Below, one piece after another: positions 1 to 64,000 of a DNA stretch of 64,000 nucleotides. The stretch is from assembly GCA_963704165.1 (NCBI GenBank), contig CAVPHD010000001.1, forward strand, positions 160,001-224,000. Reading direction: 5' to 3'. Position numbers and translations under genes: made by a program. Each line of letters begins with the position of its first letter. Position 1 is the first letter of the stretch. The notes below the pieces were generated by a model. That model saw only the letters and a list, made by a program, of their open reading frames with translations. It did no database searches and was not told the DNA's origin. The stretch comes from an uncultured delta proteobacterium. Lineage in GTDB: Bacteria; Myxococcota_A; UBA9160; SZUA-336.

Positions 1-1
1 G

Positions 2-1627
2 ATCATCGCGGCCGCCGCTCTGCCGCACGGGCAGAAGGAGCACCGAAAGGTAGACGAGGACGCGATCGCGCAGGCGATCGCCGCCGAAGCGGGCCTGCGC
101 TACGCGAAGATCGACCCGCTGCGACTCGACAACGCGCTGATCTCGAAGACCTTCTCGCGGCCGTTCGTGCGTCACCACGTCGTGATCCCGATCGGGCAGG
201 AGAACGACGGGCTCGTGGTCGCGGTCGCCGACCCGTTCGACACGACGCTGCGCGAGACGCTCCAGGACGTGCTGCGTCGGCCATTCGTCTACGCGGTCAC
301 CTCGAAACGCGACATCCTCGCCGTCGCCGACCGCGTCTTCGGACTTCGTTCGAGCATCCGTCAGGCGGTTTCCGAGCTCGGCGATCAGAGCCCCACCCAG
401 ACGCTCGTGCAGCTCGTCCAGCTGCGCTCCAACGAAGAGCTCGCGAGTTCGAACGACGAGCACGTGGTCGCGGCGGTGGACTTCCTGCTCAACTACGCGT
501 TCGAGCAGCGCGCCTCGGATCTGCACCTCGAGCCACGCGCGAACGACGCCGTCGTGCGCTTCCGCATCGACGGCATCCTGCACGACATCGAGTCGTATCC
601 TCCTGCGGTGCACGCGGCGATCATCTCGCGCGTGAAGGTGATGGCGCGCATGGACATCGCCGAACGTCGCCGCCCGCAGGACGGCCGGATCAAGACCCAG
701 CGGGGCCAGACCGAGGTCGAGATGCGCGTCTCGAGCCTGCCGACGGCGTTCGGCGAGAAGATCGTGATTCGCGTGCTCGACCCGAGCATCCTGCTCGCGG
801 ATCTGCAGGACCTCGGCTTCGCTCCGCACGAGCGCGAACTCTACGAGAAGTGGATCACCGCGCCCTCCGGTCTGATCCTCGTCACCGGACCGACGGGCTC
901 GGGAAAGACGACGACGCTGTACTCGACGCTGCGCTATCTCGCGGGCCCCGAAGTGAACATCACCACCGTCGAGGATCCGATCGAGATGGTCGATCCGCGC
1001 TTCATGCAGGTGCAGGTCCAGCGCAAGATCGACGTCACGTTCGCGACCGCGCTCCGTTCGATCCTGCGCCAGGACCCCGACATCATCATGGTCGGCGAGA
1101 TCCGCGACAGCGAGACCGCGCAGATGGCCGTGCAGGCCGCGCTGACCGGGCATCTCGTCCTCTCGACCGTCCACACGCGCGACGCGGCGGGCGCGGTGAC
1201 TCGCCTCGCCGAGCTCGGCGTCGAGCGCTTCCTGCTCTCGAGCGTACTGCGCGGCGTGCTCGCGCAGCGGCTCTTGCGCCGGATCTGTGCGCACTGCACG
1301 TCCGAGGGCACGCTCACTCCCGATCAGGTGAACGCGCTCGGGATCAAGGTTCCCGTCGAGCGGCGCGAACGACTGAAGGTCCGCTGGGGCGAGGGCTGCG
1401 TCGAGTGCCGGCACACCGGACTCTACGGGCGCACGGGCGTGTTCGAGCTTCTCGACATCGGGCGCCGCGTGCGCGAGCTGATCAAGAAGGGCGAGGACGC
1501 GGCGGAGATCTGCCGCGGTGCGCGCGTCGAAGGCATGGAGTCGCTGCGCGAGAGCGCGCTGCGCCGACTCGCCGAGGGACTGACGACCTACGAAGAGGTC
1601 GTTCGAGCCACTTCGGACATGGACTGA
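2..1627 (+). CDS. GspE/PilB-family secretion/pilus assembly ATPase (5'-truncated by window edge)
   Basis: Frame is open from base 2. Motifs: ASDLHLEP, RFRIDG, MDIAERRRPQDGR, Walker A GPTGSGKT, TVEDPIE, LRQDPDIIMVGEIRD, tetracysteine CAHC...CVEC. Confidence 0.95.
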   Translation: MIAAAALPHGQKEHRKVDEDAIAQAIAAEAGLRYAKIDPLRLDNALISKTFSRPFVRHHVVIPIGQENDGLVVAVADPFDTTLRETLQDVLRRPFVYAVTSKRDILAVADRVFGLRSSIRQAVSELGDQSPTQTLVQLVQLRSNEELASSNDEHVVAAVDFLLNYAFEQRASDLHLEPRANDAVVRFRIDGILHDIESYPPAVHAAIISRVKVMARMDIAERRRPQDGRIKTQRGQTEVEMRVSSLPTAFGEKIVIRVLDPSILLADLQDLGFAPHERELYEKWITAPSGLILVTGPTGSGKTTTLYSTLRYLAGPEVNITTVEDPIEMVDPRFMQVQVQRKIDVTFATALRSILRQDPDIIMVGEIRDSETAQMAVQAALTGHLVLSTVHTRDAAGAVTRLAELGVERFLLSSVLRGVLAQRLLRRICAHCTSEGTLTPDQVNALGIKVPVERRERLKVRWGEGCVECRHTGLYGRTGVFELLDIGRRVRELIKKGEDAAEICRGARVEGMESLRESALRRLAEGLTTYEEVVRATSDMD

Positions 1628-1631
1628 CCCG

Positions 1632-3098
1632 ATGAGCCGCGAGTGCGCGAAGGAAGTCAGCCTGCTCGTGAAGGCGGGCTGGAGATTGATCCTGCTCGAG
1701 TCGTTCGAGGAGGATCGCGCTCTCGCGACGCTCGAGCTCGCCGCGAAGGCTTCTGGGCGCGAGCTGATCTCGTGGTCGGTCGCCTCGGGCCTCGGCGCCA
1801 CGGGTGTCGGTGCGGGCTCGTTCGACGACGGTCTGCGCGCGATGTCGGCCAGCTCCGATCCCGCCTTGTTCGCGATTCTCGACGCGCATCGCCAGCTCTC
1901 CGATCCGCTCGCGCTCCGACGGCTCCGCGATCTGCTCGAGCTGCTCGCCGAGCGCCGGCAGTCGATCGTGCTGATCGCGCCCGCGCTCGATCTTCCCGTC
2001 GAGCTTCTGCACGAAGCCGCGGTCGTCGAGCTCGCGTTGCCTCGCGCGAACGAGCTCGAGGCCGTGTTCAAGTCCGCGATCGAAGCGCCGGACCCGGGCG
2101 CACTCGAGGGCGCGGTGAAGGCCGCGCTCGGTCTCACCGCCGACGAAGCGCTGCGCGTCTTCCGGAAGGCCTGCACGCTTGCCGGAGGACTGAACGACAA
2201 GGCCGTCGCCAGCATCGTGCACGAAAAGCGGCAAGCTCTGCGCCGGACCCCTGCCCTGTCGTTTCACGAGTCGAGCGCGGGCCTCGACGACGTCGGTGGC
2301 CTCGGCGAGCTGAAGCGCTGGCTGCGCGAGCGTCGACGCGCATTCACCGACGAGGCGCGGCGTTTCGGACTGCCGCTGCCGCGCGGTCTGCTCCTGCTCG
2401 GCGTGCAGGGCTGCGGAAAGTCGCTCTCCGCGAAGGCGGTCGCGCGCGAGTGGAACTTCCCGCTGCTCCGGCTCGACCTCGCGGCCGCGTTCGGCACCCC
2501 GGACCAGACACCCGAGGCGACGATCCGTGAGGCGACCGCGGTCGCCGAGTCGATCGCGCCGTGCGTGCTGTGGATCGACGAGATCGAGAAGGGCTTCGCC
2601 GCCGCGAGCGAAGGCGGAGCGTCGAGCCGGGTCTTCGGTGCATTCCTGACCTGGCTCTCGGAGAAGCAGGCTCCGGTCTTCGTCGTCGCCACCGCGAACG
2701 ACGTGATGCGCCTGCCCCCGGAGCTCCTGCGCCGCGGGCGTTTCGACGATCTCTTCTTCGTCGATCTGCCGACCCACGCGGAACGCGTCGAGATCCTCGC
2801 GATCCACCTGCGCGGACACGGACGCGATCCGCTGCAGTTCGATCTCGGAGAGCTCGCCGCCCAGGCCGCGCGGCTCTCCGGCAGTGAATTGGAGCAGGTC
2901 GTGAGCGCCGGGCTCTACACCGCGTTCACCGAGGACCGCGACCTCTCGTGGAACGACCTCGCCAATGCGATCACCGAGACCGTCCCGCTCTACGAAACCT
3001 ATGAAGAGCGGATCAAGGAGCTTCGCGACTGGGCACGCACGCGCGCTCGGCCGGCGACGCTGGATGCAAAGGCGGCGGATCTGTTCAGGGGACGCTGA
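1632..3098 (+). CDS. AAA ATPase, Ycf46-like
   Basis: DVGGLGELKRWL, Walker A GVQGCGKS, Walker B WIDEIEK, VATAN, ELLRRGRFD, C-terminal LRDWARTRARPA. Starts 4 nt after the GspE stop. Confidence 0.9.
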   Translation: MSRECAKEVSLLVKAGWRLILLESFEEDRALATLELAAKASGRELISWSVASGLGATGVGAGSFDDGLRAMSASSDPALFAILDAHRQLSDPLALRRLRDLLELLAERRQSIVLIAPALDLPVELLHEAAVVELALPRANELEAVFKSAIEAPDPGALEGAVKAALGLTADEALRVFRKACTLAGGLNDKAVASIVHEKRQALRRTPALSFHESSAGLDDVGGLGELKRWLRERRRAFTDEARRFGLPLPRGLLLLGVQGCGKSLSAKAVAREWNFPLLRLDLAAAFGTPDQTPEATIREATAVAESIAPCVLWIDEIEKGFAAASEGGASSRVFGAFLTWLSEKQAPVFVVATANDVMRLPPELLRRGRFDDLFFVDLPTHAERVEILAIHLRGHGRDPLQFDLGELAAQAARLSGSELEQVVSAGLYTAFTEDRDLSWNDLANAITETVPLYETYEERIKELRDWARTRARPATLDAKAADLFRGR

Positions 3099-3876
3099 CC
3101 GGCTTCACGCGGAAGACTGCGAAGAGCGCGGGGTGATCACTGAGCGGTGTCGGACCGTCGGAGAACTCTCGCGCCTCGCCCGACTGTTCCGGTAGGAGCG
3201 CGACCTGGCTTCCGCTCCGATACAGGATGAAGTCGATCCGTTTGTTTGCGAACGGGCCGTCGCTCGCCGGGCGTGCACCGCTGTCCTCGAGGGAGAGCTC
3301 GCGCGCGAAGCGTTCGAGGAGCGCTCGGTCCGCTGCGTTCGACTCGTCGAGGTTGAAGTCGCCGGCGATCACGAGAGGTCCATCGCCGGATACGCGTTGG
3401 ACGCGCTCGGCGAGCTTCTGCAGCTGCACGTCGCGCGCCGCGCGATCGGTCGCGTCCTGACCCGCGTCGAGGTGCAGATTCCAGAAGTCGAGCTCGGCGC
3501 CGTTCTCGAGCGCGACCCGAACCCGCAGGAATCCCTTGTCTGCGAAGCAGTCGTTCGCGCGGTCGAGCCAGCCCGCGCACGCGCCGAGCGATCCGCGGCT
3601 CACCGCACGAAGTCGCGGGCGCGCGAACGTCGCCAGACCGGTCTGAAACAGCGTCCCGGTATCGACGCCGCCGCTTCGCTCCTTGGTCGCATGGGTGGCG
3701 TTCGCTTCGAGCATCTCGAAGAAGCTCCAGCTCTCCTGTATGAGCGCCACGTCGTAGAGGTTCAGGCGCGACGAGATCTGTGGCATGCGCGCCTCTGGGT
3801 CGTCGGAGACGAACACGCTCGGAAGTCCGTGCACGTTGTAGCTCAGCACCGTGATCAGGAGCGCGGCGAGCTTCAC
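3085..3876 (-). CDS. Endonuclease/exonuclease/phosphatase (EEP) family protein
   Basis: SYNVHGL, LIQE, NLHLD, GDFN, RIDFI, LSDH motifs. GTG start overlaps the upstream TGA (GTGA). Confidence 0.88.
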   Translation of the reverse strand: MKLAALLITVLSYNVHGLPSVFVSDDPEARMPQISSRLNLYDVALIQESWSFFEMLEANATHATKERSGGVDTGTLFQTGLATFARPRLRAVSRGSLGACAGWLDRANDCFADKGFLRVRVALENGAELDFWNLHLDAGQDATDRAARDVQLQKLAERVQRVSGDGPLVIAGDFNLDESNAADRALLERFARELSLEDSGARPASDGPFANKRIDFILYRSGSQVALLPEQSGEAREFSDGPTPLSDHPALFAVFRVKPVSVP

Positions 3877-4868
3877 GCGCGGACCTCGTTCACGAGCGGC
3901 TCGCCGCGTCCGTACCGCACCAGATTCCGCAGAAAGACCGCCGTGCGTCGCTCTTCGTTTCCACTCGAGATCGAAGAGTTGTGCGGCGTCACGATCACGT
4001 TTGGAAGCGACCAGAGAGGTGACGAGCCCGGCAGTGGTTCTTCGGTGAAGACGTCGAGGTAGGCGCCGGCGAGACGACCATCTCGCAAGGCCTCGATCAG
4101 GGCCGGCTCGTCGATGACACCACCACGCGAAATGTTCAGGACGCGCGCACCGCGCGGCAGGAGCGCCAGGGCATTCGCGTCGATCGCACCGCGGGTCTCG
4201 TCCGTCAACGCGCACGCGAGCGCGAGCCAGTCCGCGCGCGGCAGGAGCTCGCGCAGGCGCGCGGGTGGGTGAAGCTCGTCGACGGGATCCTGCGCCGTGC
4301 GCGGACTCCGTCGCACCCCGATCACACGCAGGCCGAGAGCGCGCGCGAGCCGCGCGATCTCCGTGCCGATCGCACCGAGGCCGAAGACGAGAATCGTCTG
4401 CCCGGAGAGGTCCGCGGGCACACGCGAGTCCGCGACCGGCTCCCAAGCTCGCCGTCGCTGCGCGTCGAGCCAGTGCGGGAATCCACGCGCGAGCATCATC
4501 AGCCCGGCGATCGCGGTCTGTGCGATCGGCACGGCGGAGGTCCCGCTCGCCGTCGTGAGCCGGACCCCGTCCGCGACGAAGCGCTGGAACACGGGATGAT
4601 CCACACCCGCGTTGAAGACCTGTAGCCAGCGAAGCTTCTTCGCGGCGAAGGCCGCCGCGAAGAACGCACGCGATCGGTCCGGGAAGACGTCACCGGAGAA
4701 GTACGCGATCTCGATCTTCGCGCATTCGGCCGGATCGATCCGCGCCTCGGGGTCGTCGTGGATGACGATGGGTTCGAGCTCGAGGCCGGCCTCGCGCGAA
4801 GCCGCGTCGAGCCCGGCCGCATGACGAGCGAGAAAGCGCTGTGATACGAGCAGGCCGCGCAACGCCAC
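3873..4868 (-). CDS. D-2-hydroxyacid dehydrogenase (NAD(P)-binding)
   Basis: AGVDH, GLGAIG Rossmann motif, NISRGG, LDVFTEEPL, TPHNS. Start uncertain: GTG at 4868, while the ORF extends to 4913. Confidence 0.9.
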   Translation of the reverse strand: MALRGLLVSQRFLARHAAGLDAASREAGLELEPIVIHDDPEARIDPAECAKIEIAYFSGDVFPDRSRAFFAAAFAAKKLRWLQVFNAGVDHPVFQRFVADGVRLTTASGTSAVPIAQTAIAGLMMLARGFPHWLDAQRRRAWEPVADSRVPADLSGQTILVFGLGAIGTEIARLARALGLRVIGVRRSPRTAQDPVDELHPPARLRELLPRADWLALACALTDETRGAIDANALALLPRGARVLNISRGGVIDEPALIEALRDGRLAGAYLDVFTEEPLPGSSPLWSLPNVIVTPHNSSISSGNEERRTAVFLRNLVRYGRGEPLVNEVRA

Positions 4869-4941
4869 CTTCAGCCGACGAATCGAGGGGTCGAGTACAT
4901 CGCGCGGGAGCATACCGCGGAACGCCGGCTATGATGCGCGC

Positions 4942-5637
4942 GTGCAGCCGACGGTGGGCATCCCGCTCTGTCTGGACGATCGCGACCGCATTCGACCCGG
5001 GCGCACCTACCACTACGTTCACGCCGCGTACGCACGCGCCGTCGAACGCGCGGGCGGAGTTCCCGTCTACCTGCCCGTGCAGAGCGACGTGCGAGCTCTC
5101 GTCGGGCGCGTCGATGCGCTGCTCGTTCCCGGGGGGGACGATCTTCCGCCCTCCCGGCCCTACCCACCGACCGTCTCGTTCGATCTCGTTGCGCCGGCCC
5201 AGCTCGAATTCGATCGCGCGTTGCTCGACGCTGCGCTCGCGCGCGACCGGCCCGTGCTCGGCATCTGTTACGGAATGCAGCTCCTCGCGCTCGCGTTCGC
5301 TGGCGCGCTGCACTACGACATCGAGAGCGACGCGCCCGGCGCGGATCGGCACCGCCTGCCCGAACTCGACGGACGCCACGCGATCCGGATCGAGCCGGGA
5401 TCGAGGCTCGAAGCCATCGTCGGCGAGCGCGAAGTCCGCGTCGGCAGCCGCCATCACCAGGCGGTGTCGGATCCGGGTCCGGGTCTGCGCATCGCCGCGC
5501 GCGCCGAGGACGGCGTGATCGAGGCGGTCGAGCGGCCGGCCGGGGTCTTCTGCATCGGCGTTCAATGGCACCCCGAAACCGATGCCGATGCGCTCGCCGA
5601 TGCGCTCTTTCACGCGTTCGTCGAAGCTTCGAGCTAG
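4942..5637 (+). CDS. Gamma-glutamyl-gamma-aminobutyrate hydrolase (PuuD)-like class I glutamine amidotransferase (peptidase C26)
   Basis: PGGDD, nucleophile elbow LGICYGMQ, SRHHQAV, GVQWHPE. Confidence 0.9.
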   Translation: MQPTVGIPLCLDDRDRIRPGRTYHYVHAAYARAVERAGGVPVYLPVQSDVRALVGRVDALLVPGGDDLPPSRPYPPTVSFDLVAPAQLEFDRALLDAALARDRPVLGICYGMQLLALAFAGALHYDIESDAPGADRHRLPELDGRHAIRIEPGSRLEAIVGEREVRVGSRHHQAVSDPGPGLRIAARAEDGVIEAVERPAGVFCIGVQWHPETDADALADALFHAFVEASS

Positions 5638-6140
5638 CTCTCGAGGGGGCGCTCGTACCACGCGACGTCGTGGTAGCGACCGAACTTGCGGCCGACCTGG
5701 TCGAACTTCGCGACGCATGCGAAGCCCACGCGCTCGTGAAGCGCCACCGATGCCGGATTCGGCTGCGTGATCCCGGCGTACGCCCGGTGCACGTCCTCTC
5801 CGACGAGCGCCTCGAAGAGCGCGGCGTAGAGCCGTCGGCCGAGCCCGCGACCCGTCGCCTCGGGCCGCAAGTAGATGCTCGTCTCGACGGACGTCTCGTA
5901 GGCCGCCTTCTCGCGAAACGGACCCGTGCAGACATAGCCCGCGAGTCCGCCGTTCCGCGTCGCGACGAGCAGGCGGTGGCGACCCGCAGGCGCGAACTTC
6001 TCGAACCACGGGCGGCGCGAAGCGATCGTGTACGGCTCGATGTCGAAGGTAGATGCGCTCGTGCGAACGTATTGGTTGTAGATCTCGACGAGCGCGGGCA
6101 GATCGGCCGTCGTTCCGGCGCGGATCTCGAACTCGCTCAC
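5634..6140 (-). CDS. GNAT N-acetyltransferase (phosphinothricin/YncA-like)
   Basis: [52 protein letters not shown] start overlaps the msrQ stop. Confidence 0.9.
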
Positions 6141-6749
6141 GATGTCGCTCGCGCGCGCCGAAGCCGCGGCCAGAGTCGCGCTGCGAGCAGAACGGCGAGA
6201 ACACCGGCATAGATCAGCGGCTCGCGCTGATCCGCCTTCACGAGCCACAGGAAATGCAGGCAGCCCGCCACGCCCGCAGCGTACACCAGACGGTGAAGGC
6301 GGACCCAGTGCCGGCCGAGCCGGCGCATCCACGCGCGCGTGGACGTGATCGCGAGCGGCAGCATCAGCAGAAATCCCGTGAACCCGGCCGTGATGTAGGG
6401 CCGCTCGAGGATGTCCTCGAGGAGCGTGTCCCAGGCGCGCCAGAGATCGACGAGCGCGTAGATCAAGAGGTGCGTCGAGCAGTAGGCGAAGCTGAGCAGG
6501 CCGAACGTGCGCCGATATCTCGCGAGCCAGGCCTGACGCAACGCCCGGCGCAGCCGGCGTGATCGCGAGCGTCGCGAGCAGGAATCGGAGCGTCCAGTGG
6601 CCGGTCGTGTGCTCGAGCGTCTCGACGGGATTCGCGCCGAGCGTCCCGCGCAGCGCCGAAATGCCGAGCCAGGCGAGCGGCGCGAGCGCGCAAGCGACCA
6701 GCGCCCACTGCCCGCGCAGAAGCGGGAACCGACATGCCCGTTCGCCCAA
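6137..6749 (-). CDS. msrQ: MsrQ heme-binding membrane subunit of methionine sulfoxide reductase (one frameshift near 6555)
   Basis: N-half [29 protein letters not shown] is in one frame. C-half RRTFGL...LAITS...[13 protein letters not shown]...HFLW is in another. Directly downstream of msrP. Confidence 0.85.
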
Positions 6750-6768
6750 CGCGAAACGCCCCCGCCGC

Positions 6769-7749
6769 TCAGAAGTTCGCGCGAAGATCCATTCCCGAGT
6801 AGAGCTCCGCCACCTGCTCGGCGTAGCCGTTGAACGGGAGCGTGCGCGTGCGGCGGAAGTCGCCGATCCGCCTCTCGCGCTTCTGGCTCCAGCGCGGATG
6901 ATCGACCTCGGGGTTCACGTTCGAGTAGAAGCCGTACTCGCTCGGCGCCGACATGTTCCAGCTCGTCGTGGGCTGGCGTCTCCTGCAGGCGGATCGAGAC
7001 GATCGACTTGATGCTCTTGAAGCCGTACTTCCACGGCACGACGAGCCGGAGCGGCGCGCCGTTCTGGTCGGGCAGGTCGCGGCCGTACATGCCGGTGGCG
7101 AGCAGCGTGAGCGGGTGCATCGCCTCGTCGATGCGCAGCCCCTCGCGGTAGGGCCAGTCGAGCACCGCGCGGCGCTGGCCGGGCATCTGCTCCGGGTCGA
7201 GCAGGGTGCGCGAACGCGACGTACTTCGCGTCGCGACGTCGGCTCGAAGCGCGCGAGCACGTCGCGCGAGCGGCAGCCCGCGCCAGGGGATCACCATCGA
7301 CCAGGCCTCGACGCAGCGCAGCCGGTAGATGCGCTCCTCGACCGGGGGGTCGCGGCGAGCAGATCTTCGAGCGCGACGCGTGCCCGGCTTCGCGACCTCG
7401 CCCGTCGATCGAGACCGACCAAGGGCGCGTGACGAGCGACGCCCGCGTTCGCGGCCGGGTCGTCCTTGTCGGTGCCGAACTCGTAGAAGTTGTTGTAGCT
7501 GGAGGCATCCTCGAACGGCGTATGCGCCTCGTCGGTCGTGAAGCCGTCCGGGGACCTCACCGGGCTCTTCTTCCCGGCGGGCTCGCCGGCCTTCGCGGCG
7601 ACATCCTCCGCCCGGCTACAGCCCGGCATCAGCATCCACCCCGCCGCGACGCCCAGGTCGCGGATGAATTCGCGGCGGCGTCGGTAGAGCCGGAGCTCGG
7701 TGATCTCGCGCTCCGGGCTCTCTCCGAGGGGATTTCGACGAATCAGCAC
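6769..7749 (-). CDS. msrP: MsrP molybdopterin methionine sulfoxide reductase catalytic subunit (several frameshifts)
   Basis: Tat motif [71 protein letters not shown] and TLPFNGY are spread over all three frames. Confidence 0.88.
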
Positions 7750-7807
7750 CTGCGCTCCTTTCCGGGCACCTCAGGGTACGGAGCGAAGCGTGCCTCGGTT
7801 GCGCCCG

Positions 7808-7850
7808 AAAAAGAGAAAACGGGGGTGGCGAGTACCGCCACCCCCGTTTC
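7808..7850 (-). terminator. Rho-independent terminator of the PEP-CTERM gene
   Basis: Perfect 14-bp stem AAACGGGGGTGGCG/CGCCACCCCCGTTT with a 5-nt loop, followed on the minus strand by TCTCTTTTT. Confidence 0.8.
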
Positions 7851-7882
7851 CTATTGTGAGAATTCGTCCGAGTCGGACGCGA

Positions 7883-8644
7883 TCAGGCCTTGCGCGAGCG
7901 CAGGGCGAGAGCACCGAGGCCGAGCAGCACGAGTGCTGCGGAACCCGGCTCAGGCACGGTGACCGTGGAGCCGAGGGTCCAGCCCGCCTGGCGGCGGTTC
8001 GGGTCCTCGACCACGTTCGACCAAGCGCTGACGATCACGTCGCTCGACGCGATCGTGTCGTGCGCGCCGTTCAGGCCCCACGTCCCGAGCACGACCGCCT
8101 GCACAGGCGTCGTGTTCGTGATGGCGGACAGGTACGGCTGGATCGGGATCGGCGTGCCCACAGGTGCCGGGAACGCGATCGCGCCGCAGTTCGAGCCCGT
8201 GCAGGTGAGCCAGCTGTCGGGGTACGCAGTCTGCGCAATGGCGGTCGTGCCGCTCCACAGAATGTCGTCACCGACCAGCGTTCCGGTTGCCCCACCCGCA
8301 AAGTTCGTCACCGAGTGCGACGAAAGCTCGATCGTCCCGAACACGAGCGGGGTAAGCGTATTCATCACCAGCGTCCCGCCGATCAGCGTCACGGCCGAGC
8401 CCGTGATGTCGACCGTCATGGAACTGCCGGCGGCGAACGCGTACCGGAAGCAGTCGCCCGTCATGCCTGCGGCGCAGGCACCACCGTTGGTCGGCGGACC
8501 GGGGATCGCGGCGTTCGCGTCCGTGCTGCGGGACCAGTAGCCAGTCACTCCAGAAACGTCAAAAACGACTGTCGCCGCCATCGCCGCCGAGCTGAAGGCC
8601 AGCACGGCACCGAGTGCGACGACCGTTCCAAGGATGCGCTTCAT
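7883..8644 (-). CDS. PEP-CTERM sorting-domain surface protein
   Basis: Signal peptide MKRILGTVVALGAVLAFSSAAMA. C-terminal VPEPGSAALVLLGLGALALRSRKA. GGGAGG RBS upstream. Confidence 0.92.
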   Translation of the reverse strand: MKRILGTVVALGAVLAFSSAAMAATVVFDVSGVTGYWSRSTDANAAIPGPPTNGGACAAGMTGDCFRYAFAAGSSMTVDITGSAVTLIGGTLVMNTLTPLVFGTIELSSHSVTNFAGGATGTLVGDDILWSGTTAIAQTAYPDSWLTCTGSNCGAIAFPAPVGTPIPIQPYLSAITNTTPVQAVVLGTWGLNGAHDTIASSDVIVSAWSNVVEDPNRRQAGWTLGSTVTVPEPGSAALVLLGLGALALRSRKA

Positions 8645-8915
8645 TCTCGTCTTCCCTCCCAAATGCCCCGTGGTCGCTAGCTACCGCGTGGCGTGTCATC
8701 CGCAGTGAAACCTTTCGTCACTCCCTCCGAGTGGCCATGGGGTAGCACTGTAGCCGGAATGCTACGCGCGATGGTTCCATAAAGCCTATGCCGATCTCCG
8801 CTCGATTTGTGTCCGTTAGCGCTCAGGTCGGGACCGGGTCTCGAACACCACCCGGAGCAGATCGGAGCCTGCCGACCCGCCGGGAAATCCTCGAGCGATG
8901 CGAGCTTCGGTGCAC

Positions 8916-9786
8916 TCAATTTGCCGGTGCCGGCTCTCGTCCGGCGCGCCGGCCGTGCGACGCCCGGTAGCGCCCCGGAGGCTCGAGCATTCGCTGGGCG
9001 AACACGCGCGAGAAATGGAAGCGATTCGCGAAGCCGCAGCGCTCGGCAATCTCGTCGATCGTGGAGTGCGTCGTCGCCAGGAGATCCGCGGCCTGCTGCA
9101 CGCGCCGGTCCTGTACGTGGCGCGCGGGCGTACAGCCAACCACCCGACGGAACATCCGGATGAAGTGCGATTCGCTCGCGTGCACGAACGCCGCCAGCCG
9201 CGGGTTGTCGAGCGGCTCCTGCAGGTGCTCGTCGATGAAGCGGAGCACCGGCCGGAGTTGCCGTTCGGCGTCGTCGTCGCGCTCGGTCTCGTCGAGGGCG
9301 TCGCGTCGCAGGTCGAAGGCCGTGGCCACGCAGAGATTCACGAGCGCCTTTGCGCGCGAGGAGGTCGCGCGCGCCGATCGCCGTGCTCGCTTCGAGGTCC
9401 CGGCGAAGCCGAGCGCACAGGCGGTCGCGAAGCTCGTCGGGCGCGAGCACGAGCGGCTCGGCACCGAGCGCCTCGAGGTGCTCCTCCGCGGCCAAGCTGA
9501 GCTGGAACTGCACGAGCAGCTGCAGGACGTCGCCCTCGGGCTTCGCCGACGCGCTCGCCGGAGGAATCAGGATCGCCCTCCCGGCGGGCAGAGCGATCAG
9601 ACGCGGACCGAGACGCAGGCTCGCCCCGACGTCGTCGCAGAACGACAGACGCCAGCTGGCGCGCCCGGAATCATCAGGCACCCAGCGATCTGCGAACGGC
9701 GCGACACCCAGCCAGAGAAGCCGCAGCTGATAGGTGTCGATCCCGGCCTCTTCGAGCACGGCGAATGATCCCCTTCCGAGCAGCAT
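8916..9786 (-). CDS. AraC-family transcriptional regulator (one frameshift near 9360)
   Basis: C-terminal double HTH (SESHFIRMFRRVVGCTP...IDEIAERCGFANRFHFSRVF...PPGRYR). The cupin-like N-terminal half is in a different frame. Confidence 0.8.
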
Positions 9787-9867
9787 TGTATACAGATCCG
9801 AGCTGCCGTGGGTAAAAAAACCCGATGGGGAAGCTCAGCGGCCGGCAAATGGCCGGCAACGACCGAG

Positions 9868-10651
9868 CTACCGACCCGTGAACCGTGCCGGTCTTCGCTC
9901 GAGAAACGAAGCGACCCCCTCGCGGTGGTCGTCCGAGCGGAAGCAGGCCTCGAGCGCCTTCCTATGATGGGAGATGTGCTCGAGCTCGGTGCGAGCGAGC
10001 CCGGCGTAGACGAGCGACTTGATCAGCCGATGCGAGAGCGGGGAACCGGCCAGGAAGGTCCGGGCCTCTTCGCGGGCGGCCTCGGCGAGCGCCTCGGGCG
10101 CGACCACGCGCGCGACGTAGCCGATCGCGAGCGCCTCGTCGGCGGACAGGAACGCACCCGAGTAGAGCAGCCGAAGGGCGTGCGCCGGGCCGATCAGCCG
10201 AGGCAGGAGCCAGGTTCCAGCGCCGGTGTCGGGGACGAGGCCGCGGTGCGCGAAGTTCCAGGCGAAGCGCGCGCGCGAGCTCGCGATGCGCACGTCGCAC
10301 TGGCTGGTGAACTCGGCGCCCATGCCGACCGCCGCGCCGTCGATCGCGCCGATCGACCGGCTTCGGACAGGCGACCAACGGCCACCAACGGTCCGTCGCC
10401 CGGGTCTCACCGCGCGAGCCGCGCTTCTCGCCGGGCACGCTCGACAGGTCCGCGAGATCGGTGCCGGCGCAGAAGGAGCCACCGGAGCCCGTCACGATCA
10501 CGACCCGCGCCTCGGGATCCGCGCCCGCGCGCTCGACCGCTGCGGTGAACTCGTCGAGCATCGCGAAGCTCATCGCGTTGCGTTTCTCGGGCCGATCGAG
10601 CGTGATCGTCGCGACGGCCTCGAGGACCTCGTAGCGAACCCACGCGCTCAC
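9868..10651 (-). CDS. Enoyl-CoA hydratase/isomerase family protein (one frameshift near 10350)
   Basis: ITLDRPEKRNAM, FCAGTDL and CPKPV in one frame. AIDGAAVGMG, GLVPDTGA and DHREGVASFLERR in another. Confidence 0.85.
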
Positions 10652-11558
10652 GCGTCCTTCCTCTGGAAGCGGCCGGGCTCGACCTCGCGCACGCGTCCCG
10701 CGCGCAAGAGCCGCGAGACGTGCTGCGACATGCTCCGGCGCTCGACGGCCTCGGCGAACGGAATCGGGTCCTGCGGCCGGTACACGAAGCGGTGCTCGGC
10801 GATCTCGGCGAGCGATTCGCGGCTCGGCCAGGAAATCCGAAAGCCGGCGCTCGCGGTCCGCGATCACGGCCGTAAACCGCTCGAGCCGCTCCAGGTAGGC
10901 CTCGCGGCCCTCGATCACGCCGATGTGGTGGAAGGTCGCGTACCAGCGCGCGTCGAGCTTGCGCACCGCCTCGAGACGTGCGCTCGAAGTCCTCGAGGTC
11001 GGACCAGGCGTCGCCGTAGTACGGCCCGAAGCTCGACAGGTCGATGTCGGCCAGGTAGACGAGGTCGTCGGGCTCGACGTGAAACACGCAGTGTCCGCGC
11101 GTGTGCCCGGGCGCGTGGATCACGCGCACGCGCGCGCCGCCCAGGTCGAAGACGTCGCCGTCGCGAAAGCCCAGCGAGTCCGGGCGCGGCGTGTAGTGGA
11201 ACTGCGAGACGACGGTCTTCTTCCAGGCCGAGTAGATCGGCTCGGGGTAGCCGTACAGCTCCATCAGCCCGTCGAGCGAGCGGATGCCGTGCAGGTCCGC
11301 CGTGTGGAAGTGCCACGGCGCGTCTCCGATACAGATAGCTCCCCGCGAGGTGGTCCTCGTGGCAGTGGCTGTGGAGCACGCGATCGGCACGCGGCGCGTT
11401 CGGCCCGCGCGCGACCAGGCCGAGCGACGGGTCGATCACGACCGTCTCGTTCGCGCCGCGCACGACGAGCGAATTTCCCGTGCGGGTACTTGCCGTGCTT
11501 CGCGCCGTACAGAACCGTGACGGCGCCGAAGCTCTGCTCCTCGAAGCTCTTCACTCAT
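10648..11558 (-). CDS. MBL-fold metallo-hydrolase (about 4 frameshifts)
   Basis: GKYPHG, VIDP, HSHCHEDH (HxHxDH), APGHTRGH, LADIDL and FHH segments lie in successive frames. Confidence 0.75.
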
Positions 11559-11646
11559 GCGCGAAGTCTATCAGCCGGCCGTCGCGGGGATGTGCCATGC
11601 TCGACGCGTGAAGGCCTCGTCATCGAGGGCGTGGAGGCAGCGGATC

Positions 11647-13280
11647 ATGGAGATGCAGTTCGCGACCGTCTGGGAGTCGATCGCCGACCGGATTCCCGAC
11701 GCCGACCGCGGTCGTGCAGGGCAAGATCACGGCGAAGCTGGCGGGAGCTCGACGATCGCGCCGCGCGGTTCGCGTCGTTTCTCGCCGCGCAGGGCGTGGG
11801 TCACGACGGAAAGGTCGCGCTCTATCTGTACAACGGCCCGGAGTACGTCGAGACCTGCTTCGCCGCGTTCAAGCGCGGAGCGATCCCGATCAACACGAAC
11901 TACCGCTACCTCGAGGACGAGCTCGTCTACCTGCTCGAGAATTCCGACGCCGAGGTTCTCGTGTTCGCGGGCGCGCTCGGCGAGCGCGTCGCCAAGGTCC
12001 GCGATCGAATTCCGCGCGTGCGCGCGCTGGTTCAGGTCGACGACGGCGCAGGCGCTCGTGCCCGGCGCGGTCTTCTTCGACGACGTGATCGCCGGTCACC
12101 CCGCCGAGCCCCGCGTCGCGCGCGCCGACGGTGGGCTCTACATGCTCTACACGGGCGGCACGACGGGAATGCCCAAGGGCGTGATGTACGACGCGAACGC
12201 GTTCTGCGCGGGCATGCTGCTCGGCCACGGCGTACGCGGCCTGCCGGTCCCGACGACGGCCGACGCGATTGCACCCGCGGTCGAGGCGCTTCACGCCGCG
12301 GGCGGCACGCCGCGCACGATCGTCTGCTGTCCACTGATGCACGGCACGGGACTGTGGATCGGCGCGATGGTCACGCTGCACCTCGGCGGCACGGTCATCC
12401 TGCTCGAGGGCACGCACTTCGACTCGGACGATCTGTTCCGCACCGTCGAGCGCGAGCGCGCGACCGACCTCGTCATCGTCGGCGACGCGTTCGCGAAGCC
12501 GATGCTGCGCGCGATCGAGGAGGCCGAGGCGCGCGGCAAGCCGTGGGACCTCGACATCGCTCGCGGCTGATCGCGTCGTCCGGGGTGATGTTCACGTCCG
12601 AGGTCAAGCAGGCGCTGCTCCGCCGCCACGACATGATGCTCTTCGACATCATGGGTTCGACCGAAGGCGGAATGGGGTCGAACATCACCACGCGCGCGAA
12701 CGCGACCGAGACGGCGAAGTTCAATCTGAACCCGAACGTGAAGGTCTTCACCGACGACGGACGCGAGGTGAAGCCGGGCTCGGGAGAGATCGGCATGATC
12801 GCCACCACCGGCAACGTGCCGATCGGCTACTACAAGGATCCGGAGAAGTCGGAGCGGACGTTCCGCACCGTGAACGGCGTTCGGTACTCGTTCCCCGGCG
12901 ACTACGCGAGCGTGTCCGCCGACGGCTCGATCGCGCTGCTCGGACGCGGCTCGGCCTGCATCAACTCGGGCGGCGAGAAGATCTTCCCCGAGGAGGTCGA
13001 AGAGGTCGTGAAGCTACACCCAGCGGTGTACGACTGCCTGGTCGTCGGCGTGCCGGACGAGCGTTTCGGCGAGGCCGTGACGGCGGTCGCGAGCCTGCGT
13101 CCGGGAGCGAAGGCGAGCGAAGCCGAGGTGATCGCGAGCTCGCGCGGCAAGCTCTCGGCCTACAAGCTTCCCAAGCGCGTGTTGTTCGTGGACGTCGTGC
13201 AGCGCGCGGCCAACGGCAAGGCCGACTACAAGTGGGCCAAGGAACACGCGCTCGCGACGCTGGGAGTCGCGTCCCGCTAG
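11647..13280 (+). CDS. Acyl-CoA synthetase / AMP-binding enzyme (about 4 frameshifts)
   Basis: GGAGG RBS. NTNYRY, AMP motif LYTGGTTGMPKGV, PLMHG, GSTEG, GYYKDPEK, GRGSACINSGGEKIFPEEVE, GVPDERFGE, YKLPK, NGKADY. Confidence 0.88.
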
Positions 13281-14674
13281 GAACCGGAGGTCTGCCGCCG
13301 CGGATCGAGCAGCCGCTCGAGCTCGTCGCCGGGCAGAATCGCGCGCTCGAGGCAGATCTCGCGGACGCGACGCCCGGTGCGGGCGGCCTCCTTCGCGATC
13401 TCGGCCGCCGCGTCGTAGCCGATCGCCGGCACGAGCGCGGTCACCATCGCCAGGCTCTCCTCGACCAGCGCCTCCGCGCGCTCCGCACGCGCGGAGATCC
13501 CCGCGAGGCACTTCTCGTCGAAGACCCTCGACGCAGCCGAGAGCAGCGCGATCGACGCGAGCAGATTCCGCGCGATCACGGGCACGAAGGCGTTGAGCTC
13601 GAGCTGTCCCTGTAGGCCGGCGACGGCAATCGCCGCGTCGTTGCCGATCACCTGCGCCGCGACCTGCAACACGACCTCGCAGATCACCGGATTCACCTTC
13701 CCCGGCATCATCGACGAGCCGGGCTGGATCGCGGGAAGCTCGAGCTCGCCGATTCCGCCGCGGGGCCCCGACGCGAGCAGCCGCACATCGGCGGCGATCT
13801 TCGCGAGCGACACCGCGAGCGTGCGCAGCGCGCCGCTCACCTCGACCGCGGCATCGCGGGCACCCTGCGCCTCGAAGTGATCGGCCGCCTCGCGAAACTC
13901 GAGGCCGCTCTCGCGAGAGATCGTCTCGATCGCCAGCCGCGCGAACGTCGGCGCCGCGTTCAATCCGGTGCCGACGGCGGTACCGCCGAGCGCGAGCTCG
14001 GCGAGCGACTCGCTCGCGCGCGAGATCCGCTCGCGCCCGAGCTCGACCTGGCGCGCGAAGCCCGCGAACTCCTGGCCGAGCCGCACCGGCGTCGCGTCCA
14101 TCAGGTGCGTGCGCCCGAGCTTCACCACGTCGTCGAACTCGCCCGCCTTCGAAGCGATGCATCGGTGCAGTGCGTCGAGCGCGGGGGCGAGGTCGTCGCG
14201 CAGCGCGAGCCGGGCCGCGACGTGAAGCGCGCTCGGGATCACGTCGTTCGAGGACTGGCTCGCGTTGACGTGGTCGTTGGGGTGTACGCGCCGCGTATCG
14301 CCGCACGCCGCCAGAATTCGCGTCGCACGGGCCGCGATCACCTCGTTCGCGTTCATGTTCGTCGATGTGCCCGAGCCGGTCTGGAAGACATCGACCGGGA
14401 ACTCCGCGTCCCACGTCCCGGCCTCGACTTCGAGCGCGGCCTCGGCGATCGCGCGCGCGAGCGCCGGTTCGAGCGCGCCGAGCCGGGCGTTCGCTCCGGC
14501 GGCCGCCCGTTTCACGAGTCCGAGCGCGCGGAGGAAGACGCGCGGAAATCGCTCGCCGCTGATCGGGAAGTTCTCGATCGCGCGCTGCGTCGATGCTCCC
14601 CAGAGAGCTCCCGCGGGTACGCGCACCTCCCCGAGTGAGTCGCGCTCGATCCGGGTCTCGCCCGACTTCGCCAT
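13277..14674 (-). CDS. fumC: Class II fumarate hydratase
   Basis: RIERDSLG, QTGSGTSTNMNANEV, HPNDHVNASQSSND, GRTHLMDATP, GGTAVGTG, signature GSSMMPGKVNP. Confidence 0.95.
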   Translation of the reverse strand: MAKSGETRIERDSLGEVRVPAGALWGASTQRAIENFPISGERFPRVFLRALGLVKRAAAGANARLGALEPALARAIAEAALEVEAGTWDAEFPVDVFQTGSGTSTNMNANEVIAARATRILAACGDTRRVHPNDHVNASQSSNDVIPSALHVAARLALRDDLAPALDALHRCIASKAGEFDDVVKLGRTHLMDATPVRLGQEFAGFARQVELGRERISRASESLAELALGGTAVGTGLNAAPTFARLAIETISRESGLEFREAADHFEAQGARDAAVEVSGALRTLAVSLAKIAADVRLLASGPRGGIGELELPAIQPGSSMMPGKVNPVICEVVLQVAAQVIGNDAAIAVAGLQGQLELNAFVPVIARNLLASIALLSAASRVFDEKCLAGISARAERAEALVEESLAMVTALVPAIGYDAAAEIAKEAARTGRRVREICLERAILPGDELERLLDPRRQTSGS

Positions 14675-14712
14675 CTTCCGAACCTCCGCACGCCGTACTA
14701 TAGACCCCGCCC

Positions 14713-16089
14713 ATGACGGACCCACGCCTGCCGCTCGCGGAACTGCACCTTCATCTGTACGGAACGATCCGCGCGGACGACTACCTCTCGCGGCTCGGCG
14801 CGCGAGAGATCGACTGGGGTTTCTACGAGGGCATGTTCGAGCGCGCCTACGGCGAGCGTCCACCGCTGCGCGGGATTCTCGAACGGCATCGCGCGGGCGA
14901 TCCCGAGGCGGCCGAAGCGTTCCGGCGGCTCTTCGTCTTCGGCGACGCCGATGCGGGCAACTTCGATCGCTTCCAGGCCAAGTTCAACCTGCTGATCAAC
15001 GGCAGCGAGATGATGAACGCAGCCGCGGGTCGACACGCCGATCCGATTCCCCCGCTCGCCGAGGAGCTCGACTTCTTCGTCACGCGCCAGCTCGCGGACC
15101 AGCGTCGGCAGGGGATCGGCTACGCGGAGCAGCGGATGCTCTTCGGCCCGCCGTTCACGCCCGAAGTGACGCGACGGCTCTCGATCGGAATTCTCGAGCG
15201 CTACGCGCAGGCGACGCGCGCGGGGCTCGTCGCACGGCTCGCCTTCAGCCTGCCGCGGCGAGATCCGTTTCCCGACTTCGAGCTGGTGCGGGAGCTCGCG
15301 CTCGGACCGTACGGCGAATCGGTGACGGGCGTCGATTTCTGCTACGTCGAGGAGGGGTTTCCGCCGAAGGGGAAGGCGGAGTTCTTCGCGGCCGTGCACG
15401 ATTTCAATTCGCGCCACCCCGAGCGCGCGCTCGCGATCCTCTACCACGTCGGCGAGAGCTTCGCCGACAAGTCCCTCGAGAGCGCAGTGCGCTGGGTGCA
15501 GGAGGCGGCCGAGCTCGGAGCGCACCGCCTCGGCCACGCGATCGCGCTCGGCGTCGATCCGTCGGTCTACGGCGCGCACGAGCGCGTCGAATCCGTGGAG
15601 GAGCGCCTCGACCAGATCGGCTACGACCTCGGGCACGCCGAGGGCCTGCGCGCGCGGGGCGTCCGCATCGACGCCAGTGCGCTCGGGCGCGAGCGCGATG
15701 TGCTGCGGGGGCGCAAGCCGGAAGAGCTCGTCACGCATCGCTACGACGACGCTCGGCTCGCGGAGGTGCGCGCGCGGCAGGAGTTCGCGATGGGGCGCGT
15801 GCGTGCGGCCGGCGCGGTGGTCGAGGTCTGCCCGACCTCGAATCTGCGGATCGGCGGCATCTCCGATCCGCTACACCATCCTGTGCACCGCTTTCTCGAG
15901 CACGGCGTGCCGTTCGTGGTCGCGAGCGACGACCCGGGCATCTTCGACACGACGGTGCGCGACGAGCTCGACTGGGTCGCGCGCGAGGCGGGCCTGGCAC
16001 CGGGTGCGGTGGAGAGCCTGGTCGAGCGCGCCTGGAACTCGCGCAGCGAGGTGCTCTCCGGACGCGAGGCGAAGAAGCGGCTCGTGTAG
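14713..16089 (+). CDS. Adenosine/AMP deaminase-like metallo-amidohydrolase
   Basis: ELHLHLYG (HxH), YHVGE, RLGHA, EVCPTSN, ASDDPGIF. Confidence 0.82.
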   Translation: MTDPRLPLAELHLHLYGTIRADDYLSRLGAREIDWGFYEGMFERAYGERPPLRGILERHRAGDPEAAEAFRRLFVFGDADAGNFDRFQAKFNLLINGSEMMNAAAGRHADPIPPLAEELDFFVTRQLADQRRQGIGYAEQRMLFGPPFTPEVTRRLSIGILERYAQATRAGLVARLAFSLPRRDPFPDFELVRELALGPYGESVTGVDFCYVEEGFPPKGKAEFFAAVHDFNSRHPERALAILYHVGESFADKSLESAVRWVQEAAELGAHRLGHAIALGVDPSVYGAHERVESVEERLDQIGYDLGHAEGLRARGVRIDASALGRERDVLRGRKPEELVTHRYDDARLAEVRARQEFAMGRVRAAGAVVEVCPTSNLRIGGISDPLHHPVHRFLEHGVPFVVASDDPGIFDTTVRDELDWVAREAGLAPGAVESLVERAWNSRSEVLSGREAKKRLV

Positions 16090-16099
16090 ACTGGCCCGC

Positions 16100-17179
16100 A
16101 TGACCACCCCCGCGAAAGCAGATCCCGAGAAGCTCAAGGGCTACCTGAAAACCGTCTTCGGCTCGCTCGGGGGCGCGATGACGTCCGCGCTGATCTGCCT
16201 CGGCGATCGCCTCGGTCTCTACGGGGCGCTCGCCGATCTAGGCGCGGCGACGAGTGAAGAGCTCGCGCGCAAGACGGGGCTCCACGAGCGCTGGGTGCGC
16301 GAGTGGATGTACCAGCAGGGCGCGGCGGGGATCCTCGACTTCGTCGGCGAGGGTCGCTTCGCGCTCTCGCCGGAGGGCGTGGCCGTGCTCGTCGACGAGA
16401 ATCACCCGGCGTTCGGTGTCGGGTTCTTCACGCATCTGCCGCAGACGATGGCCGTGGTCGAGAAGCTGCCCGAGGCGTTCCGCACCGGCGTCGGCCTTCC
16501 GTACGACGCGTTCGGCCCGGAGGGCGCCCAGGGAATCGAGCGCTCGTTCGCACCGTGGTTCCGCACGCTGCTCGTGCCATTCGCGCTGCCGAAGTTGCCG
16601 GAAGTCGTCGACCGGCTGCGCGCAGGCGGACTAGCGGCGGACGTCGGCTGCGGCGCGGGCATCGCGCTCGTCGAGCTCGCGAAGGCATTCCCGAAGTCGG
16701 AATTCCACGGCTACGAGATCTCGGAGTTCGCGCTTCGGCGCGCGGAAGAGAACAAGGCCGCCTCCGGGCTCGTGAACGCGCACTTCCACGACGCGCGCAT
16801 CGATTCGCTGCCCGAGGACGCGAGCCTCGACTTCGTCACCACCTTCGACTGCCTGCACGACATGTCGCACCCGCAGCAGGTCATGCGCGCGATTCGCCGG
16901 GCGATCCGACCCGACGGCGTCTGGCTGATCTGCGACATCAAGGCGCGCGACAGCTACGAGGAGAACGTGAAGAAGAACCCGATGGCGCCGATGATGTACG
17001 GCGCGTCCGTGCTCACGTGCATGTCGTCGGCGATGTCGGAGCCGCACGGCGCAGGGCTCGGCACGCTCGGCTTCTCGGAGAACGTGGCGCGGAAGATGTG
17101 CACCGAGGCCGGCTTCACGCGCTTCGAGCCGATCGACTTCGGCCACCCGATCAACGCCTTCTACGTCGCGCGGCCGTGA
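16100..17179 (+). CDS. SAM-dependent methyltransferase with N-terminal wHTH (Rv2258c-like)
   Basis: GDRLGLY, GLHERWVREW, DVGCGAG, FDCLHDM, GLGTLG, NAFYVARP. Confidence 0.88.
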   Translation: MTTPAKADPEKLKGYLKTVFGSLGGAMTSALICLGDRLGLYGALADLGAATSEELARKTGLHERWVREWMYQQGAAGILDFVGEGRFALSPEGVAVLVDENHPAFGVGFFTHLPQTMAVVEKLPEAFRTGVGLPYDAFGPEGAQGIERSFAPWFRTLLVPFALPKLPEVVDRLRAGGLAADVGCGAGIALVELAKAFPKSEFHGYEISEFALRRAEENKAASGLVNAHFHDARIDSLPEDASLDFVTTFDCLHDMSHPQQVMRAIRRAIRPDGVWLICDIKARDSYEENVKKNPMAPMMYGASVLTCMSSAMSEPHGAGLGTLGFSENVARKMCTEAGFTRFEPIDFGHPINAFYVARP

Positions 17180-17877
17180 ACCGCCTGCTCGACGTCGCGA
17201 GCTCCCTCGGGGTCACGCTCGGCCGCTTCGGCCACGGCATGCAGATCGGTCGGCTCGGCGCGCGCCCCGAGGCCACGCTTCAGCTCTTCGAGTTCGAAGG
17301 CTGCCCGTACTGCCGCAAGGTGCGCGAGGCGCTCTCCGTGCTCGACCTCGACGTCGACGTCTTCCCGTGCCCGAAGGGCGGGTCGCGCTTTCGCGAAGAG
17401 CTGAAGCGCCGCGGCGGGAGGGCGCAGTTCCCGTTCCTCGTCGATCCGAACACGAGCGTCGAGATGTACGAGTCCGACGCGATCGTGCAGTACCTCTTCG
17501 AGCGCTACGGCGACGGAAACGTGCCCTGGCCGCTCGCGCTCGGCGGGCTCACGGACCTGTCCGCGCAGCTCTCGGGCCTCTGGCGTCCGGGCTTCGGGAC
17601 CTTCCTGCAGCGCGGGCGCCCGCCCGAGAAGCCGCTCGAGCTCTATAGCTTCGAGGCCTCGCCCTTCTGCCGGATCGTGCGCGAGAAACTCTGCACGCTC
17701 GAAATCCCCTACCGATTGCACAACGTCGCGAAGGGAAGTCCCGGTCGAGAAGCCTTCGTCGCCCGGTCGGGGAAGATGATGGTGCCCTGGCTGGTCGATC
17801 CGAACAGCGGCGAGTCGCTTTTCGAGTCGGCCGAGATCGTGCGTTACCTGGACCAGCACTACGGGGAGAAGACGTGA
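17176..17877 (+). CDS. Protein with two tandem GST-N/glutaredoxin-like domains
   Basis: FEGCPYCRKVRE...QFPFLVDPN..MYESDAIV followed by FEASPFCRIVRE...VPWLVDPN..LFESAEIV. GTGA overlap with the upstream gene. Confidence 0.88.
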   Translation: MNRLLDVASSLGVTLGRFGHGMQIGRLGARPEATLQLFEFEGCPYCRKVREALSVLDLDVDVFPCPKGGSRFREELKRRGGRAQFPFLVDPNTSVEMYESDAIVQYLFERYGDGNVPWPLALGGLTDLSAQLSGLWRPGFGTFLQRGRPPEKPLELYSFEASPFCRIVREKLCTLEIPYRLHNVAKGSPGREAFVARSGKMMVPWLVDPNSGESLFESAEIVRYLDQHYGEKT

Positions 17878-18686
17878 CACTTCCGGAGTTCGAGACGATC
17901 GTACTTGGAGTCGAGGGGCCGCTCGGGCGAATCACGCTGAATCGACCCGAACGTCTCAACGCCGTAGGCGCGACGATGATGCGCGACCTGATCGCGGCCG
18001 CGCGCTTCTTCGACGGCCTGATGGACGTGCGCGTCGTGATCGTTTCGGGTGCGGGCCGCGCGTTCTGCGCGGGCGCGGATCTGCAGGACTCGCCGATGAG
18101 CGGCGCATCTTCGCGCTCGGGCAAGTCGTGGGCCGAGCGGCGCGAGATCGGCCAGCTCGGCCTGCGCATGGCGGACGCGCTCGAGGGAATGCGCGCGGTC
18201 ACGATCGCTCGGGTGCACGGCTACGCCGTCGGCGGTGGGGTCGTGCTCGCCGCCGTCTGCGACCTGCGCGTCGCCGCCGACGACACGGTGTTCTCGATTC
18301 CCGAGGTCGAGCTCGGCATTCCCCTCGCCTGGGGTGGCATACCGCGGCTCGTCCGCGAGATCGGCCCCGCTCTGACCAAAGAGCTCGTGATGACGTGTCG
18401 CCGCTTCACGCCCGCCGAGGCGCAGGCCGCGGGTTTTCTGAATCGCGTCGTTCCGCTCGATCAGCTCGAGTCCGAGGTCGAGGCGCTCGCCGCACGGCTG
18501 CTCGAGATGCCGAGCGTTCCGGTGACGATCACGAAGGAGCACGTGAACTCGGTCTCGCGCACGATGGGCGCGGGCTCGACGGCCTTCGGCGACGGCGACG
18601 CGCTCCTGAGCTCCGCCTTCGATCCCGAGTCACTCGCGGCCGCCGAGAAGTACCTCGCGCGGACGGTGAGGCGGAAGAAGAAGTAG
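17874..18686 (+). CDS. Enoyl-CoA hydratase/isomerase family protein
   Basis: ITLNRPERLNA, AFCAGADL, VHGYAVGGG, CDLRVA, PEVELG. Confidence 0.9.
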   Translation: MTLPEFETIVLGVEGPLGRITLNRPERLNAVGATMMRDLIAAARFFDGLMDVRVVIVSGAGRAFCAGADLQDSPMSGASSRSGKSWAERREIGQLGLRMADALEGMRAVTIARVHGYAVGGGVVLAAVCDLRVAADDTVFSIPEVELGIPLAWGGIPRLVREIGPALTKELVMTCRRFTPAEAQAAGFLNRVVPLDQLESEVEALAARLLEMPSVPVTITKEHVNSVSRTMGAGSTAFGDGDALLSSAFDPESLAAAEKYLARTVRRKKK

Positions 18687-18697
18687 CGCGGCCTCGA

Positions 18698-19829
18698 TCA
18701 GCCCGGATCGCGCGAGACACAGATCGCCGAGAACCCCCCGCCGGGGCTGCGCAGGTTCGTGACCTGGCCCTGGTAGACGCGCGCGCCGAGCAGGAGCACG
18801 CGATCCCGGTACGCATAGGCGCGAACGTCGAACTTCATCGTGCGCGGTCCTTCGAGCGTCTCCACCTCGACCTCGCTCGGCTCGATCCGATGCTGCGCGA
18901 GAAAACCGGGTACGGCCGCGATCTCTTCGAACTTCCGCCGCGAGATCTTGTCTCCGCGGTACACCGACTTGCTGCCGTAGGCGGCGCACGGCTTGAAGAC
19001 GAGGTTGCGCCGCTCGGACCACGCACGCTCGAGACCGAGGTCGGAGAGCAGGCGCGTCTCGGGGACGATTCCCTGCAGGAACTCGACGTCGTCGGGTGCG
19101 ACCCCGAGCTTCGAGAGCGCGGCCGCAGACGAGAAGATCCCGAGCCTCTGCTTGTTCGCGAGCAGATGGTGTTCGCGCGGGGACGGCGTGACGACGACGT
19201 CGCCCGCGAGGTACGCTTTGCGAAGGCGAGCCGTTCGGGGACTCGCGAGCGTGAAGTCGGTGTCGCGCAGGTAGACGAGATCGGGAAGCGCTTCGCCGGG
19301 CCGTGCGATGTCCTCGGTGTCGCGGATCTCCGTCGGGATTCCCGCCTGCTCGAAGAGCTTCACGAGCAGCTCGAACTCGGGGAACAGGAACTGCTCGTGC
19401 GGACGCTCGTCGGCGATCACGATCCGTCGGAGCTCGGCCTCGGGTCCACGCACCGCGCGGAATTCCGAGATGAACTGCCCCACGATCCGCGCCTGCACCG
19501 TCTCGACGGGCAAGAGGTCCTTGCAGACGCACGCAAGGCGTTCGGGATCGCAGAGCGACGCCGTGTGCAGACCGTTGAGCAGCGCGCCACCGGCGTTGGT
19601 GTTGACCTCGATCAGGCGTGGGCCGTCGGCGGCCGAGATGGAAGTCGTAGCCCATGAACACGCCCCGATTGCCGGGCTCGAAGCGGACCCCCAGCTCGGC
19701 GCCGGCGTCGACCTGGGCCTGGTACGCGGGCGAGTGCGCGATCGCGTCGAGCAGTGCGACCGTGCGCTGGATGGCGTCGAAGTGCACGGGATCGAGCGCG
19801 ATGATCGTGCGGCCGGCGTAGGGAATCAT
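18698..19829 (-). CDS. Uncharacterised ATP-grasp-like ligase (glutathionylspermidine/glutathione synthetase-like), one frameshift near 19634
   Basis: [10 protein letters not shown] then [12 protein letters not shown] (ExN), [41 protein letters not shown] overlaps the acr3 stop (ATGA). Confidence 0.65.
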
Positions 19830-20860
19830 TCCGTAGGGAAGCCCGCCCGCGTGCGGTTCGCGAACGCGACCAGCGAGAGCATGACCGGGACCTCGACGAG
19901 CACACCGACCACCGTCGCGAGCGCAGCCCCGCTCTCGAGTCCGAACAAACCGATCGCGACGGCGACCGCCAGCTCGAAGAAGTTCGAGGTGCCGATCAGC
20001 GCCGCCGGCGCCGCGATCGAGTGCGGCACGCCCCAGGCCCACGCCCAGGCGTACGCGATGGCGAAGATGCCGTAGGTCTGCACCACGAGCGGTGCGGCGA
20101 TCAGGGCGATCAGGGCGGGCTGCGCGAGGATCCGCGGCCCCTGAAACGCGAAGAGCAGTACGACCGTGCCGAGCAGACCGAGAATGGTGTAGGGCTTGAG
20201 GCGCGCCGTAAAACGGCCGACCGCGTCGCGTGCTCCACTGGCCTCGAGGTGCCGCCGCGTCCATCCGCCCGCGGCGAGCGGAATCACGACGTAGAGCCCG
20301 ACCGAGAGCAGCAACGTGGACCACGGCACCGCGACGTCGGCGATTCCGAGCAGAAACGCCACGATCGGCGCGAATGCGCCGATCATGACCAGATCGTTCA
20401 CCGACACCTGCACGAGCGTGTAGGTCGCGTCACCCTGCGTGAGCTGGCTCCAGACGAAGACCATCGCCGTACACGGCGCCGCCCCCAGGAGAATCATGCC
20501 CGCCAGGTACTGGCGGGACTCCTCGGGCGGGATGAGTCCGCGGAAGACGATGTCGAAGAAGAGCACGCCGAGAGCGAACATCGTGAAGGGCTTCACGAGC
20601 CAGTTCACGACGAGCGTGATTGCGAGCCCCTTTGGCCGCTCGCCGACACGGCTGAGCGTGGCAAAGTCCACGTTCACCATCATCGGATAGATCATCACCC
20701 AGATCAGCACCGCGACGACCAGGTTCACGCTCGCGATTTCGAGCGAGGCGACCGCGGCGAAGACGGACGGAAACGCGCTGCCGAGGCCGATGCCGGAGGC
20801 GATGCAGAGCGCGACCCAGATGCTGAGCCAACGCTCGAAGGCGCCGAGCCCCGGACTCAC
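19826..20860 (-). CDS. acr3: ACR3-family arsenite efflux transporter
   Basis: [65 protein letters not shown]. Confidence 0.95.
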
Positions 20861-21297
20861 GCGCGCGCCCGGACGAGCGCAGCGATGTGCCGCTCGAGCT
20901 CGTCGTGGGTACGCCGGAACGCGGCCCGCACCGTGGCTTCGGAGCCGTGGACGGCCGCCGGATCGTCGATGCTCCAATGCAGCCGGGTCGGCGCTCCCGG
21001 AAAGACCGGACAAGCCTCTCCGGCGGCGCCAGCACAGACCGTCACGACGAGATCGAGCGATGGCGCACGCGGCGCCGCGAACTCGTCCCAGCTCTTGCTG
21101 CGCAGGTTCTCGGTCTCGTATCCGAGTTCGCGAAGCAGCGCGAGCGTCTGCGGATGCGGTGCGGACTTCGGCCGGCTGCCCGCACTACAGGCGGCGAACC
21201 TCCCGTTTCCGAGGCGTTCGAGCAGGCATTCCGCGATCAGGCTCCGCGCGGAGTTCCCCGTACACAGGAAAAGGACACGCTTGGGTGGCTCAGCCAC
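20857..21297 (-). CDS. arsC: Arsenate reductase, thioredoxin-dependent LMW-PTP type
   Basis: P-loop [33 protein letters not shown]. Lies between arsR and acr3. Confidence 0.92.
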
Positions 21298-21643
21298 GCG
21301 TCGTTCTCGATCGCGACGGGATTCTCGCCGACCGCCGCGTGCCGGGAGCGCAGACGCGCGCGCGGCTGCAGCAGTTCTCGGTCAGGTACGCGATCAGCTC
21401 CTCGATCGCGGAGAACTCCGCGGAGTAGATCAGCGAGCGTCCGTCGCGACGGCGGCCGACCAGACCCGCGCGCGAGAGCTGCGCGAGGTGAAACGAGAGG
21501 GTCGCTCCGGGCAGGTCGAGCAGCGTCGAGATCCGGCCCGCGGGAAGTCCGTCCGGACCGTGCTGCACGAGCGTGCGGAAGATCCGCAAGCGTGTTTCCT
21601 GCGCCAGGGCCGCGAGCGCGCCGACGGCTCTCAATAATTCCAT
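21290..21643 (-). CDS. arsR: ArsR/SmtB-family repressor with C-terminal CC-x5-C arsenite site
   Basis: ALAQETRLRIFR, TLSFHLAQL..AGLV, GRSLIY, YLTENCCSRARVC. Confidence 0.92.
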   Translation of the reverse strand: MELLRAVGALAALAQETRLRIFRTLVQHGPDGLPAGRISTLLDLPGATLSFHLAQLSRAGLVGRRRDGRSLIYSAEFSAIEELIAYLTENCCSRARVCAPGTRRSARIPSRSRTTRG

Positions 21644-21679
21644 GAATCCGGAAATATCGAAATCCCTGAACCGTGTCAA
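21634..21679 (-). promoter_or_regulatory. Putative sigma70 promoter and ArsR operator of the ars operon
   Basis: Minus strand TTGACA (21679-21674), 17-nt spacer, TATTTC (21656-21651). The AT-rich imperfect inverted repeat TTTCC-N8-GGAAT overlaps the ATG. Confidence 0.65.
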
Positions 21680-21725
21680 TTCCCGGTCCGAACCGGCCGC
21701 CCCCCCCGGGCTAGACTCCCGCGAA

Positions 21726-22814
21726 GTGAAGGCCCGACTTCTCGCGATCCTGCTCCCTCTCGCACTCGCGTTGGCCTGCAGCGCCGACGAGCCGACGCGC
21801 AAACCCGCTCCGATCCGGATCGACCCCATGGTCGATGCGAACTTTCCCCCCAAGGGCCCGATCGAGCTGCGCCCAACGGCGCCACCCGCGGAAGGAACGC
21901 TCTTTCAGCTGCAGCTGAAGTACGAGGGGCGCTCGGAAGCCCTGAACGAGGCCTCGAGCACGGCCACGCCCGAAACCCTCGACGAGCTGATGCAGCTCGA
22001 GCTCGACTACCGCCAGGTGCCGGTCGCCTCCCCCGACGAGGACAGCCTCGCCTCATCGCTCGTACTCGACGCCCTGCGCCGGCGGATGCGCGCATCCCCG
22101 CCCGGTGCGGAGATCAGCCTCGAGATCGGCGACGACCGAATTCGCGCCCAGGCCGACGACAAGATCGACGTCGATCTGCGCGGCGCGCAGCCGAAGGGTG
22201 ACCTGACCCCGCGCGCGGTCCTGAACCGGCCCTTCGCGCTGCTCGTCAGCGACCTGCGAGGGGGCCCGAAGAGCGTGACGCTCCGCGGCATCCCATCGGC
22301 GAAACGGCTGCTCGCGTCGCTGCCGATCCGCGAGTCGATCGGCTGGGTTCAGGTCGAGTTCCCGGACGGGCCGGTCCTCGCGGGAGAGAGCTGGACCGCA
22401 AAGCGATTCCTCCCGAACGCGATCGGCCGGCTCGGCGTCGGCATCGAGATCGAGTACCGCCTGGTCGGATTCGAGCGCGTGGACGGGGTGCCGTGCGCGC
22501 GCGTGTCGCTGCGCGCGAAGAAGGACACCGAGAACGCGCCGAGCGAGTTCGGCTTCACGTTCGAGCAGCTGCGCTACGAGGTCAGCGGTGACGCGTGGAT
22601 CTCGCTCGCAAACTCGGAAGTCCAGATGCTTCGAGTCGAGGACATCGCAGCGGTCAGCTACCGCCGCACCACCGGCACGACACCAGCGCGATTCCGCGCC
22701 CGCTACGAAGGACGCGCATCGCTCGAACGGTTGGCGGTCGAGACGACGTCGAGCCTGGCTTGGGCGGATGGCACCAAGCGCTTCGCCGAAGTGAACACGA
22801 CGCGCCGGAAGTGA
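21726..22814 (+). CDS. Hypothetical lipoprotein (beta-strand-rich)
   Basis: Lipobox LALAC after a hydrophobic leader. Alternating beta patterns such as IEYRLVGFERVDGVPCARVSL. Confidence 0.7.
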   Translation: MKARLLAILLPLALALACSADEPTRKPAPIRIDPMVDANFPPKGPIELRPTAPPAEGTLFQLQLKYEGRSEALNEASSTATPETLDELMQLELDYRQVPVASPDEDSLASSLVLDALRRRMRASPPGAEISLEIGDDRIRAQADDKIDVDLRGAQPKGDLTPRAVLNRPFALLVSDLRGGPKSVTLRGIPSAKRLLASLPIRESIGWVQVEFPDGPVLAGESWTAKRFLPNAIGRLGVGIEIEYRLVGFERVDGVPCARVSLRAKKDTENAPSEFGFTFEQLRYEVSGDAWISLANSEVQMLRVEDIAAVSYRRTTGTTPARFRARYEGRASLERLAVETTSSLAWADGTKRFAEVNTTRRK

Positions 22815-22819
22815 AACGA

Positions 22820-22843
22820 CCCGATCGCCGCGAGGCGACCGGG
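22820..22843 (-). terminator. Hairpin between convergent genes, probable terminator of the DUF1302 gene
   Basis: CCCG-A-TCGCC GCGA GGCGA-C-CGGG stem-loop, followed by T-rich TCGTTTCACTT on the minus strand. Confidence 0.5.
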
Positions 22844-22872
22844 CCGCATTCACCCGTTTGGGCGAGCGTGAC

Positions 22873-25152
22873 TCAGAACTGGTAGGTCACTCCCATCCAG
22901 ACCTCGTCGCGCTTCTCCATCATGTTGTCGGCGAAGCTCTCTTTGCCGAACCACGGACCCTCGGCGTAGCGGCGGAAGTCCTCGTTGATCAGCTGCCAGT
23001 TGCCCGAGTTCCAGGTGGTCGGATCGGCCAGGCAATCCGTGCCGCCGCTCGGACAGATGTCGCGGATGTTGTGCACTTCCTTTCCGCCCTGGATCAGGTT
23101 GATTCCGACCTCGAACGAGATGCGGTCGTTCATCACCCACTTCAGCTTCGGACCGGTGATCCAGCCGTGCGACGCCCAGTCGTAGGCGACGAAGTTCGTG
23201 AGGATGATCGAGTCGTTGCGCCAGTAGTTCTCGATGAAGAACGTCGAGATGACGTTGTTCTCGAACTGCGTCATGCCGCGCCGGTTGTTCCCGTCGTAGT
23301 CCATGATGTGCTCGACGAAGGTCTGGAACGACACGAACGCGGTGCGGTCCTTGTTCAGGATCGGGATGAAGAAGCTGCGATCGAGACCGATCGCCGCGAG
23401 CAGCACGTCGCTGCTGTCGATACCGTCGACCTTGTTCGTGTTGTTGATCTTGCGATCGAAGTCGTAGGCCGTCTCGACCCGCAAGACGGTGTCGATGCCG
23501 GGGATCTGGTAGTCCGCCGATCCACCGAGCGTGAACGTGCGCGGATACTCGAGCTCGACCTGGCTCGTCGACCAGATCCACCCCAGCGGCTGGAGTCCGG
23601 TGCCCGAGTAGCAGAGGGGATCGGAACCGCATGCGGGCCCGAGAACTCCGGTCCAGTACCCGAGCGCGGTAGCGCTCGCGGTATTGACCGAGGTCTCGTC
23701 GTAGGGGTTGAAGCCGGGAATGATTCCATCCGCTGGGCCTCCCGCGAAGAGCGCCTGCAGGAAGAGCATCATCGCGGGGTTCGGGTTGGCCGTGCTGTAG
23801 TGGTTCTTGAAGCGAGCGACCGGGATGTCCTGGATGCCCCAGAAGCCCGAGAGCGAGAACGCGATCGACGGCTCCGGGATCCGGAACTCGAAGCGGAAGC
23901 CGGGCTCGGTGTTTCCGAGCGTCCAGTTCCGCTCGTCGACCGATCCGACGGACAGGTTCAAGAGGCCGTGGCTTCCGACGTCGGCGCGGCCCTCGCACGC
24001 GGCCGTGAACGCCCAGAAGTCACCGCACTGCCCGACCTGAATCGGCTTGAAGCGATCGACGACCCAGACGAGCTCGAGCGAGAAATCCTGAAGCGGCCCG
24101 ACCGTGCCAAAGCTGTGGATGAGGTCGAGCGAGAGCGACGGGATGCGCCGGTCTTCGAGCGACGGGAAGACGTTGTGGCTGCCGACGTCGATCGGATTCA
24201 CGAGATCCTGAAGGCGGAACGCGTCGGTCTTGCCCCAGACGATCTGCTGGCGGCCCATACGCAATTGCGTGTCCTTGTACTTGAGCTCGAGGTACGCCTC
24301 GCGCGCCCAGCACCAGTCGTGCACACCGTCGAAACAGCGCGTCGAGAGCTCCCCATCGGTGTGATTGATGCCGTACGGGGCCTGCTTGTCGATCGAGTTG
24401 CGGTCGCCCTTCAGGGCGCGGCCTCCGAAGGAGTAGATGTTCGTCCCTTGCGGCAGGCCGAGCCCCGCCAGGTGGGCGTCGCCCTGCTCGACCGAATCGA
24501 GGAACGTGCTGGTCGCCGAGGTCAGCCCGAGGCCGTAGAGCGTGTCGGCCGCGATGTTCCACGCCTTCGCGTCCGAGTTCCCGCCGAGCATGCCCTGATC
24601 GGAGCCGCGCGTCCGCGAGGCCGCGCCGAGGATCCCGAAGAAGATCGTGTTGTCGAAGACGAACTGCGGGTTGTTCTTGCCGGTGAAGAAGTTCGCCGTA
24701 TCGGCCGCGGTGTCGCAGAAGCCGCCGTTGATGCAGACGCCGGAGCCCGGGAAGTTGTTTCCCTCGATCGCATCCTTGGCGTTTGCCGCGGTCTGCGTGC
24801 CCGCCGCGCCCGACCGGCGTCGGTCGCCGAAGTAGTGCGGATACAGATCGTAGACCGCGTCGTACGTCGGCGTGACGATCCCGTGGAAGCTCACATCGAA
24901 GTCGGAGTCGGTGTACAGCCGGACGTCGAAGTTCATCTCGAGAGTGTTCATCCACTGCGTCATCTGAAAGTCTTTGGAGAGACTCGGCGAGTTGAAATAC
25001 ACGCTCGAGTTCGCCTTGCCGTGCAGCTCGAAGTTCTCCGACCACCAATCCGCCTGCGCGACGCTCGCCATCGAGAGCCCGATCATCACCCCCAGCAGCG
25101 GAGAGATCACGCGCACGACTCGCGACCTCGTCAGGTCCACCCTCTTCGTCAT
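22873..25152 (-). CDS. DUF1302-family outer-membrane beta-barrel protein
   Basis: Signal peptide. YDAVYD, REAYLE, RMGRQQIVWGKTD.FRLQDLVNP.D. C-terminal aromatic motif VTYQF. Context with MMPL, YCF48 and DUF1329. Confidence 0.8.
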   Translation of the reverse strand: MTKRVDLTRSRVVRVISPLLGVMIGLSMASVAQADWWSENFELHGKANSSVYFNSPSLSKDFQMTQWMNTLEMNFDVRLYTDSDFDVSFHGIVTPTYDAVYDLYPHYFGDRRRSGAAGTQTAANAKDAIEGNNFPGSGVCINGGFCDTAADTANFFTGKNNPQFVFDNTIFFGILGAASRTRGSDQGMLGGNSDAKAWNIAADTLYGLGLTSATSTFLDSVEQGDAHLAGLGLPQGTNIYSFGGRALKGDRNSIDKQAPYGINHTDGELSTRCFDGVHDWCWAREAYLELKYKDTQLRMGRQQIVWGKTDAFRLQDLVNPIDVGSHNVFPSLEDRRIPSLSLDLIHSFGTVGPLQDFSLELVWVVDRFKPIQVGQCGDFWAFTAACEGRADVGSHGLLNLSVGSVDERNWTLGNTEPGFRFEFRIPEPSIAFSLSGFWGIQDIPVARFKNHYSTANPNPAMMLFLQALFAGGPADGIIPGFNPYDETSVNTASATALGYWTGVLGPACGSDPLCYSGTGLQPLGWIWSTSQVELEYPRTFTLGGSADYQIPGIDTVLRVETAYDFDRKINNTNKVDGIDSSDVLLAAIGLDRSFFIPILNKDRTAFVSFQTFVEHIMDYDGNNRRGMTQFENNVISTFFIENYWRNDSIILTNFVAYDWASHGWITGPKLKWVMNDRISFEVGINLIQGGKEVHNIRDICPSGGTDCLADPTTWNSGNWQLINEDFRRYAEGPWFGKESFADNMMEKRDEVWMGVTYQF

Positions 25153-25234
25153 ACTCCCTCCTCACAGCCCGCTACGAGCTGTCTCCCCAGTATTCCAGAA
25201 CCTGCCAAAATTCCCTTCGGAATTCGCGCCCACA

Positions 25235-25987
25235 TCACCGATTCTGCGCGTCCTTTTTCGGAAAGTCGAAGTCCAGAAGTGTCTGCTCGACCATCTGCGC
25301 TCCGCCCTCGCGCTCGTTCTTCGTGACGCTCCGCAGCAATCCGACGCCGCGCGCGTAGTAATCCAGATAGGAGAGGAGCGGCGCGTCCGGGTGAACGGAC
25401 GCGTCCCAGTACTCCGACTCGACCAGGAGCACGTCCGCAAATCTTCCCGCCGGAACGACGAGCTCGGCGATGGATTTGGTCCGACCCGTCCATTTGATCA
25501 GGCCACCGCCACCGTTCTCGGGCTGCTGAAGGAGCCGCGTCTCGTGGGTCCACGAAGCCCCGGGAGAGGCGTCGATCGGCATCACGCGAGCGGGATCCTC
25601 TTCGCCGAGCATTCGCAGCCGATCCGGAGTTCGGTAGTCGAGTCCGGTGTAGCGGCAGAGAAAGCCGTCGCGAGCGACGTACGCGGTGGGCCCGACCTCG
25701 GCAATTCCGAGCGCGTCCGCGCCGAGCGCGTGCTCGTCCATGATGAAGGCGACGCCGGGAAGGCCTTCGACCGCGCTGTCGCCGCGCGCGAAGACCTCGA
25801 CTTCGACGCCGCCGATCGCAAGCGCGTACTTGTAACGCCAGTGCGCACCGACCACGAGCGGGAAGTACTCGTTCGCCGCGACCCCCGAAGCGCGCGTGGG
25901 TGGCGAGGAGTCGCATGCGCCGACCAGCCCCCCGAGCCCGCAGAGCAGAGCCAGAGCGAGCACCGGGCGGCGACGCGCTACGCCCAT
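25235..25987 (-). CDS. Hypothetical lipoprotein (YFPL..G..W.Y / VPAG.F family, DUF3108/TapB-like)
   Basis: Lipobox VGAC. EYFPLVVGAHWRY, VVPAGRFADV, YYARGVGL. Paralog of 34082-34819. Confidence 0.75.
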   Translation of the reverse strand: MGVARRRPVLALALLCGLGGLVGACDSSPPTRASGVAANEYFPLVVGAHWRYKYALAIGGVEVEVFARGDSAVEGLPGVAFIMDEHALGADALGIAEVGPTAYVARDGFLCRYTGLDYRTPDRLRMLGEEDPARVMPIDASPGASWTHETRLLQQPENGGGGLIKWTGRTKSIAELVVPAGRFADVLLVESEYWDASVHPDAPLLSYLDYYARGVGLLRSVTKNEREGGAQMVEQTLLDFDFPKKDAQNR

Positions 25988-25994
25988 CCTTTCG

Positions 25995-28900
25995 CTAGTC
26001 CCGCTTCTCTTCCGCGGGGCCCGCCGCGAACTCGGGCCGGAACACGGCCGTGAACGCGGGGACGAGCAGCATGGCACCGATCATGTTCCCGATCAGCACC
26101 ACCGACAGAAGCAGGCTCATGTCCGCGGCAAAGCGCAAGCTCGAGATGAAGTACCAGAAGATGATGCCGCCCACCAACGTCGAGGCGGTGAAAAACACGG
26201 CCATGCCCGTGGTCTGGATCGCGATCCGCACGGCCTCGACCACATCGTGCCCGCGTTTCCGCTCGTGGACCACCCGATCCATGATGTACAGCGCGTAGTC
26301 GACCCCGACGCCGACGCCGAGCGCCTGGACCGGCAGCGTGTTCACGTCGAAGCCGATCCCGGTCCAGTACATGTAAGCGAGCGACACGAGCGCCGCGGTG
26401 CCGAGCGACAAGATCAGATACAGCGCGATCGAGAACGCGCGGTAGGAAATCCACACGATCATGAACGTCGTGAAGAACGAGGCGATCAGCGTGGCGTTGT
26501 TGCTGCCCTCGACCTCTTCGTTGCTCGCCGCGAGCACGCCCATCAGCCCGGACGCGAGCGCGAAGCTCGTCCCCTCGGCCCAGCGCCCCGACTCACGGCG
26601 CTCGTAGTCTCCAGACTGGTATTTCACCCAAAGCTCGTACGGCTCGTACAGGCCGCGCTTTCGCACCTGCGCGTTCACGCCGCGCTCGGGCGAACCCCAC
26701 TCCGCGACGACGTCGAACTTGCGCCGGTCGAGCTCCGCCGCGTTGATCAGCGCGTAGGCGGTGACGAGGTCGAAGCCCTCGACCTCTGCGATCTCCTCGA
26801 CGTCCGCGTTCGCGATCTTGGTGACCGTGTCGTAGCCGCTCTCGACGAGCACCTCACGAAGCTCGCGCGTCATCCGCGGAAGCGTGAGGATGCGGGCCTG
26901 GGAGTCCTCGGGGGCCGGGTCGGTGCGATCCGGGGACTCGACCTGCTGCTTCTCGTACTGCCCGTCGGGCTGTTGCAGGTAGACACCGAGCTCGACCGGC
27001 CGAGGCGGAAGCAGTGGTCCGATCCACCAGAAGACCGTCGCGATCCAGTCGTCCTCGGGAACCTCGAGCCGCACGGCGACCTTCCCGGTCGGGCGCGCCT
27101 TGAGATAGCCCTTGATGCGCTCGACCGCGTGGCGAATCGTGTCGCCCTGGTGGTCGCCGTAGAAGAGCCGGATCGCGGCATTGCGCGCGACCTGATCGCG
27201 CACCGGATTCAGCACGCGGGGATCGGGCGATCCCGCTTCGTACAGATACAGGAGTCCGCCGATCTCCTGCGGCGTGTAGGGAATGGTCGACCAGCGCGGA
27301 TCCGCGTTGTGGAACGTGCGGTTGATCGCCTTCAGGTACTCGACGATCGAGAGCGTGCCGCCGACACCGGGCTCCTGCTCCATGAAGCGCTGGAACGCCT
27401 CGATCTCGGTCATGACCTCGGGCCGGTGGATGCCGCCCTCCATCTCCGTCTCGACCACGATCGTCAACTCGTCCGCGCCGTAGAAACGCTTGCTGATCGC
27501 CGCCGAGGACTGGTTGAACTCGTGGTCCGGCCAGAGGATCGGCGTGCCCGGCCGCGACTCGCCGACCTTCACGTACGGCGCGACGACGAACGACGAGACC
27601 ACGATCACGAGCCAGACCGCTAGGATCACGCGCGCGGAGCGGGGCTCGGTCGCCCAGCGCGACATCACTCGCAGGATCTTCACGACCGGCGCGGGCACGT
27701 AGTGTTCCGTGCTCTTGGGCGCGGGGAAGTAGGCGATCATGAGCCGGTTCAGGAGCATCTCCGTCACCGCGATCGAGAGCGCCCAGAACGCGCCGACCAA
27801 CGCCACCTTCTTCATCAGCGCGATCGACGAGACGTAGATCACGAGGATGCCGAAGGCGTCGGTCAGGATCGCGAGCGAGCCGGGCAAGAGGAGCTCGGCC
27901 ATCGACGAGATCACGGCTTCGTCCTTGTCGCCGTTCAGGCGCTCGTACTCCTCGTAGAAGCGCTCGACGAACTGCACCGAGTGACTCACCGCACGCGCGG
28001 TGATCAACATCGGAATCACGAGCACGAGCGGCTCGAGCTGGTATCCGACGAGCGACGTGAAGCCGAGGCCCCAGACCGCCGAGACGACCGCGCCCGTGAA
28101 CGGCATCGCGATGCCATAGAAGCGCCGGAAGTAGACCGCGAGCAGGATCAAGAGGATCGCGAGCGAGAGCAGGAGGATCAGGATGATCTCGGGCAGGAAC
28201 TCGAAGGTCCAGCCGGTCAGGATCGGCTGCCCCGTCAGATGGACCTCGGCCGAGCCATCGGCCTCGAGCTCGAGCTTGAGCTCGTAGATCTCCTTGAAGA
28301 TCGCGGAGTAATCGAGTCGGCCCTCGATGAAGCCGGCCGACACCAGCGCCGCTTGATCGTCGAGTGACACGAGCCGACCGAAGACCTGTTTGTTCTGGTG
28401 GATCCGGTCGGGGAGCGTGGCCATGATCTCGCTCGGGATCAGATTCCCGTCGGGACCGGAGAGCTCCTCGCCCCGGAGCTCGTAGCCGGGGGGCAGCTCT
28501 TCGAGGCGCAGGATCAGAAACTCGATCTGCGCGTTTTCCTTGCGCAGCAGGCGAAGGCGCTCGGCCTCCTTGCGATCCTTCATCTGCTCGAGCCGAAGCG
28601 CCCGCGTGGGTCCGAGCTCCGCGACGAGCTCGTCCTTCCGCTTCGCCGCGTGTGCGCGCAGCTCTTCGAGGGTGGTCGGCACCGGCTCGGTCTTCCGGCT
28701 CGCGGCGATCCGGAGCGTCCGGCGAGTGAAGAACTGCGCCTCGAGCAGAGCGATGGCCTGCTCGCCGATGATCTGCGTCGACCGCATGATCCCTTCGCGG
28801 TCCACTTCCTGGTCCCGGATCGTGATCGCGGTGATCGACGAGATCTGTCCGTGATCGACGCCCTCGACCTTGTCGATCTGGTCGGTGAACGCGAAGACCT

Positions 28901-29165
28901 TCTCGAGGAACTGCTCGTCGTAGATCGTGCCGCTCTTCGCGATGATCGCGGCGGTGACGACGTTCGCGCTCCCGAACTGCCGGTTGTACTTCTCGTAGAC
29001 CTGGATGAACGCGTGATTGCGCGGCAGCAGATCGACGAACTGGCTGAACACCTGCAGCTGCAGCGCGTGGTAGCCGAAGAAGAGCGTCGCCGCGCCAATG
29101 ATGGCGAGGTTGACCCCGCGGTACTTGATGAAGAACCGCGAGAAGCGGACCGCGAACTGATCCAT
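25995..29165 (-). CDS. MMPL/RND-family transporter with two large insertions (1056 aa)
   Basis: Two repeats of one TM helix, a periplasmic domain and about 5 TM helices. DLLPRNH, ARAVSHSVQF, AILTDAFG, GVGVGVDYALY, TTGMAVFFTASTL. Confidence 0.92.
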   Translation of the reverse strand: MDQFAVRFSRFFIKYRGVNLAIIGAATLFFGYHALQLQVFSQFVDLLPRNHAFIQVYEKYNRQFGSANVVTAAIIAKSGTIYDEQFLEKVFAFTDQIDKVEGVDHGQISSITAITIRDQEVDREGIMRSTQIIGEQAIALLEAQFFTRRTLRIAASRKTEPVPTTLEELRAHAAKRKDELVAELGPTRALRLEQMKDRKEAERLRLLRKENAQIEFLILRLEELPPGYELRGEELSGPDGNLIPSEIMATLPDRIHQNKQVFGRLVSLDDQAALVSAGFIEGRLDYSAIFKEIYELKLELEADGSAEVHLTGQPILTGWTFEFLPEIILILLLSLAILLILLAVYFRRFYGIAMPFTGAVVSAVWGLGFTSLVGYQLEPLVLVIPMLITARAVSHSVQFVERFYEEYERLNGDKDEAVISSMAELLLPGSLAILTDAFGILVIYVSSIALMKKVALVGAFWALSIAVTEMLLNRLMIAYFPAPKSTEHYVPAPVVKILRVMSRWATEPRSARVILAVWLVIVVSSFVVAPYVKVGESRPGTPILWPDHEFNQSSAAISKRFYGADELTIVVETEMEGGIHRPEVMTEIEAFQRFMEQEPGVGGTLSIVEYLKAINRTFHNADPRWSTIPYTPQEIGGLLYLYEAGSPDPRVLNPVRDQVARNAAIRLFYGDHQGDTIRHAVERIKGYLKARPTGKVAVRLEVPEDDWIATVFWWIGPLLPPRPVELGVYLQQPDGQYEKQQVESPDRTDPAPEDSQARILTLPRMTRELREVLVESGYDTVTKIANADVEEIAEVEGFDLVTAYALINAAELDRRKFDVVAEWGSPERGVNAQVRKRGLYEPYELWVKYQSGDYERRESGRWAEGTSFALASGLMGVLAASNEEVEGSNNATLIASFFTTFMIVWISYRAFSIALYLILSLGTAALVSLAYMYWTGIGFDVNTLPVQALGVGVGVDYALYIMDRVVHERKRGHDVVEAVRIAIQTTGMAVFFTASTLVGGIIFWYFISSLRFAADMSLLLSVVLIGNMIGAMLLVPAFTAVFRPEFAAGPAEEKRD

Positions 29166-29197
29166 GGGCTCGATCCTCTGGGTTTCGGTGCCCGGGT

Positions 29198-30343
29198 TCA
29201 GGGAACGCCGGACGCAGGCGAAGCGGCTCCGGGGGTCGATTCCCGATTGCCGCCAATTCCGGTGAGTGGCGGCTCAGGCGCCGTGGACGTGGTCGGAGTC
29301 ACCGCCGCAATCCATGACTCCCCGCCGTCCTCGGAGCGGAGGACGAGCCCTCGCTCGCCCACCACGATCGCCTCGGTCTGGCTCGCGAACGTCACCGCGG
29401 AGAGCCAGTTGAAGAGCGGCGGGCGTTCGGCATCTCGCCAGCTTCGGCCCCCGTCGCGCGAGATGTAGATCACGCCGCGGTTGCCGACGGCGATGCCGTG
29501 TTCGCCACTCCAGGCGATTCCGAACAGACCGGCCGTGGTCTCGACCGAGCGCGACTCCCAGACTCGGCCCGAATCACTCGACACGAGCACGCTGCCCGCG
29601 AGACCGACCGCCGCGGCCGGGCCCGTGCCGGCGCCGGACAGGTCGAAGAGGTAGAGGTCGTCGGGTGCACCGTGGATCTCCCGCTCCCCCGTCCATGTCT
29701 CGCCGCCATCGCGGGTTCGAAGCAGGGTCGCGAACTCGCCGGCGATCCACCCGTCCGTCGGGCTGGTGAAGGCCACCGCGTTCAGCAATCGCTCCAGCAC
29801 GTTCTCGTCCGCATACTGCACCGCGTCAAAAGACACGCTCTCCCATCTCTCGCCATCGCGGGTTCGCAACACGACTCCGAGATCCCCGACCGCGAACGCG
29901 TGCGTCGAGGAGATCGCCGCAACACTGAACAGGTTCGTGTCGAGCGGACGCGCATCGCCCATCTCGTCCGTGAGCAAAACGGGTTGCAGCGTCCAGGACG
30001 CGCCACCGTCCGACGAGCGCAGGATCGTGCCGTTGGCGCCCACCGCCCAGCCGGTCTGCTCGTCGGCGAATGAAACGCCAAAGAGCGTGTTCGCCGTCGG
30101 CGTGTCGGGCTGCATCCAGGTGCGCCCCGCGTCGGTCGAGCGCAGGATCGTTCCCCAATATCCTCCGGCCCAGGCGTTCTGACCGTGCGACGTCACGGCG
30201 TAGAGGTTGGCTGCGGGCAACTTCCAGGTTTCGAATCGAGCCGGATCGAGAGCCGCGTGGACGGAGAAAGCACCGATCAGGCCGAGCAGGACGCTCAGGG
30301 CGACCCACACCGGATGGCCGTTCAACGATCGACGCCAGTTCAT
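29198..30343 (-). CDS. YCF48/BNR-repeat beta-propeller protein
   Basis: Repeated G.IL.S.DGG.(S/T)W Asp-box units and a signal peptide. Directly upstream of the MMPL gene. Confidence 0.9.
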   Translation of the reverse strand: MNWRRSLNGHPVWVALSVLLGLIGAFSVHAALDPARFETWKLPAANLYAVTSHGQNAWAGGYWGTILRSTDAGRTWMQPDTPTANTLFGVSFADEQTGWAVGANGTILRSSDGGASWTLQPVLLTDEMGDARPLDTNLFSVAAISSTHAFAVGDLGVVLRTRDGERWESVSFDAVQYADENVLERLLNAVAFTSPTDGWIAGEFATLLRTRDGGETWTGEREIHGAPDDLYLFDLSGAGTGPAAAVGLAGSVLVSSDSGRVWESRSVETTAGLFGIAWSGEHGIAVGNRGVIYISRDGGRSWRDAERPPLFNWLSAVTFASQTEAIVVGERGLVLRSEDGGESWIAAVTPTTSTAPEPPLTGIGGNRESTPGAASPASGVP

Positions 30344-30577
30344 CGTACCCCCACGAGATCCGAGCGGATGGATGCCGCGTATCATCGTTAGGACCGTGCG
30401 CAGGGTCAACCGGGATGCTCGGGGTCGGGACTGAGAACGCAGGAATCCGCTTCACATGCTTGAAAGCCAGCGAATCAGCGCGCATCATCAGGTTTCAAGT
30501 CGGGGTGGCCGTTACGTTCGTGGCGGCTGCGTGTTGGGCTGCGACCGACGCAGTGGAATCTAGTGGAGGGAGGTCCG

Positions 30578-31927
30578 ATGCGACGATCACAATGGGTGTT
30601 TTCGTTTGCGGTCCTGGTCGCGTTCGGCAGCGCGCCCGTCGCGTCTGCAGAGGTGGCCGCCGGAACGAAGATCACCTCCGCCAATGCGAATCTGGCGCAG
30701 GGCCTGATCCCGGACGAGTTGATTCCGTACGTGATAGACGGCAACGCCGACCTGAACATCACGGTGGCGGATGCCGGGAAGTACACACCGCACGCGGAGT
30801 ACGTGAAGGCCACGGTGGACAACGCGTGCAAGGCGAAGCTCGATGCGAAGGGCTTCCTGGCGAACTACGTCGCCGGTCAGCCGTTCCCGTACTCGGAATG
30901 GGCGAAAGAGGCGACCGGACACAAGTGTGATCTGACGCCGGACGATCCTCAGTTCGCACTGAAGCTGGCTTGGAACGTGAACTTCCGCTGGCAGGGTGGC
31001 TCGGGACTGAACCTGCCTCACTGGGGGTTCAGCAACATGCGCAACAACGGCAAGGAAGTCTGGCGCATCGCTCAGGGCGAATATCGCCGCACCTACTTCT
31101 CCCATCGTGCCGATCTCTTGCCCGCGACGACGAAGCTCGTCGAAGGCACCGACATCGAGTGGGCCGAGTTCTTCGACGTGAAGACCCCCTTCGATCTTCG
31201 CGGCACGATGTTCCTGCTGTACCGCTACGACGTCGAGAACAAGGAAGACGACACCTGGGCGTACATTCCGGCTCTACGCCGCGTGCGCCGCATCGCCGCC
31301 ACGCAGAAGTCGGACTCCCTGCTCGGCACCGAGTTCACGCTCGAGGACTTCTACATCTTCGCCGGCTACGTCTGGGATCATCAGTGGGAGTTCAAGGGCG
31401 AATCGACGAAGCTCGGCGTCATCAACTCCAAGCGGAACTGCTTCCCGAGCGTGATCCCCGGCTCGACCGCAACCGGTGGCGCGGTCAGCATGGTGCGACT
31501 GGGAACGGACGACGAGTGGTACACCTGCAAGTTCGCCCCGTACAACGCTCTCCCGTTCGCGGGCGAGACCTTCGAGAAGCGCACCGCGTTCCAGCTCGAC
31601 GACATCCCGCGGCAGAAGGGTCACCCCTACAGCCGCAAGATGATCTGGTACGACAAGGAAACGATGATGCCGTTCTACTCGATCATGTACGACCGCGCGG
31701 GCAAGCCGTACCGGATCATCGGCAGCGTCTTCAAGTGGAGCGAGGACAGCCCGGTGCCGGAGAACAAGGGCCGCAGGGCGGCGAACTACTCGCACATCAT
31801 GGTCGTCAACGTGCAGAACGGGAATTCGCACACCGGCCAGTTCGACAACGCGAACGCGATGGAGTTCGACGCCGGTGCGAGCCGCAGGTACTACGACACC
31901 ACGCGGTTGAAGACCCTGGGTCGGTAG
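30578..31927 (+). CDS. DUF1329-family periplasmic protein (LolA-like)
   Basis: Signal peptide. GTKITSAN, GQPFP, AWN, PFDLRG, WAYIPALRRVRR, HPYSRK, YDRAGK. GGAGG RBS. Confidence 0.88.
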   Translation: MRRSQWVFSFAVLVAFGSAPVASAEVAAGTKITSANANLAQGLIPDELIPYVIDGNADLNITVADAGKYTPHAEYVKATVDNACKAKLDAKGFLANYVAGQPFPYSEWAKEATGHKCDLTPDDPQFALKLAWNVNFRWQGGSGLNLPHWGFSNMRNNGKEVWRIAQGEYRRTYFSHRADLLPATTKLVEGTDIEWAEFFDVKTPFDLRGTMFLLYRYDVENKEDDTWAYIPALRRVRRIAATQKSDSLLGTEFTLEDFYIFAGYVWDHQWEFKGESTKLGVINSKRNCFPSVIPGSTATGGAVSMVRLGTDDEWYTCKFAPYNALPFAGETFEKRTAFQLDDIPRQKGHPYSRKMIWYDKETMMPFYSIMYDRAGKPYRIIGSVFKWSEDSPVPENKGRRAANYSHIMVVNVQNGNSHTGQFDNANAMEFDAGASRRYYDTTRLKTLGR

Positions 31928-31954
31928 AGGCCGGACGACCGACTCCGCTCATTC

Positions 31955-31988
31955 GCGGCCCGCTGCGACTCCGGTTGCAGCGGGCCGC
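31955..31988. terminator. Strong hairpin between convergent DUF1329 and VWA genes
   Basis: GCGGCCCGCTGCGAC-TCCG-GTTGCAGCGGGCCGC, a 15-bp stem with one G-T pair. Confidence 0.7.
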
Positions 31989-31990
31989 TG

Positions 31991-33223
31991 CTATTTCGGG
32001 GCAGGAGTCTGCTTCTCGACGTCGATGCGGAGCTCGCGCTGGCGTTGGCGGCGGAGCTCACGCGCGCGTCGGATCTCGCCGGCGAGCTCTACCTCGACCG
32101 AGCGCGCGCGCAGAAGTTCGCGCAGGCGCGAAACCTCGAGCTCGATCTCGCGTTGCTGTCCCGAGGCCGGCTCGTAGAAGACGACTCGTTCCGCGACCTG
32201 ACGCCCGCCACCGACCCCGATCGCGGTCACCGTCACCAGGTTTCGACCGACGACGAGCGGAACGAAGCCGTCGAAGCTGCCGTCGGCGAGCAGGCGGATC
32301 GCGCGACCGGGCTGACGGGTCGTCTGGTTCTCGAACTCGACCTCCGCGACTTCGGAGAGCTCCACGGCGGGTAGATGGAAGAGCACCTCGCCGGGTCGTT
32401 CGATCTCGGTGAGCGATCCGTTCGAGACGCGCGACATCAGATCGAGCACGTCCCGACCGCGCACGGCTTCGGGACCGAGCGCGAAGCTGTGGATGTGCAT
32501 GTCGGTCTCGCCCGCCGAGCGCGCGGCCGCGATCGCGGCCCGACCGGGGTTCGGTTCGGGCGGCGGCAGGGTCGGGTAGCCATCGGACAGGAACAAGATG
32601 CTGCGCTTCCGGCCGGCCTTGCCGTCGTCCGGCGCGTCGAGCAGCGCCTGGCGTGCGACCGTCAGGGCGGCGGCGTAGTTCGTGCCGCCGTACCAGCCGT
32701 GGCGCAGGTCGAGCGTGTCGAGCGCCGCGTCGACCTGTGCACGCGTCGCGACGAGCGGAGCGACGAGCTCCGCCCGATCGCCGAATGCGATCAACGCCAC
32801 GCGCGTTCGCTCCGGATTGAGCAGTTTCAACAATCGGCGCACGGCCGCGAGTTCAGCCGCTGCGATCGTGTCGCCGGGGTCGTCGCAGAGAAGCTCGGGG
32901 GATGCGGAGCCCCAGTAGTCCTCGCGAATCTCGGGGCTCGACTTCCCGACCACTCCGTTCTCGTTCACATCGACGCCCGATCGCAGGCGGGTGCTGGCGG
33001 AGAGGTCGATCACGACCGCGACATCGTGGTAGTGCAGGCGCCCGGCGCCGGTCGAACCATCGACCTCGATCATCGCGAGCGGAAGCCGCTGCACGATTCC
33101 GTCGCCGGGTTTGCGCAGATCGATCCAGACCTGCTCATCGCCGGAGGCGTCCGTCTGCGCGCCCGCATCGGCGGCCGCGACCGCTCCGAGTACGAGCACC
33201 ACGCCTACGAGTCGCATCACCAC
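31991..33223 (-). CDS. Secreted von Willebrand factor A (VWA) domain protein
   Basis: Signal peptide. MIDAS DLSAS, VALIAF, GGTN, LFLSDG, IHSFALG. Charged coiled-coil C-terminus. Confidence 0.85.
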   Translation of the reverse strand: MVMRLVGVVLVLGAVAAADAGAQTDASGDEQVWIDLRKPGDGIVQRLPLAMIEVDGSTGAGRLHYHDVAVVIDLSASTRLRSGVDVNENGVVGKSSPEIREDYWGSASPELLCDDPGDTIAAAELAAVRRLLKLLNPERTRVALIAFGDRAELVAPLVATRAQVDAALDTLDLRHGWYGGTNYAAALTVARQALLDAPDDGKAGRKRSILFLSDGYPTLPPPEPNPGRAAIAAARSAGETDMHIHSFALGPEAVRGRDVLDLMSRVSNGSLTEIERPGEVLFHLPAVELSEVAEVEFENQTTRQPGRAIRLLADGSFDGFVPLVVGRNLVTVTAIGVGGGRQVAERVVFYEPASGQQREIELEVSRLRELLRARSVEVELAGEIRRARELRRQRQRELRIDVEKQTPAPK

Positions 33224-33274
33224 GATCGGGAGATTCCTCGCGTTCCTTGGGAGTCGCGTACTATACGCAACGCG

Positions 33275-34072
33275 ATGCTCGGACCCAGTCTCGGACGCCT
33301 CGTCGTTGCTTTGATTCTACTCGTGCCGTCGCTCGCGTTCGCGCAAGCCGATGCGGATCCGCTGGCCGAGGCGCGGGCCTGCGCGCGCCGCAACCTGCCG
33401 ACGACGACGCTGGAGCTGCGTGCGACCTTCACGAAGGTCGATCGAGTCGGCGGCGAACGCACGAGCCGCGCGAAGGTGATCGGAAAGAAGCTCGACGACG
33501 GGCTTCAGCGAGCGGTGCTCCGCTTCGATCGGCCCAACGACATCCGCGGCACCGCCATGCTGATGATCGAGAATCCGAGCGGACCGAGCGAGTTCTACGT
33601 CTACACGCCGGCACAGAAGCGAGTGCGGCGGATCTCGGGGCGTAGCTCCGGGGGTCTGTTCGGTACCGACTTTTCCTACGACGACTTCGAGAACTGGCGC
33701 GGATTCTCCGAACGCAGCAAGACCGAACGCCTGCCCGACGCCGTCGAAGCCGAGCGAACGGTGTACGTGCTCGCGGGCGAGCCGCCGCCCGAGGACGAAT
33801 CGAGCTACGAGCGAGTCGTCAGCTACGTCGATCGCGAGACCTGCGTCGTGATCCGCATCGACTCCTACGAACCGGGCGGGAAGCTGCGCAAGGTCCTGCG
33901 CGCGGATCCGGCGTCGGTCGAGAGAAGCGGAGTCATCTCGATCGCGCGCGCGATCGAACTCGAGGACGTGCTCGACGGCACCCACACGAAGGTCGCGATC
34001 GAGTCGATCACGATCGACGGCGACCTTCCCGACCGGATGTTCCGGCAGACCGACCTCGCCTCCGGCAGGTAG
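33275..34072 (+). CDS. Outer-membrane lipoprotein-sorting (LolA-like) protein
   Basis: Signal peptide. RFDRPNDIRGTAML, VYTPAQKRVRRI, LFGTDFSYDD, YERVVSYVD. Confidence 0.85.
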   Translation: MLGPSLGRLVVALILLVPSLAFAQADADPLAEARACARRNLPTTTLELRATFTKVDRVGGERTSRAKVIGKKLDDGLQRAVLRFDRPNDIRGTAMLMIENPSGPSEFYVYTPAQKRVRRISGRSSGGLFGTDFSYDDFENWRGFSERSKTERLPDAVEAERTVYVLAGEPPPEDESSYERVVSYVDRETCVVIRIDSYEPGGKLRKVLRADPASVERSGVISIARAIELEDVLDGTHTKVAIESITIDGDLPDRMFRQTDLASGR

Positions 34073-34081
34073 GCAGACCCG

Positions 34082-34819
34082 CTAGCGCCGGACGTTCGCG
34101 GTGTTCGCGTCGTCGAAGTGGAAGGCGACGAGGTTCTGCTCGACCGATGTCCAGAACCACTGGGCGTTGTTCCGCGAGACGCTGCGAATCAGGCCGACGC
34201 CGCGCGCGTAGTAGTCCTCGTAGCTGTGCAGGGGTCGGTGCATGTCCCACTCCAGATCCCACTGCTGACTGCGAACGACGATCACGTCGTCGAAGCTGCC
34301 CGCCGGGACGCTCACCCGGCCGGCGGATTCGACCTCGGCCGTCCAGGCCTGACCGGCGCTCCCGGATTCGCGGAAGATCTCGGTGCGGTCGCTCCAGCTC
34401 TGACCCGGCGAGGGATCGACGGGCAGGAACGACATGCCCTCGCCACCGAAGATGCGAACCTGACCGTCCGCCTCGAGCGAGACGGCAGCGATGCGCGTCA
34501 GGTACCCGTCGGCGACGCGATAGCCCACGAGCCCTTCGGGCTCGAGTCCGTAGATCCGCCCGGAGAGCTGCTCCTCCATCAAAAAGAGCCGCTCGTCCGA
34601 GCCGCGAATCACGTGTTCGCCGCGCGCGGTCACGTCGAGCCGCGTGCTTCGCGAGAAGAAGCCTGCGCGAAGCTCGTATCGCCAGTGCCCACCGTTCTCG
34701 AGCGGGAAGTACTCTCGCGACGCCGCACCGGATGCGCGCTCCGGCGCGTCGCTCGCGCAGCCCGTGGAGCCGAGCCACGCGAACACCAGCACGGACAACG
34801 CGACTCCTCGACCCGTCAT
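34082..34819 (-). CDS. Hypothetical lipoprotein, paralog of 25235-25987
   Basis: Lipobox-like STGC. EYFPLENGGHWRY, VSVPAGSFDDV, YYARGVGL. Confidence 0.75.
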   Translation of the reverse strand: MTGRGVALSVLVFAWLGSTGCASDAPERASGAASREYFPLENGGHWRYELRAGFFSRSTRLDVTARGEHVIRGSDERLFLMEEQLSGRIYGLEPEGLVGYRVADGYLTRIAAVSLEADGQVRIFGGEGMSFLPVDPSPGQSWSDRTEIFRESGSAGQAWTAEVESAGRVSVPAGSFDDVIVVRSQQWDLEWDMHRPLHSYEDYYARGVGLIRSVSRNNAQWFWTSVEQNLVAFHFDDANTANVRR

Positions 34820-34872
34820 CGGCGCTGATGATAGCGCCTTGCCCCGACCCGAGCGCGTGTCACCCTGTGCGG

Positions 34873-35085
34873 ATGCTCCTTCGATTCATTCTCACGACGT
34901 TCGTCGTGATCGCATGCGGCTGCGCCTCGCCCGCGGACATGGCCAAGGCCAAGCTCGGAAGCGGGAAGTGTGCGGACCGGGCCGAGCAACGCTGCGAGGA
35001 GGACCTCGCCAGCTCCGATCGCCTCGCCTGCCTGAAGCGCGAGATCTACTTGTGCGAAGAGCTCGAGAAGACGAAGTCGCCCTGA
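34873..35085 (+). CDS. Small Cys-rich lipoprotein (Cx7Cx11Cx7C)
   Basis: MLLRFILTTFVVIACGC leader, then CADRAEQRCEEDLASSDRLACLKREIYLC. Confidence 0.7.
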   Translation: MLLRFILTTFVVIACGCASPADMAKAKLGSGKCADRAEQRCEEDLASSDRLACLKREIYLCEELEKTKSP

Positions 35086-35100
35086 GCTCGCGAGCCGCGA

Positions 35101-35328
35101 TCACGGCCGCGGCGTCTCGTCCTGCTGCTCGAGCAGCTCGCAGCGGTACGTCTCGCGCTTGACGCAGGTCGCGAGGTCCGCGGAACCGAGGTTCTCCTTG
35201 CAGAACGCCTCGGCGTGGCGCGAGCACGGCGTCTCGGGCTCCTTCGCGAGCGGCGTGAAGTCCCCACCGCGGAACGAGCAACCCGCGCTGAGCGCCACGA
35301 TGACGAGGGCGTTCGAGATCCTGATCAC
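35101..35328 (-). CDS. Small Cys-rich lipoprotein (Cx7Cx11Cx7C), paralog of 34873-35085
   Basis: Lipobox SAGC, then CSRHAEAFCKENLGSADLATCVKRETYRC. GTG start overlaps the YihY stop. Confidence 0.7.
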   Translation of the reverse strand: MIRISNALVIVALSAGCSFRGGDFTPLAKEPETPCSRHAEAFCKENLGSADLATCVKRETYRCELLEQQDETPRP

Positions 35329-36179
35329 TCCGCGAGCCTCCGTGAGCCGTACCTGCGCGAATAGACCTCGGTGAACTCCGCCCCGAGAAACAGGAGCTGC
35401 GCCGAATAGTAGACCCAGAGCAGAACCAGAACGAGCGAGCCCGCGGCGCCGTACACGGAGGTCACGCCCGTGCGTCTGAGGTAGATCCCGAGCAACGACT
35501 TCCCGATCGTGAACAGAAGCGCGGTGATCGTTGCACCGAGCCAGACGTCTCGAAATCCGATGCGCGCGTCGGGCAGGAACTTGAAGATCATCGCGAACAG
35601 CGCCACGACGATCGCGAACGAGACCGCGACGTTGATGCTCGAGACGAGCATGGACGGGACGGTGAAATGCTCTTCGATCACGCCCTCGAGAGCGGATATC
35701 GATGCCGAGAACGCGAGCGAGGCGAACAAGAGCAGCCCGATCGAGAGAACCATCGAGAAGCTCACGGCCCGCCGCCGGAGTTGCCTCACCCACCCGCTCC
35801 GCTCGACGAGATCCGCCTTCCAGATGCGATTCAATGCCCGCTGAAGCTGACCGAACGCGCCCGATGCACCGAAGAACATCGTCACGAGGCTGATCACCGT
35901 GGCGACCACGCCCGACCTCGGCTCGCTCGCACGCTCGATCATGGTCTCGATCAGGTCGGCGCCGGACTTTCCGATCGTGCTCTCGATCTGGCCGACGATC
36001 TCTCCTTGCGCCGCGGCGCGGCCGAAGACCAGTCCTGCGATCGCGATCGCGAGCACGAACAGCGGCGCCATCGCGAAGGTCGTGTAGTAGGCGAGCGCAG
36101 CACCGAGCGTCATTGCGTCGTCGCTCGACCATTTCTGCGCGACCTCGCGGAAGAACGGGCCGATCGAGGAGAGCTTCAT
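35325..36179 (-). CDS. YihY/virulence factor BrkB family membrane protein
   Basis: GAALAYYTTFAMAP, LQRALNRIW, FKFLPD, YGAAGSLVLVLLWVYYSAQLLFLGAEF. Confidence 0.92.
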   Translation of the reverse strand: MKLSSIGPFFREVAQKWSSDDAMTLGAALAYYTTFAMAPLFVLAIAIAGLVFGRAAAQGEIVGQIESTIGKSGADLIETMIERASEPRSGVVATVISLVTMFFGASGAFGQLQRALNRIWKADLVERSGWVRQLRRRAVSFSMVLSIGLLLFASLAFSASISALEGVIEEHFTVPSMLVSSINVAVSFAIVVALFAMIFKFLPDARIGFRDVWLGATITALLFTIGKSLLGIYLRRTGVTSVYGAAGSLVLVLLWVYYSAQLLFLGAEFTEVYSRRYGSRRLAE

Positions 36180-36183
36180 CGGG

Positions 36184-37690
36184 TCACCAGTAGCGCCGCC
36201 TGCGCCGACGTGTACCGAGAAGCGCGCCGAGCAAGCCGCGCGTGAGCGCGTTCGCGACGGTGCGCGCGAGTGGAGAGTTGAGGATCTCGGACAGGGAAGT
36301 CCCCTCCCCCGGCCTCTCGTCTCGGGACTCCGAGCTCTCGCCGTCCCGGGAAGGAACGGGCCGGCTCAGCTTCTCGTGCGCACTCTCGCGATCGATCGCC
36401 TGCCGGTACTTCTTCACCTGGGGCGTCGCGAACAGCGCGTGCCGCTCCGCGTCGGAGAGCAGGCCCATTCGCGATGCGGGCGGAATCAACCGGGTCGCGA
36501 ACGGCTGCGTGGGTGCACCGTTCGCAGCGAGCGCGCTGATCAGCGCCTCGCCGGTGCCGAGCGTCGTGAGCGTCTCCTCGATGTCGTAGAACGCGGTCTT
36601 CGGAAACGTCCGCGCGGCCGCGCGCAGGGCCTTGTCGTCGTCCGGCGTGAACGCGCGAAGTGCGTGCTGCACGCGCGTACCGAGCTGTCCGAGTATCTCC
36701 GGCGGGAACGTCCTTCGGATTCTGGGTGACGAAGAAGATGCCCACGCCCTTGGAGCGGATCAGCCGCACGACCTGCCCGACCTGGTCGAGGAAGGCCGGA
36801 CTCGCGTTGCGAAAGAGCAGGTGCGCCTCGTCGAAGAAGAACACGAGCCTGGGCTTGGGCGGATCGCCGAGCTCGGGCAGCTCGGCGAAGAGCTGCGCGA
36901 GCAGCCACATCATGAAGGTCGAGAACAGCGCCGGCTTGTCCTGTACGTCCTCGAGGGCGAGGATGCTCACCACACCTCTTCCGTCCGGCACGACTCGCAA
37001 GAGATCGTCGAGATCGAGCTCCGGCTCGCCGAAGAACGCGAGCGCGCCCTGCTGCTCGAGCTCGACCATCTCGCGCAGCAACACGCCCACCGTCGCCTTC
37101 GACATGCCACCGAGCGCGGCGAGCTCGCCGGCCCCGGCACCCGACAGATGCTGCAGGACCGTGCGCAGGTCCGCGAAGTCGAGAAGCTCGAGTCCGCGGT
37201 CGTCGCAGTACTTGAAGACGAGCGAGAGCACGCTCGTTTGCGTCTGGTTCAGGTCGAGAACCTTCGCGAGCAGGAGCGGACCGAACGACGAGACCGTCGC
37301 GCGGATCTGCGCGCCCAGGCCACCGGTCAGGCTGAAGAACTCCACCGGACAGGCCCGCGCCTGCCAGTCGAAGCCGGTCTCTCTCGCGCGCGCGGTCACC
37401 CGCTCGCTCGCTTCCCCCGGCGCGGCGATCCCCGCGAGATCCCCCTTGAGATCGGCGAGGAAGACGGGCACGCCCGAACGCGAGAGCTGCTCCGCCATCA
37501 GCTGCAGTGTCTTCGTCTTGCCCGTACCCGTCGCGCCGGCGACGAGTCCGTGTCGGTTCAGGATCGAGAGTGGAACGCGCACGAGCGGTTCGGGGTGGGC
37601 CTGGCGTCCGTCGAGCAGCGCACCGAGCACGATCGAGTCCGCCGCATCGGGGAAGCTCGTGCGCGCAGCGTCGATCAGCTTCGGGTCCAT
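36184..37690 (-). CDS. HerA-like ATPase, DUF853/YjgR family (one frameshift near 36705)
   Basis: NRHGLVAGATGTGKT, DLKGDL, FFDEAHLLF, RSKGVGIFFVTQNP. The conserved QHALRAFTP...LGTGEAL continues in a shifted frame after a CCC run. Confidence 0.88.
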
Positions 37691-37717
37691 CGCGAGTCCT
37701 TCCGGATCTAACGCCGA

Positions 37718-38248
37718 TTATATGGGTCGCTGATCCGCGAGTAGATCGATCGCGGCACGCCGGACGCAATCCTCGAACGAGGCGAGCGAGCGGAGCGGAT
37801 CATCCGGTTTCGACTCCGCTCGCACCACGGATGCGATCGGCCCTTCGATCATCAGATTGTCGCAGAGGCCGAACTCCTCGAGCAGGAGCCCGTCGGGTCG
37901 GACGCGGCGCGCGTAGTCGCGCGGATCGTTGCTGTAGCCGAACACGCGTTTGCCTCTGCCGTGCAGATAGCCGACCTCGAAGGCGGTTCCGACGTCCGCG
38001 CTCGGCCCGCGAAACGGCGTGAGATTCGCGATGCCCGCGTCGCATTCGTCCATGAGGCGGATCATTGCCGCGAAGAGGTGCATGGCCTGCGCTCGCGGCT
38101 CGAGTCCATCGGGCAGGGTCGCGACGTCGAGGGGGTGGTGACCGGCGAGACCATGCGCGCGGCAGATCACCTTCTTACGCTCGGCCAGAGCGCGCGCATC
38201 GGGCAGGAACACGTCCGGGCCGGCGAGATAGACGCGCGGGGATCGCAT
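37718..38248 (-). CDS. Nucleoside 2-deoxyribosyltransferase family protein
   Basis: VYLAGPDVF, CDAGIANLTPFRGPSADVGTAFEVGY, DNLMI. Confidence 0.88.
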   Translation of the reverse strand: MRSPRVYLAGPDVFLPDARALAERKKVICRAHGLAGHHPLDVATLPDGLEPRAQAMHLFAAMIRLMDECDAGIANLTPFRGPSADVGTAFEVGYLHGRGKRVFGYSNDPRDYARRVRPDGLLLEEFGLCDNLMIEGPIASVVRAESKPDDPLRSLASFEDCVRRAAIDLLADQRPI

Positions 38249-38304
38249 CCTCCCATCATATCCGCACCGATCCGGGCCAGGATACGCGCCGAATAGATCC
38301 GGAA

Positions 38305-38664
38305 ATGCAGGTCGAGCGCTACTCGAGCGGCTGCGGCGCCGTCGTGACCGGGATCGATCTCGCCTGGTTCCCGGACGCGGAGCTGCCCGAGCTTCAACGC
38401 TCGGGACGCTGCGTGCGAAGCACTCCAATCGCCACCTGTACGGAGCGAGCGGTTGCTACCGCAAGACGGATCTCGCATCTCAGCTGAAGGGTGACGAAGG
38501 CGTTGGTGACGCGTCCGGAGTTCACCTGTCGCTTCCGCTGGTCACCGGGCTCCATCGCGTTCTCGGACGATTGCTGTACCTGGCACTTCGCCGTCAACGA
38601 CGACCACGGCAGCCGCCGCCTCATGCACCGGATCACCCTGGCGGGAACGGCCCTGTCCGGCTGA
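38305..38664 (+). pseudogene. TauD/TfdA dioxygenase remnant with large internal deletion
   Basis: N-terminus MQVERYSSGCGAVVTGIDL. C-terminus RPEFTCRFRWSPGSIAFSDDCCTWHFAVNDDHGSRRLMHRITLAG. Only 360 nt in total, with an in-frame stop at 38487 and WDNR degraded to SDDC. Confidence 0.78.
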
Positions 38665-39229
38665 GATCTCCGACCATCGCGGCTGCGATCGGCACCTTCG
38701 CGCTTCCGAACGGTCCCGGGAATCCCGTGAGCGTGCGCGTCGCGGGGCTCGCGTAGAACATCAATACGGCGAGCGACTTCACGCCCTTGAAGACGTCGCG
38801 GAACAGGTCGATGCGCGAGCGCATCAACGCGTCGAGCACGTGGTCCTGGGAGCTTCCGTCGAGCGACGTGAAGGGCCGGAGCTTCGGCACGAGCGGCCAC
38901 GGCGCCCATTCGAGTACGGCCAGGGCCGCGGCGAGCGTTGCGGCGATCGAGGGATTGCGCGAAGCGAAGTCGTCCGCCGCGCGCGCCGGATCGACCTCGC
39001 GCGCGCGGATCAGCTCCGCACCGCGCGGTCCGACGATTCGTGAGGCGGCGGCATTGAACGTGGCGTATGCGCGCGGGGTGAAGACGAGAAGACCCGGAGT
39101 CGGATCGGTCGCACCCGCGCAGGCGACGGGCAGGATTCCGAGCGCGGCCGCCGTTCCGGCCAGACGCAGGAATGCGCGCCGATCGAGGGTCGCGAGATCG
39201 CGAACGACCGCACGCTCGGCCGGAGTCAT
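38633..39229 (-). CDS. Tat-signal small subunit (gluconate 2-dehydrogenase subunit 3-like) partnering the GMC oxidoreductase
   Basis: LDRRAFLRLAG Tat motif, RPFTSLD, LMFYA...GFPGP. ATGA-coupled to the GMC gene. Confidence 0.72.
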   Translation of the reverse strand: MTPAERAVVRDLATLDRRAFLRLAGTAAALGILPVACAGATDPTPGLLVFTPRAYATFNAAASRIVGPRGAELIRAREVDPARAADDFASRNPSIAATLAAALAVLEWAPWPLVPKLRPFTSLDGSSQDHVLDALMRSRIDLFRDVFKGVKSLAVLMFYASPATRTLTGFPGPFGSAKVPIAAAMVGDLSRTGPFPPG

Positions 39230-40695
39230 CGGATCTCCGAGGCGACGCGCAGCGCGTTCGCCATGATCGTGACCTGCGGATTCACTCCCGTGTTGGTCGG
39301 AAGCGCCGATGCATCGCTCACCCAGATCCCCTTCACACCGCGCACGCGCCCGGCAGCGTCGCAGGTGCTCGTTCGCGGATCGCCGCCCATCACTGCGCCG
39401 CCGAACAAGTGGACGGCGTAGATCAGCGACGTGTCTCGCGTGGTGAGCGAGCGGGACTCGAGCAACGCCAGGTCGCTCTCGCGCGTGACGGGTGCGAGAT
39501 CGTTGACGGGCAGAAAGACCCGCTCGGCGCCGGATGCGAGGTAGGCGCGCGCGAGTGCGAGCATGCCCGTACGCGCTCGGTCGAGATCGCCGCGCGTGAA
39601 CACGTACGAGATCTTCGGCGGGTCTTCACCGTCGAGCTCGAGCGTTCCGCGGCTCTGATCGCGAAGTACGACGACCGCGCGCGCCAGGTGCGGGAGCGAC
39701 TCCATCGGCTCGGCGAGCGTCGATCCGAATCCGGGCAGTCCGCTCGCGGTCGTGAGCGGCATCGCTCCGACGTTCTCGAGCATCAGCCCCGGACCGCGAA
39801 ACCCGTTCACGTCCGAGAACTCGCTGACCGCGTACGACATCGTCGGTCCGTAATACGCGTGGACCGGTTCGGCGAAGCGCGCCGTGACGTACACGCTCGA
39901 GTGGAACTGAAGCCCCGCGCCCGCGTTCTCGCCGAGCGCGCTCTTCTGCAGGAGCGCGGGCGTAGCGAGCACGCCCGCGGCGAGGATCACGCGAGGCGTC
40001 TCGACCCGCAGCGCGCCGATCGTCTCGCGGGTCGTCGGATCGAGCAACGTCGCCTGGACGGCGCGGACTTGTCCCGCCGCCGCCTCGATTCGCGTGACGA
40101 GCGCGTTCGCGATCACGCGGGCACCCGCCCGCTCCGCGCGCGGAATCCAGGTCACCAGCGAGGATTGCTTCGCACCGGTCGGACATCCGAGGTTGCAGAG
40201 ACCGAGATTCGCGCAGCCCCGCACGTTGCGCGCCATCGCTCGTCCCGCCCAGCCCAGCCGCTCGGCGCCACGCTCGAGCGCGCGGGCATTCTTGTTCGTG
40301 TGCGCGAGATCGGTCGGCTCGGCGCCGATCTCCGTGAGCACCGCGTCGACGAAGCCCGAATACGTCCCATCGTCGATCGACGCGAGACCGTGCTCCCGAC
40401 GCCACTGGTCGAGCACCTCCGTCGGAGTCGGCCAGCACAGCGCATCGTTCACGACGGTCGAGCCACCGACGCAGGCGCCTGCGTAGATCTCGTGCCCGCT
40501 GTCGCCCGCGCGGGTGGCCTTCAGCAGCCGGCCGATCATCTCGGACTCGTCGCCGCTGAAGTCCCGCGTCTCGTAGCGCGGTCCGGCTTCGAGCACGATC
40601 ACGTCCAGCCCGGCCTCGGCCAGGGAGGCGGCCGCGGGCCCGCCGCCCGCTCCGCTCCCGATCACGACCGCGTCCGCACGCAGCTTCGAATCCAC
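39226..40695 (-). CDS. GMC-family flavin oxidoreductase
   Basis: VIGSGAGG, LEAG, CVGGSTVVN, CANLGLCNLGCP..AKQS, HLFGGAVMG, DASALPT..GVNPQVTIMA. Confidence 0.92.
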   Translation of the reverse strand: MDSKLRADAVVIGSGAGGGPAAASLAEAGLDVIVLEAGPRYETRDFSGDESEMIGRLLKATRAGDSGHEIYAGACVGGSTVVNDALCWPTPTEVLDQWRREHGLASIDDGTYSGFVDAVLTEIGAEPTDLAHTNKNARALERGAERLGWAGRAMARNVRGCANLGLCNLGCPTGAKQSSLVTWIPRAERAGARVIANALVTRIEAAAGQVRAVQATLLDPTTRETIGALRVETPRVILAAGVLATPALLQKSALGENAGAGLQFHSSVYVTARFAEPVHAYYGPTMSYAVSEFSDVNGFRGPGLMLENVGAMPLTTASGLPGFGSTLAEPMESLPHLARAVVVLRDQSRGTLELDGEDPPKISYVFTRGDLDRARTGMLALARAYLASGAERVFLPVNDLAPVTRESDLALLESRSLTTRDTSLIYAVHLFGGAVMGGDPRTSTCDAAGRVRGVKGIWVSDASALPTNTGVNPQVTIMANALRVASEIR

Positions 40696-40748
40696 GCGCC
40701 CATCTTATCCGCAACGAGTGAGCGAACGGGCTCTGCTAAGCTCGCGGC

Positions 40749-41291
40749 GTGCGATTCGAGCCGACGGCCCTGCCCGACGTGATCCTGATCGAGCCACGCG
40801 TTCACCGGGATCCGCGCGGCTTCTTTCTCGAGAGCTACCACGCACCGCGCTTCGCCGAAGGCGGGATCGACGCGCTCTTCGTGCAGGACAATCACTCGCT
40901 CTCCACGCAGGGAACCCTCCGCGGTCTGCACATGCAGCGCCGATTCGGGCAGGGGAAGCTGATCCGCTGCACCCAAGGAGAGATCTTCGACGTCGCGGTG
41001 GACGCGCGGCCCGGCTCGAAGACGTTCGGGCATTGGGTGGGCGAAACCCTTTCCGCCGAGAACTTCCGCCAGCTCTGGGTTCCACCGGGATTTCTGCACG
41101 GCTTCTGCGTGGTCTCTGCGACGGCGCAGGTCGAGTACAAGTGCACGGAGGTCTATCACCCCGAGGACGAGCTCGGCGTGATCTGGAACGACCCCGCGAT
41201 CGGCATCGCCTGGCCGATCGCCGCACCGCTGCTCTCCGCGAAGGACTCCGCGCTGCCTCGGCTGCGCGAGATCGAGTCGCGGCTGCGCTAG
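40749..41291 (+). CDS. rfbC: dTDP-4-dehydrorhamnose 3,5-epimerase
   Basis: [57 protein letters not shown]. Confidence 0.95.
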
Positions 41292-41324
41292 CCGAGAACC
41301 ACGTAGCCGGGGCATGCTAGTCGC

Positions 41325-42305
41325 GTGCTCCGGGAGCTCTCGCTCACGACGATCCGCGAAGCGCGGCGCCGGATTCTGCCCTATGTGCTTCGCACGCCCG
41401 TCCTGCACCATCGGCTCCACTCGCAATGCGAGCTCCTGCTGAAACCCGAGTCACTTCAGAGCACGGGCGCCTTCAAGATCCGAGGCGCGTTCAACCTGAT
41501 GCTGACGCTTCCGAAGAGCTGCCCGGGCGTGGTCGCGCACTCGTCCGGGAATCACGCCCAGGCGGTCGCCCGCGCCGCGCGCATGCTGAAGTTGCGCTCG
41601 GTGATCGTGATGCCGGACGACGCGCCCGAGCCGAAGCGTGCGCGCACGGCGGCCGACGGCGCCGAGATCGTCCTGGTCGGCCCCGACAGCGACGAGCGTG
41701 CGCGAAGAGCCGAAGAGATCGCGCGCGCCGAGGGTCTGGTGCCGGTTCCGCCGTACGACCACCCCCTCGTCGCCGCTGGACAGGGCACGGCGGCACTCGA
41801 GCTGATCGAGGATGCCGACGTGCTCGACCGTTTCTACGCGCCGGTGAGCGGCGGTGGACTGATGGCCGGCTGCGCGGTCGCGATCCACGCGCTCTCGCCC
41901 GAGACCGAGATCGTCGCCGTCGAGCCCGAGGACGGGAACGATACCCAGCTCTCTCTCGCCGCGGGCGAACGCTGCAAGGCTCAGCCTCCACGCACGATTG
42001 CCGACGGCCTGCGCGTTCGCACGCCCGGAGAGCAGACCTGGCCCGTGCTGCAGCGTCACGTCGCGCGCGTCGAGCTCGTGAGCGACGAGGAGCTGCTCGA
42101 TGCGATGGCCTTCGCGTTGCGTGAGCTGCGGCTGGTGCTCGAGCCTTCCGGCGCGGCCTCGCTCGCGGTCGCACTACGCGAGGGCCGGGGCCGCTCGGGC
42201 GTGCTGCTCTCGGGCGGGAACGCGGATCCGGCGCATCTCGAAGCGGCCGCGAAGCGGGCCGCGATCGCGACGATTCGCAGCCCTGTGAAATCATCCCGAG
42301 CGTGA
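41325..42305 (+). CDS. PLP-dependent threonine/serine dehydratase family protein
   Basis: LKPESLQSTGAFKIRGA, SSGNHAQ, GQGT, SGGGL, TIADGL, EPSGA, LSGGN. Confidence 0.92.
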   Translation: MLRELSLTTIREARRRILPYVLRTPVLHHRLHSQCELLLKPESLQSTGAFKIRGAFNLMLTLPKSCPGVVAHSSGNHAQAVARAARMLKLRSVIVMPDDAPEPKRARTAADGAEIVLVGPDSDERARRAEEIARAEGLVPVPPYDHPLVAAGQGTAALELIEDADVLDRFYAPVSGGGLMAGCAVAIHALSPETEIVAVEPEDGNDTQLSLAAGERCKAQPPRTIADGLRVRTPGEQTWPVLQRHVARVELVSDEELLDAMAFALRELRLVLEPSGAASLAVALREGRGRSGVLLSGGNADPAHLEAAAKRAAIATIRSPVKSSRA

Positions 42306-42795
42306 AGTCCGCTCGCTCGCAGCCCGGAGTCCTCGCCACCCCAGCCGCGATGGCACGCTCGTTCACGTTCCGGATCGTGCCCGACACCGATCTGCGTTTC
42401 GCGATCCGCTCCCTTCGAGATCGCTTCTAGATCGGTTGGGGCGTGGCGGGAATCGGCGAGCCGATGGTGCACGGGCTCGGCGTGGAGGTTCCCGGGCTGC
42501 GCGTCATTCCCGCGCTCGCGGGCCCGGGCGTGAGCGTGCCCTCGACGCAATGCGCGTGGACGACGCGGCCGTCGAGGCGGCGAACGTGAAGGATGCTTCG
42601 GGCCTCGAAGGCTCGAGCTTCGTCGCGGTGCAGCGCTGGGTCCACGATCTGGGGCGATTCCGCTCGCACCCACAGGCGCGTCACGACGCGATCATCGACG
42701 CCCTGTTCTCGTTCTCGCGACCGATCCGCGGCGGCTACTACTGGTGTCCGCCGATCGCGGACGGCCGCCTCGATCCGTCCCGGCTCTTGCGCTGA
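42302..42795 (+). pseudogene. Dyp-type peroxidase remnant (internal stop and two deletions)
   Basis: QPGVLA...(TAG at 42428)...GIGEPMVHGLG..VPGLR..PALAGPGVSVPSTQ. Then GSSFVAVQRWVHDL. Then DALFSFSRPIRGGYYWCPP. The GxxDG motif and heme-ligand region are absent. Confidence 0.8.
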
Positions 42796-42826
42796 GCGCG
42801 GTCCGGGGCGCGCTCGACGTTTCGGC

Positions 42827-44413
42827 TCACGCTTCGACGACGAGAACGGCGCCCTCGCTCGGCGCGAGCTCGAGCTTCGCCGCGTCGCCGGGGAGTGACT
42901 CGCCGTGACGCGTCGGCAGCCCGCCGAGCACGCGCGCGGGCGGAAGTCCGGCGGCGCACGGCTCCGCGCCGAAGTTCAGCGCGACGATCACACGCGAGTC
43001 GCCGTGGCGGCGCTCGTAGGCGAGAACGCCGTCGGGGGCGTCGAGCGCACGCCAGCTTCCGCGCTCGAGCGCCGGTGTCGTGCGCCGGAGCTCGAGCAGA
43101 TCCCGGTACAGCCAGAGCAGCGACGTGCGATCTTCACGCTGCGCGTCGACGTTCCGCATCACGACGTCGCGCCCGATCGGAAGCCACGGAGCACCGGTCG
43201 TGAAGCCCGCCCCCGGTTCGGCGCTCCAGTGCATCGGCGTGCGCTCCGGATCCCGCGACAAGCTCGGGTGCAGCGTCACCGCGAGGGGATCGCGCATGCG
43301 TTCCGACGGAACTTCGACATTGCGCATGCCGATCTCCTCGCCGTAATAGAGAAAGGGCGTGCCGCGCAACGTGAGCAGGAGAATCGCTGCGACACGCGCA
43401 CGTGCATCGCCGAGCACCGGATCGTCGTAGCGCGTGGCGTGGCGTGGCACATCGTGATTGGAGAGCACGACGTCGGGCCAGCCCTCGACCGGAACCAGCG
43501 CGTCGAAGGCCGCGATCTCGCGCGCGAAGTCCGCGGCGCTCCAAGGCGAGCGCAGGAACGAGAAGTTGAACGCGAGATGCAGCTCGTCGCCGCGACCGTA
43601 GTAACCCGCGACCTGCGACGGATCCATGATGTAGACCTCGCCGACCGTCATGCGCTCGTCGTACTCGTCGAGCACCGCGCGAATGCCGCGCAGGAACGCG
43701 TGGACGTCGGCGTGGTTCTCGTCGTAGACGTGCAGCTGGCCACCGTAGCCCGGTCCCAGCGTCGCACTCGGGGGGTTGTCGCGAAGGAGCGGATCCTTCG
43801 CGATGCGGTGGATCACGTCGATGCGGAATCCGTCCACGCCACGATCGAGCCAGAAACGCAGCGTCCCGTGCATGGCCGCGACGACCTCTGGATTTCGCCA
43901 GTTCAGATCCGGCTGCTCGACGAGGAACGAGTGCAGATAGTACTGGCCGGTCTTCGGATCGAGCTGCCAGGCGGGTCCGCCGAAGATGCTCACCCACGAG
44001 TTCGGCGGTCCGCCGTCGGTCGCCGGGTCCCGCCAGACGTACCAGTCGCGCTTGGCACTGGTTCGACTCGCACGGGACTCGAGGAACCACGCATGCTGCT
44101 CCGAGGTGTGATTCGGGACCCAGTCGAGAATCACGCGGATGCCGTGCGCGTGGGCGTCGGCGAGCAGCCGGTCGAAGTCGGCAAGCGTGCCGAACTCCGG
44201 GTCGATCTCGCAGTAGTCCGAGACGTCGTAACCGAAATCCGCCATCGGCGAGGGGAAGATCGGCGAGAGCCAGATCGCATCGACGCCGAGCCATGCGAGA
44301 TGCCCGAGCCGGGTGCGGATGCCCTCCAGATCTCCCACGCCGTCGCCGTTCGAATCCATGAACGAGCGGGGGTAGATCTGGTAGACGACGCCGTGTTTCC
44401 ACCAGAGACGCAA
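42827..44413 (-). CDS. GH13 alpha-glucosidase/alpha-amylase family hydrolase
   Basis: WWKHGVVYQIYPRSF.DSNGDG.GDL, DWVPNHTS, QPDLNW, GFRID, VGE, NHD, YYGEEIGM. Confidence 0.93.
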   Translation of the reverse strand: MRLWWKHGVVYQIYPRSFMDSNGDGVGDLEGIRTRLGHLAWLGVDAIWLSPIFPSPMADFGYDVSDYCEIDPEFGTLADFDRLLADAHAHGIRVILDWVPNHTSEQHAWFLESRASRTSAKRDWYVWRDPATDGGPPNSWVSIFGGPAWQLDPKTGQYYLHSFLVEQPDLNWRNPEVVAAMHGTLRFWLDRGVDGFRIDVIHRIAKDPLLRDNPPSATLGPGYGGQLHVYDENHADVHAFLRGIRAVLDEYDERMTVGEVYIMDPSQVAGYYGRGDELHLAFNFSFLRSPWSAADFAREIAAFDALVPVEGWPDVVLSNHDVPRHATRYDDPVLGDARARVAAILLLTLRGTPFLYYGEEIGMRNVEVPSERMRDPLAVTLHPSLSRDPERTPMHWSAEPGAGFTTGAPWLPIGRDVVMRNVDAQREDRTSLLWLYRDLLELRRTTPALERGSWRALDAPDGVLAYERRHGDSRVIVALNFGAEPCAAGLPPARVLGGLPTRHGESLPGDAAKLELAPSEGAVLVVEA

Positions 44414-44439
44414 CGCGAGTGTCTCGAACCGAGCTGTGT

Positions 44440-44847
44440 CTAGCGCGTGATCACGTCGCGGATGCGGCTCGCGAAGGTGACCGCTGCCGAGCGCGCCTCG
44501 GCGATCAGGACTTCGGCCGAGCGCTTCAGGTCGTCCCACGAGGTCTCCGCCGCGGCGGACGCCTTTCGCAGGGAGCCGGCGATGTCGCGGCCCTTCGCGT
44601 TGATCGCGTCGAGCTGTTCACGCCCCTCCTTTCGCAGCGCGGCAATCCGCCTGCGCGCGTCGGCCTCGATCTCCCGCTCCGCGCTCTTCATCCCCTTCTG
44701 GAGCTCCGAGATCGTCTTGCCGAGGGTCTTGAGGCCCTGCTGGATCTCGAAGTGGGCGGCACGCTCCTCGAGCGACTTTGGCGCGGGGGGCTTCTTGGCG
44801 GGTCGAGCCGATTTCTTGCGGGCGGTTGCCTTCTTCTTCGCGGCCAT
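44440..44847 (-). CDS. Hypothetical protein: Lys/Ala-rich histone-like N-terminus plus coiled coil
   Basis: MAAKKKATARKKSARPAKKPPAPK leader and AAGGAG RBS. Remainder is an amphipathic helix. Confidence 0.7.
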   Translation of the reverse strand: MAAKKKATARKKSARPAKKPPAPKSLEERAAHFEIQQGLKTLGKTISELQKGMKSAEREIEADARRRIAALRKEGREQLDAINAKGRDIAGSLRKASAAAETSWDDLKRSAEVLIAEARSAAVTFASRIRDVITR

Positions 44848-45108
44848 GGAAGTCTCCTTGCGGTCAGGTTCCGGACTCACCGTATAACTCGGCGAGGCTC
44901 CACGCCGCTACGGTCATTTTCGTCCGAGCCTCCAATAACTCGATCTTCTCGGGGTCCGCGCCGAAGCGGGTCGTCGCAATCGAGTGTCGGGGACGGCTCG
45001 GTGGGTCCACGGGTGCCGGGATCTCCCACCGCTCCCGACCTCCGCCGCCTCCCGACGGGCGAGAAGGGACGGCGGGGGCCGGCTGTCGGGAACGGGAAGT
45101 ACGACGCC

Positions 45109-45972
45109 TCAGAGCTGGCCGATGCGGATCGAGCCGCCCGAGCTGCGTACGACGAGCCTCGGCCCGCCGTCACCGAGCGACCCGACGACATGGTGCTTCG
45201 AGCGCTCCCGCCGGTCATCGAGGTCGAACTCGAACTCGATCTCACCACCGTTCGATTTGGCGTCGATCTCGAAGTTCGCCTCCTCGCGCACGAGGATCTC
45301 GATCGAGCCGCCCGTGGACTTGACCTCGCCCTCAGGGTCGCCGAGGAACACGATCGACACCGATCCCCCGCTCGAGCGAAGATCCACGCTGCCATCGACA
45401 CCGTCGATGTGGAGCTCGCCGCCCGAGGTGCGAGCCGCGATGTCGCCGAAGACGTCTCTCAGTGCGACGTTTCCGCCCGAGTTCTTCGCGCGGACGTCCC
45501 CATCGACGTGCACGATCTCCAGATTTCCACCCGAGCCCGCGAGGTCGATCGGCCCGACCGTGCGCGTCACGCTCGCGTCACCACCGCTCGTCTTCAGGGC
45601 GATCTCGCCGGTGATGCCGTCGACGCGCACGTCGCCGCCGCTCGACCTCAGCTCCAGCGAGTACTGCCTCGGCACCCAGAGCCGCGCTCGAACGTCGAGT
45701 GCGCTGAACAGGCCGGTCAGCCAGCCGTCGACACGGATCTCGAAGTGCACGTCGTTCCCCGATCGATCGAGCAGGAACCGGACCTGCTCGGCACGCCGGC
45801 CGCGCGCCTCGGCCTCGACCCGCACCTCGTCCGAATCGTGCGAGCGTACATCCACCGTCGCGCGTGACGTGCGCACGAAGAGCGTGCCTTCCGGCTCCAC
45901 CGGAAGCGATTCCTCGAGCCAGGCGCTGCCTTCGATCGAGTCCGTCACGGCGCTTTCCCTGCCTTGCATCAT
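45109..45972 (-). CDS. DUF4097 beta-strand-repeat protein
   Basis: Many repeated (S/T)SGG.(V/I/L) units (RSSGGDV, KTSGGDA, KNSGGNV, RTSGGEL, KSTGGSI). Confidence 0.85.
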   Translation of the reverse strand: MMQGRESAVTDSIEGSAWLEESLPVEPEGTLFVRTSRATVDVRSHDSDEVRVEAEARGRRAEQVRFLLDRSGNDVHFEIRVDGWLTGLFSALDVRARLWVPRQYSLELRSSGGDVRVDGITGEIALKTSGGDASVTRTVGPIDLAGSGGNLEIVHVDGDVRAKNSGGNVALRDVFGDIAARTSGGELHIDGVDGSVDLRSSGGSVSIVFLGDPEGEVKSTGGSIEILVREEANFEIDAKSNGGEIEFEFDLDDRRERSKHHVVGSLGDGGPRLVVRSSGGSIRIGQL

Positions 45973-46080
45973 CACGCCTCTCGCAAAGCAAGGGGAGTGC
46001 CGACGCGGCGGCGGCGCTGACCTGGCCTCGCACCCTCCGATCGCCACCGGCACCCTGCAGGTGTCGGCTCTCGTTTGCGC

Positions 46081-46926
46081 CTACGGCAGACCGGCGCCCG
46101 CGACGTCCACCTGCAGGTACTCGATCCGGCCGCTGCGGCTTGCGACGCACGCCTCCGGGTCGGAGTCCGAGGCGGTGCAGATGAACAGCGTCTTGCGGTC
46201 GGGGCCGCCGAGCATGCAGGCGAAGGCCTGATTCGAGACCTTCACGGTTTCGGTGATTCGACCCCCCTCGTGCACGCGAACGCAGTCGGCGCTGATCGGC
46301 GACGCGACCCAGATCGCGCCCTCCGCATCGAGGCAGATGCCGTCCGGCACGCGGCGCTCGAGCTGCGCGAACACGCGCCGGTTCGAGAGCGAGCCGTCGG
46401 GCGAGATGTCGAACGCCGTCAGTCGAGCGGCCATCGATTCCGCGACGACCAGCGTGCGTCCGTCGGGTGTGATCACGCAGCCGTTCGGGAACGCGAGATC
46501 GCGTGCCGCAGCGCGCGTCTCTCCGGTCGGGAGCACGAGCGCGAGCGTCGTCGTGCGCGGAGTCTCCCTTTTGTGCAGATCGAAACCGAAATTCCCGACG
46601 TAGGCGCGACCGTGAGCATCGACGACCATGTCGTTGCAGTGGAAGTCGGCGATGCCCGACAGATCCGCGACCGGCTGCAATCCACCGGGATCGAGGCGCA
46701 GAAGTCGTCGATCCTGCATCGAGACCACGAGCAGTCGCCCGTCCGGCAACCAGCCGAGTCCGGACGGACAGGCTTCGACCCGGACCACCGGCTCCACGCG
46801 CCCGTCGAGGCCGACCCGGAGGACCGACTTCGCGTGCATGTCCGAGAACCAGAGCCGGCCCTCGTGCCAACGCGGACCTTCGGGAAAGCACAAGCCGTCG
46901 AGCAGGATCTTCGTCTCGGAGGCCAT
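46081..46926 (-). CDS. SMP-30/gluconolactonase/LRE family protein
   Basis: FPEGPRW, NDMVVD..GRAY, FPNG, PDGICLDAEGAIWVA, LGGPDRKTLFI. Confidence 0.92.
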   Translation of the reverse strand: MASETKILLDGLCFPEGPRWHEGRLWFSDMHAKSVLRVGLDGRVEPVVRVEACPSGLGWLPDGRLLVVSMQDRRLLRLDPGGLQPVADLSGIADFHCNDMVVDAHGRAYVGNFGFDLHKRETPRTTTLALVLPTGETRAAARDLAFPNGCVITPDGRTLVVAESMAARLTAFDISPDGSLSNRRVFAQLERRVPDGICLDAEGAIWVASPISADCVRVHEGGRITETVKVSNQAFACMLGGPDRKTLFICTASDSDPEACVASRSGRIEYLQVDVAGAGLP

Positions 46927-46992
46927 CGGGTCGATCCTCTCTCCCGTACACGAGCGCCGTCAAATCCGCTCGGGTCGGGTACGCTGGTCGGC

Positions 46993-47970
46993 ATGACGAA
47001 CCCGCCTCGCTCGATCCGCTGGGAGACGCTGACCAAGAAGCAGTTCGATGCGATCGACCGCGAGAATGCGGTGGTCTTCGTGACCTGCTCGCCGATGGAG
47101 GTGCACGGACCGCACCTGCCGATCGGCGCCGACTGCCTGGAGGGCGAGGGCCTGGCCGAGCGCGCACTGCGCTTCCTGCCCGAGCGTCACCACTCACGCA
47201 CGTTCCTGCGGCTCCCGTTCGTGTGGGCCGCGTGCGACGGCGTCCCGCAGCCCGGCACGATCGCGTTCCGGCCGTCGACGACGATCGCGTTCCTCGAGGA
47301 CATGGGCCGCTCGCTCGCGCTGCAGGGGTTCCGCAACGTGATGGTCTCGAACTTCCACGGCAGTCCACGCCACTTCCTCGCGATCGAGACCGCGTGCGAG
47401 CGGATCTCACGAAGACACGGAATTCGCATGGCGTGCGTGTTCTCGCTGATGCTGTCGCGTCTGAACGGCGGCGGCGCGGAGCTCGGCGACGTGCTCGGCC
47501 ACATCCCGGGGCTCTCGAAGGCCGACCTCGCCGGCGACACGCACGGGGGAGCCGTCGAGACGTCACAGCTTCTCGCGCTCCACCCCGAGTGGGTCGATCC
47601 CGACTACAAGTCCCTGCCACGGCGGACCGTCGATCTCTGGCTCGAGGAGACAGGCCGCGAGAAGCCGCCCGACCTGCGCGGGAAGCCGGCGTCGGTTCCG
47701 CAGATGGTGAAGGGCTTCAAGGCGGGGATTCACTACTTCGTCGAGGAGACCTACGCGGGTGCGCCCGCCGTGGCTACGGCGCAGATCGGCGAACAGATCC
47801 TCGACACGCTCGCGAGCCGCACGGCGGAGGCGATCGCGGAGATCCTCGACGGGACGCTGCCGCCCGAGAAGTGGCACTCGCCGTTCTGGAAGCTGCGACA
47901 CATTTTTGTGAACCCGCTGGCCGTGCGGTTCTTCAACTGGGTGATGAAGGTGCCAAAGGGCGTCGGCTGA
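46993..47970 (+). CDS. Creatininase family protein
   Basis: PMEVHGPHLP.GAD, NFHG, HGGAVETS. Confidence 0.85.
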   Translation: MTNPPRSIRWETLTKKQFDAIDRENAVVFVTCSPMEVHGPHLPIGADCLEGEGLAERALRFLPERHHSRTFLRLPFVWAACDGVPQPGTIAFRPSTTIAFLEDMGRSLALQGFRNVMVSNFHGSPRHFLAIETACERISRRHGIRMACVFSLMLSRLNGGGAELGDVLGHIPGLSKADLAGDTHGGAVETSQLLALHPEWVDPDYKSLPRRTVDLWLEETGREKPPDLRGKPASVPQMVKGFKAGIHYFVEETYAGAPAVATAQIGEQILDTLASRTAEAIAEILDGTLPPEKWHSPFWKLRHIFVNPLAVRFFNWVMKVPKGVG

Positions 47971-48059
47971 CGGCGAGCCGAGTTCGTATGATCGCGGTCA
48001 TATCCCTGGATGGAGGGTATGGGGCAGCTTTGGAACGCTCTTCCGCAAGGAGACCCCCG

Positions 48060-48776
48060 ATGGCCTCACGCAACCGCTTTCGGCCGCTCGCGGCGTATCG
48101 AGCCATGCGTGTTCTGCGCGAGAACCCCGACGACACGATGCAGGCGATCGTCGTGATCGCGGCTCTCTCCGGCAACTCGGGACGCCGGCTCTTCAAGCGC
48201 TTCCGCCGCTCGCCCAACGCCGATCGGATCCTGCACGAGAAGCGCACCCTGTACGACCTGCTGGCCGACGTCGACGGACTGCGCGCGCTGCCGGATGGAT
48301 CGCTGGGAAAGACGATCGGCGATTGGTTCGCGCGAGAGAACATCAGCGCGCAGGGACTCGCACAGGCGAGCGAGGAGGCGAGCCGGCGGATCCAGGCGCC
48401 ACCCGCGGCCGGCGACGAGCAGGTGTTCTCGACCCGGCTGCTGAATCTTCACGATGTCTTTCACGTGGTCGCAGGCTACGACCGCGACCTGCGCGGCGAG
48501 TCCGCCGTACTCGCGCTCACGTTCGCACAGACGCGCAACCCCGGGATCGGGTACCTCTGCTTCGACGCCCTGCGCAGCGAGGGCTGGAACTCCGAGACGG
48601 GCCGCCTGATCCGGCAGGGCTATCGCCGTGGCCGGGACGCGAAGTGGCTCGTGGACCAGGATTGGGAGGCGCTCTTGCCGCGGCCGATCGACGCCGTGCG
48701 CGAAGAACTCGGGTTGGGGCCGCCGCCGGTGTATGAGCAGCTCCGCTCGGCCGGCGCGCCCGTACTCGCGGCTTGA
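48060..48776 (+). CDS. Coq4-family protein
   Basis: LRALPDGSLG, HDVFHVVAGYD....GE (HDxxH-x11-E), DWEALLPRPIDAVREELG. AAGGAG RBS. Confidence 0.85.
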   Translation: MASRNRFRPLAAYRAMRVLRENPDDTMQAIVVIAALSGNSGRRLFKRFRRSPNADRILHEKRTLYDLLADVDGLRALPDGSLGKTIGDWFARENISAQGLAQASEEASRRIQAPPAAGDEQVFSTRLLNLHDVFHVVAGYDRDLRGESAVLALTFAQTRNPGIGYLCFDALRSEGWNSETGRLIRQGYRRGRDAKWLVDQDWEALLPRPIDAVREELGLGPPPVYEQLRSAGAPVLAA

Positions 48777-48786
48777 AGCGATCGCG

Positions 48787-50256
48787 ATGATGCAGATCGT
48801 CGTCGTCGGGGGCTCGATCGCGGGCCTCGTGACCGCCCTCGCCTTGGCGCGTGATGGCCACCGAGTCGTGATCCTGGAGCAGGACACGACGCCACTTCCC
48901 GAGAGCCCGGACGAGGCCTTCCTGCGCTGGCGCCGTCAGGGTGCCCCGCAGGTACTGCACTCTCACGCCTTCCTGGCCCGGATGCACAACCTGATTCGGG
49001 ATCGCGAGCCGAAGCTGCTTCAGGAGCTGTTGCGCAACGGTGCCGAGGAGCTGACGTTCCGGGACCAGGCGCGCCAGTACTTCGAGGCCCCCGAGTTCGA
49101 ACCCGGCGACGACGATCTGGTCCTGCTCGCCTGCCGGCGCATCACCTTCGAGTGGGTGCTGCGCCGCTACACGCTCGCCACCGGGCTCGTCGAGTTCCGG
49201 GATGGCGTGCGGGTTACCGGGCTGGTCGCGGAGTCGCAGACCGGCGGACCGCCCGTCGTGCGCGGCGTGCGCATCGAGGGGGCCGGCGGGGCGTCGGAAG
49301 AGATCGCTGCGGATCTCGTCGTCGATGCGAGCGGACGCCGCACCAAGCTCGGCGACTGGCTGCGGGCGATCGGCGCTCCCGAACCGCGCGTGGTGTCCGA
49401 GCCCTGCGGGATCTTCTACAGCTCGCGCTTCTACCGTCTTCGAGCCGACGAGGCGCGGCCGATCGAGGACGCGATCATCGGTGCCGACTTCGGCTACCTG
49501 AAGTTCGGGATCTTCCCGGGCGACGCCGGCTGCTTCTCGATCACGCTGGCCGCGGCACCTGACGACGAGCCGATGCGCGCCGTCCTTCGGACCCCGGGCT
49601 TCCAGCGGGCCGCCGCGGCGATCCCCGCCGCACGGGAATGGCTTGCACGCTCAGAGCCGATCGGACGGGTTCACGGGATGACGAACCTGCGCAATACCCG
49701 ACGCTGGCTGGTCGAGAACGGCGAGCCGCTCGCACTCGGCCTGGTGGCGGTGGGCGATTCGCTCGTGCACGCCAACCCGATCACAGGTCGCGGCTGCACG
49801 CTGGCTTGGTGCACCGCCTACGCGCTGGCCGATGCCGTCCGGAAGCACCCCGACGATCCGCGAGCCGTAGCGCTCGAGCTGAACGATACGGTGGACCGGG
49901 AGTTCGCGCCCTGGCTCGCGTTGCAGATGCGCCAGGACGAGGACGCGGTGGCGGTCAACGAGGCGCTTCGCCGCGGCGAGGACCCCTGGCTCGTCGAGCG
50001 TCCCGACGGCTCGACGGACGAGCGGGCGTTGATACGGAACATCGTGCGCCACGGGCTCCTCCCCGCCGTGCGGGAGGATCTCGGAGTGATGCGCGCCCTC
50101 ATGCGCGTCGCCCACATGCTCGCGCCGCCGGAAAATCTCTTCGAGCGGCCCGAGATCCGCGAGCGTTCCTTCGCCGCGTACCAACGGCGCCACGAGCGGG
50201 AGCCGCTCATCGTCGGCCCGTCACGGGCCGATATGATCGAGTTGCTCGTCGCCTGA
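48787..50256 (+). CDS. FAD-dependent oxidoreductase/monooxygenase
   Basis: VVVGGSIAGL, LVVDASGR, VGDS..HANP..GRG. Confidence 0.85.
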   Translation: MMQIVVVGGSIAGLVTALALARDGHRVVILEQDTTPLPESPDEAFLRWRRQGAPQVLHSHAFLARMHNLIRDREPKLLQELLRNGAEELTFRDQARQYFEAPEFEPGDDDLVLLACRRITFEWVLRRYTLATGLVEFRDGVRVTGLVAESQTGGPPVVRGVRIEGAGGASEEIAADLVVDASGRRTKLGDWLRAIGAPEPRVVSEPCGIFYSSRFYRLRADEARPIEDAIIGADFGYLKFGIFPGDAGCFSITLAAAPDDEPMRAVLRTPGFQRAAAAIPAAREWLARSEPIGRVHGMTNLRNTRRWLVENGEPLALGLVAVGDSLVHANPITGRGCTLAWCTAYALADAVRKHPDDPRAVALELNDTVDREFAPWLALQMRQDEDAVAVNEALRRGEDPWLVERPDGSTDERALIRNIVRHGLLPAVREDLGVMRALMRVAHMLAPPENLFERPEIRERSFAAYQRRHEREPLIVGPSRADMIELLVA

Positions 50257-50379
50257 CCCGGACTTCAGATCGGCCCCGAACACGCTGCAAGGCGCGGCAG
50301 ACCGGGATATGATCATTGTCATGTCGGAGCGGCGCGCAGCGCCATATCGTGCCTGCATCGGTCGAGCTCGGAGAATTGG

Positions 50380-50625
50380 ATGAGTCGAACGAAGTTTTCC
50401 ATCGACGATGAGCTTTGCATCGGCTGTCGGCTCTGCGAGGAGCGGGCACCCGAGAACATGGAAGTTCCCCCGGGAACCTCCGCGGCGCAGGTGGTGAAGC
50501 AGCCCGAATCCGAACAGGAAGAAGAGGCCTGCCTCGAGGCCGCCGAGTACTGCCCGACCGGGGGGATCGCCAGCTCGAAGTCGGCGCCTGCAGCGTCGGA
50601 CGCGATCGAAGCCCGCGCCTCGTGA
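50380..50625 (+). CDS. Single-cluster Fe-S ferredoxin
   Basis: CIGCRLC...CPTGGI, acidic composition. Confidence 0.9.
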   Translation: MSRTKFSIDDELCIGCRLCEERAPENMEVPPGTSAAQVVKQPESEQEEEACLEAAEYCPTGGIASSKSAPAASDAIEARAS

Positions 50626-50626
50626 T

Positions 50627-51487
50627 CTAGGCAGTCACCCGCCGGATATCGCGGTTCCTGCCGATCCGCCAGCGCTCGAGACCCGCGGGTTGATAGGCGA
50701 TCACGAACACGCGGCGGTTGCTCTGGCTGTGATTCGACCGGGAGCCGTGCACGAGGTCGCGGTGGAACCAGACGACGGAGCCCGCGGGAAGCTCGGTCGG
50801 CACGGGCTCACCCTCGACTTGCGCGACGTCGGTGTAGAGCGCACCGAGCGCGCCTCGGCCGGTGAGCGCAGGGAGCGTCCCGCGCGTGTGACTGCCGGGA
50901 ATCACCCAGAGGCATCCGTTCTCCTTGGTCGCCTCGTCCAGGTAGATCAGCACGCTGACGATCCGATCCAGCTGCTGTGCACCGTGCGCCCAGTAGGGGC
51001 CTTCCTGGTGCCAGGGGAATGGCGCTCCGCCGGGGCGCTTCACGTTGAGCTTGTCGCTGAACAGGCTCAGCGCGTCGGAGCCGATGATCTTCGTCACGGG
51101 CTGCCACATGCGCGCGTCGTCGATCAACGCGTCGAAGCGCGCGTCGAGATGGTGGGCCGGCTCCATCGAGCGAACCGCGCGAAGTGCGGGCGACCACTCC
51201 CATTTGATCGTGGAGCCGCACACGCTCTGATACTTCTGGTTGTCCACCACGTCGGTGGGGCCGCCCTCGCCCTTCTCCGCGGTCTCAAGCACCCGTTGGT
51301 GAGCGTTCTCGGCGGCCTCGCGAAGCTCTACGAGATCCCGCTCGGAGAGAACCCGTTCACGGCAGAAGAAACCCCTGCTCTCGTACTGCTCCAGCTCCGA
51401 TTGCGTCGCGTCGTACACCGGCTTCGAACTCCTCTGCGCCACGGCCCCGAACGAGTCGGGGCTCGGGCGCGGTATGTTCGTCGGCAC
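50627..51487 (-). CDS. Phytanoyl-CoA dioxygenase (PhyH)-family Fe(II)/2OG oxygenase
   Basis: WHQE (HxD/E), LDEATKENGCLWVIPGSH, HGSRSNHS..RR. Start uncertain. Confidence 0.85.
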   Translation of the reverse strand: MPTNIPRPSPDSFGAVAQRSSKPVYDATQSELEQYESRGFFCRERVLSERDLVELREAAENAHQRVLETAEKGEGGPTDVVDNQKYQSVCGSTIKWEWSPALRAVRSMEPAHHLDARFDALIDDARMWQPVTKIIGSDALSLFSDKLNVKRPGGAPFPWHQEGPYWAHGAQQLDRIVSVLIYLDEATKENGCLWVIPGSHTRGTLPALTGRGALGALYTDVAQVEGEPVPTELPAGSVVWFHRDLVHGSRSNHSQSNRRVFVIAYQPAGLERWRIGRNRDIRRVTA

Positions 51488-51529
51488 TCCGACGCACGGG
51501 TATGACCGAAGTCATCTACGCGCCGAGGA

Positions 51530-52501
51530 TCAGGCGAGCAGACCCATCTCGACGTAGCCTGGCGCCGTGCGCTCGGTGATCAGGCCGAGGCGCTTGAGCT
51601 GCGGAACCACGTACTCGCGGAACGGGTTCGGCTGCGCGGCGCGGAACGCGGGATCCGAGAACTTCTCGGTGAGCTCGGCCAGCGCGACTTCCCGATCGAT
51701 TCCGACCTCGCCGAAGATCTCGAAGAGCGGTCCGCCGTTCTGGGCCTGAGCCGCCGGGTCGGCCAGGAGCCGAACACCCGCGAGCGCGAAGTCCTCGACG
51801 GCGTTCCGGTCCGGCTCCGACATGCGCGGCAGCTCTTCCTTCATGTAGATCAGGCCGAACGAAACGTGGCGGGCTTCGTCCTGCGCGGTGAGGTCCACGA
51901 CGCGGGCGAGCACTTCGTCCTGCGTCGAGGCCTTCATCATGCGGAAGCTACCCATCGCGAGGCTCTCCGCGATCACCTGCATGCCGACGCACTTCATCTG
52001 CCACATCTCGGCCGTGAGCACCGCGTTCAGCAACGCCTTCAGCGACGGCATGATCGGGTAGACCCGATCGAGACGCTTGATGTACCGGTGGAAGACCTCG
52101 ACGTGGCGCGCTTCGTCGATCACCTGCGTGGCGGCGTAGAGCTTGCCGTCCATGTCGGGCACGGCATCCACCAGCTGCCCGCAGCACAGGAGCGCCCCCT
52201 GCTCGCCGTGCAGCATCTGGGACATCGTCCAGGCCGACCTGCGCTTCGAGAGCTCGACGCGCTTGTCGTCGGGGAGGGCCTTGATGAAGTTGAAATCGCG
52301 CAGCGGATCCCCGCCCGGTCCCGCGACCTCACCGACCTTCGCCGGGTCGGTCTCGAGCTCCCAGGGAATGTCCGTCGCCGCGTTCCACTGCTCGCGCTTC
52401 GCCACCTCGTACAGGTCGCGGAGCGTCTTCACGTTGGCTTCGTAGTCGAAGCGCCAAAGCGTCTTGATGGGGGTGATGATCTGCTCGAGCGTCGTGGTCA
52501 T
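51530..52501 (-). CDS. Ferritin-like diiron protein (AurF/para-aminobenzoate N-oxygenase-like)
   Basis: LYEVAKREQWNA..DIPW, HGEQGAL, DEARHVE, E-SLAM, DEARHVSFG (two ExxH motifs). Confidence 0.82.
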   Translation of the reverse strand: MTTTLEQIITPIKTLWRFDYEANVKTLRDLYEVAKREQWNAATDIPWELETDPAKVGEVAGPGGDPLRDFNFIKALPDDKRVELSKRRSAWTMSQMLHGEQGALLCCGQLVDAVPDMDGKLYAATQVIDEARHVEVFHRYIKRLDRVYPIMPSLKALLNAVLTAEMWQMKCVGMQVIAESLAMGSFRMMKASTQDEVLARVVDLTAQDEARHVSFGLIYMKEELPRMSEPDRNAVEDFALAGVRLLADPAAQAQNGGPLFEIFGEVGIDREVALAELTEKFSDPAFRAAQPNPFREYVVPQLKRLGLITERTAPGYVEMGLLA

Positions 52502-52536
52502 GGCTGCCTCTCCCTGTGCTCTCCTGGAGCGATTGG

Positions 52537-52568
52537 TGGATACTATTCCATGCTTTGTGTAGTGTCCA
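52537..52568. promoter_or_regulatory. Candidate TetR operator in a divergent promoter
   Basis: Inverted repeat TGGATACTA-N14-TAGTGTCCA (8/9 match) with a nested TGGA-N6-TCCA, in an AT-richer 74-nt gap. Confidence 0.5.
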
Positions 52569-52575
52569 TTCTTGG

Positions 52576-53208
52576 ATGGAGCCCATAGCCAAAGACGAGG
52601 CACCGGCGGCCGAGGGGCGTCGCGACCGGCGCAAACGAGAGGTCCGCGGTCGCGTCTACCGGGCGGCGCAGGATCTGTTCCTCGAACAGGGCTTCGATCA
52701 AACGACCGTGGCGCAGATCGCCGAGGCCGCCGACGTCGTCCCGCAGACCCTGTTCAATCACTTCCAGAGCAAACAGGCGCTGCTCGGTGAGATCACGAGC
52801 GGTGTCGTGGACTACCTGCAGGGAATGCTGGAGGAGCACTTTCGAAGTCCGGCCCCGACCCGGGAGCGGTTGGCCGGATTCGCGACGGCCGCCGCTCGGC
52901 AGATCGCGCAGACCCGCGGGGTGGCTCGGGACGTTCTGCTGGAATTGATTCGCACGGAGTGCGAGCCCGGTGATTCTCCTCCCTATCTGCAGCGGGTTCA
53001 CGAGCCGTTCGTCGAGATGTTGCGCGAGGGTCAGCAACGCGGAGAAGTGCGACCGGAGCCGGACCCCTCATTTCTGGCCGAGATGGTCGTCGGCGTGATG
53101 AACGCGGCGCTGATGCGCTGGCTCGCGGACGCGAGCTACCCGATCGACGAGCGCCTGCCCGAAGCCGCGGAGTTCGCCTGGGAGGCGGTTCGGCAACGCT
53201 CCTCGTAG
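52576..53208 (+). CDS. TetR/AcrR-family regulator
   Basis: AAQDLFLEQGFDQTTVAQIAEAADV...TLFNHFQSKQAL. Confidence 0.92.
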   Translation: MEPIAKDEAPAAEGRRDRRKREVRGRVYRAAQDLFLEQGFDQTTVAQIAEAADVVPQTLFNHFQSKQALLGEITSGVVDYLQGMLEEHFRSPAPTRERLAGFATAAARQIAQTRGVARDVLLELIRTECEPGDSPPYLQRVHEPFVEMLREGQQRGEVRPEPDPSFLAEMVVGVMNAALMRWLADASYPIDERLPEAAEFAWEAVRQRSS

Positions 53209-53816
53209 CTCGGGTCGGTCTCGCGCTTCTGCTCCTCGTCGCTGCCGAGGCGCAGACGGGCCGCGTGGTCGGCGTGGTCGATGGCGACACGCTCGTCGTG
53301 CAGATAAAGGACGGTTCGCGACTGACGCTCCGCCTGCACGGCATCGACGCGCCCGAGCGCGACCAGCCCCATTCCGACGAAGCGCTGCGCACCTTGAACG
53401 AGCTCGTCGGGGGCAGGACCGTCCGGTTCGAGGTGATCGACATCGATCGCTACGGGCGCACGGTCGCGCGCGTTCACGTCGGCGACACCGACGCGAACGC
53501 CGAGCTCGTGCGGCGCGGCGCGGCCTGGGTCTATCGCCGGTACAGCGACGACCCCGTCCTGCTCGCGTCGGAACGCGAGGCACGTGCGGAGAAGCGCGGG
53601 CTCTGGGCACGGCCCGCATCGGAGCGCGTTCCGCCGTGGGACTGGCGACGAGGGGATCGAACGCCGAAGGCAGTGCCGGAGGCCAGCTGCGGACGGAAGT
53701 CCCTCTGCCGCGAGATGTCGAGCTGCTCCGAAGCGCGTTTTCATCTCGAGACCTGCGGATTGAAGCGGCTCGACGGCGACGGTGACGGCATTCCCTGCGA
53801 GAGCCTCTGCAACTAG
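53205..53816 (+). CDS. Thermonuclease (SNase) with C-terminal Excalibur Ca-binding domain
   Basis: VVDGDT, RLHGIDAPE, DRYGR, ARAEKRGLW, then CREMSSCSEA...LDGDGDGIPCE. First canonical start is 53265, but a hydrophobic leader is in frame from 53205. Confidence 0.88.
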   Translation, partial: VARVGLALLLLVAAEAQTGRVVGVVDGDTLVVQIKDGSRLTLRLHGIDAPERDQPHSDEALRTLNELVGGRTVRFEVIDIDRYGRTVARVHVGDTDANAELVRRGAAWVYRRYSDDPVLLASEREARAEKRGLWARPASERVPPWDWRRGDRTPKAVPEASCGRKSLCREMSSCSEARFHLETCGLKRLDGDGDGIPCESLCN

Positions 53817-53907
53817 AGGAACTCGGTTCGTGCACCCCGGGCCGATTTGGTTCGGACGGCCCACGCGTCGTATCGTGTGGGCGCCGGCTCGAGGAGGGAG
53901 TGAAGAC

Positions 53908-54111
53908 GTGAACCGTTCGCCGAGGTGGATTGCGCTCGCGCCGATCGCTGCCGTCCTCTGGCTCGGTGCGGCCTGCGCGTCGAACGCGCCGGTCGATCTG
54001 CCCAACGAGACGCTCGTGGTCAACATGAATGCGAAGATCGACGATGCGACCCGCGCGAAGGTCGAAGCGGATCTCGACGCGCTCTTCGAGAGCGAGAAGG
54101 AGATCTTCTGA
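53908..54111 (+). CDS. YnbE-family lipoprotein
   Basis: Lipobox GAAC, VVNMNAKID...KVEADLDALF....IF. Coupled to ydbL. Confidence 0.8.
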   Translation: MNRSPRWIALAPIAAVLWLGAACASNAPVDLPNETLVVNMNAKIDDATRAKVEADLDALFESEKEIF

Positions 54112-54455
54112 TGGCCGCCCGATTCGCGGTGACGGCGATCGTTCTCGCTCTCGTGATCGGGTTCGCGTCGTCCGCTTCGTCCGTCGGCATCGATCTCACT
54201 CGCGCGAAGGGCCAGGGGCTCATCGGGGAGAAGGCCGATGGCTACGTCGCGATCGTCGTCGAGCAGACGAACTCCCTGATCCAGGCGATCGTCCGGAGAA
54301 CCAACGCGAAGCGCCGGGCAGCGTACGAGGAGATCGCTCGACGACACGGTGCGAGCGTCGACGCCGTTGCGGTGCTCGCGGGCGCGAAGCTGACCGAACG
54401 CGCGGGTCGGGGTCAGTGGGTGACGGACACGGACGGAGTCTGGCGCAGAAAGTGA
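54111..54455 (+). CDS. YdbL-family (DUF1318) protein
   Basis: Signal peptide. AKGQGLIGEKADGY, NAKRRAAYEEIA, GQWV...G.W. Confidence 0.85.
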   Translation: MAARFAVTAIVLALVIGFASSASSVGIDLTRAKGQGLIGEKADGYVAIVVEQTNSLIQAIVRRTNAKRRAAYEEIARRHGASVDAVAVLAGAKLTERAGRGQWVTDTDGVWRRK

Positions 54456-54499
54456 GTCCGAGCGGCGTTGTAGGATCGACGCCGACGCAGAGGTGCTCC

Positions 54500-55663
54500 A
54501 TGGGTTCAGGGATCCGGGCCGAGGGCGAGAACGCCGCGCGCTACGCGCGGGTACGCGAGGTCTTCGAGAGGAGCCTCGAGTCGGGTGAGGTCGGCGCGGC
54601 CCTGGCCGTGACCGTCGATGGCGAGCCGGTCGTCGATCTCTGGGGCGGCCATCGCGACGCTGCGCGGACGCTGCCCTGGCAGCGAGACACGATCGTGAAC
54701 GTCTACTCGACGACGAAGGGCATGACGGCGATCTGCGCGAATCGACTGGCCGAGCAGGGCCGTCTCGATCTCGACGCGCCCGTCGCGCAGTACTGGCCGG
54801 AGTTCGCGCAGGCGGGGAAATCGGAGATCCCGGTGCGCTGGTTGCTCTCGCACCGCGCGGGTCTGGCCGCGCTTCGCGCGCAGGTGCCACCGGACGCGCG
54901 CTACGACTGGAAGTTCATGACCGAGGCGCTCGCCGCGGAAACACCCTGGTGGGAGCCCGGCACGAAGCACGGCTATCACGCGCTGACCTTCGGCTACCTC
55001 GTCGGCGAGATCGTGCGCCGTGTCGACGGCCGCACGCTCGGCGCGTACTTCCGCGACGAACTCGCTTCGCCGCTCGGTCTGGACTTCTGGATCGGATTCG
55101 GTCCCGAGCTCGACGGGCGAGTGGCCGACATGATCCCCGCGTCTCCGTCACCGCCCGGTGTTCCAAACCCGTTCGCCGCGGCGACTCGAAATCCCGAGTC
55201 CCTCGTCGGTCGGGTCTTCGGGAATCCCGTCGTCGAGACGGGCGCGGTCAACTCACGCGCCTGGCGCGCGGCGGAGATCCCCGCGGCCAATGGCCACGGG
55301 ACGGCGCGCGGGCTCGCGCGGATCTACGGGGCGCTCGCGCGCGACGGCGAGCTCGACGGCATGTCCGTGCTCTCGCCCGCGCAGATCGCGCTCGCGAACA
55401 CGGAGCAGAGCTTCGGCCCCGACGAGGTGCTCTCGCCGCTCCACACGCGCTTCGGACTCGGCTTCTTCATGACCCAGAAGATGATCCCGTTCGGGCCGAA
55501 CGAGCGCTCCTTCGGCCATCCCGGCGCGGGCGGCTCGATCGCCTTCGCCGATCCGGACGCACGGCTCGGACTCGCCTACGTGATGAACGGGATGCAGGCG
55601 GGTCTGGCCGGCGACGCGCGCGGCTTCCGCTTGATCGCAGAGGTCTACGAGGCGCTGAAGTGA
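54500..55663 (+). CDS. Serine hydrolase, beta-lactamase/EstA family
   Basis: VVDLWGG, SxxK (STTK), YWPEF, LLSHRAG, YHA, FGHPGAGG. Confidence 0.92.
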   Translation: MGSGIRAEGENAARYARVREVFERSLESGEVGAALAVTVDGEPVVDLWGGHRDAARTLPWQRDTIVNVYSTTKGMTAICANRLAEQGRLDLDAPVAQYWPEFAQAGKSEIPVRWLLSHRAGLAALRAQVPPDARYDWKFMTEALAAETPWWEPGTKHGYHALTFGYLVGEIVRRVDGRTLGAYFRDELASPLGLDFWIGFGPELDGRVADMIPASPSPPGVPNPFAAATRNPESLVGRVFGNPVVETGAVNSRAWRAAEIPAANGHGTARGLARIYGALARDGELDGMSVLSPAQIALANTEQSFGPDEVLSPLHTRFGLGFFMTQKMIPFGPNERSFGHPGAGGSIAFADPDARLGLAYVMNGMQAGLAGDARGFRLIAEVYEALK

Positions 55664-55669
55664 ACACCG

Positions 55670-56854
55670 ATGTGTGACACACTCGCGATCGTCACGAGCG
55701 ACGGAGTTCTGTTCGCGAAGAACTCCGACCGCGACGCGAACGAAGCCCAGTTTCTCGACTGGCAGCCGCGTGCGGAGTTCGCGCCCGGCACGAACGTGCG
55801 CTGCACCTGGCTCGAGATCCCACAGGTACCGCAAACGCATGCGGTTCTGCTATCGCGGCCGTACTGGATGTGGGGCGCGGAGATCGGCGCGAACGAGCAC
55901 GGCGTCACGATCGGAAACGAGGCGGTCTTCACGCGCGAGCCCTACGCCGCGACCGGGCTGACCGGCATGGACCTGCTCCGGCTCGCGCTCGAGCGCGCGC
56001 GCACGGCCGACGAGGCCGTCGAGGTCATCGTGACGCTGCTCGAGCGGCACGGACAGGGGGGCGGCTGTGGCTACGAGAACCGCAGCTTCACCTACCACAA
56101 CAGCTTTCTCGTCGCGGACCCCCGCTGTGCGATCGTACTCGAGACCGCGGGGCGACATACCGCGACCGAGCGCGTCTCGGGAGCGCGCTCGATCTCGAAC
56201 GTGCTCACGATTCCGGCCTTCGCGCGAGCGCATTCAGACCGGATCAAGACGGGTGTCGCCGCGGGTCGTCCGCGACGCGCGCGCACGACCGAGCTCGCTT
56301 CGCACGCGAAATCGCCGTCCGACCTGATGGCCATCCTGCGAGACCACGGAGACGGCCGACGCTGGCCGGTGTACGCGCGCGCCAATGGCGCCATGCGCGC
56401 GCCGTGCGTGCACGCGGGCGGGCTCGTCGCCGCCTCGCAGACCACGGCTTCCTGGGTCGCCGACCTCCGGACGGGCGATTCCCGGCACTGGGCGACCGCG
56501 ACCGCGGCTCCGTGCCTCTCGGTCTTCAAGCCGGTTCGGGTGCTCGAGCCGCTCTCGCTGGGACCCGCGCCGTCCGACCGCTACGACCCCGCGAGCCTCT
56601 GGTGGCGGCACGAACGTCTGCATCGCTTTCTGATCGCGGACCCGACGCGACTCGCCGAGGACTACGTGGTCGAGCGCGATGCCCTCGAGGCGGAGCTCGA
56701 CGCCGCACACGCGGGCCCGGCCGAATCCTTCGAGCGCGCCGAATCCCTGCTCGGTGTCTGGCTCGAGCGGATCCGCACGCAATCGCGGGCGGATCGACGC
56801 CCGACGATCGCTCGCGCGTACTGGCGCAAGCGCGACGCCCGCGTCGGTCTCTGA
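55670..56854 (+). CDS. C69-family dipeptidase / secernin-like Ntn hydrolase
   Basis: N-terminal MCDT nucleophile, KNSDR..NEAQ, WGAEIGANEHGV.IGNEAV, GMDLLRLALER. Confidence 0.9.
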   Translation: MCDTLAIVTSDGVLFAKNSDRDANEAQFLDWQPRAEFAPGTNVRCTWLEIPQVPQTHAVLLSRPYWMWGAEIGANEHGVTIGNEAVFTREPYAATGLTGMDLLRLALERARTADEAVEVIVTLLERHGQGGGCGYENRSFTYHNSFLVADPRCAIVLETAGRHTATERVSGARSISNVLTIPAFARAHSDRIKTGVAAGRPRRARTTELASHAKSPSDLMAILRDHGDGRRWPVYARANGAMRAPCVHAGGLVAASQTTASWVADLRTGDSRHWATATAAPCLSVFKPVRVLEPLSLGPAPSDRYDPASLWWRHERLHRFLIADPTRLAEDYVVERDALEAELDAAHAGPAESFERAESLLGVWLERIRTQSRADRRPTIARAYWRKRDARVGL

Positions 56855-56891
56855 CGCGGCACACGACGACTTCGTCCTGTACGATGGCGGC

Positions 56892-57977
56892 ATGCCGCAA
56901 CGACAGGAACAGGAAGGCGCGAAGACGGAAGTGACCGAAGTCGCGCCGAACATCCTGCGCATGCAGCTTCCGATCTCGATGCCGGGCCTGGGTCACGTCA
57001 ACTGCTACGCGCTGATCGACGACGAGGGCGCGGCCCTCGTCGATCCAGGCTTGCCGGGATCTTCGACCTGGAAGGCGCTTCAGGATCGCCTGAAGCAGGC
57101 GGGGCTTCAGACGAAGCACGTGCACACGATCGTGGTCACTCACTCACACCCCGATCACTTCGGCGGCGCGGCTCGCTTCGTCAAGGAGTCCGGCGCGAAA
57201 GTGATCGCGCACCGGAACTTCCGCTTCGGTCTGCCGCAGGACAAACCCGAGGTTTCCGTCGAGGACCTCGAGGCCCAACCAACCGTCGAGGGGGACGCAG
57301 CGAGGGCCGAGCCCGAGACGGAGTCGGCGAAGGCGCGCTGGGGCAGCTGGAGCGGATCCACGCCCTGGGGCGGGGAGCGACCCCGGCCGTCGTTCACTCA
57401 CCGCGTGCGCTGGAGAATGATGCGCATGGCCGGCGGCAGCTTCGTTCCCGAGGTCTCCGATCCGGTGGAGCACGGCAACTTCCTTCGGCTCGCCAATCGC
57501 GACTGGTTCATCCTGCACACGCCGGGTCATACGGAAGATCACATCTGCCTGCACGATCCCGAGCACGGGGTCTTCCTCGGCGGCGACCACGTTCTGCCGA
57601 CCATCACACCGCACATTTCCGGGATCTCGTCGTCACGCGACCCGCTCGCGTCGTTCTTCTACTCGCTCGACCGCGTCGCGGAGATCTCGGGCATCAAGCA
57701 GGCACTGCCCGCGCACGGACACCCGTTCACCGACCTGCGCGCGCGCACCGAGGCGATCAAGCGCCACCACTTCGAACGACTCGACAAGATCCTCGAGATC
57801 TCGCGCGAGCTCGGGCCCGCCACCGTCGCGGAGATCTCCCAGAAGCTCTTCCGCGAGCGCAGCTGGGGCTCGATGGCCGAGAGCGAGACCTATGCCCACC
57901 TCGAGCACCTGCGCATCGCCGGTCGCGGCGAGAGCCGTCGCGGCAAGGACGAGAAGCTCGTCTACACGCTCGGCTAA
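56892..57977 (+). CDS. MBL-fold metallo-hydrolase
   Basis: HVNCY, VDPG, THSHPDHFG, TPGHTEDH, GDHVLP.ITP, PAHG. Confidence 0.9.
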   Translation: MPQRQEQEGAKTEVTEVAPNILRMQLPISMPGLGHVNCYALIDDEGAALVDPGLPGSSTWKALQDRLKQAGLQTKHVHTIVVTHSHPDHFGGAARFVKESGAKVIAHRNFRFGLPQDKPEVSVEDLEAQPTVEGDAARAEPETESAKARWGSWSGSTPWGGERPRPSFTHRVRWRMMRMAGGSFVPEVSDPVEHGNFLRLANRDWFILHTPGHTEDHICLHDPEHGVFLGGDHVLPTITPHISGISSSRDPLASFFYSLDRVAEISGIKQALPAHGHPFTDLRARTEAIKRHHFERLDKILEISRELGPATVAEISQKLFRERSWGSMAESETYAHLEHLRIAGRGESRRGKDEKLVYTLG

Positions 57978-57982
57978 CGGCC

Positions 57983-58636
57983 ATGCGCGCGATTCTCTGG
58001 GACAACGACGGTGTCCTCGTCGATACCGAGGACCTGTACTACCTGGCCACGCGTGAGCTGCTCGCGGAGCTCGACGTCGAGCTTTCGGTAGCCGACTTCG
58101 TCGGCGTGTCCCTGCGCGAGGGCCGGAGCTGCTTCGACCTGGCCCTCGAGCGCGGCGTCGCGGCGGATCGCGTCGAGAATGCGCGCATCCGGCGCAACTG
58201 CCGCTACGAGGAGCTCCTGCGCCGCGGTGTCGATCCGATCGATGGCATCGCCGAGACCCTGCACGCGCTGCGCGGATCGGTGCGCATGGCCATCGTCACG
58301 AGCACGCGTCCGGAGCACTTCGCGCTCGTGCACGAGCGCGCCGGCATCCGCCACCACTTCGAGCTCGTGCTCACCGGCGCGGACTACACGCGCTTCAAGC
58401 CGGACCCCGAGCCCTACCTGCTGGCCGCGGATCGCCTCGGTCTCCGGCCGGCCGACTGTCTGGTGGTCGAGGATTCCGAACGCGGGCTCGTCTCGGCGAC
58501 GCGCGCCGGAATGCGCTGCATCGTCATTCCGCGCGGTCTGTCGCTCGGCGGAGATTACTCGAAGGCGTACCGGGTTCTGAGCAGCGCCAGCGAGCTCGTT
58601 CCGATCGTGCGCGAGCTCGGCGCGGTCTCTCGCTGA
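57983..58636 (+). CDS. HAD-family phosphatase (subfamily IA)
   Basis: WDNDGVLVD (DxD), VTS, KPDPEPY, VEDS..G..A..AG. Confidence 0.9.
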   Translation: MRAILWDNDGVLVDTEDLYYLATRELLAELDVELSVADFVGVSLREGRSCFDLALERGVAADRVENARIRRNCRYEELLRRGVDPIDGIAETLHALRGSVRMAIVTSTRPEHFALVHERAGIRHHFELVLTGADYTRFKPDPEPYLLAADRLGLRPADCLVVEDSERGLVSATRAGMRCIVIPRGLSLGGDYSKAYRVLSSASELVPIVRELGAVSR

Positions 58637-58642
58637 CGGAGG

Positions 58643-59401
58643 TCACGGCCCCTCGGTCTCGCCCTCCGGCACGATCCGCTCGCGCAGGCGCACCGGCTTG
58701 GCGCGCGGACGCAGGCGCAGGTTGAGCATCTCGACGCCGAGCGAGAACGCCATCGCAAAGTAGATGTAGCCCTTGGGAATGTGCTGATCGAATCCCTCCG
58801 CGACCAGCGCGAACCCGATCAGCAAGAGGAAGCTCAACGCGAGCATCTTCACCGTCGGGTGACTCTCGACGAAGCGGCTGATCGGAGCGGCGAAGACGAG
58901 CATGAAGCCGACGGCGATCACCACCGCCGCGATCATGACGCCGATCTGATCGACCATGCCGACGGCGGTGATCACGGAGTCGAGCGAGAAGACGATGTCG
59001 AGCAGGAGGATCTGTACGATCACGCTCGAGAACGACGCGGCCGTTCGCGTCGAGATGTGGCCCGGCTCGCCCTCGAGCTTCTGGTGGATCTCGTGCGTGC
59101 TCTTCGTGAGCAGGAAGAGCCCGCCGAGAAGCAGGATCAGGTCCCGGCCGGAGATCTCCTCTCCGAAGACCGTGAAGAGCGGAGCGGTCAGGCGGATGAT
59201 CCAGACGATCGAGAAGAGCAAGGCGATGCGCATCAACATGGCGAGCCCGAGACCGACGCTGCGCGCACGCGCCTGCTGCTCGAGCGGGAGCTTGCCCGCC
59301 AGGATCGAGATGAACACCACGTTGTCGATTCCGAGCACGATCTCGAGTGCCGTCAGCGTCGCGAGCGCAATCCAGATCTGGGGATCCGTCAGCCAGTCCA
59401 A
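58643..59401 (-). CDS. TerC-family membrane protein
   Basis: LEIVLGIDN, GRDLILL.GGLFL, DIVFSLDSVITAVG, KGYIYFAMAFS. TTG start inferred. Confidence 0.93.
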   Translation of the reverse strand: MDWLTDPQIWIALATLTALEIVLGIDNVVFISILAGKLPLEQQARARSVGLGLAMLMRIALLFSIVWIIRLTAPLFTVFGEEISGRDLILLLGGLFLLTKSTHEIHQKLEGEPGHISTRTAASFSSVIVQILLLDIVFSLDSVITAVGMVDQIGVMIAAVVIAVGFMLVFAAPISRFVESHPTVKMLALSFLLLIGFALVAEGFDQHIPKGYIYFAMAFSLGVEMLNLRLRPRAKPVRLRERIVPEGETEGP

Positions 59402-59415
59402 TGCGACGCCCCCGC

Positions 59416-62121
59416 CTACTCGGCGCGGGGAGCGCCACCCAGGCGCTCCAGGATCTGTCCGAGCTGCTCGATCTCTTCGCCGTAGCGCGCCCAATCACCC
59501 GCGCGCTGCGCTTCGAGCGCCCGCCGGAACGCGTCGCGCGCGCGCGCCATCGAGTCGCTTTCCGGTGCCGCCGGCGCCCGTGCACCCTTCGCGGCGGGCG
59601 AGGTCCCTGGCGTCGGCCGGGAACCGTCGGTCGGAAAGATCCGAGCGAGTCCGGCTTCGAGCGTCTTCTCCATCACGATCTGATTCTGGTACGCGACGAT
59701 CACGCGCTTGAGCTCGGGGATGCGCCCTCCCGCCGCACGCAGGTAGAGCGGACGGATGTAGATCAGCGATTCCTCGACGGGAATCACGAGTAGCGATCCC
59801 TGGATCACCTCGGAACCCTGCTGATTCCAGAGGGTGATCTGCGGCGAGATCACTTGATCCTGATTGATCCTCGCCACGACCTGGCGCGGGCCGTAGATCA
59901 CCTTCTGCTTCGGAAACTGGAATGCGACGAGTCGACCGTAGTTCTCACCGTCGCTGCGGGCGACCATCCACGCTGCGAGGTTGTCCTTCTGGCGCGGGGT
60001 GAACGGGAGCATTTGAAGGTATTCCTCGTCCTTCTCCCCCGGCAGACGCATGATCGTGTAGTACGGCTCCATCGGCGACGCACCGTCGACGATGGGAACC
60101 TGCCACTGATCCTCGCGGTTGTAGAAGACCGCGGGATTGGACATGTGATAGGTGGAGTACATGGCGGCCTGTGCGGTGAAGATGTCCTGCGGGTAGCGCA
60201 GTCGCGAACTCAAACCCTCGGGCATCTGGTCGCGCGGAGTCATCAGGTTCGGGAAGATGCGCGCCCAGGTACGCGCGATCGGATCCTCGGAATCGATCGA
60301 GTAGAAGCGTACGTCACCGTGATAGGCGTCGATCGTGACCTTGATCGCGTTCCGGATGTAGTTCACACCGCTGCGTCCGATCGAAGTCGAGTACGGGTAC
60401 CGGGTGGTCGTCGTGTACGCGTCCTGGATCCAGACCAGTCGCCCCTCGTCGATCGCCAGATACGGATCCTCGTCGTAGTGCAGGAACGGCGCGATCTTCC
60501 GCACGCGATCCCCGATGCGCCGATACATGAGCACCCGGCTCTCGGCCTTCAAGCTCCCCGAGAAGAGCGTGTCGGTCGAACGAAATCGGATCGCGAAGAG
60601 CAGGCGCCGGCCCAGCGATCCGAGTGAGACGCCGCCGTCTCCGCGGTAGGCCGTGAACTTGTTGTCGTCCCCTTCCGGGTAGTCGAACTCCTCCGTCTTC
60701 GTCTTCACGAAGACGTGATCACTCGAGAGCTCGCCGAAATAGATCGCGGGCTCGGTCACCGGCAGGTCGACGCTGGACTGCGGCGGAAGATCCTTGATGA
60801 ACAGGACAGGCAAACCTTCAGGCGTGACCTGATTCACCGGGCCGAGCGTCAGACCGTAGCCGTGGGTGAAGGTCAGCCGTTCGTTGATCCACGAGCGCGC
60901 AGGCAGGCTCTCGGAATTCAACTCTCGCGCGCTGAGCATGATCTGGCGGTACTTCCCGTCGATCGTGTAGCGATCGTTGTCCACCGAGACGAAGTCGTAG
61001 TAGGTCCGGATCTCCTGGATCTGACTGAACGTGTCGAGCAGAGGTTGCTTGTTCCAGAGCGGAACGTTGTCGAACGTCGTCGCGTTCGCGTCGATGTCGG
61101 CGCGCGTCAGCACCGCATCGCCCGAGAGCTCGCGTTCCTCGACCCGGTCGAGCGCGAACGCCGCACGCGTCGCGTACATGTTGTGGATGATGTAGGGCGT
61201 CTCTCGGACCTGCTCGTTCGGCGCGACGACGAGGCGCTGAATGATCGAGGCATAGGCCATGCCGCCGATCGAAACCGCGGCGTACAGCGCCGCGGCGGCC
61301 GCGATCGGCCAGAGCGACGTCGCGGTCATCTGGTACACGGCGAGCGTCGCAGCGGCGAGCGAAGCCACGAGAAGCAGCGCCAGAGCCGGCATCCGCGCGT
61401 GGACGTCCGCATAGCTCGCGCCGTGCGTGATGGACGAAGGCGTCGTCAGCAGATCCGGCGGTCCGAGCCAGGCGGCGAAGGCCAGCACCAGGAAGAGCGC
61501 CGCGACCAGGGCTGCGACGTGAACGCGAGCTACGCGCGTGACGAAGAGTCCGCGGACCGGATTCATGCCGAGATTTCCGGCCATGACGTGGGCCGCAATG
61601 ACGCCCGCGGTCGTGAGCACGACCAGCCACAGCAACAGGTTCCTCAGTGTCTCGAAGAACGGCAGCGCGAAGACATAAAAGCCGATGTCCCGGCCGAGCA
61701 GCGGGTCGGTCGTGCCGAAGGGTTCGGCGTACAGATAGAGCAGCCAGATCTGCCAACGGCCAGATGCAAAGAGCGCCAGCAGGAAAGCGACGCCGGCCGA
61801 GATCGCGAGGATCTGCGGTCGGAGTGAACTCGGATCGAGCGAGATCGTGCGCATGCCCTCGGGCGTCATGCGCACGATGTCGAGACGTCGGAGCGAGCGT
61901 CGCGTCAGATCGAAGTTCAGGAAGAAGGTGCCGAACGCGATCGCGAAGACCGCCGCTCCAACCCCGAGCTGGGCCGCGATCGAGCGCGCCATGACCTGTG
62001 CCTGCTCCACCTCCTGGAACCAGAGCCAATCGGTGAAGACACCGATCAACGTGGGAAGAAAGAGCGCGAGAACCGCGACGACGACCAGAAAGGGAATCGC
62101 TCGAGGGGATCTCTGTGCCAA
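59416..62121 (-). CDS. UPF0182-family membrane protein
   Basis: DWLWF, DP..GRDIGFYVF.LP, TRAAFAL, QEIRTYY.F, THGYG, DPY, NYIRN, RYPQD.F, GP.Q, P.LKRV. Confidence 0.93.
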   Translation of the reverse strand: MAQRSPRAIPFLVVVAVLALFLPTLIGVFTDWLWFQEVEQAQVMARSIAAQLGVGAAVFAIAFGTFFLNFDLTRRSLRRLDIVRMTPEGMRTISLDPSSLRPQILAISAGVAFLLALFASGRWQIWLLYLYAEPFGTTDPLLGRDIGFYVFALPFFETLRNLLLWLVVLTTAGVIAAHVMAGNLGMNPVRGLFVTRVARVHVAALVAALFLVLAFAAWLGPPDLLTTPSSITHGASYADVHARMPALALLLVASLAAATLAVYQMTATSLWPIAAAAALYAAVSIGGMAYASIIQRLVVAPNEQVRETPYIIHNMYATRAAFALDRVEERELSGDAVLTRADIDANATTFDNVPLWNKQPLLDTFSQIQEIRTYYDFVSVDNDRYTIDGKYRQIMLSARELNSESLPARSWINERLTFTHGYGLTLGPVNQVTPEGLPVLFIKDLPPQSSVDLPVTEPAIYFGELSSDHVFVKTKTEEFDYPEGDDNKFTAYRGDGGVSLGSLGRRLLFAIRFRSTDTLFSGSLKAESRVLMYRRIGDRVRKIAPFLHYDEDPYLAIDEGRLVWIQDAYTTTTRYPYSTSIGRSGVNYIRNAIKVTIDAYHGDVRFYSIDSEDPIARTWARIFPNLMTPRDQMPEGLSSRLRYPQDIFTAQAAMYSTYHMSNPAVFYNREDQWQVPIVDGASPMEPYYTIMRLPGEKDEEYLQMLPFTPRQKDNLAAWMVARSDGENYGRLVAFQFPKQKVIYGPRQVVARINQDQVISPQITLWNQQGSEVIQGSLLVIPVEESLIYIRPLYLRAAGGRIPELKRVIVAYQNQIVMEKTLEAGLARIFPTDGSRPTPGTSPAAKGARAPAAPESDSMARARDAFRRALEAQRAGDWARYGEEIEQLGQILERLGGAPRAE

Positions 62122-62210
62122 AGGGCCTCCAAAACGCCGAGGACACGACGGAGACTCGACTATACTCGACCCGAGGGAGTCGGATGTGAGTTGTACCGAA
62201 GCAGCCCAGG

Positions 62211-62649
62211 ATGGCTTCGTCCATCACGACGCCGATTCCACGTGATGGAGACGCCCGACTTCCTGATGCGCTTCGCGGACCCATCCGTGCGAAGCCGCAT
62301 GAAGCCGCTCTTCGTCTCGAGCGTGAAGTCCGGCGAGGCGGACATGATCGAAGCGCTTCGCGCCCGTCATCGCGAGCCCGAATTCCGCGCGATGGCGAAC
62401 TTCCGCTCGGTCGATTGCACGGCGATCGCCTACTCCGTCATGCATTCCGCAAAGAACGAGGAGCGCCCACAGAACCTGTCGCTGCGTCCAAGCGAGGACG
62501 TGGGTTGGATCGTCGAGAACGCGGGCGCGGGGATCTGCATGGTCTCGTCGGATGACCCGCACGCGGAGGGCGGACGAAATCCCCTGCGCCGCTTCTACTC
62601 GGAGAACTTCATCGATCTGATGGGACCGATGCTCAAATCAAGCGCTTGA
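62211..62649 (+). pseudogene. Amidohydrolase-family remnant with frameshifts and large internal deletion
   Basis: HDADS and HVMETPDFL..ADP form a split DxH metal motif. It joins EDVGWIVENAG..ICMVSSDDPHAEGGRNP and FYSENFIDLMG (an SDYPH-like C-terminus) in under 450 nt. Confidence 0.65.
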
Positions 62650-64000
62650 TGCGCGCCCACAGCTCCTGAACCGGGATCTCGAGGTCGCGCACCACGTAGA
62701 TCGACAGCTCGCTCTCGTACGGCATGCAGAGCTCGCAGCTTCGGTGTCCGACTTTCTCGACGCTGCCGAAGAGCTCCGCGATCGGGGGCGGAACCTCGCC
62801 GATCACCAGCGCGATCCGACCATCCCAGTCGCCGGTGCCCCAGAGCCAGTACGAGTTGTGCGGCGAAACCGCGGGAGGCAATCCGAGGGTCCTGCCGAAA
62901 TAATCGATCGCTCCGGCCTCTCCGTAGTTCTGTCCGACGATCACGGCGCGGCTGCGCTCCGCTTCGGGAAGCGTGCGCCAGACGACCGCGACCTCCTCGG
63001 CGAGCTCACGCCAGCCGAACATGTCGGCGTAGATCTGCGGCAGCGCTGCGCGCGCGCCGCGTTCCATCTTGGGTGCGCCGAGCCCGATCGCATCGGAGTA
63101 CGCGATGAACCGCTCCGGGGACAGCACCGGAATCGCCATCGGCAGAAGCGCGGTGCCGGCGATCGCGATCACCGTCCCGACGGCGAGCGGAGCCCGCGCC
63201 CACGCGCGCCGCACGAAGAACGCGTCGAGCGAGACGGCGCCGGCCGCGAAGAGCAGCGGATACACGGGTGCCAGGTAGTAGACCTTCGCGTGCTGAAGCA
63301 GCATCACCGCGAGGATCGCGAGATACGCGATCCCGAGCGCCCGCACGCGCGCGAAGCGCGTCGCGAAAAGCAGCGCGAACAGACCGAGAATCCAGAGCGG
63401 TGCGAGTGCGGGGTGCAGCAAGACGACCTGACCGCCGAGGAAATCCATCGGCGCGATCGGCAGGTTCTTGCTCGCCGTCGCGTTGCTCATGAAGTCGAGC
63501 GAAGGTGCGCCGTGAGCGATCTCCCAGGCGACGTGCGGGGCGAAGAGAAGCGACGCGAGCGCGCCTCCGGCCCAGAGCCAGGGAGAGAGGAGCTGCCGTC
63601 TTTGCGGAGTGAGGACGAGCCCGACGACGATTCCGAAACCCAGAAACGCGACGCTGTACTTGTTCTGCAGTCCGAGCCCCGCGAGCAGCCCGAAGACGAG
63701 CCAGAGTCGTGTCTCGCCGCGCATGAGGATCCGAACGGCCACGATCAGAAGCCCCGTCCAGGCGAGCAGGTCGAATGCGTTCATCGAGTAGAAATGCGAG
63801 ATCGCCAGGAAGAACGGCGCGAAGAACGCCGCCAGCGCAGCGAGGACCTGCGCCGCGCGCGCTCCACCGAGGTCGCGCGCGAGGAGCCCCGTCAGGAAGA
63901 CCGTCGCGGCTCCTGCGACGCCGGGCAGAAAGCGCAGCGCGAAGAGCCCGTCTCCGAAGGCGGAGCGCCAGAGCGCGAGCAACGCGATCGAGAGCGGTGG
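62633..64000 (-). CDS. Glycosyltransferase family 39/83 (ArnT/PMT-like) membrane protein (5'-truncated by window edge)
   Basis: PPL, GLQNKY, KVYYLAP.YP, NYGEAGA, SPHNSYW.W and many TM helices. Confidence 0.85.
   Translation of the reverse strand, partial: PPLSIALLALWRSAFGDGLFALRFLPGVAGAATVFLTGLLARDLGGARAAQVLAALAAFFAPFFLAISHFYSMNAFDLLAWTGLLIVAVRILMRGETRLWLVFGLLAGLGLQNKYSVAFLGFGIVVGLVLTPQRRQLLSPWLWAGGALASLLFAPHVAWEIAHGAPSLDFMSNATASKNLPIAPMDFLGGQVVLLHPALAPLWILGLFALLFATRFARVRALGIAYLAILAVMLLQHAKVYYLAPVYPLLFAAGAVSLDAFFVRRAWARAPLAVGTVIAIAGTALLPMAIPVLSPERFIAYSDAIGLGAPKMERGARAALPQIYADMFGWRELAEEVAVVWRTLPEAERSRAVIVGQNYGEAGAIDYFGRTLGLPPAVSPHNSYWLWGTGDWDGRIALVIGEVPPPIAELFGSVEKVGHRSCELCMPYESELSIYVVRDLEIPVQELWARIKRLI

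Follow-up and report, generated by a model that had tools for sequence, protein, structure and literature searches.

The window analysed here (the whole stretch of DNA, 64,000 nucleotides) encodes an AmeD-like pump of the RND/MMPL type that carries a helix-hairpin-helix (HhH) domain in an exchangeable slot of an inserted scaffold. Because the same spot holds an HhH domain, an ACP-like domain, an acidic segment or nothing, we suggest, with a probability of about 0.45, that the HhH domain is a periplasmic protein-docking tip and not a DNA binder. The transporter and its gene cassette are already known in kind; what is new is that a scaffold bears a globular tip which can be exchanged and which comes from typically cytoplasmic folds.

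The transporter and its gene cassette

The pump gene and its neighbours are:

25995..29165 (-): RND/MMPL transporter, AmeD-like (HAE3-type), 1056 aa, 12 predicted transmembrane (TM) helices (Pfam, NCBIfam, AlphaFold model, fold matches)
28434..28763 (-): second insert, helical and specific to this clade, within periplasmic domain 1 (about aa 135-244) (model, homologue alignment)
29198..30409 (-): YCF48/BNR beta-propeller (AmeC-like), directly upstream (PF14870, E 2.8e-30)
30563..31927 (+): DUF1329/LolA-like periplasmic protein (AmeB-like), divergent (PF07044, E 2.5e-37)
25235..25987 (-): predicted 250-aa lipoprotein, start codon 7 nt past the transporter stop (LVGA-C lipobox by eye; no Pfam family)
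22873..25152 (-): DUF1302 outer-membrane beta-barrel (AmeA-like) (PF06980, E 1.8e-16)
31991..33223 (-): VWA-domain protein beside the cassette, membership uncertain (PF13519, E 4e-14)

The transporter reading frame contains no internal stop. Pfam MMPL scores 54.6 bits on the 1056-aa protein (cut-off 20.5, E 1e-14), and the top NCBIfam model is TIGR00921 (HAE3; E 1.5e-35), at 122.4 bits and thus below its curated cut-off of 351.9. An AlphaFold model built from 106 sequences reached a pLDDT of 87.9 and a pTM of 0.84. Its secondary structure, together with hydropathy, predicts 12 TM helices with large loops at TM1-2 and TM7-8, and its fold matches are HpnN, MmpL3/4/5, NPC1 and SecDF (Z 35-41). 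Acidic residues of the core are kept, E401 and D436 in 110/110 sequences and D956 and D963 in 114/114; by analogy to MmpL3 and HpnN, these may act in proton coupling.

The gene sits in an AmeABCD-type cassette, with DUF1329, YCF48, RND and DUF1302 genes as neighbours. The same four families are adjacent in AmeABCD of Castellaniella defragrans and in the DUF1302-DUF1329-BNR-RND cassettes (COG1033) of Pseudomonas and Shewanella. Like the RND proteins of these cassettes, the present one has 12 TM segments and two periplasmic loops, and HAE3 is its best NCBIfam model. The cassette described here differs in having an extra lipoprotein gene and a divergent DUF1329 gene. AmeD, an HAE3 pump linked to monoterpene tolerance (PMC6394551), has 787 aa and the insert-less relatives found here about 785-795 aa, whereas the present protein has 1056 aa and two inserts. 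Four-gene clusters of this kind are cofit in several bacteria, and export of an envelope component has been proposed for them (10.1101/072470); they also matter for growth of P. putida on fatty esters (10.1101/2020.07.04.188060), and a DUF1302-DUF1329 complex has been predicted (PMC13499233).

Synteny was assessed in 11 loci of the HhH clade (L004-L014), some of which are truncated. YCF48 lies upstream of the transporter in all 11, DUF1329 is present in 10/11, and DUF1302 lies downstream in 6/11. The lipoprotein gene follows the transporter in 9/11 (L010 has a short upstream match, L009 none), and the VWA gene occurs in 7/11.

The insert and its HhH domain

An insert of about 176-177 aa separates TM7 from TM8, and 26571-27101 reads through in frame. 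It comprises:

26898..27095 (-): N-terminal scaffold half (aa 691-756), with a strand, the Trp-rich helix, the GPLxP motif and beta strands (HHalign to the ACP-clade insert, model)
27012..27047 (-): Trp-rich helix WIATVFWWIGPL, aa 707-718, ending in a conserved GPL motif (model, alignment)
26727..26897 (-): NusA acidic-repeat-like (HhH)2 domain at aa 757-813, lacking GhG motifs; the slot cargo (Pfam, NCBIfam, model, fold match)
26568..26726 (-): C-terminal scaffold half (aa 814-866), with beta strands, W823 and ELW 844-846 (HHalign, model, alignment)

The full-length model agrees with the first-pass annotation in placing the insert in the second periplasmic domain, where it is predicted to follow the last helix (674-690) and precede the last strand (867-871). 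Between anchor motifs the HhH clade has 200-212 aa, compared to 31 aa in insert-less relatives. The reading of an uninterrupted frame with no chimeric join is upheld by the lack of an internal stop and by 113 homologues that cover the insert. Misassembly was considered and ruled out, because the insert is intact in these 113 homologues; the GC profile is flat too.

The HhH motif first proposed from the sequence corresponds exactly to aa 759-811 (26733-26891), and aa 757-813 is a true (HhH)2 domain. Pfam HHH_5 (PF14520) matches aa 760-810 with 27.5 bits when the whole protein is scored, against a cut-off of 27, and with 33.7 bits for the segment alone, and the AlphaFold model predicts five helices for aa 757-813. 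The proposed likeness to the NusA acidic repeat (AR) also stands. NusA is the top match in a PDB sequence search with the HhH segment (E 1.5e-4), followed by RadA/Rad51 N-termini; protein A rows are interspersed among these matches (E 2e-4 to 0.03), with no passing stretch. The top NCBIfam model is the NusA C-terminal repeat TIGR01954, at 30.7 bits and below the cut-off of 48.15. By fold, the model matches NusA-AR2 (2jzb; Z 9.6, 1.7 Å over 64 residues), POLQ (Z 10.3), AF1548 (Z 9.7), Rad51-N (Z 9.4) and 1u9l (Z 8.7); NusA-AR2 is tied with the other HhH domains to within 1 Z unit, so that fold alone cannot single out NusA.

The 12-residue Trp-rich helix is hydrophobic (hydrophobic moment 0.29-0.36) and runs into a strongly conserved region (G716 in 114/114, P717 in 113/114, P720 in 114/114). 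It might dip into the membrane, as suggested at first reading. The full-length model predicts it well (blocks of pLDDT 87 and 84), whereas in an isolated paralogue insert it falls below 50. This suggests that it packs against the body of the transporter or the surface of the membrane, and not against the insert itself. Among the matches listed in the structure searches with the two models, all were to RND, HhH or ACP parts rather than to the beta scaffold.

One scaffold, four slot states

Three further paralogues in the same genome, 35-45% identical, each carry the same insert scaffold. Thus, the earlier description of some 175 aa as one HhH-bearing insert holds for the HhH domain, whereas the insert is not a single unit: about 120 aa of it are a class-wide scaffold common to four paralogue clades, all four represented in this genome, and the remainder is an exchangeable slot. 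The slot contains the HhH domain, an ACP-fold domain, an acidic helical segment or nothing. When the inserts of the HhH clade and the C3 (ACP) clade were compared by HHalign (probability 99.8%, E 1.8e-30), confident columns were obtained on both flanks and almost none at aa 750-813. In the HhH and ACP models the helical domain is predicted to lie between the same two scaffold strands.

Anchor-to-anchor lengths are 230-238 aa for the C3 (ACP) type and 180-183 aa for the third, acidic type, whose helix is often acidic and precedes a Trp-Pro motif. Judging by match lengths and fetched loci, the acidic type appears to be the widespread form. The empty type has a short linker only, and is found in loci L003, L037 and L038 as well as P0158, P0160 and P0161. 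The family profile matches 138/201 genomes of the class; it includes the flanking core, and a few weak matches may therefore be insert-less. No fifth slot state was seen within the scaffold among the 33 of 150 best representatives inspected by eye and the 62 measured between anchors; P0181 belongs to the acidic type, in a shortened form.

The profile of the ACP-type slot (36 homologues) matches many ACPs (best E 0.0014). Its model has a top Z of 11.3 (1.8 Å over 74 residues) and a Foldseek TM-score of about 0.8 (E 0.01), and the fold matches listed are to carrier domains of the ACP/PCP type or to chains from complexes that contain a carrier. The predicted fold seems to have lost its usual chemistry: the carrier-serine column has Ser in 3/36, too few for a DSL-type phosphopantetheine motif, and PF00550 (PP-binding) matches 1/36, at E 0.074.

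A tree was built from core columns without the inserts, using 44 rows: three clades with 12 randomly chosen members each, the 3 empty-type rows and, as outgroup, five insert-less relatives with YCF48 neighbours. Each slot type was monophyletic (UFBoot 97-100; the unrooted split for HhH had 100). The HhH and empty clades are sisters, as are the ACP and acidic clades. Since each type forms a clade in a tree rooted on insert-less rows, the HhH and ACP domains entered the slot independently.

Conservation and distribution of the HhH form

Among 2055 candidates, 113 homologues of aa 680-880 were identified (51-88% identity, 94-100% coverage), all with the same insert. Their source labels are Myxococcota or Deltaproteobacteria MAGs, and PF14520 was already in the precomputed annotation of 55/113 (counted by hand). 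Within the class of genomes searched, which we take to be GTDB UBA9160, the HhH form occurs in 22/201 genomes, 6/12 families and 11/11 genomes of the same genus.

A search of 301 genomes of the phylum gave eight matches beyond the class, all weak (E 1.6e-5 to 9e-4). Seven of these eight loci, the nearest outside the family, are NusA genes matched via their C-terminal repeats (up to 29.5 bits), in further agreement with a NusA-AR-like domain; the NusA repeat of the same genome scores merely 3.9 bits. Searched for as a stand-alone protein, the HhH domain gave 7 matches in 41 candidates of <580 aa. Six of these have an MMPL domain or RND label and are fragment-like, and the remaining one, P0300 (235 aa), shows HHH_5 only. 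An ESM Atlas search with homologue P0003 gave no usable match.

The HhH domain is better conserved than its surroundings in the insert. Across 114 sequences the mean top-residue frequency is 0.75 for HhH and 0.63 and 0.71 for the scaffold halves. In 11 loci, pN is 0.19 for HhH, 0.23-0.25 for the scaffold and 0.11 for TM regions; pS is compressed by high GC, which makes pN/pS ratios rough. L800, T802 and D799 are invariant (114/114), Y804 and R764 are found in 110/114, and position 801 is V or A.

Loss of the DNA-binding motif and a candidate contact surface

ComEA is a precedent for an HhH domain in the periplasm, and a ComEA-like binding of DNA or RNA there, for nucleic-acid uptake or sensing, is a reading that has to be weighed. 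It is favoured by HHH_5 itself and by the fold neighbours, most of which are DNA-associated (POLQ, UvrC, Y-family polymerases, DisA); the DNA-binding (HhH)2 domains of ComEA, RuvA, UvrC and the RadA/Rad51 N-terminus share the fold, and the HHH_5 cut-off is passed here. In such domains, however, the GhG motif of the hairpin contacts the sugar-phosphate backbone (PMC8313265), and this motif is present in 0/114 sequences in either hairpin. The second Gly is absent from both: hairpin 1 reads LP-R/A/S, and hairpin 2 reads G-F/Y-D with Asp fixed at the second Gly. The acidity remarked on in the single copy proved general, with a median net charge of -4 and a positive value in only 7/114 (net charge, not surface potential). 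Loss of GhG in 114/114 together with the acidic charge makes DNA binding unlikely on the sequence evidence. The ComEA-like, UvrC-like and RadC-like HhH motifs of the same genome (names read from sequence) retain G-I/M-G. A DNA-processing context is lacking too, and there is no competence gene among the conserved neighbours of the cassette. Overall, we regard a nucleic-acid-binding role as very improbable. The first-pass annotation had preferred protein docking over ComEA-like DNA binding, and the GhG and charge data favour that choice, docking itself being what we infer.

NusA AR2 offers a model for a dual HhH that contacts protein, since it binds SuhB (PMC6614801) and alpha-CTD (PDB 2jzb). 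The domain shares with NusA AR1/AR2 (TIGR01954; 2jzb, 1u9l) the dual HhH five-helix fold, the acidic character and the absence of GhG. It differs from them in being a single copy, nested in a transporter, predicted to be periplasmic and below the family cut-off. Helix 5 differs as well: L800, V/A801 and Y804 lie on one face of it, whereas NusA AR1/AR2 have polar residues or Gly at the aligned positions, and likewise at the position aligned to R764. We infer that L800, V801 and Y804, with R764 of the first hairpin, might form a conserved hydrophobic contact surface. Because their exposure is read from the NusA alignment, it is possible that the scaffold or the second insert (aa 135-244) covers the patch. 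Coevolution by MI-APC was uninformative on HhH contacts at an effective depth of 37.

In the docking reading, the helix 5 face (L800, V/A801, Y804) and R764 would be presented for contact and would bind a putative partner from the same cassette, with the YCF48 propeller, the DUF1329 carrier and the adjacent lipoprotein as candidates. Each of the four paralogous pumps might thereby pair with its own partners. By analogy with its relatives, the cassette would move a hydrophobic compound across the envelope via the proton gradient; nearby genes gave no clear hint of a substrate. There are points against a docking tip. The HhH form is limited to 22/201 genomes of the class. The sister clade, whose slot is empty (in 3 loci and in P0158, P0160 and P0161), works, so the tip is not required by every member, and since the clades are 35-45% identical throughout the protein, specificity need not come from the slot.

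Alternative explanations

The HhH domain might instead be a structural brace that packs on the aa 135-244 insert, of the same chain or of an adjacent protomer, with the effect of clamping the periplasmic head or extending it. In the model this first insert is a short hairpin and three long helices. The two inserts co-occur, and only in the HhH clade: the first is present in 104/104 HhH-clade homologues with an intact N-terminus, whereas the other three paralogues, and P0232, lack it or differ there. It has conserved hydrophobic stretches of its own (140-149, 217-225), and the whole chain is predicted at a pTM of 0.84. A coiled-coil insert reportedly drives oligomerisation of MmpL10 (PMC12183618). 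However, the ACP clade lacks the first-domain insert and still has a folded slot domain, and a brace can thus not be the general reason for the slot. We consider a brace the main alternative to docking for the HhH clade, though less likely than not. Both bracing and docking would make the HhH domain a protein-contact module, in line with the original guess.

The slot could also be a permissive surface loop, into which recombination brought small, stable helical domains that have since been kept as folded passengers or spacers and bind no particular ligand. The finding of four unrelated states in a single slot, with one clade empty, would fit this, as would the loss of the functional motif from both captured domains (GhG 0/114; carrier Ser 3/36). 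Partner genes gain inserts too: in the ACP clade an OmpA-like stretch lies inside YCF48 in 8/8 loci tested (5 above the cut-off), compared to 0/7 loci of other types, and the DUF1302-like protein has about 1800 aa. A mere passenger seems unlikely, however, in view of the invariant residues predicted at the surface (L800, T802, D799, Y804) and of an HhH domain kept better than the scaffold, both beyond the usual need of fold maintenance.

NusA-like and ACP folds are normally cytoplasmic, and an unusual topology might place the insert in the cytoplasm, where the two domains would meet their normal partners. The binding of cytosolic AcpM to MmpL5 (PMC12346298) offers a parallel. Several lines of evidence make this extremely improbable. 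The insert contains no TM-length hydrophobic segment (maximum 19-residue hydropathy 1.07), and the model sets it in the periplasmic sandwich between TM7 and TM8, which is the RND loop-2 position (PMC11633376). Lys/Arg counts are mostly greater in predicted inside loops, the exception being outside loop TM5-6 with two. In addition, a Cys pair conserved in 32/36 ACP-clade scaffolds fits a periplasmic disulfide.

Relation to known systems

The DUF1302-DUF1329-YCF48-RND cassette is widespread, and the literature found does not settle how its parts assemble. The accessible parts of the AmeABCD descriptions make no mention of an HhH, ACP or scaffold insert, and our search, with subscription literature mostly outside it, returned no paper on an HhH or ACP insertion or on such a scaffold in RND/MMPL transporters. 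MmpL4, MmpL5 and MmpL10 share the RND/MMPL fold, and their second periplasmic loop likewise bears an additional subdomain (PMC11633376). In the mycobacterial proteins this extra part (PD3) is a coiled coil, whereas here it is predicted to be a beta scaffold with a globular tip. In the MmpL5-AcpM pair, AcpM is separate and cytosolic, whereas the ACP fold of the paralogue is fused, predicted to be periplasmic and without a conserved carrier serine.

The four paralogues amount to a natural swap experiment, with one scaffold and four slot states in a single genome, each accompanied by partner genes of its own. Should the choice of partner be set by the tip, the tip marks a periplasmic docking site on this type of pump and makes assembly testable via domain swaps. 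Two folds that are typically cytoplasmic, the NusA repeat and ACP, would then also have clearly been reused beyond the inner membrane. Should the tip be no more than a brace or a passenger, what is left is a tidy case of domain insertion, and a tolerant insertion site in an RND pump for engineers.

A PDZ-type domain occupies the equivalent loop of two distant transporters that lack the scaffold: that of P0232 scores 33.2 bits, above the cut-off, and lies in the first periplasmic domain, whereas that of P0250 lies in the second and scores 22 bits, below the cut-off. A broader and more speculative proposal, which we think less probable than not by some distance, is that of a plug-in periplasmic socket. 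A NusA-type repeat and an ACP would have been captured independently, would have lost their original chemistry, and would now serve as address tags by which each paralogous pump finds the periplasmic and outer-membrane partners that belong to it; the PDZ domains might represent a third arrival at the same solution. Automatic annotation of the homologues already records MMPL with HHH_5, and labels one of them 'RND exporter/acyl carrier protein'.

Slot types and cassette partners of the paralogous transporters

The same genome encodes paralogues of the HhH-type transporter in which the slot, an exchangeable site in the insert scaffold, is of the ACP-fold or the acidic type. They lie in loci L001 (contig C3) and L002 (contig C4).

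L001:8432-11608 (-), paralogous transporter with ACP-fold slot
L001:11614-13089 (-), YCF48 propeller of the ACP-type cassette, with an internal OmpA-like stretch
L001:2896-8394 (-), 1832-aa protein, 3' of the transporter
L002:8060-11077 (+), acidic-slot paralogue

The ACP-fold domain on C3 occupies the same slot as the HhH domain and lacks a conserved carrier serine; a cysteine pair is conserved in the scaffold of ACP-type transporters (32 of 36). The OmpA-like stretch inside YCF48, possibly peptidoglycan-binding, was found in all 8 ACP-type loci tested (L023, L027, L028, L030, L031, L033, L034 and L035) and in 0 of 7 others. The 1832-aa protein ends in Phe, and its DUF1302-like stretches contain very large inserts; ORFs of ~1800 aa or longer were found again in five related loci.

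Near the acidic-slot paralogue there was no match to YCF48, DUF1329 or DUF1302, either in L002 or in related loci. Its neighbours in L002 are TetR, luciferase-like, ChsH2-like and DUF3047 genes. Tandem duplication of transporter genes was seen in L012 (1649-8172), where the slots are of the HhH type, and in L016, L017, L022 and L032, where they are acidic.

Further inserts and domain additions

The HhH-type transporter carries a second clade-specific insert, in its first periplasmic domain.

Window 28434-28763 (-), insert of ~110 aa

It comprises three long helices and a hairpin and has no match in Pfam. Elsewhere among AmeD-like transporters, PDZ-type domains are inserted in the equivalent loop, one case per periplasmic domain (P0232, aa 205-291; P0250, aa 589-681). 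Another AmeD-like transporter, P0211, has C-terminal ankyrin repeats (aa 865-945). Further MMPL-type genes of the same genome show apparent C-terminal domain fusions, read by eye as LolA-like and cyclic-nucleotide-binding-like (regions C3:383309 and C4:177922).

Other genes in the window

25235-25987 (-) and 34082-34819 (-), small predicted exported proteins, paralogous
near 33215-34072 (+), LolA-like gene
19826-21853 (-), small arsenic-resistance-like cluster

The two small proteins are 37% identical and flank the cassette; one has a weak DUF3108-like match. The arsenic-resistance-like cluster consists of an SBF/Acr3-type transporter and a low-molecular-weight phosphatase/ArsC-like gene, together with an ORF that by eye appears ArsR-like.
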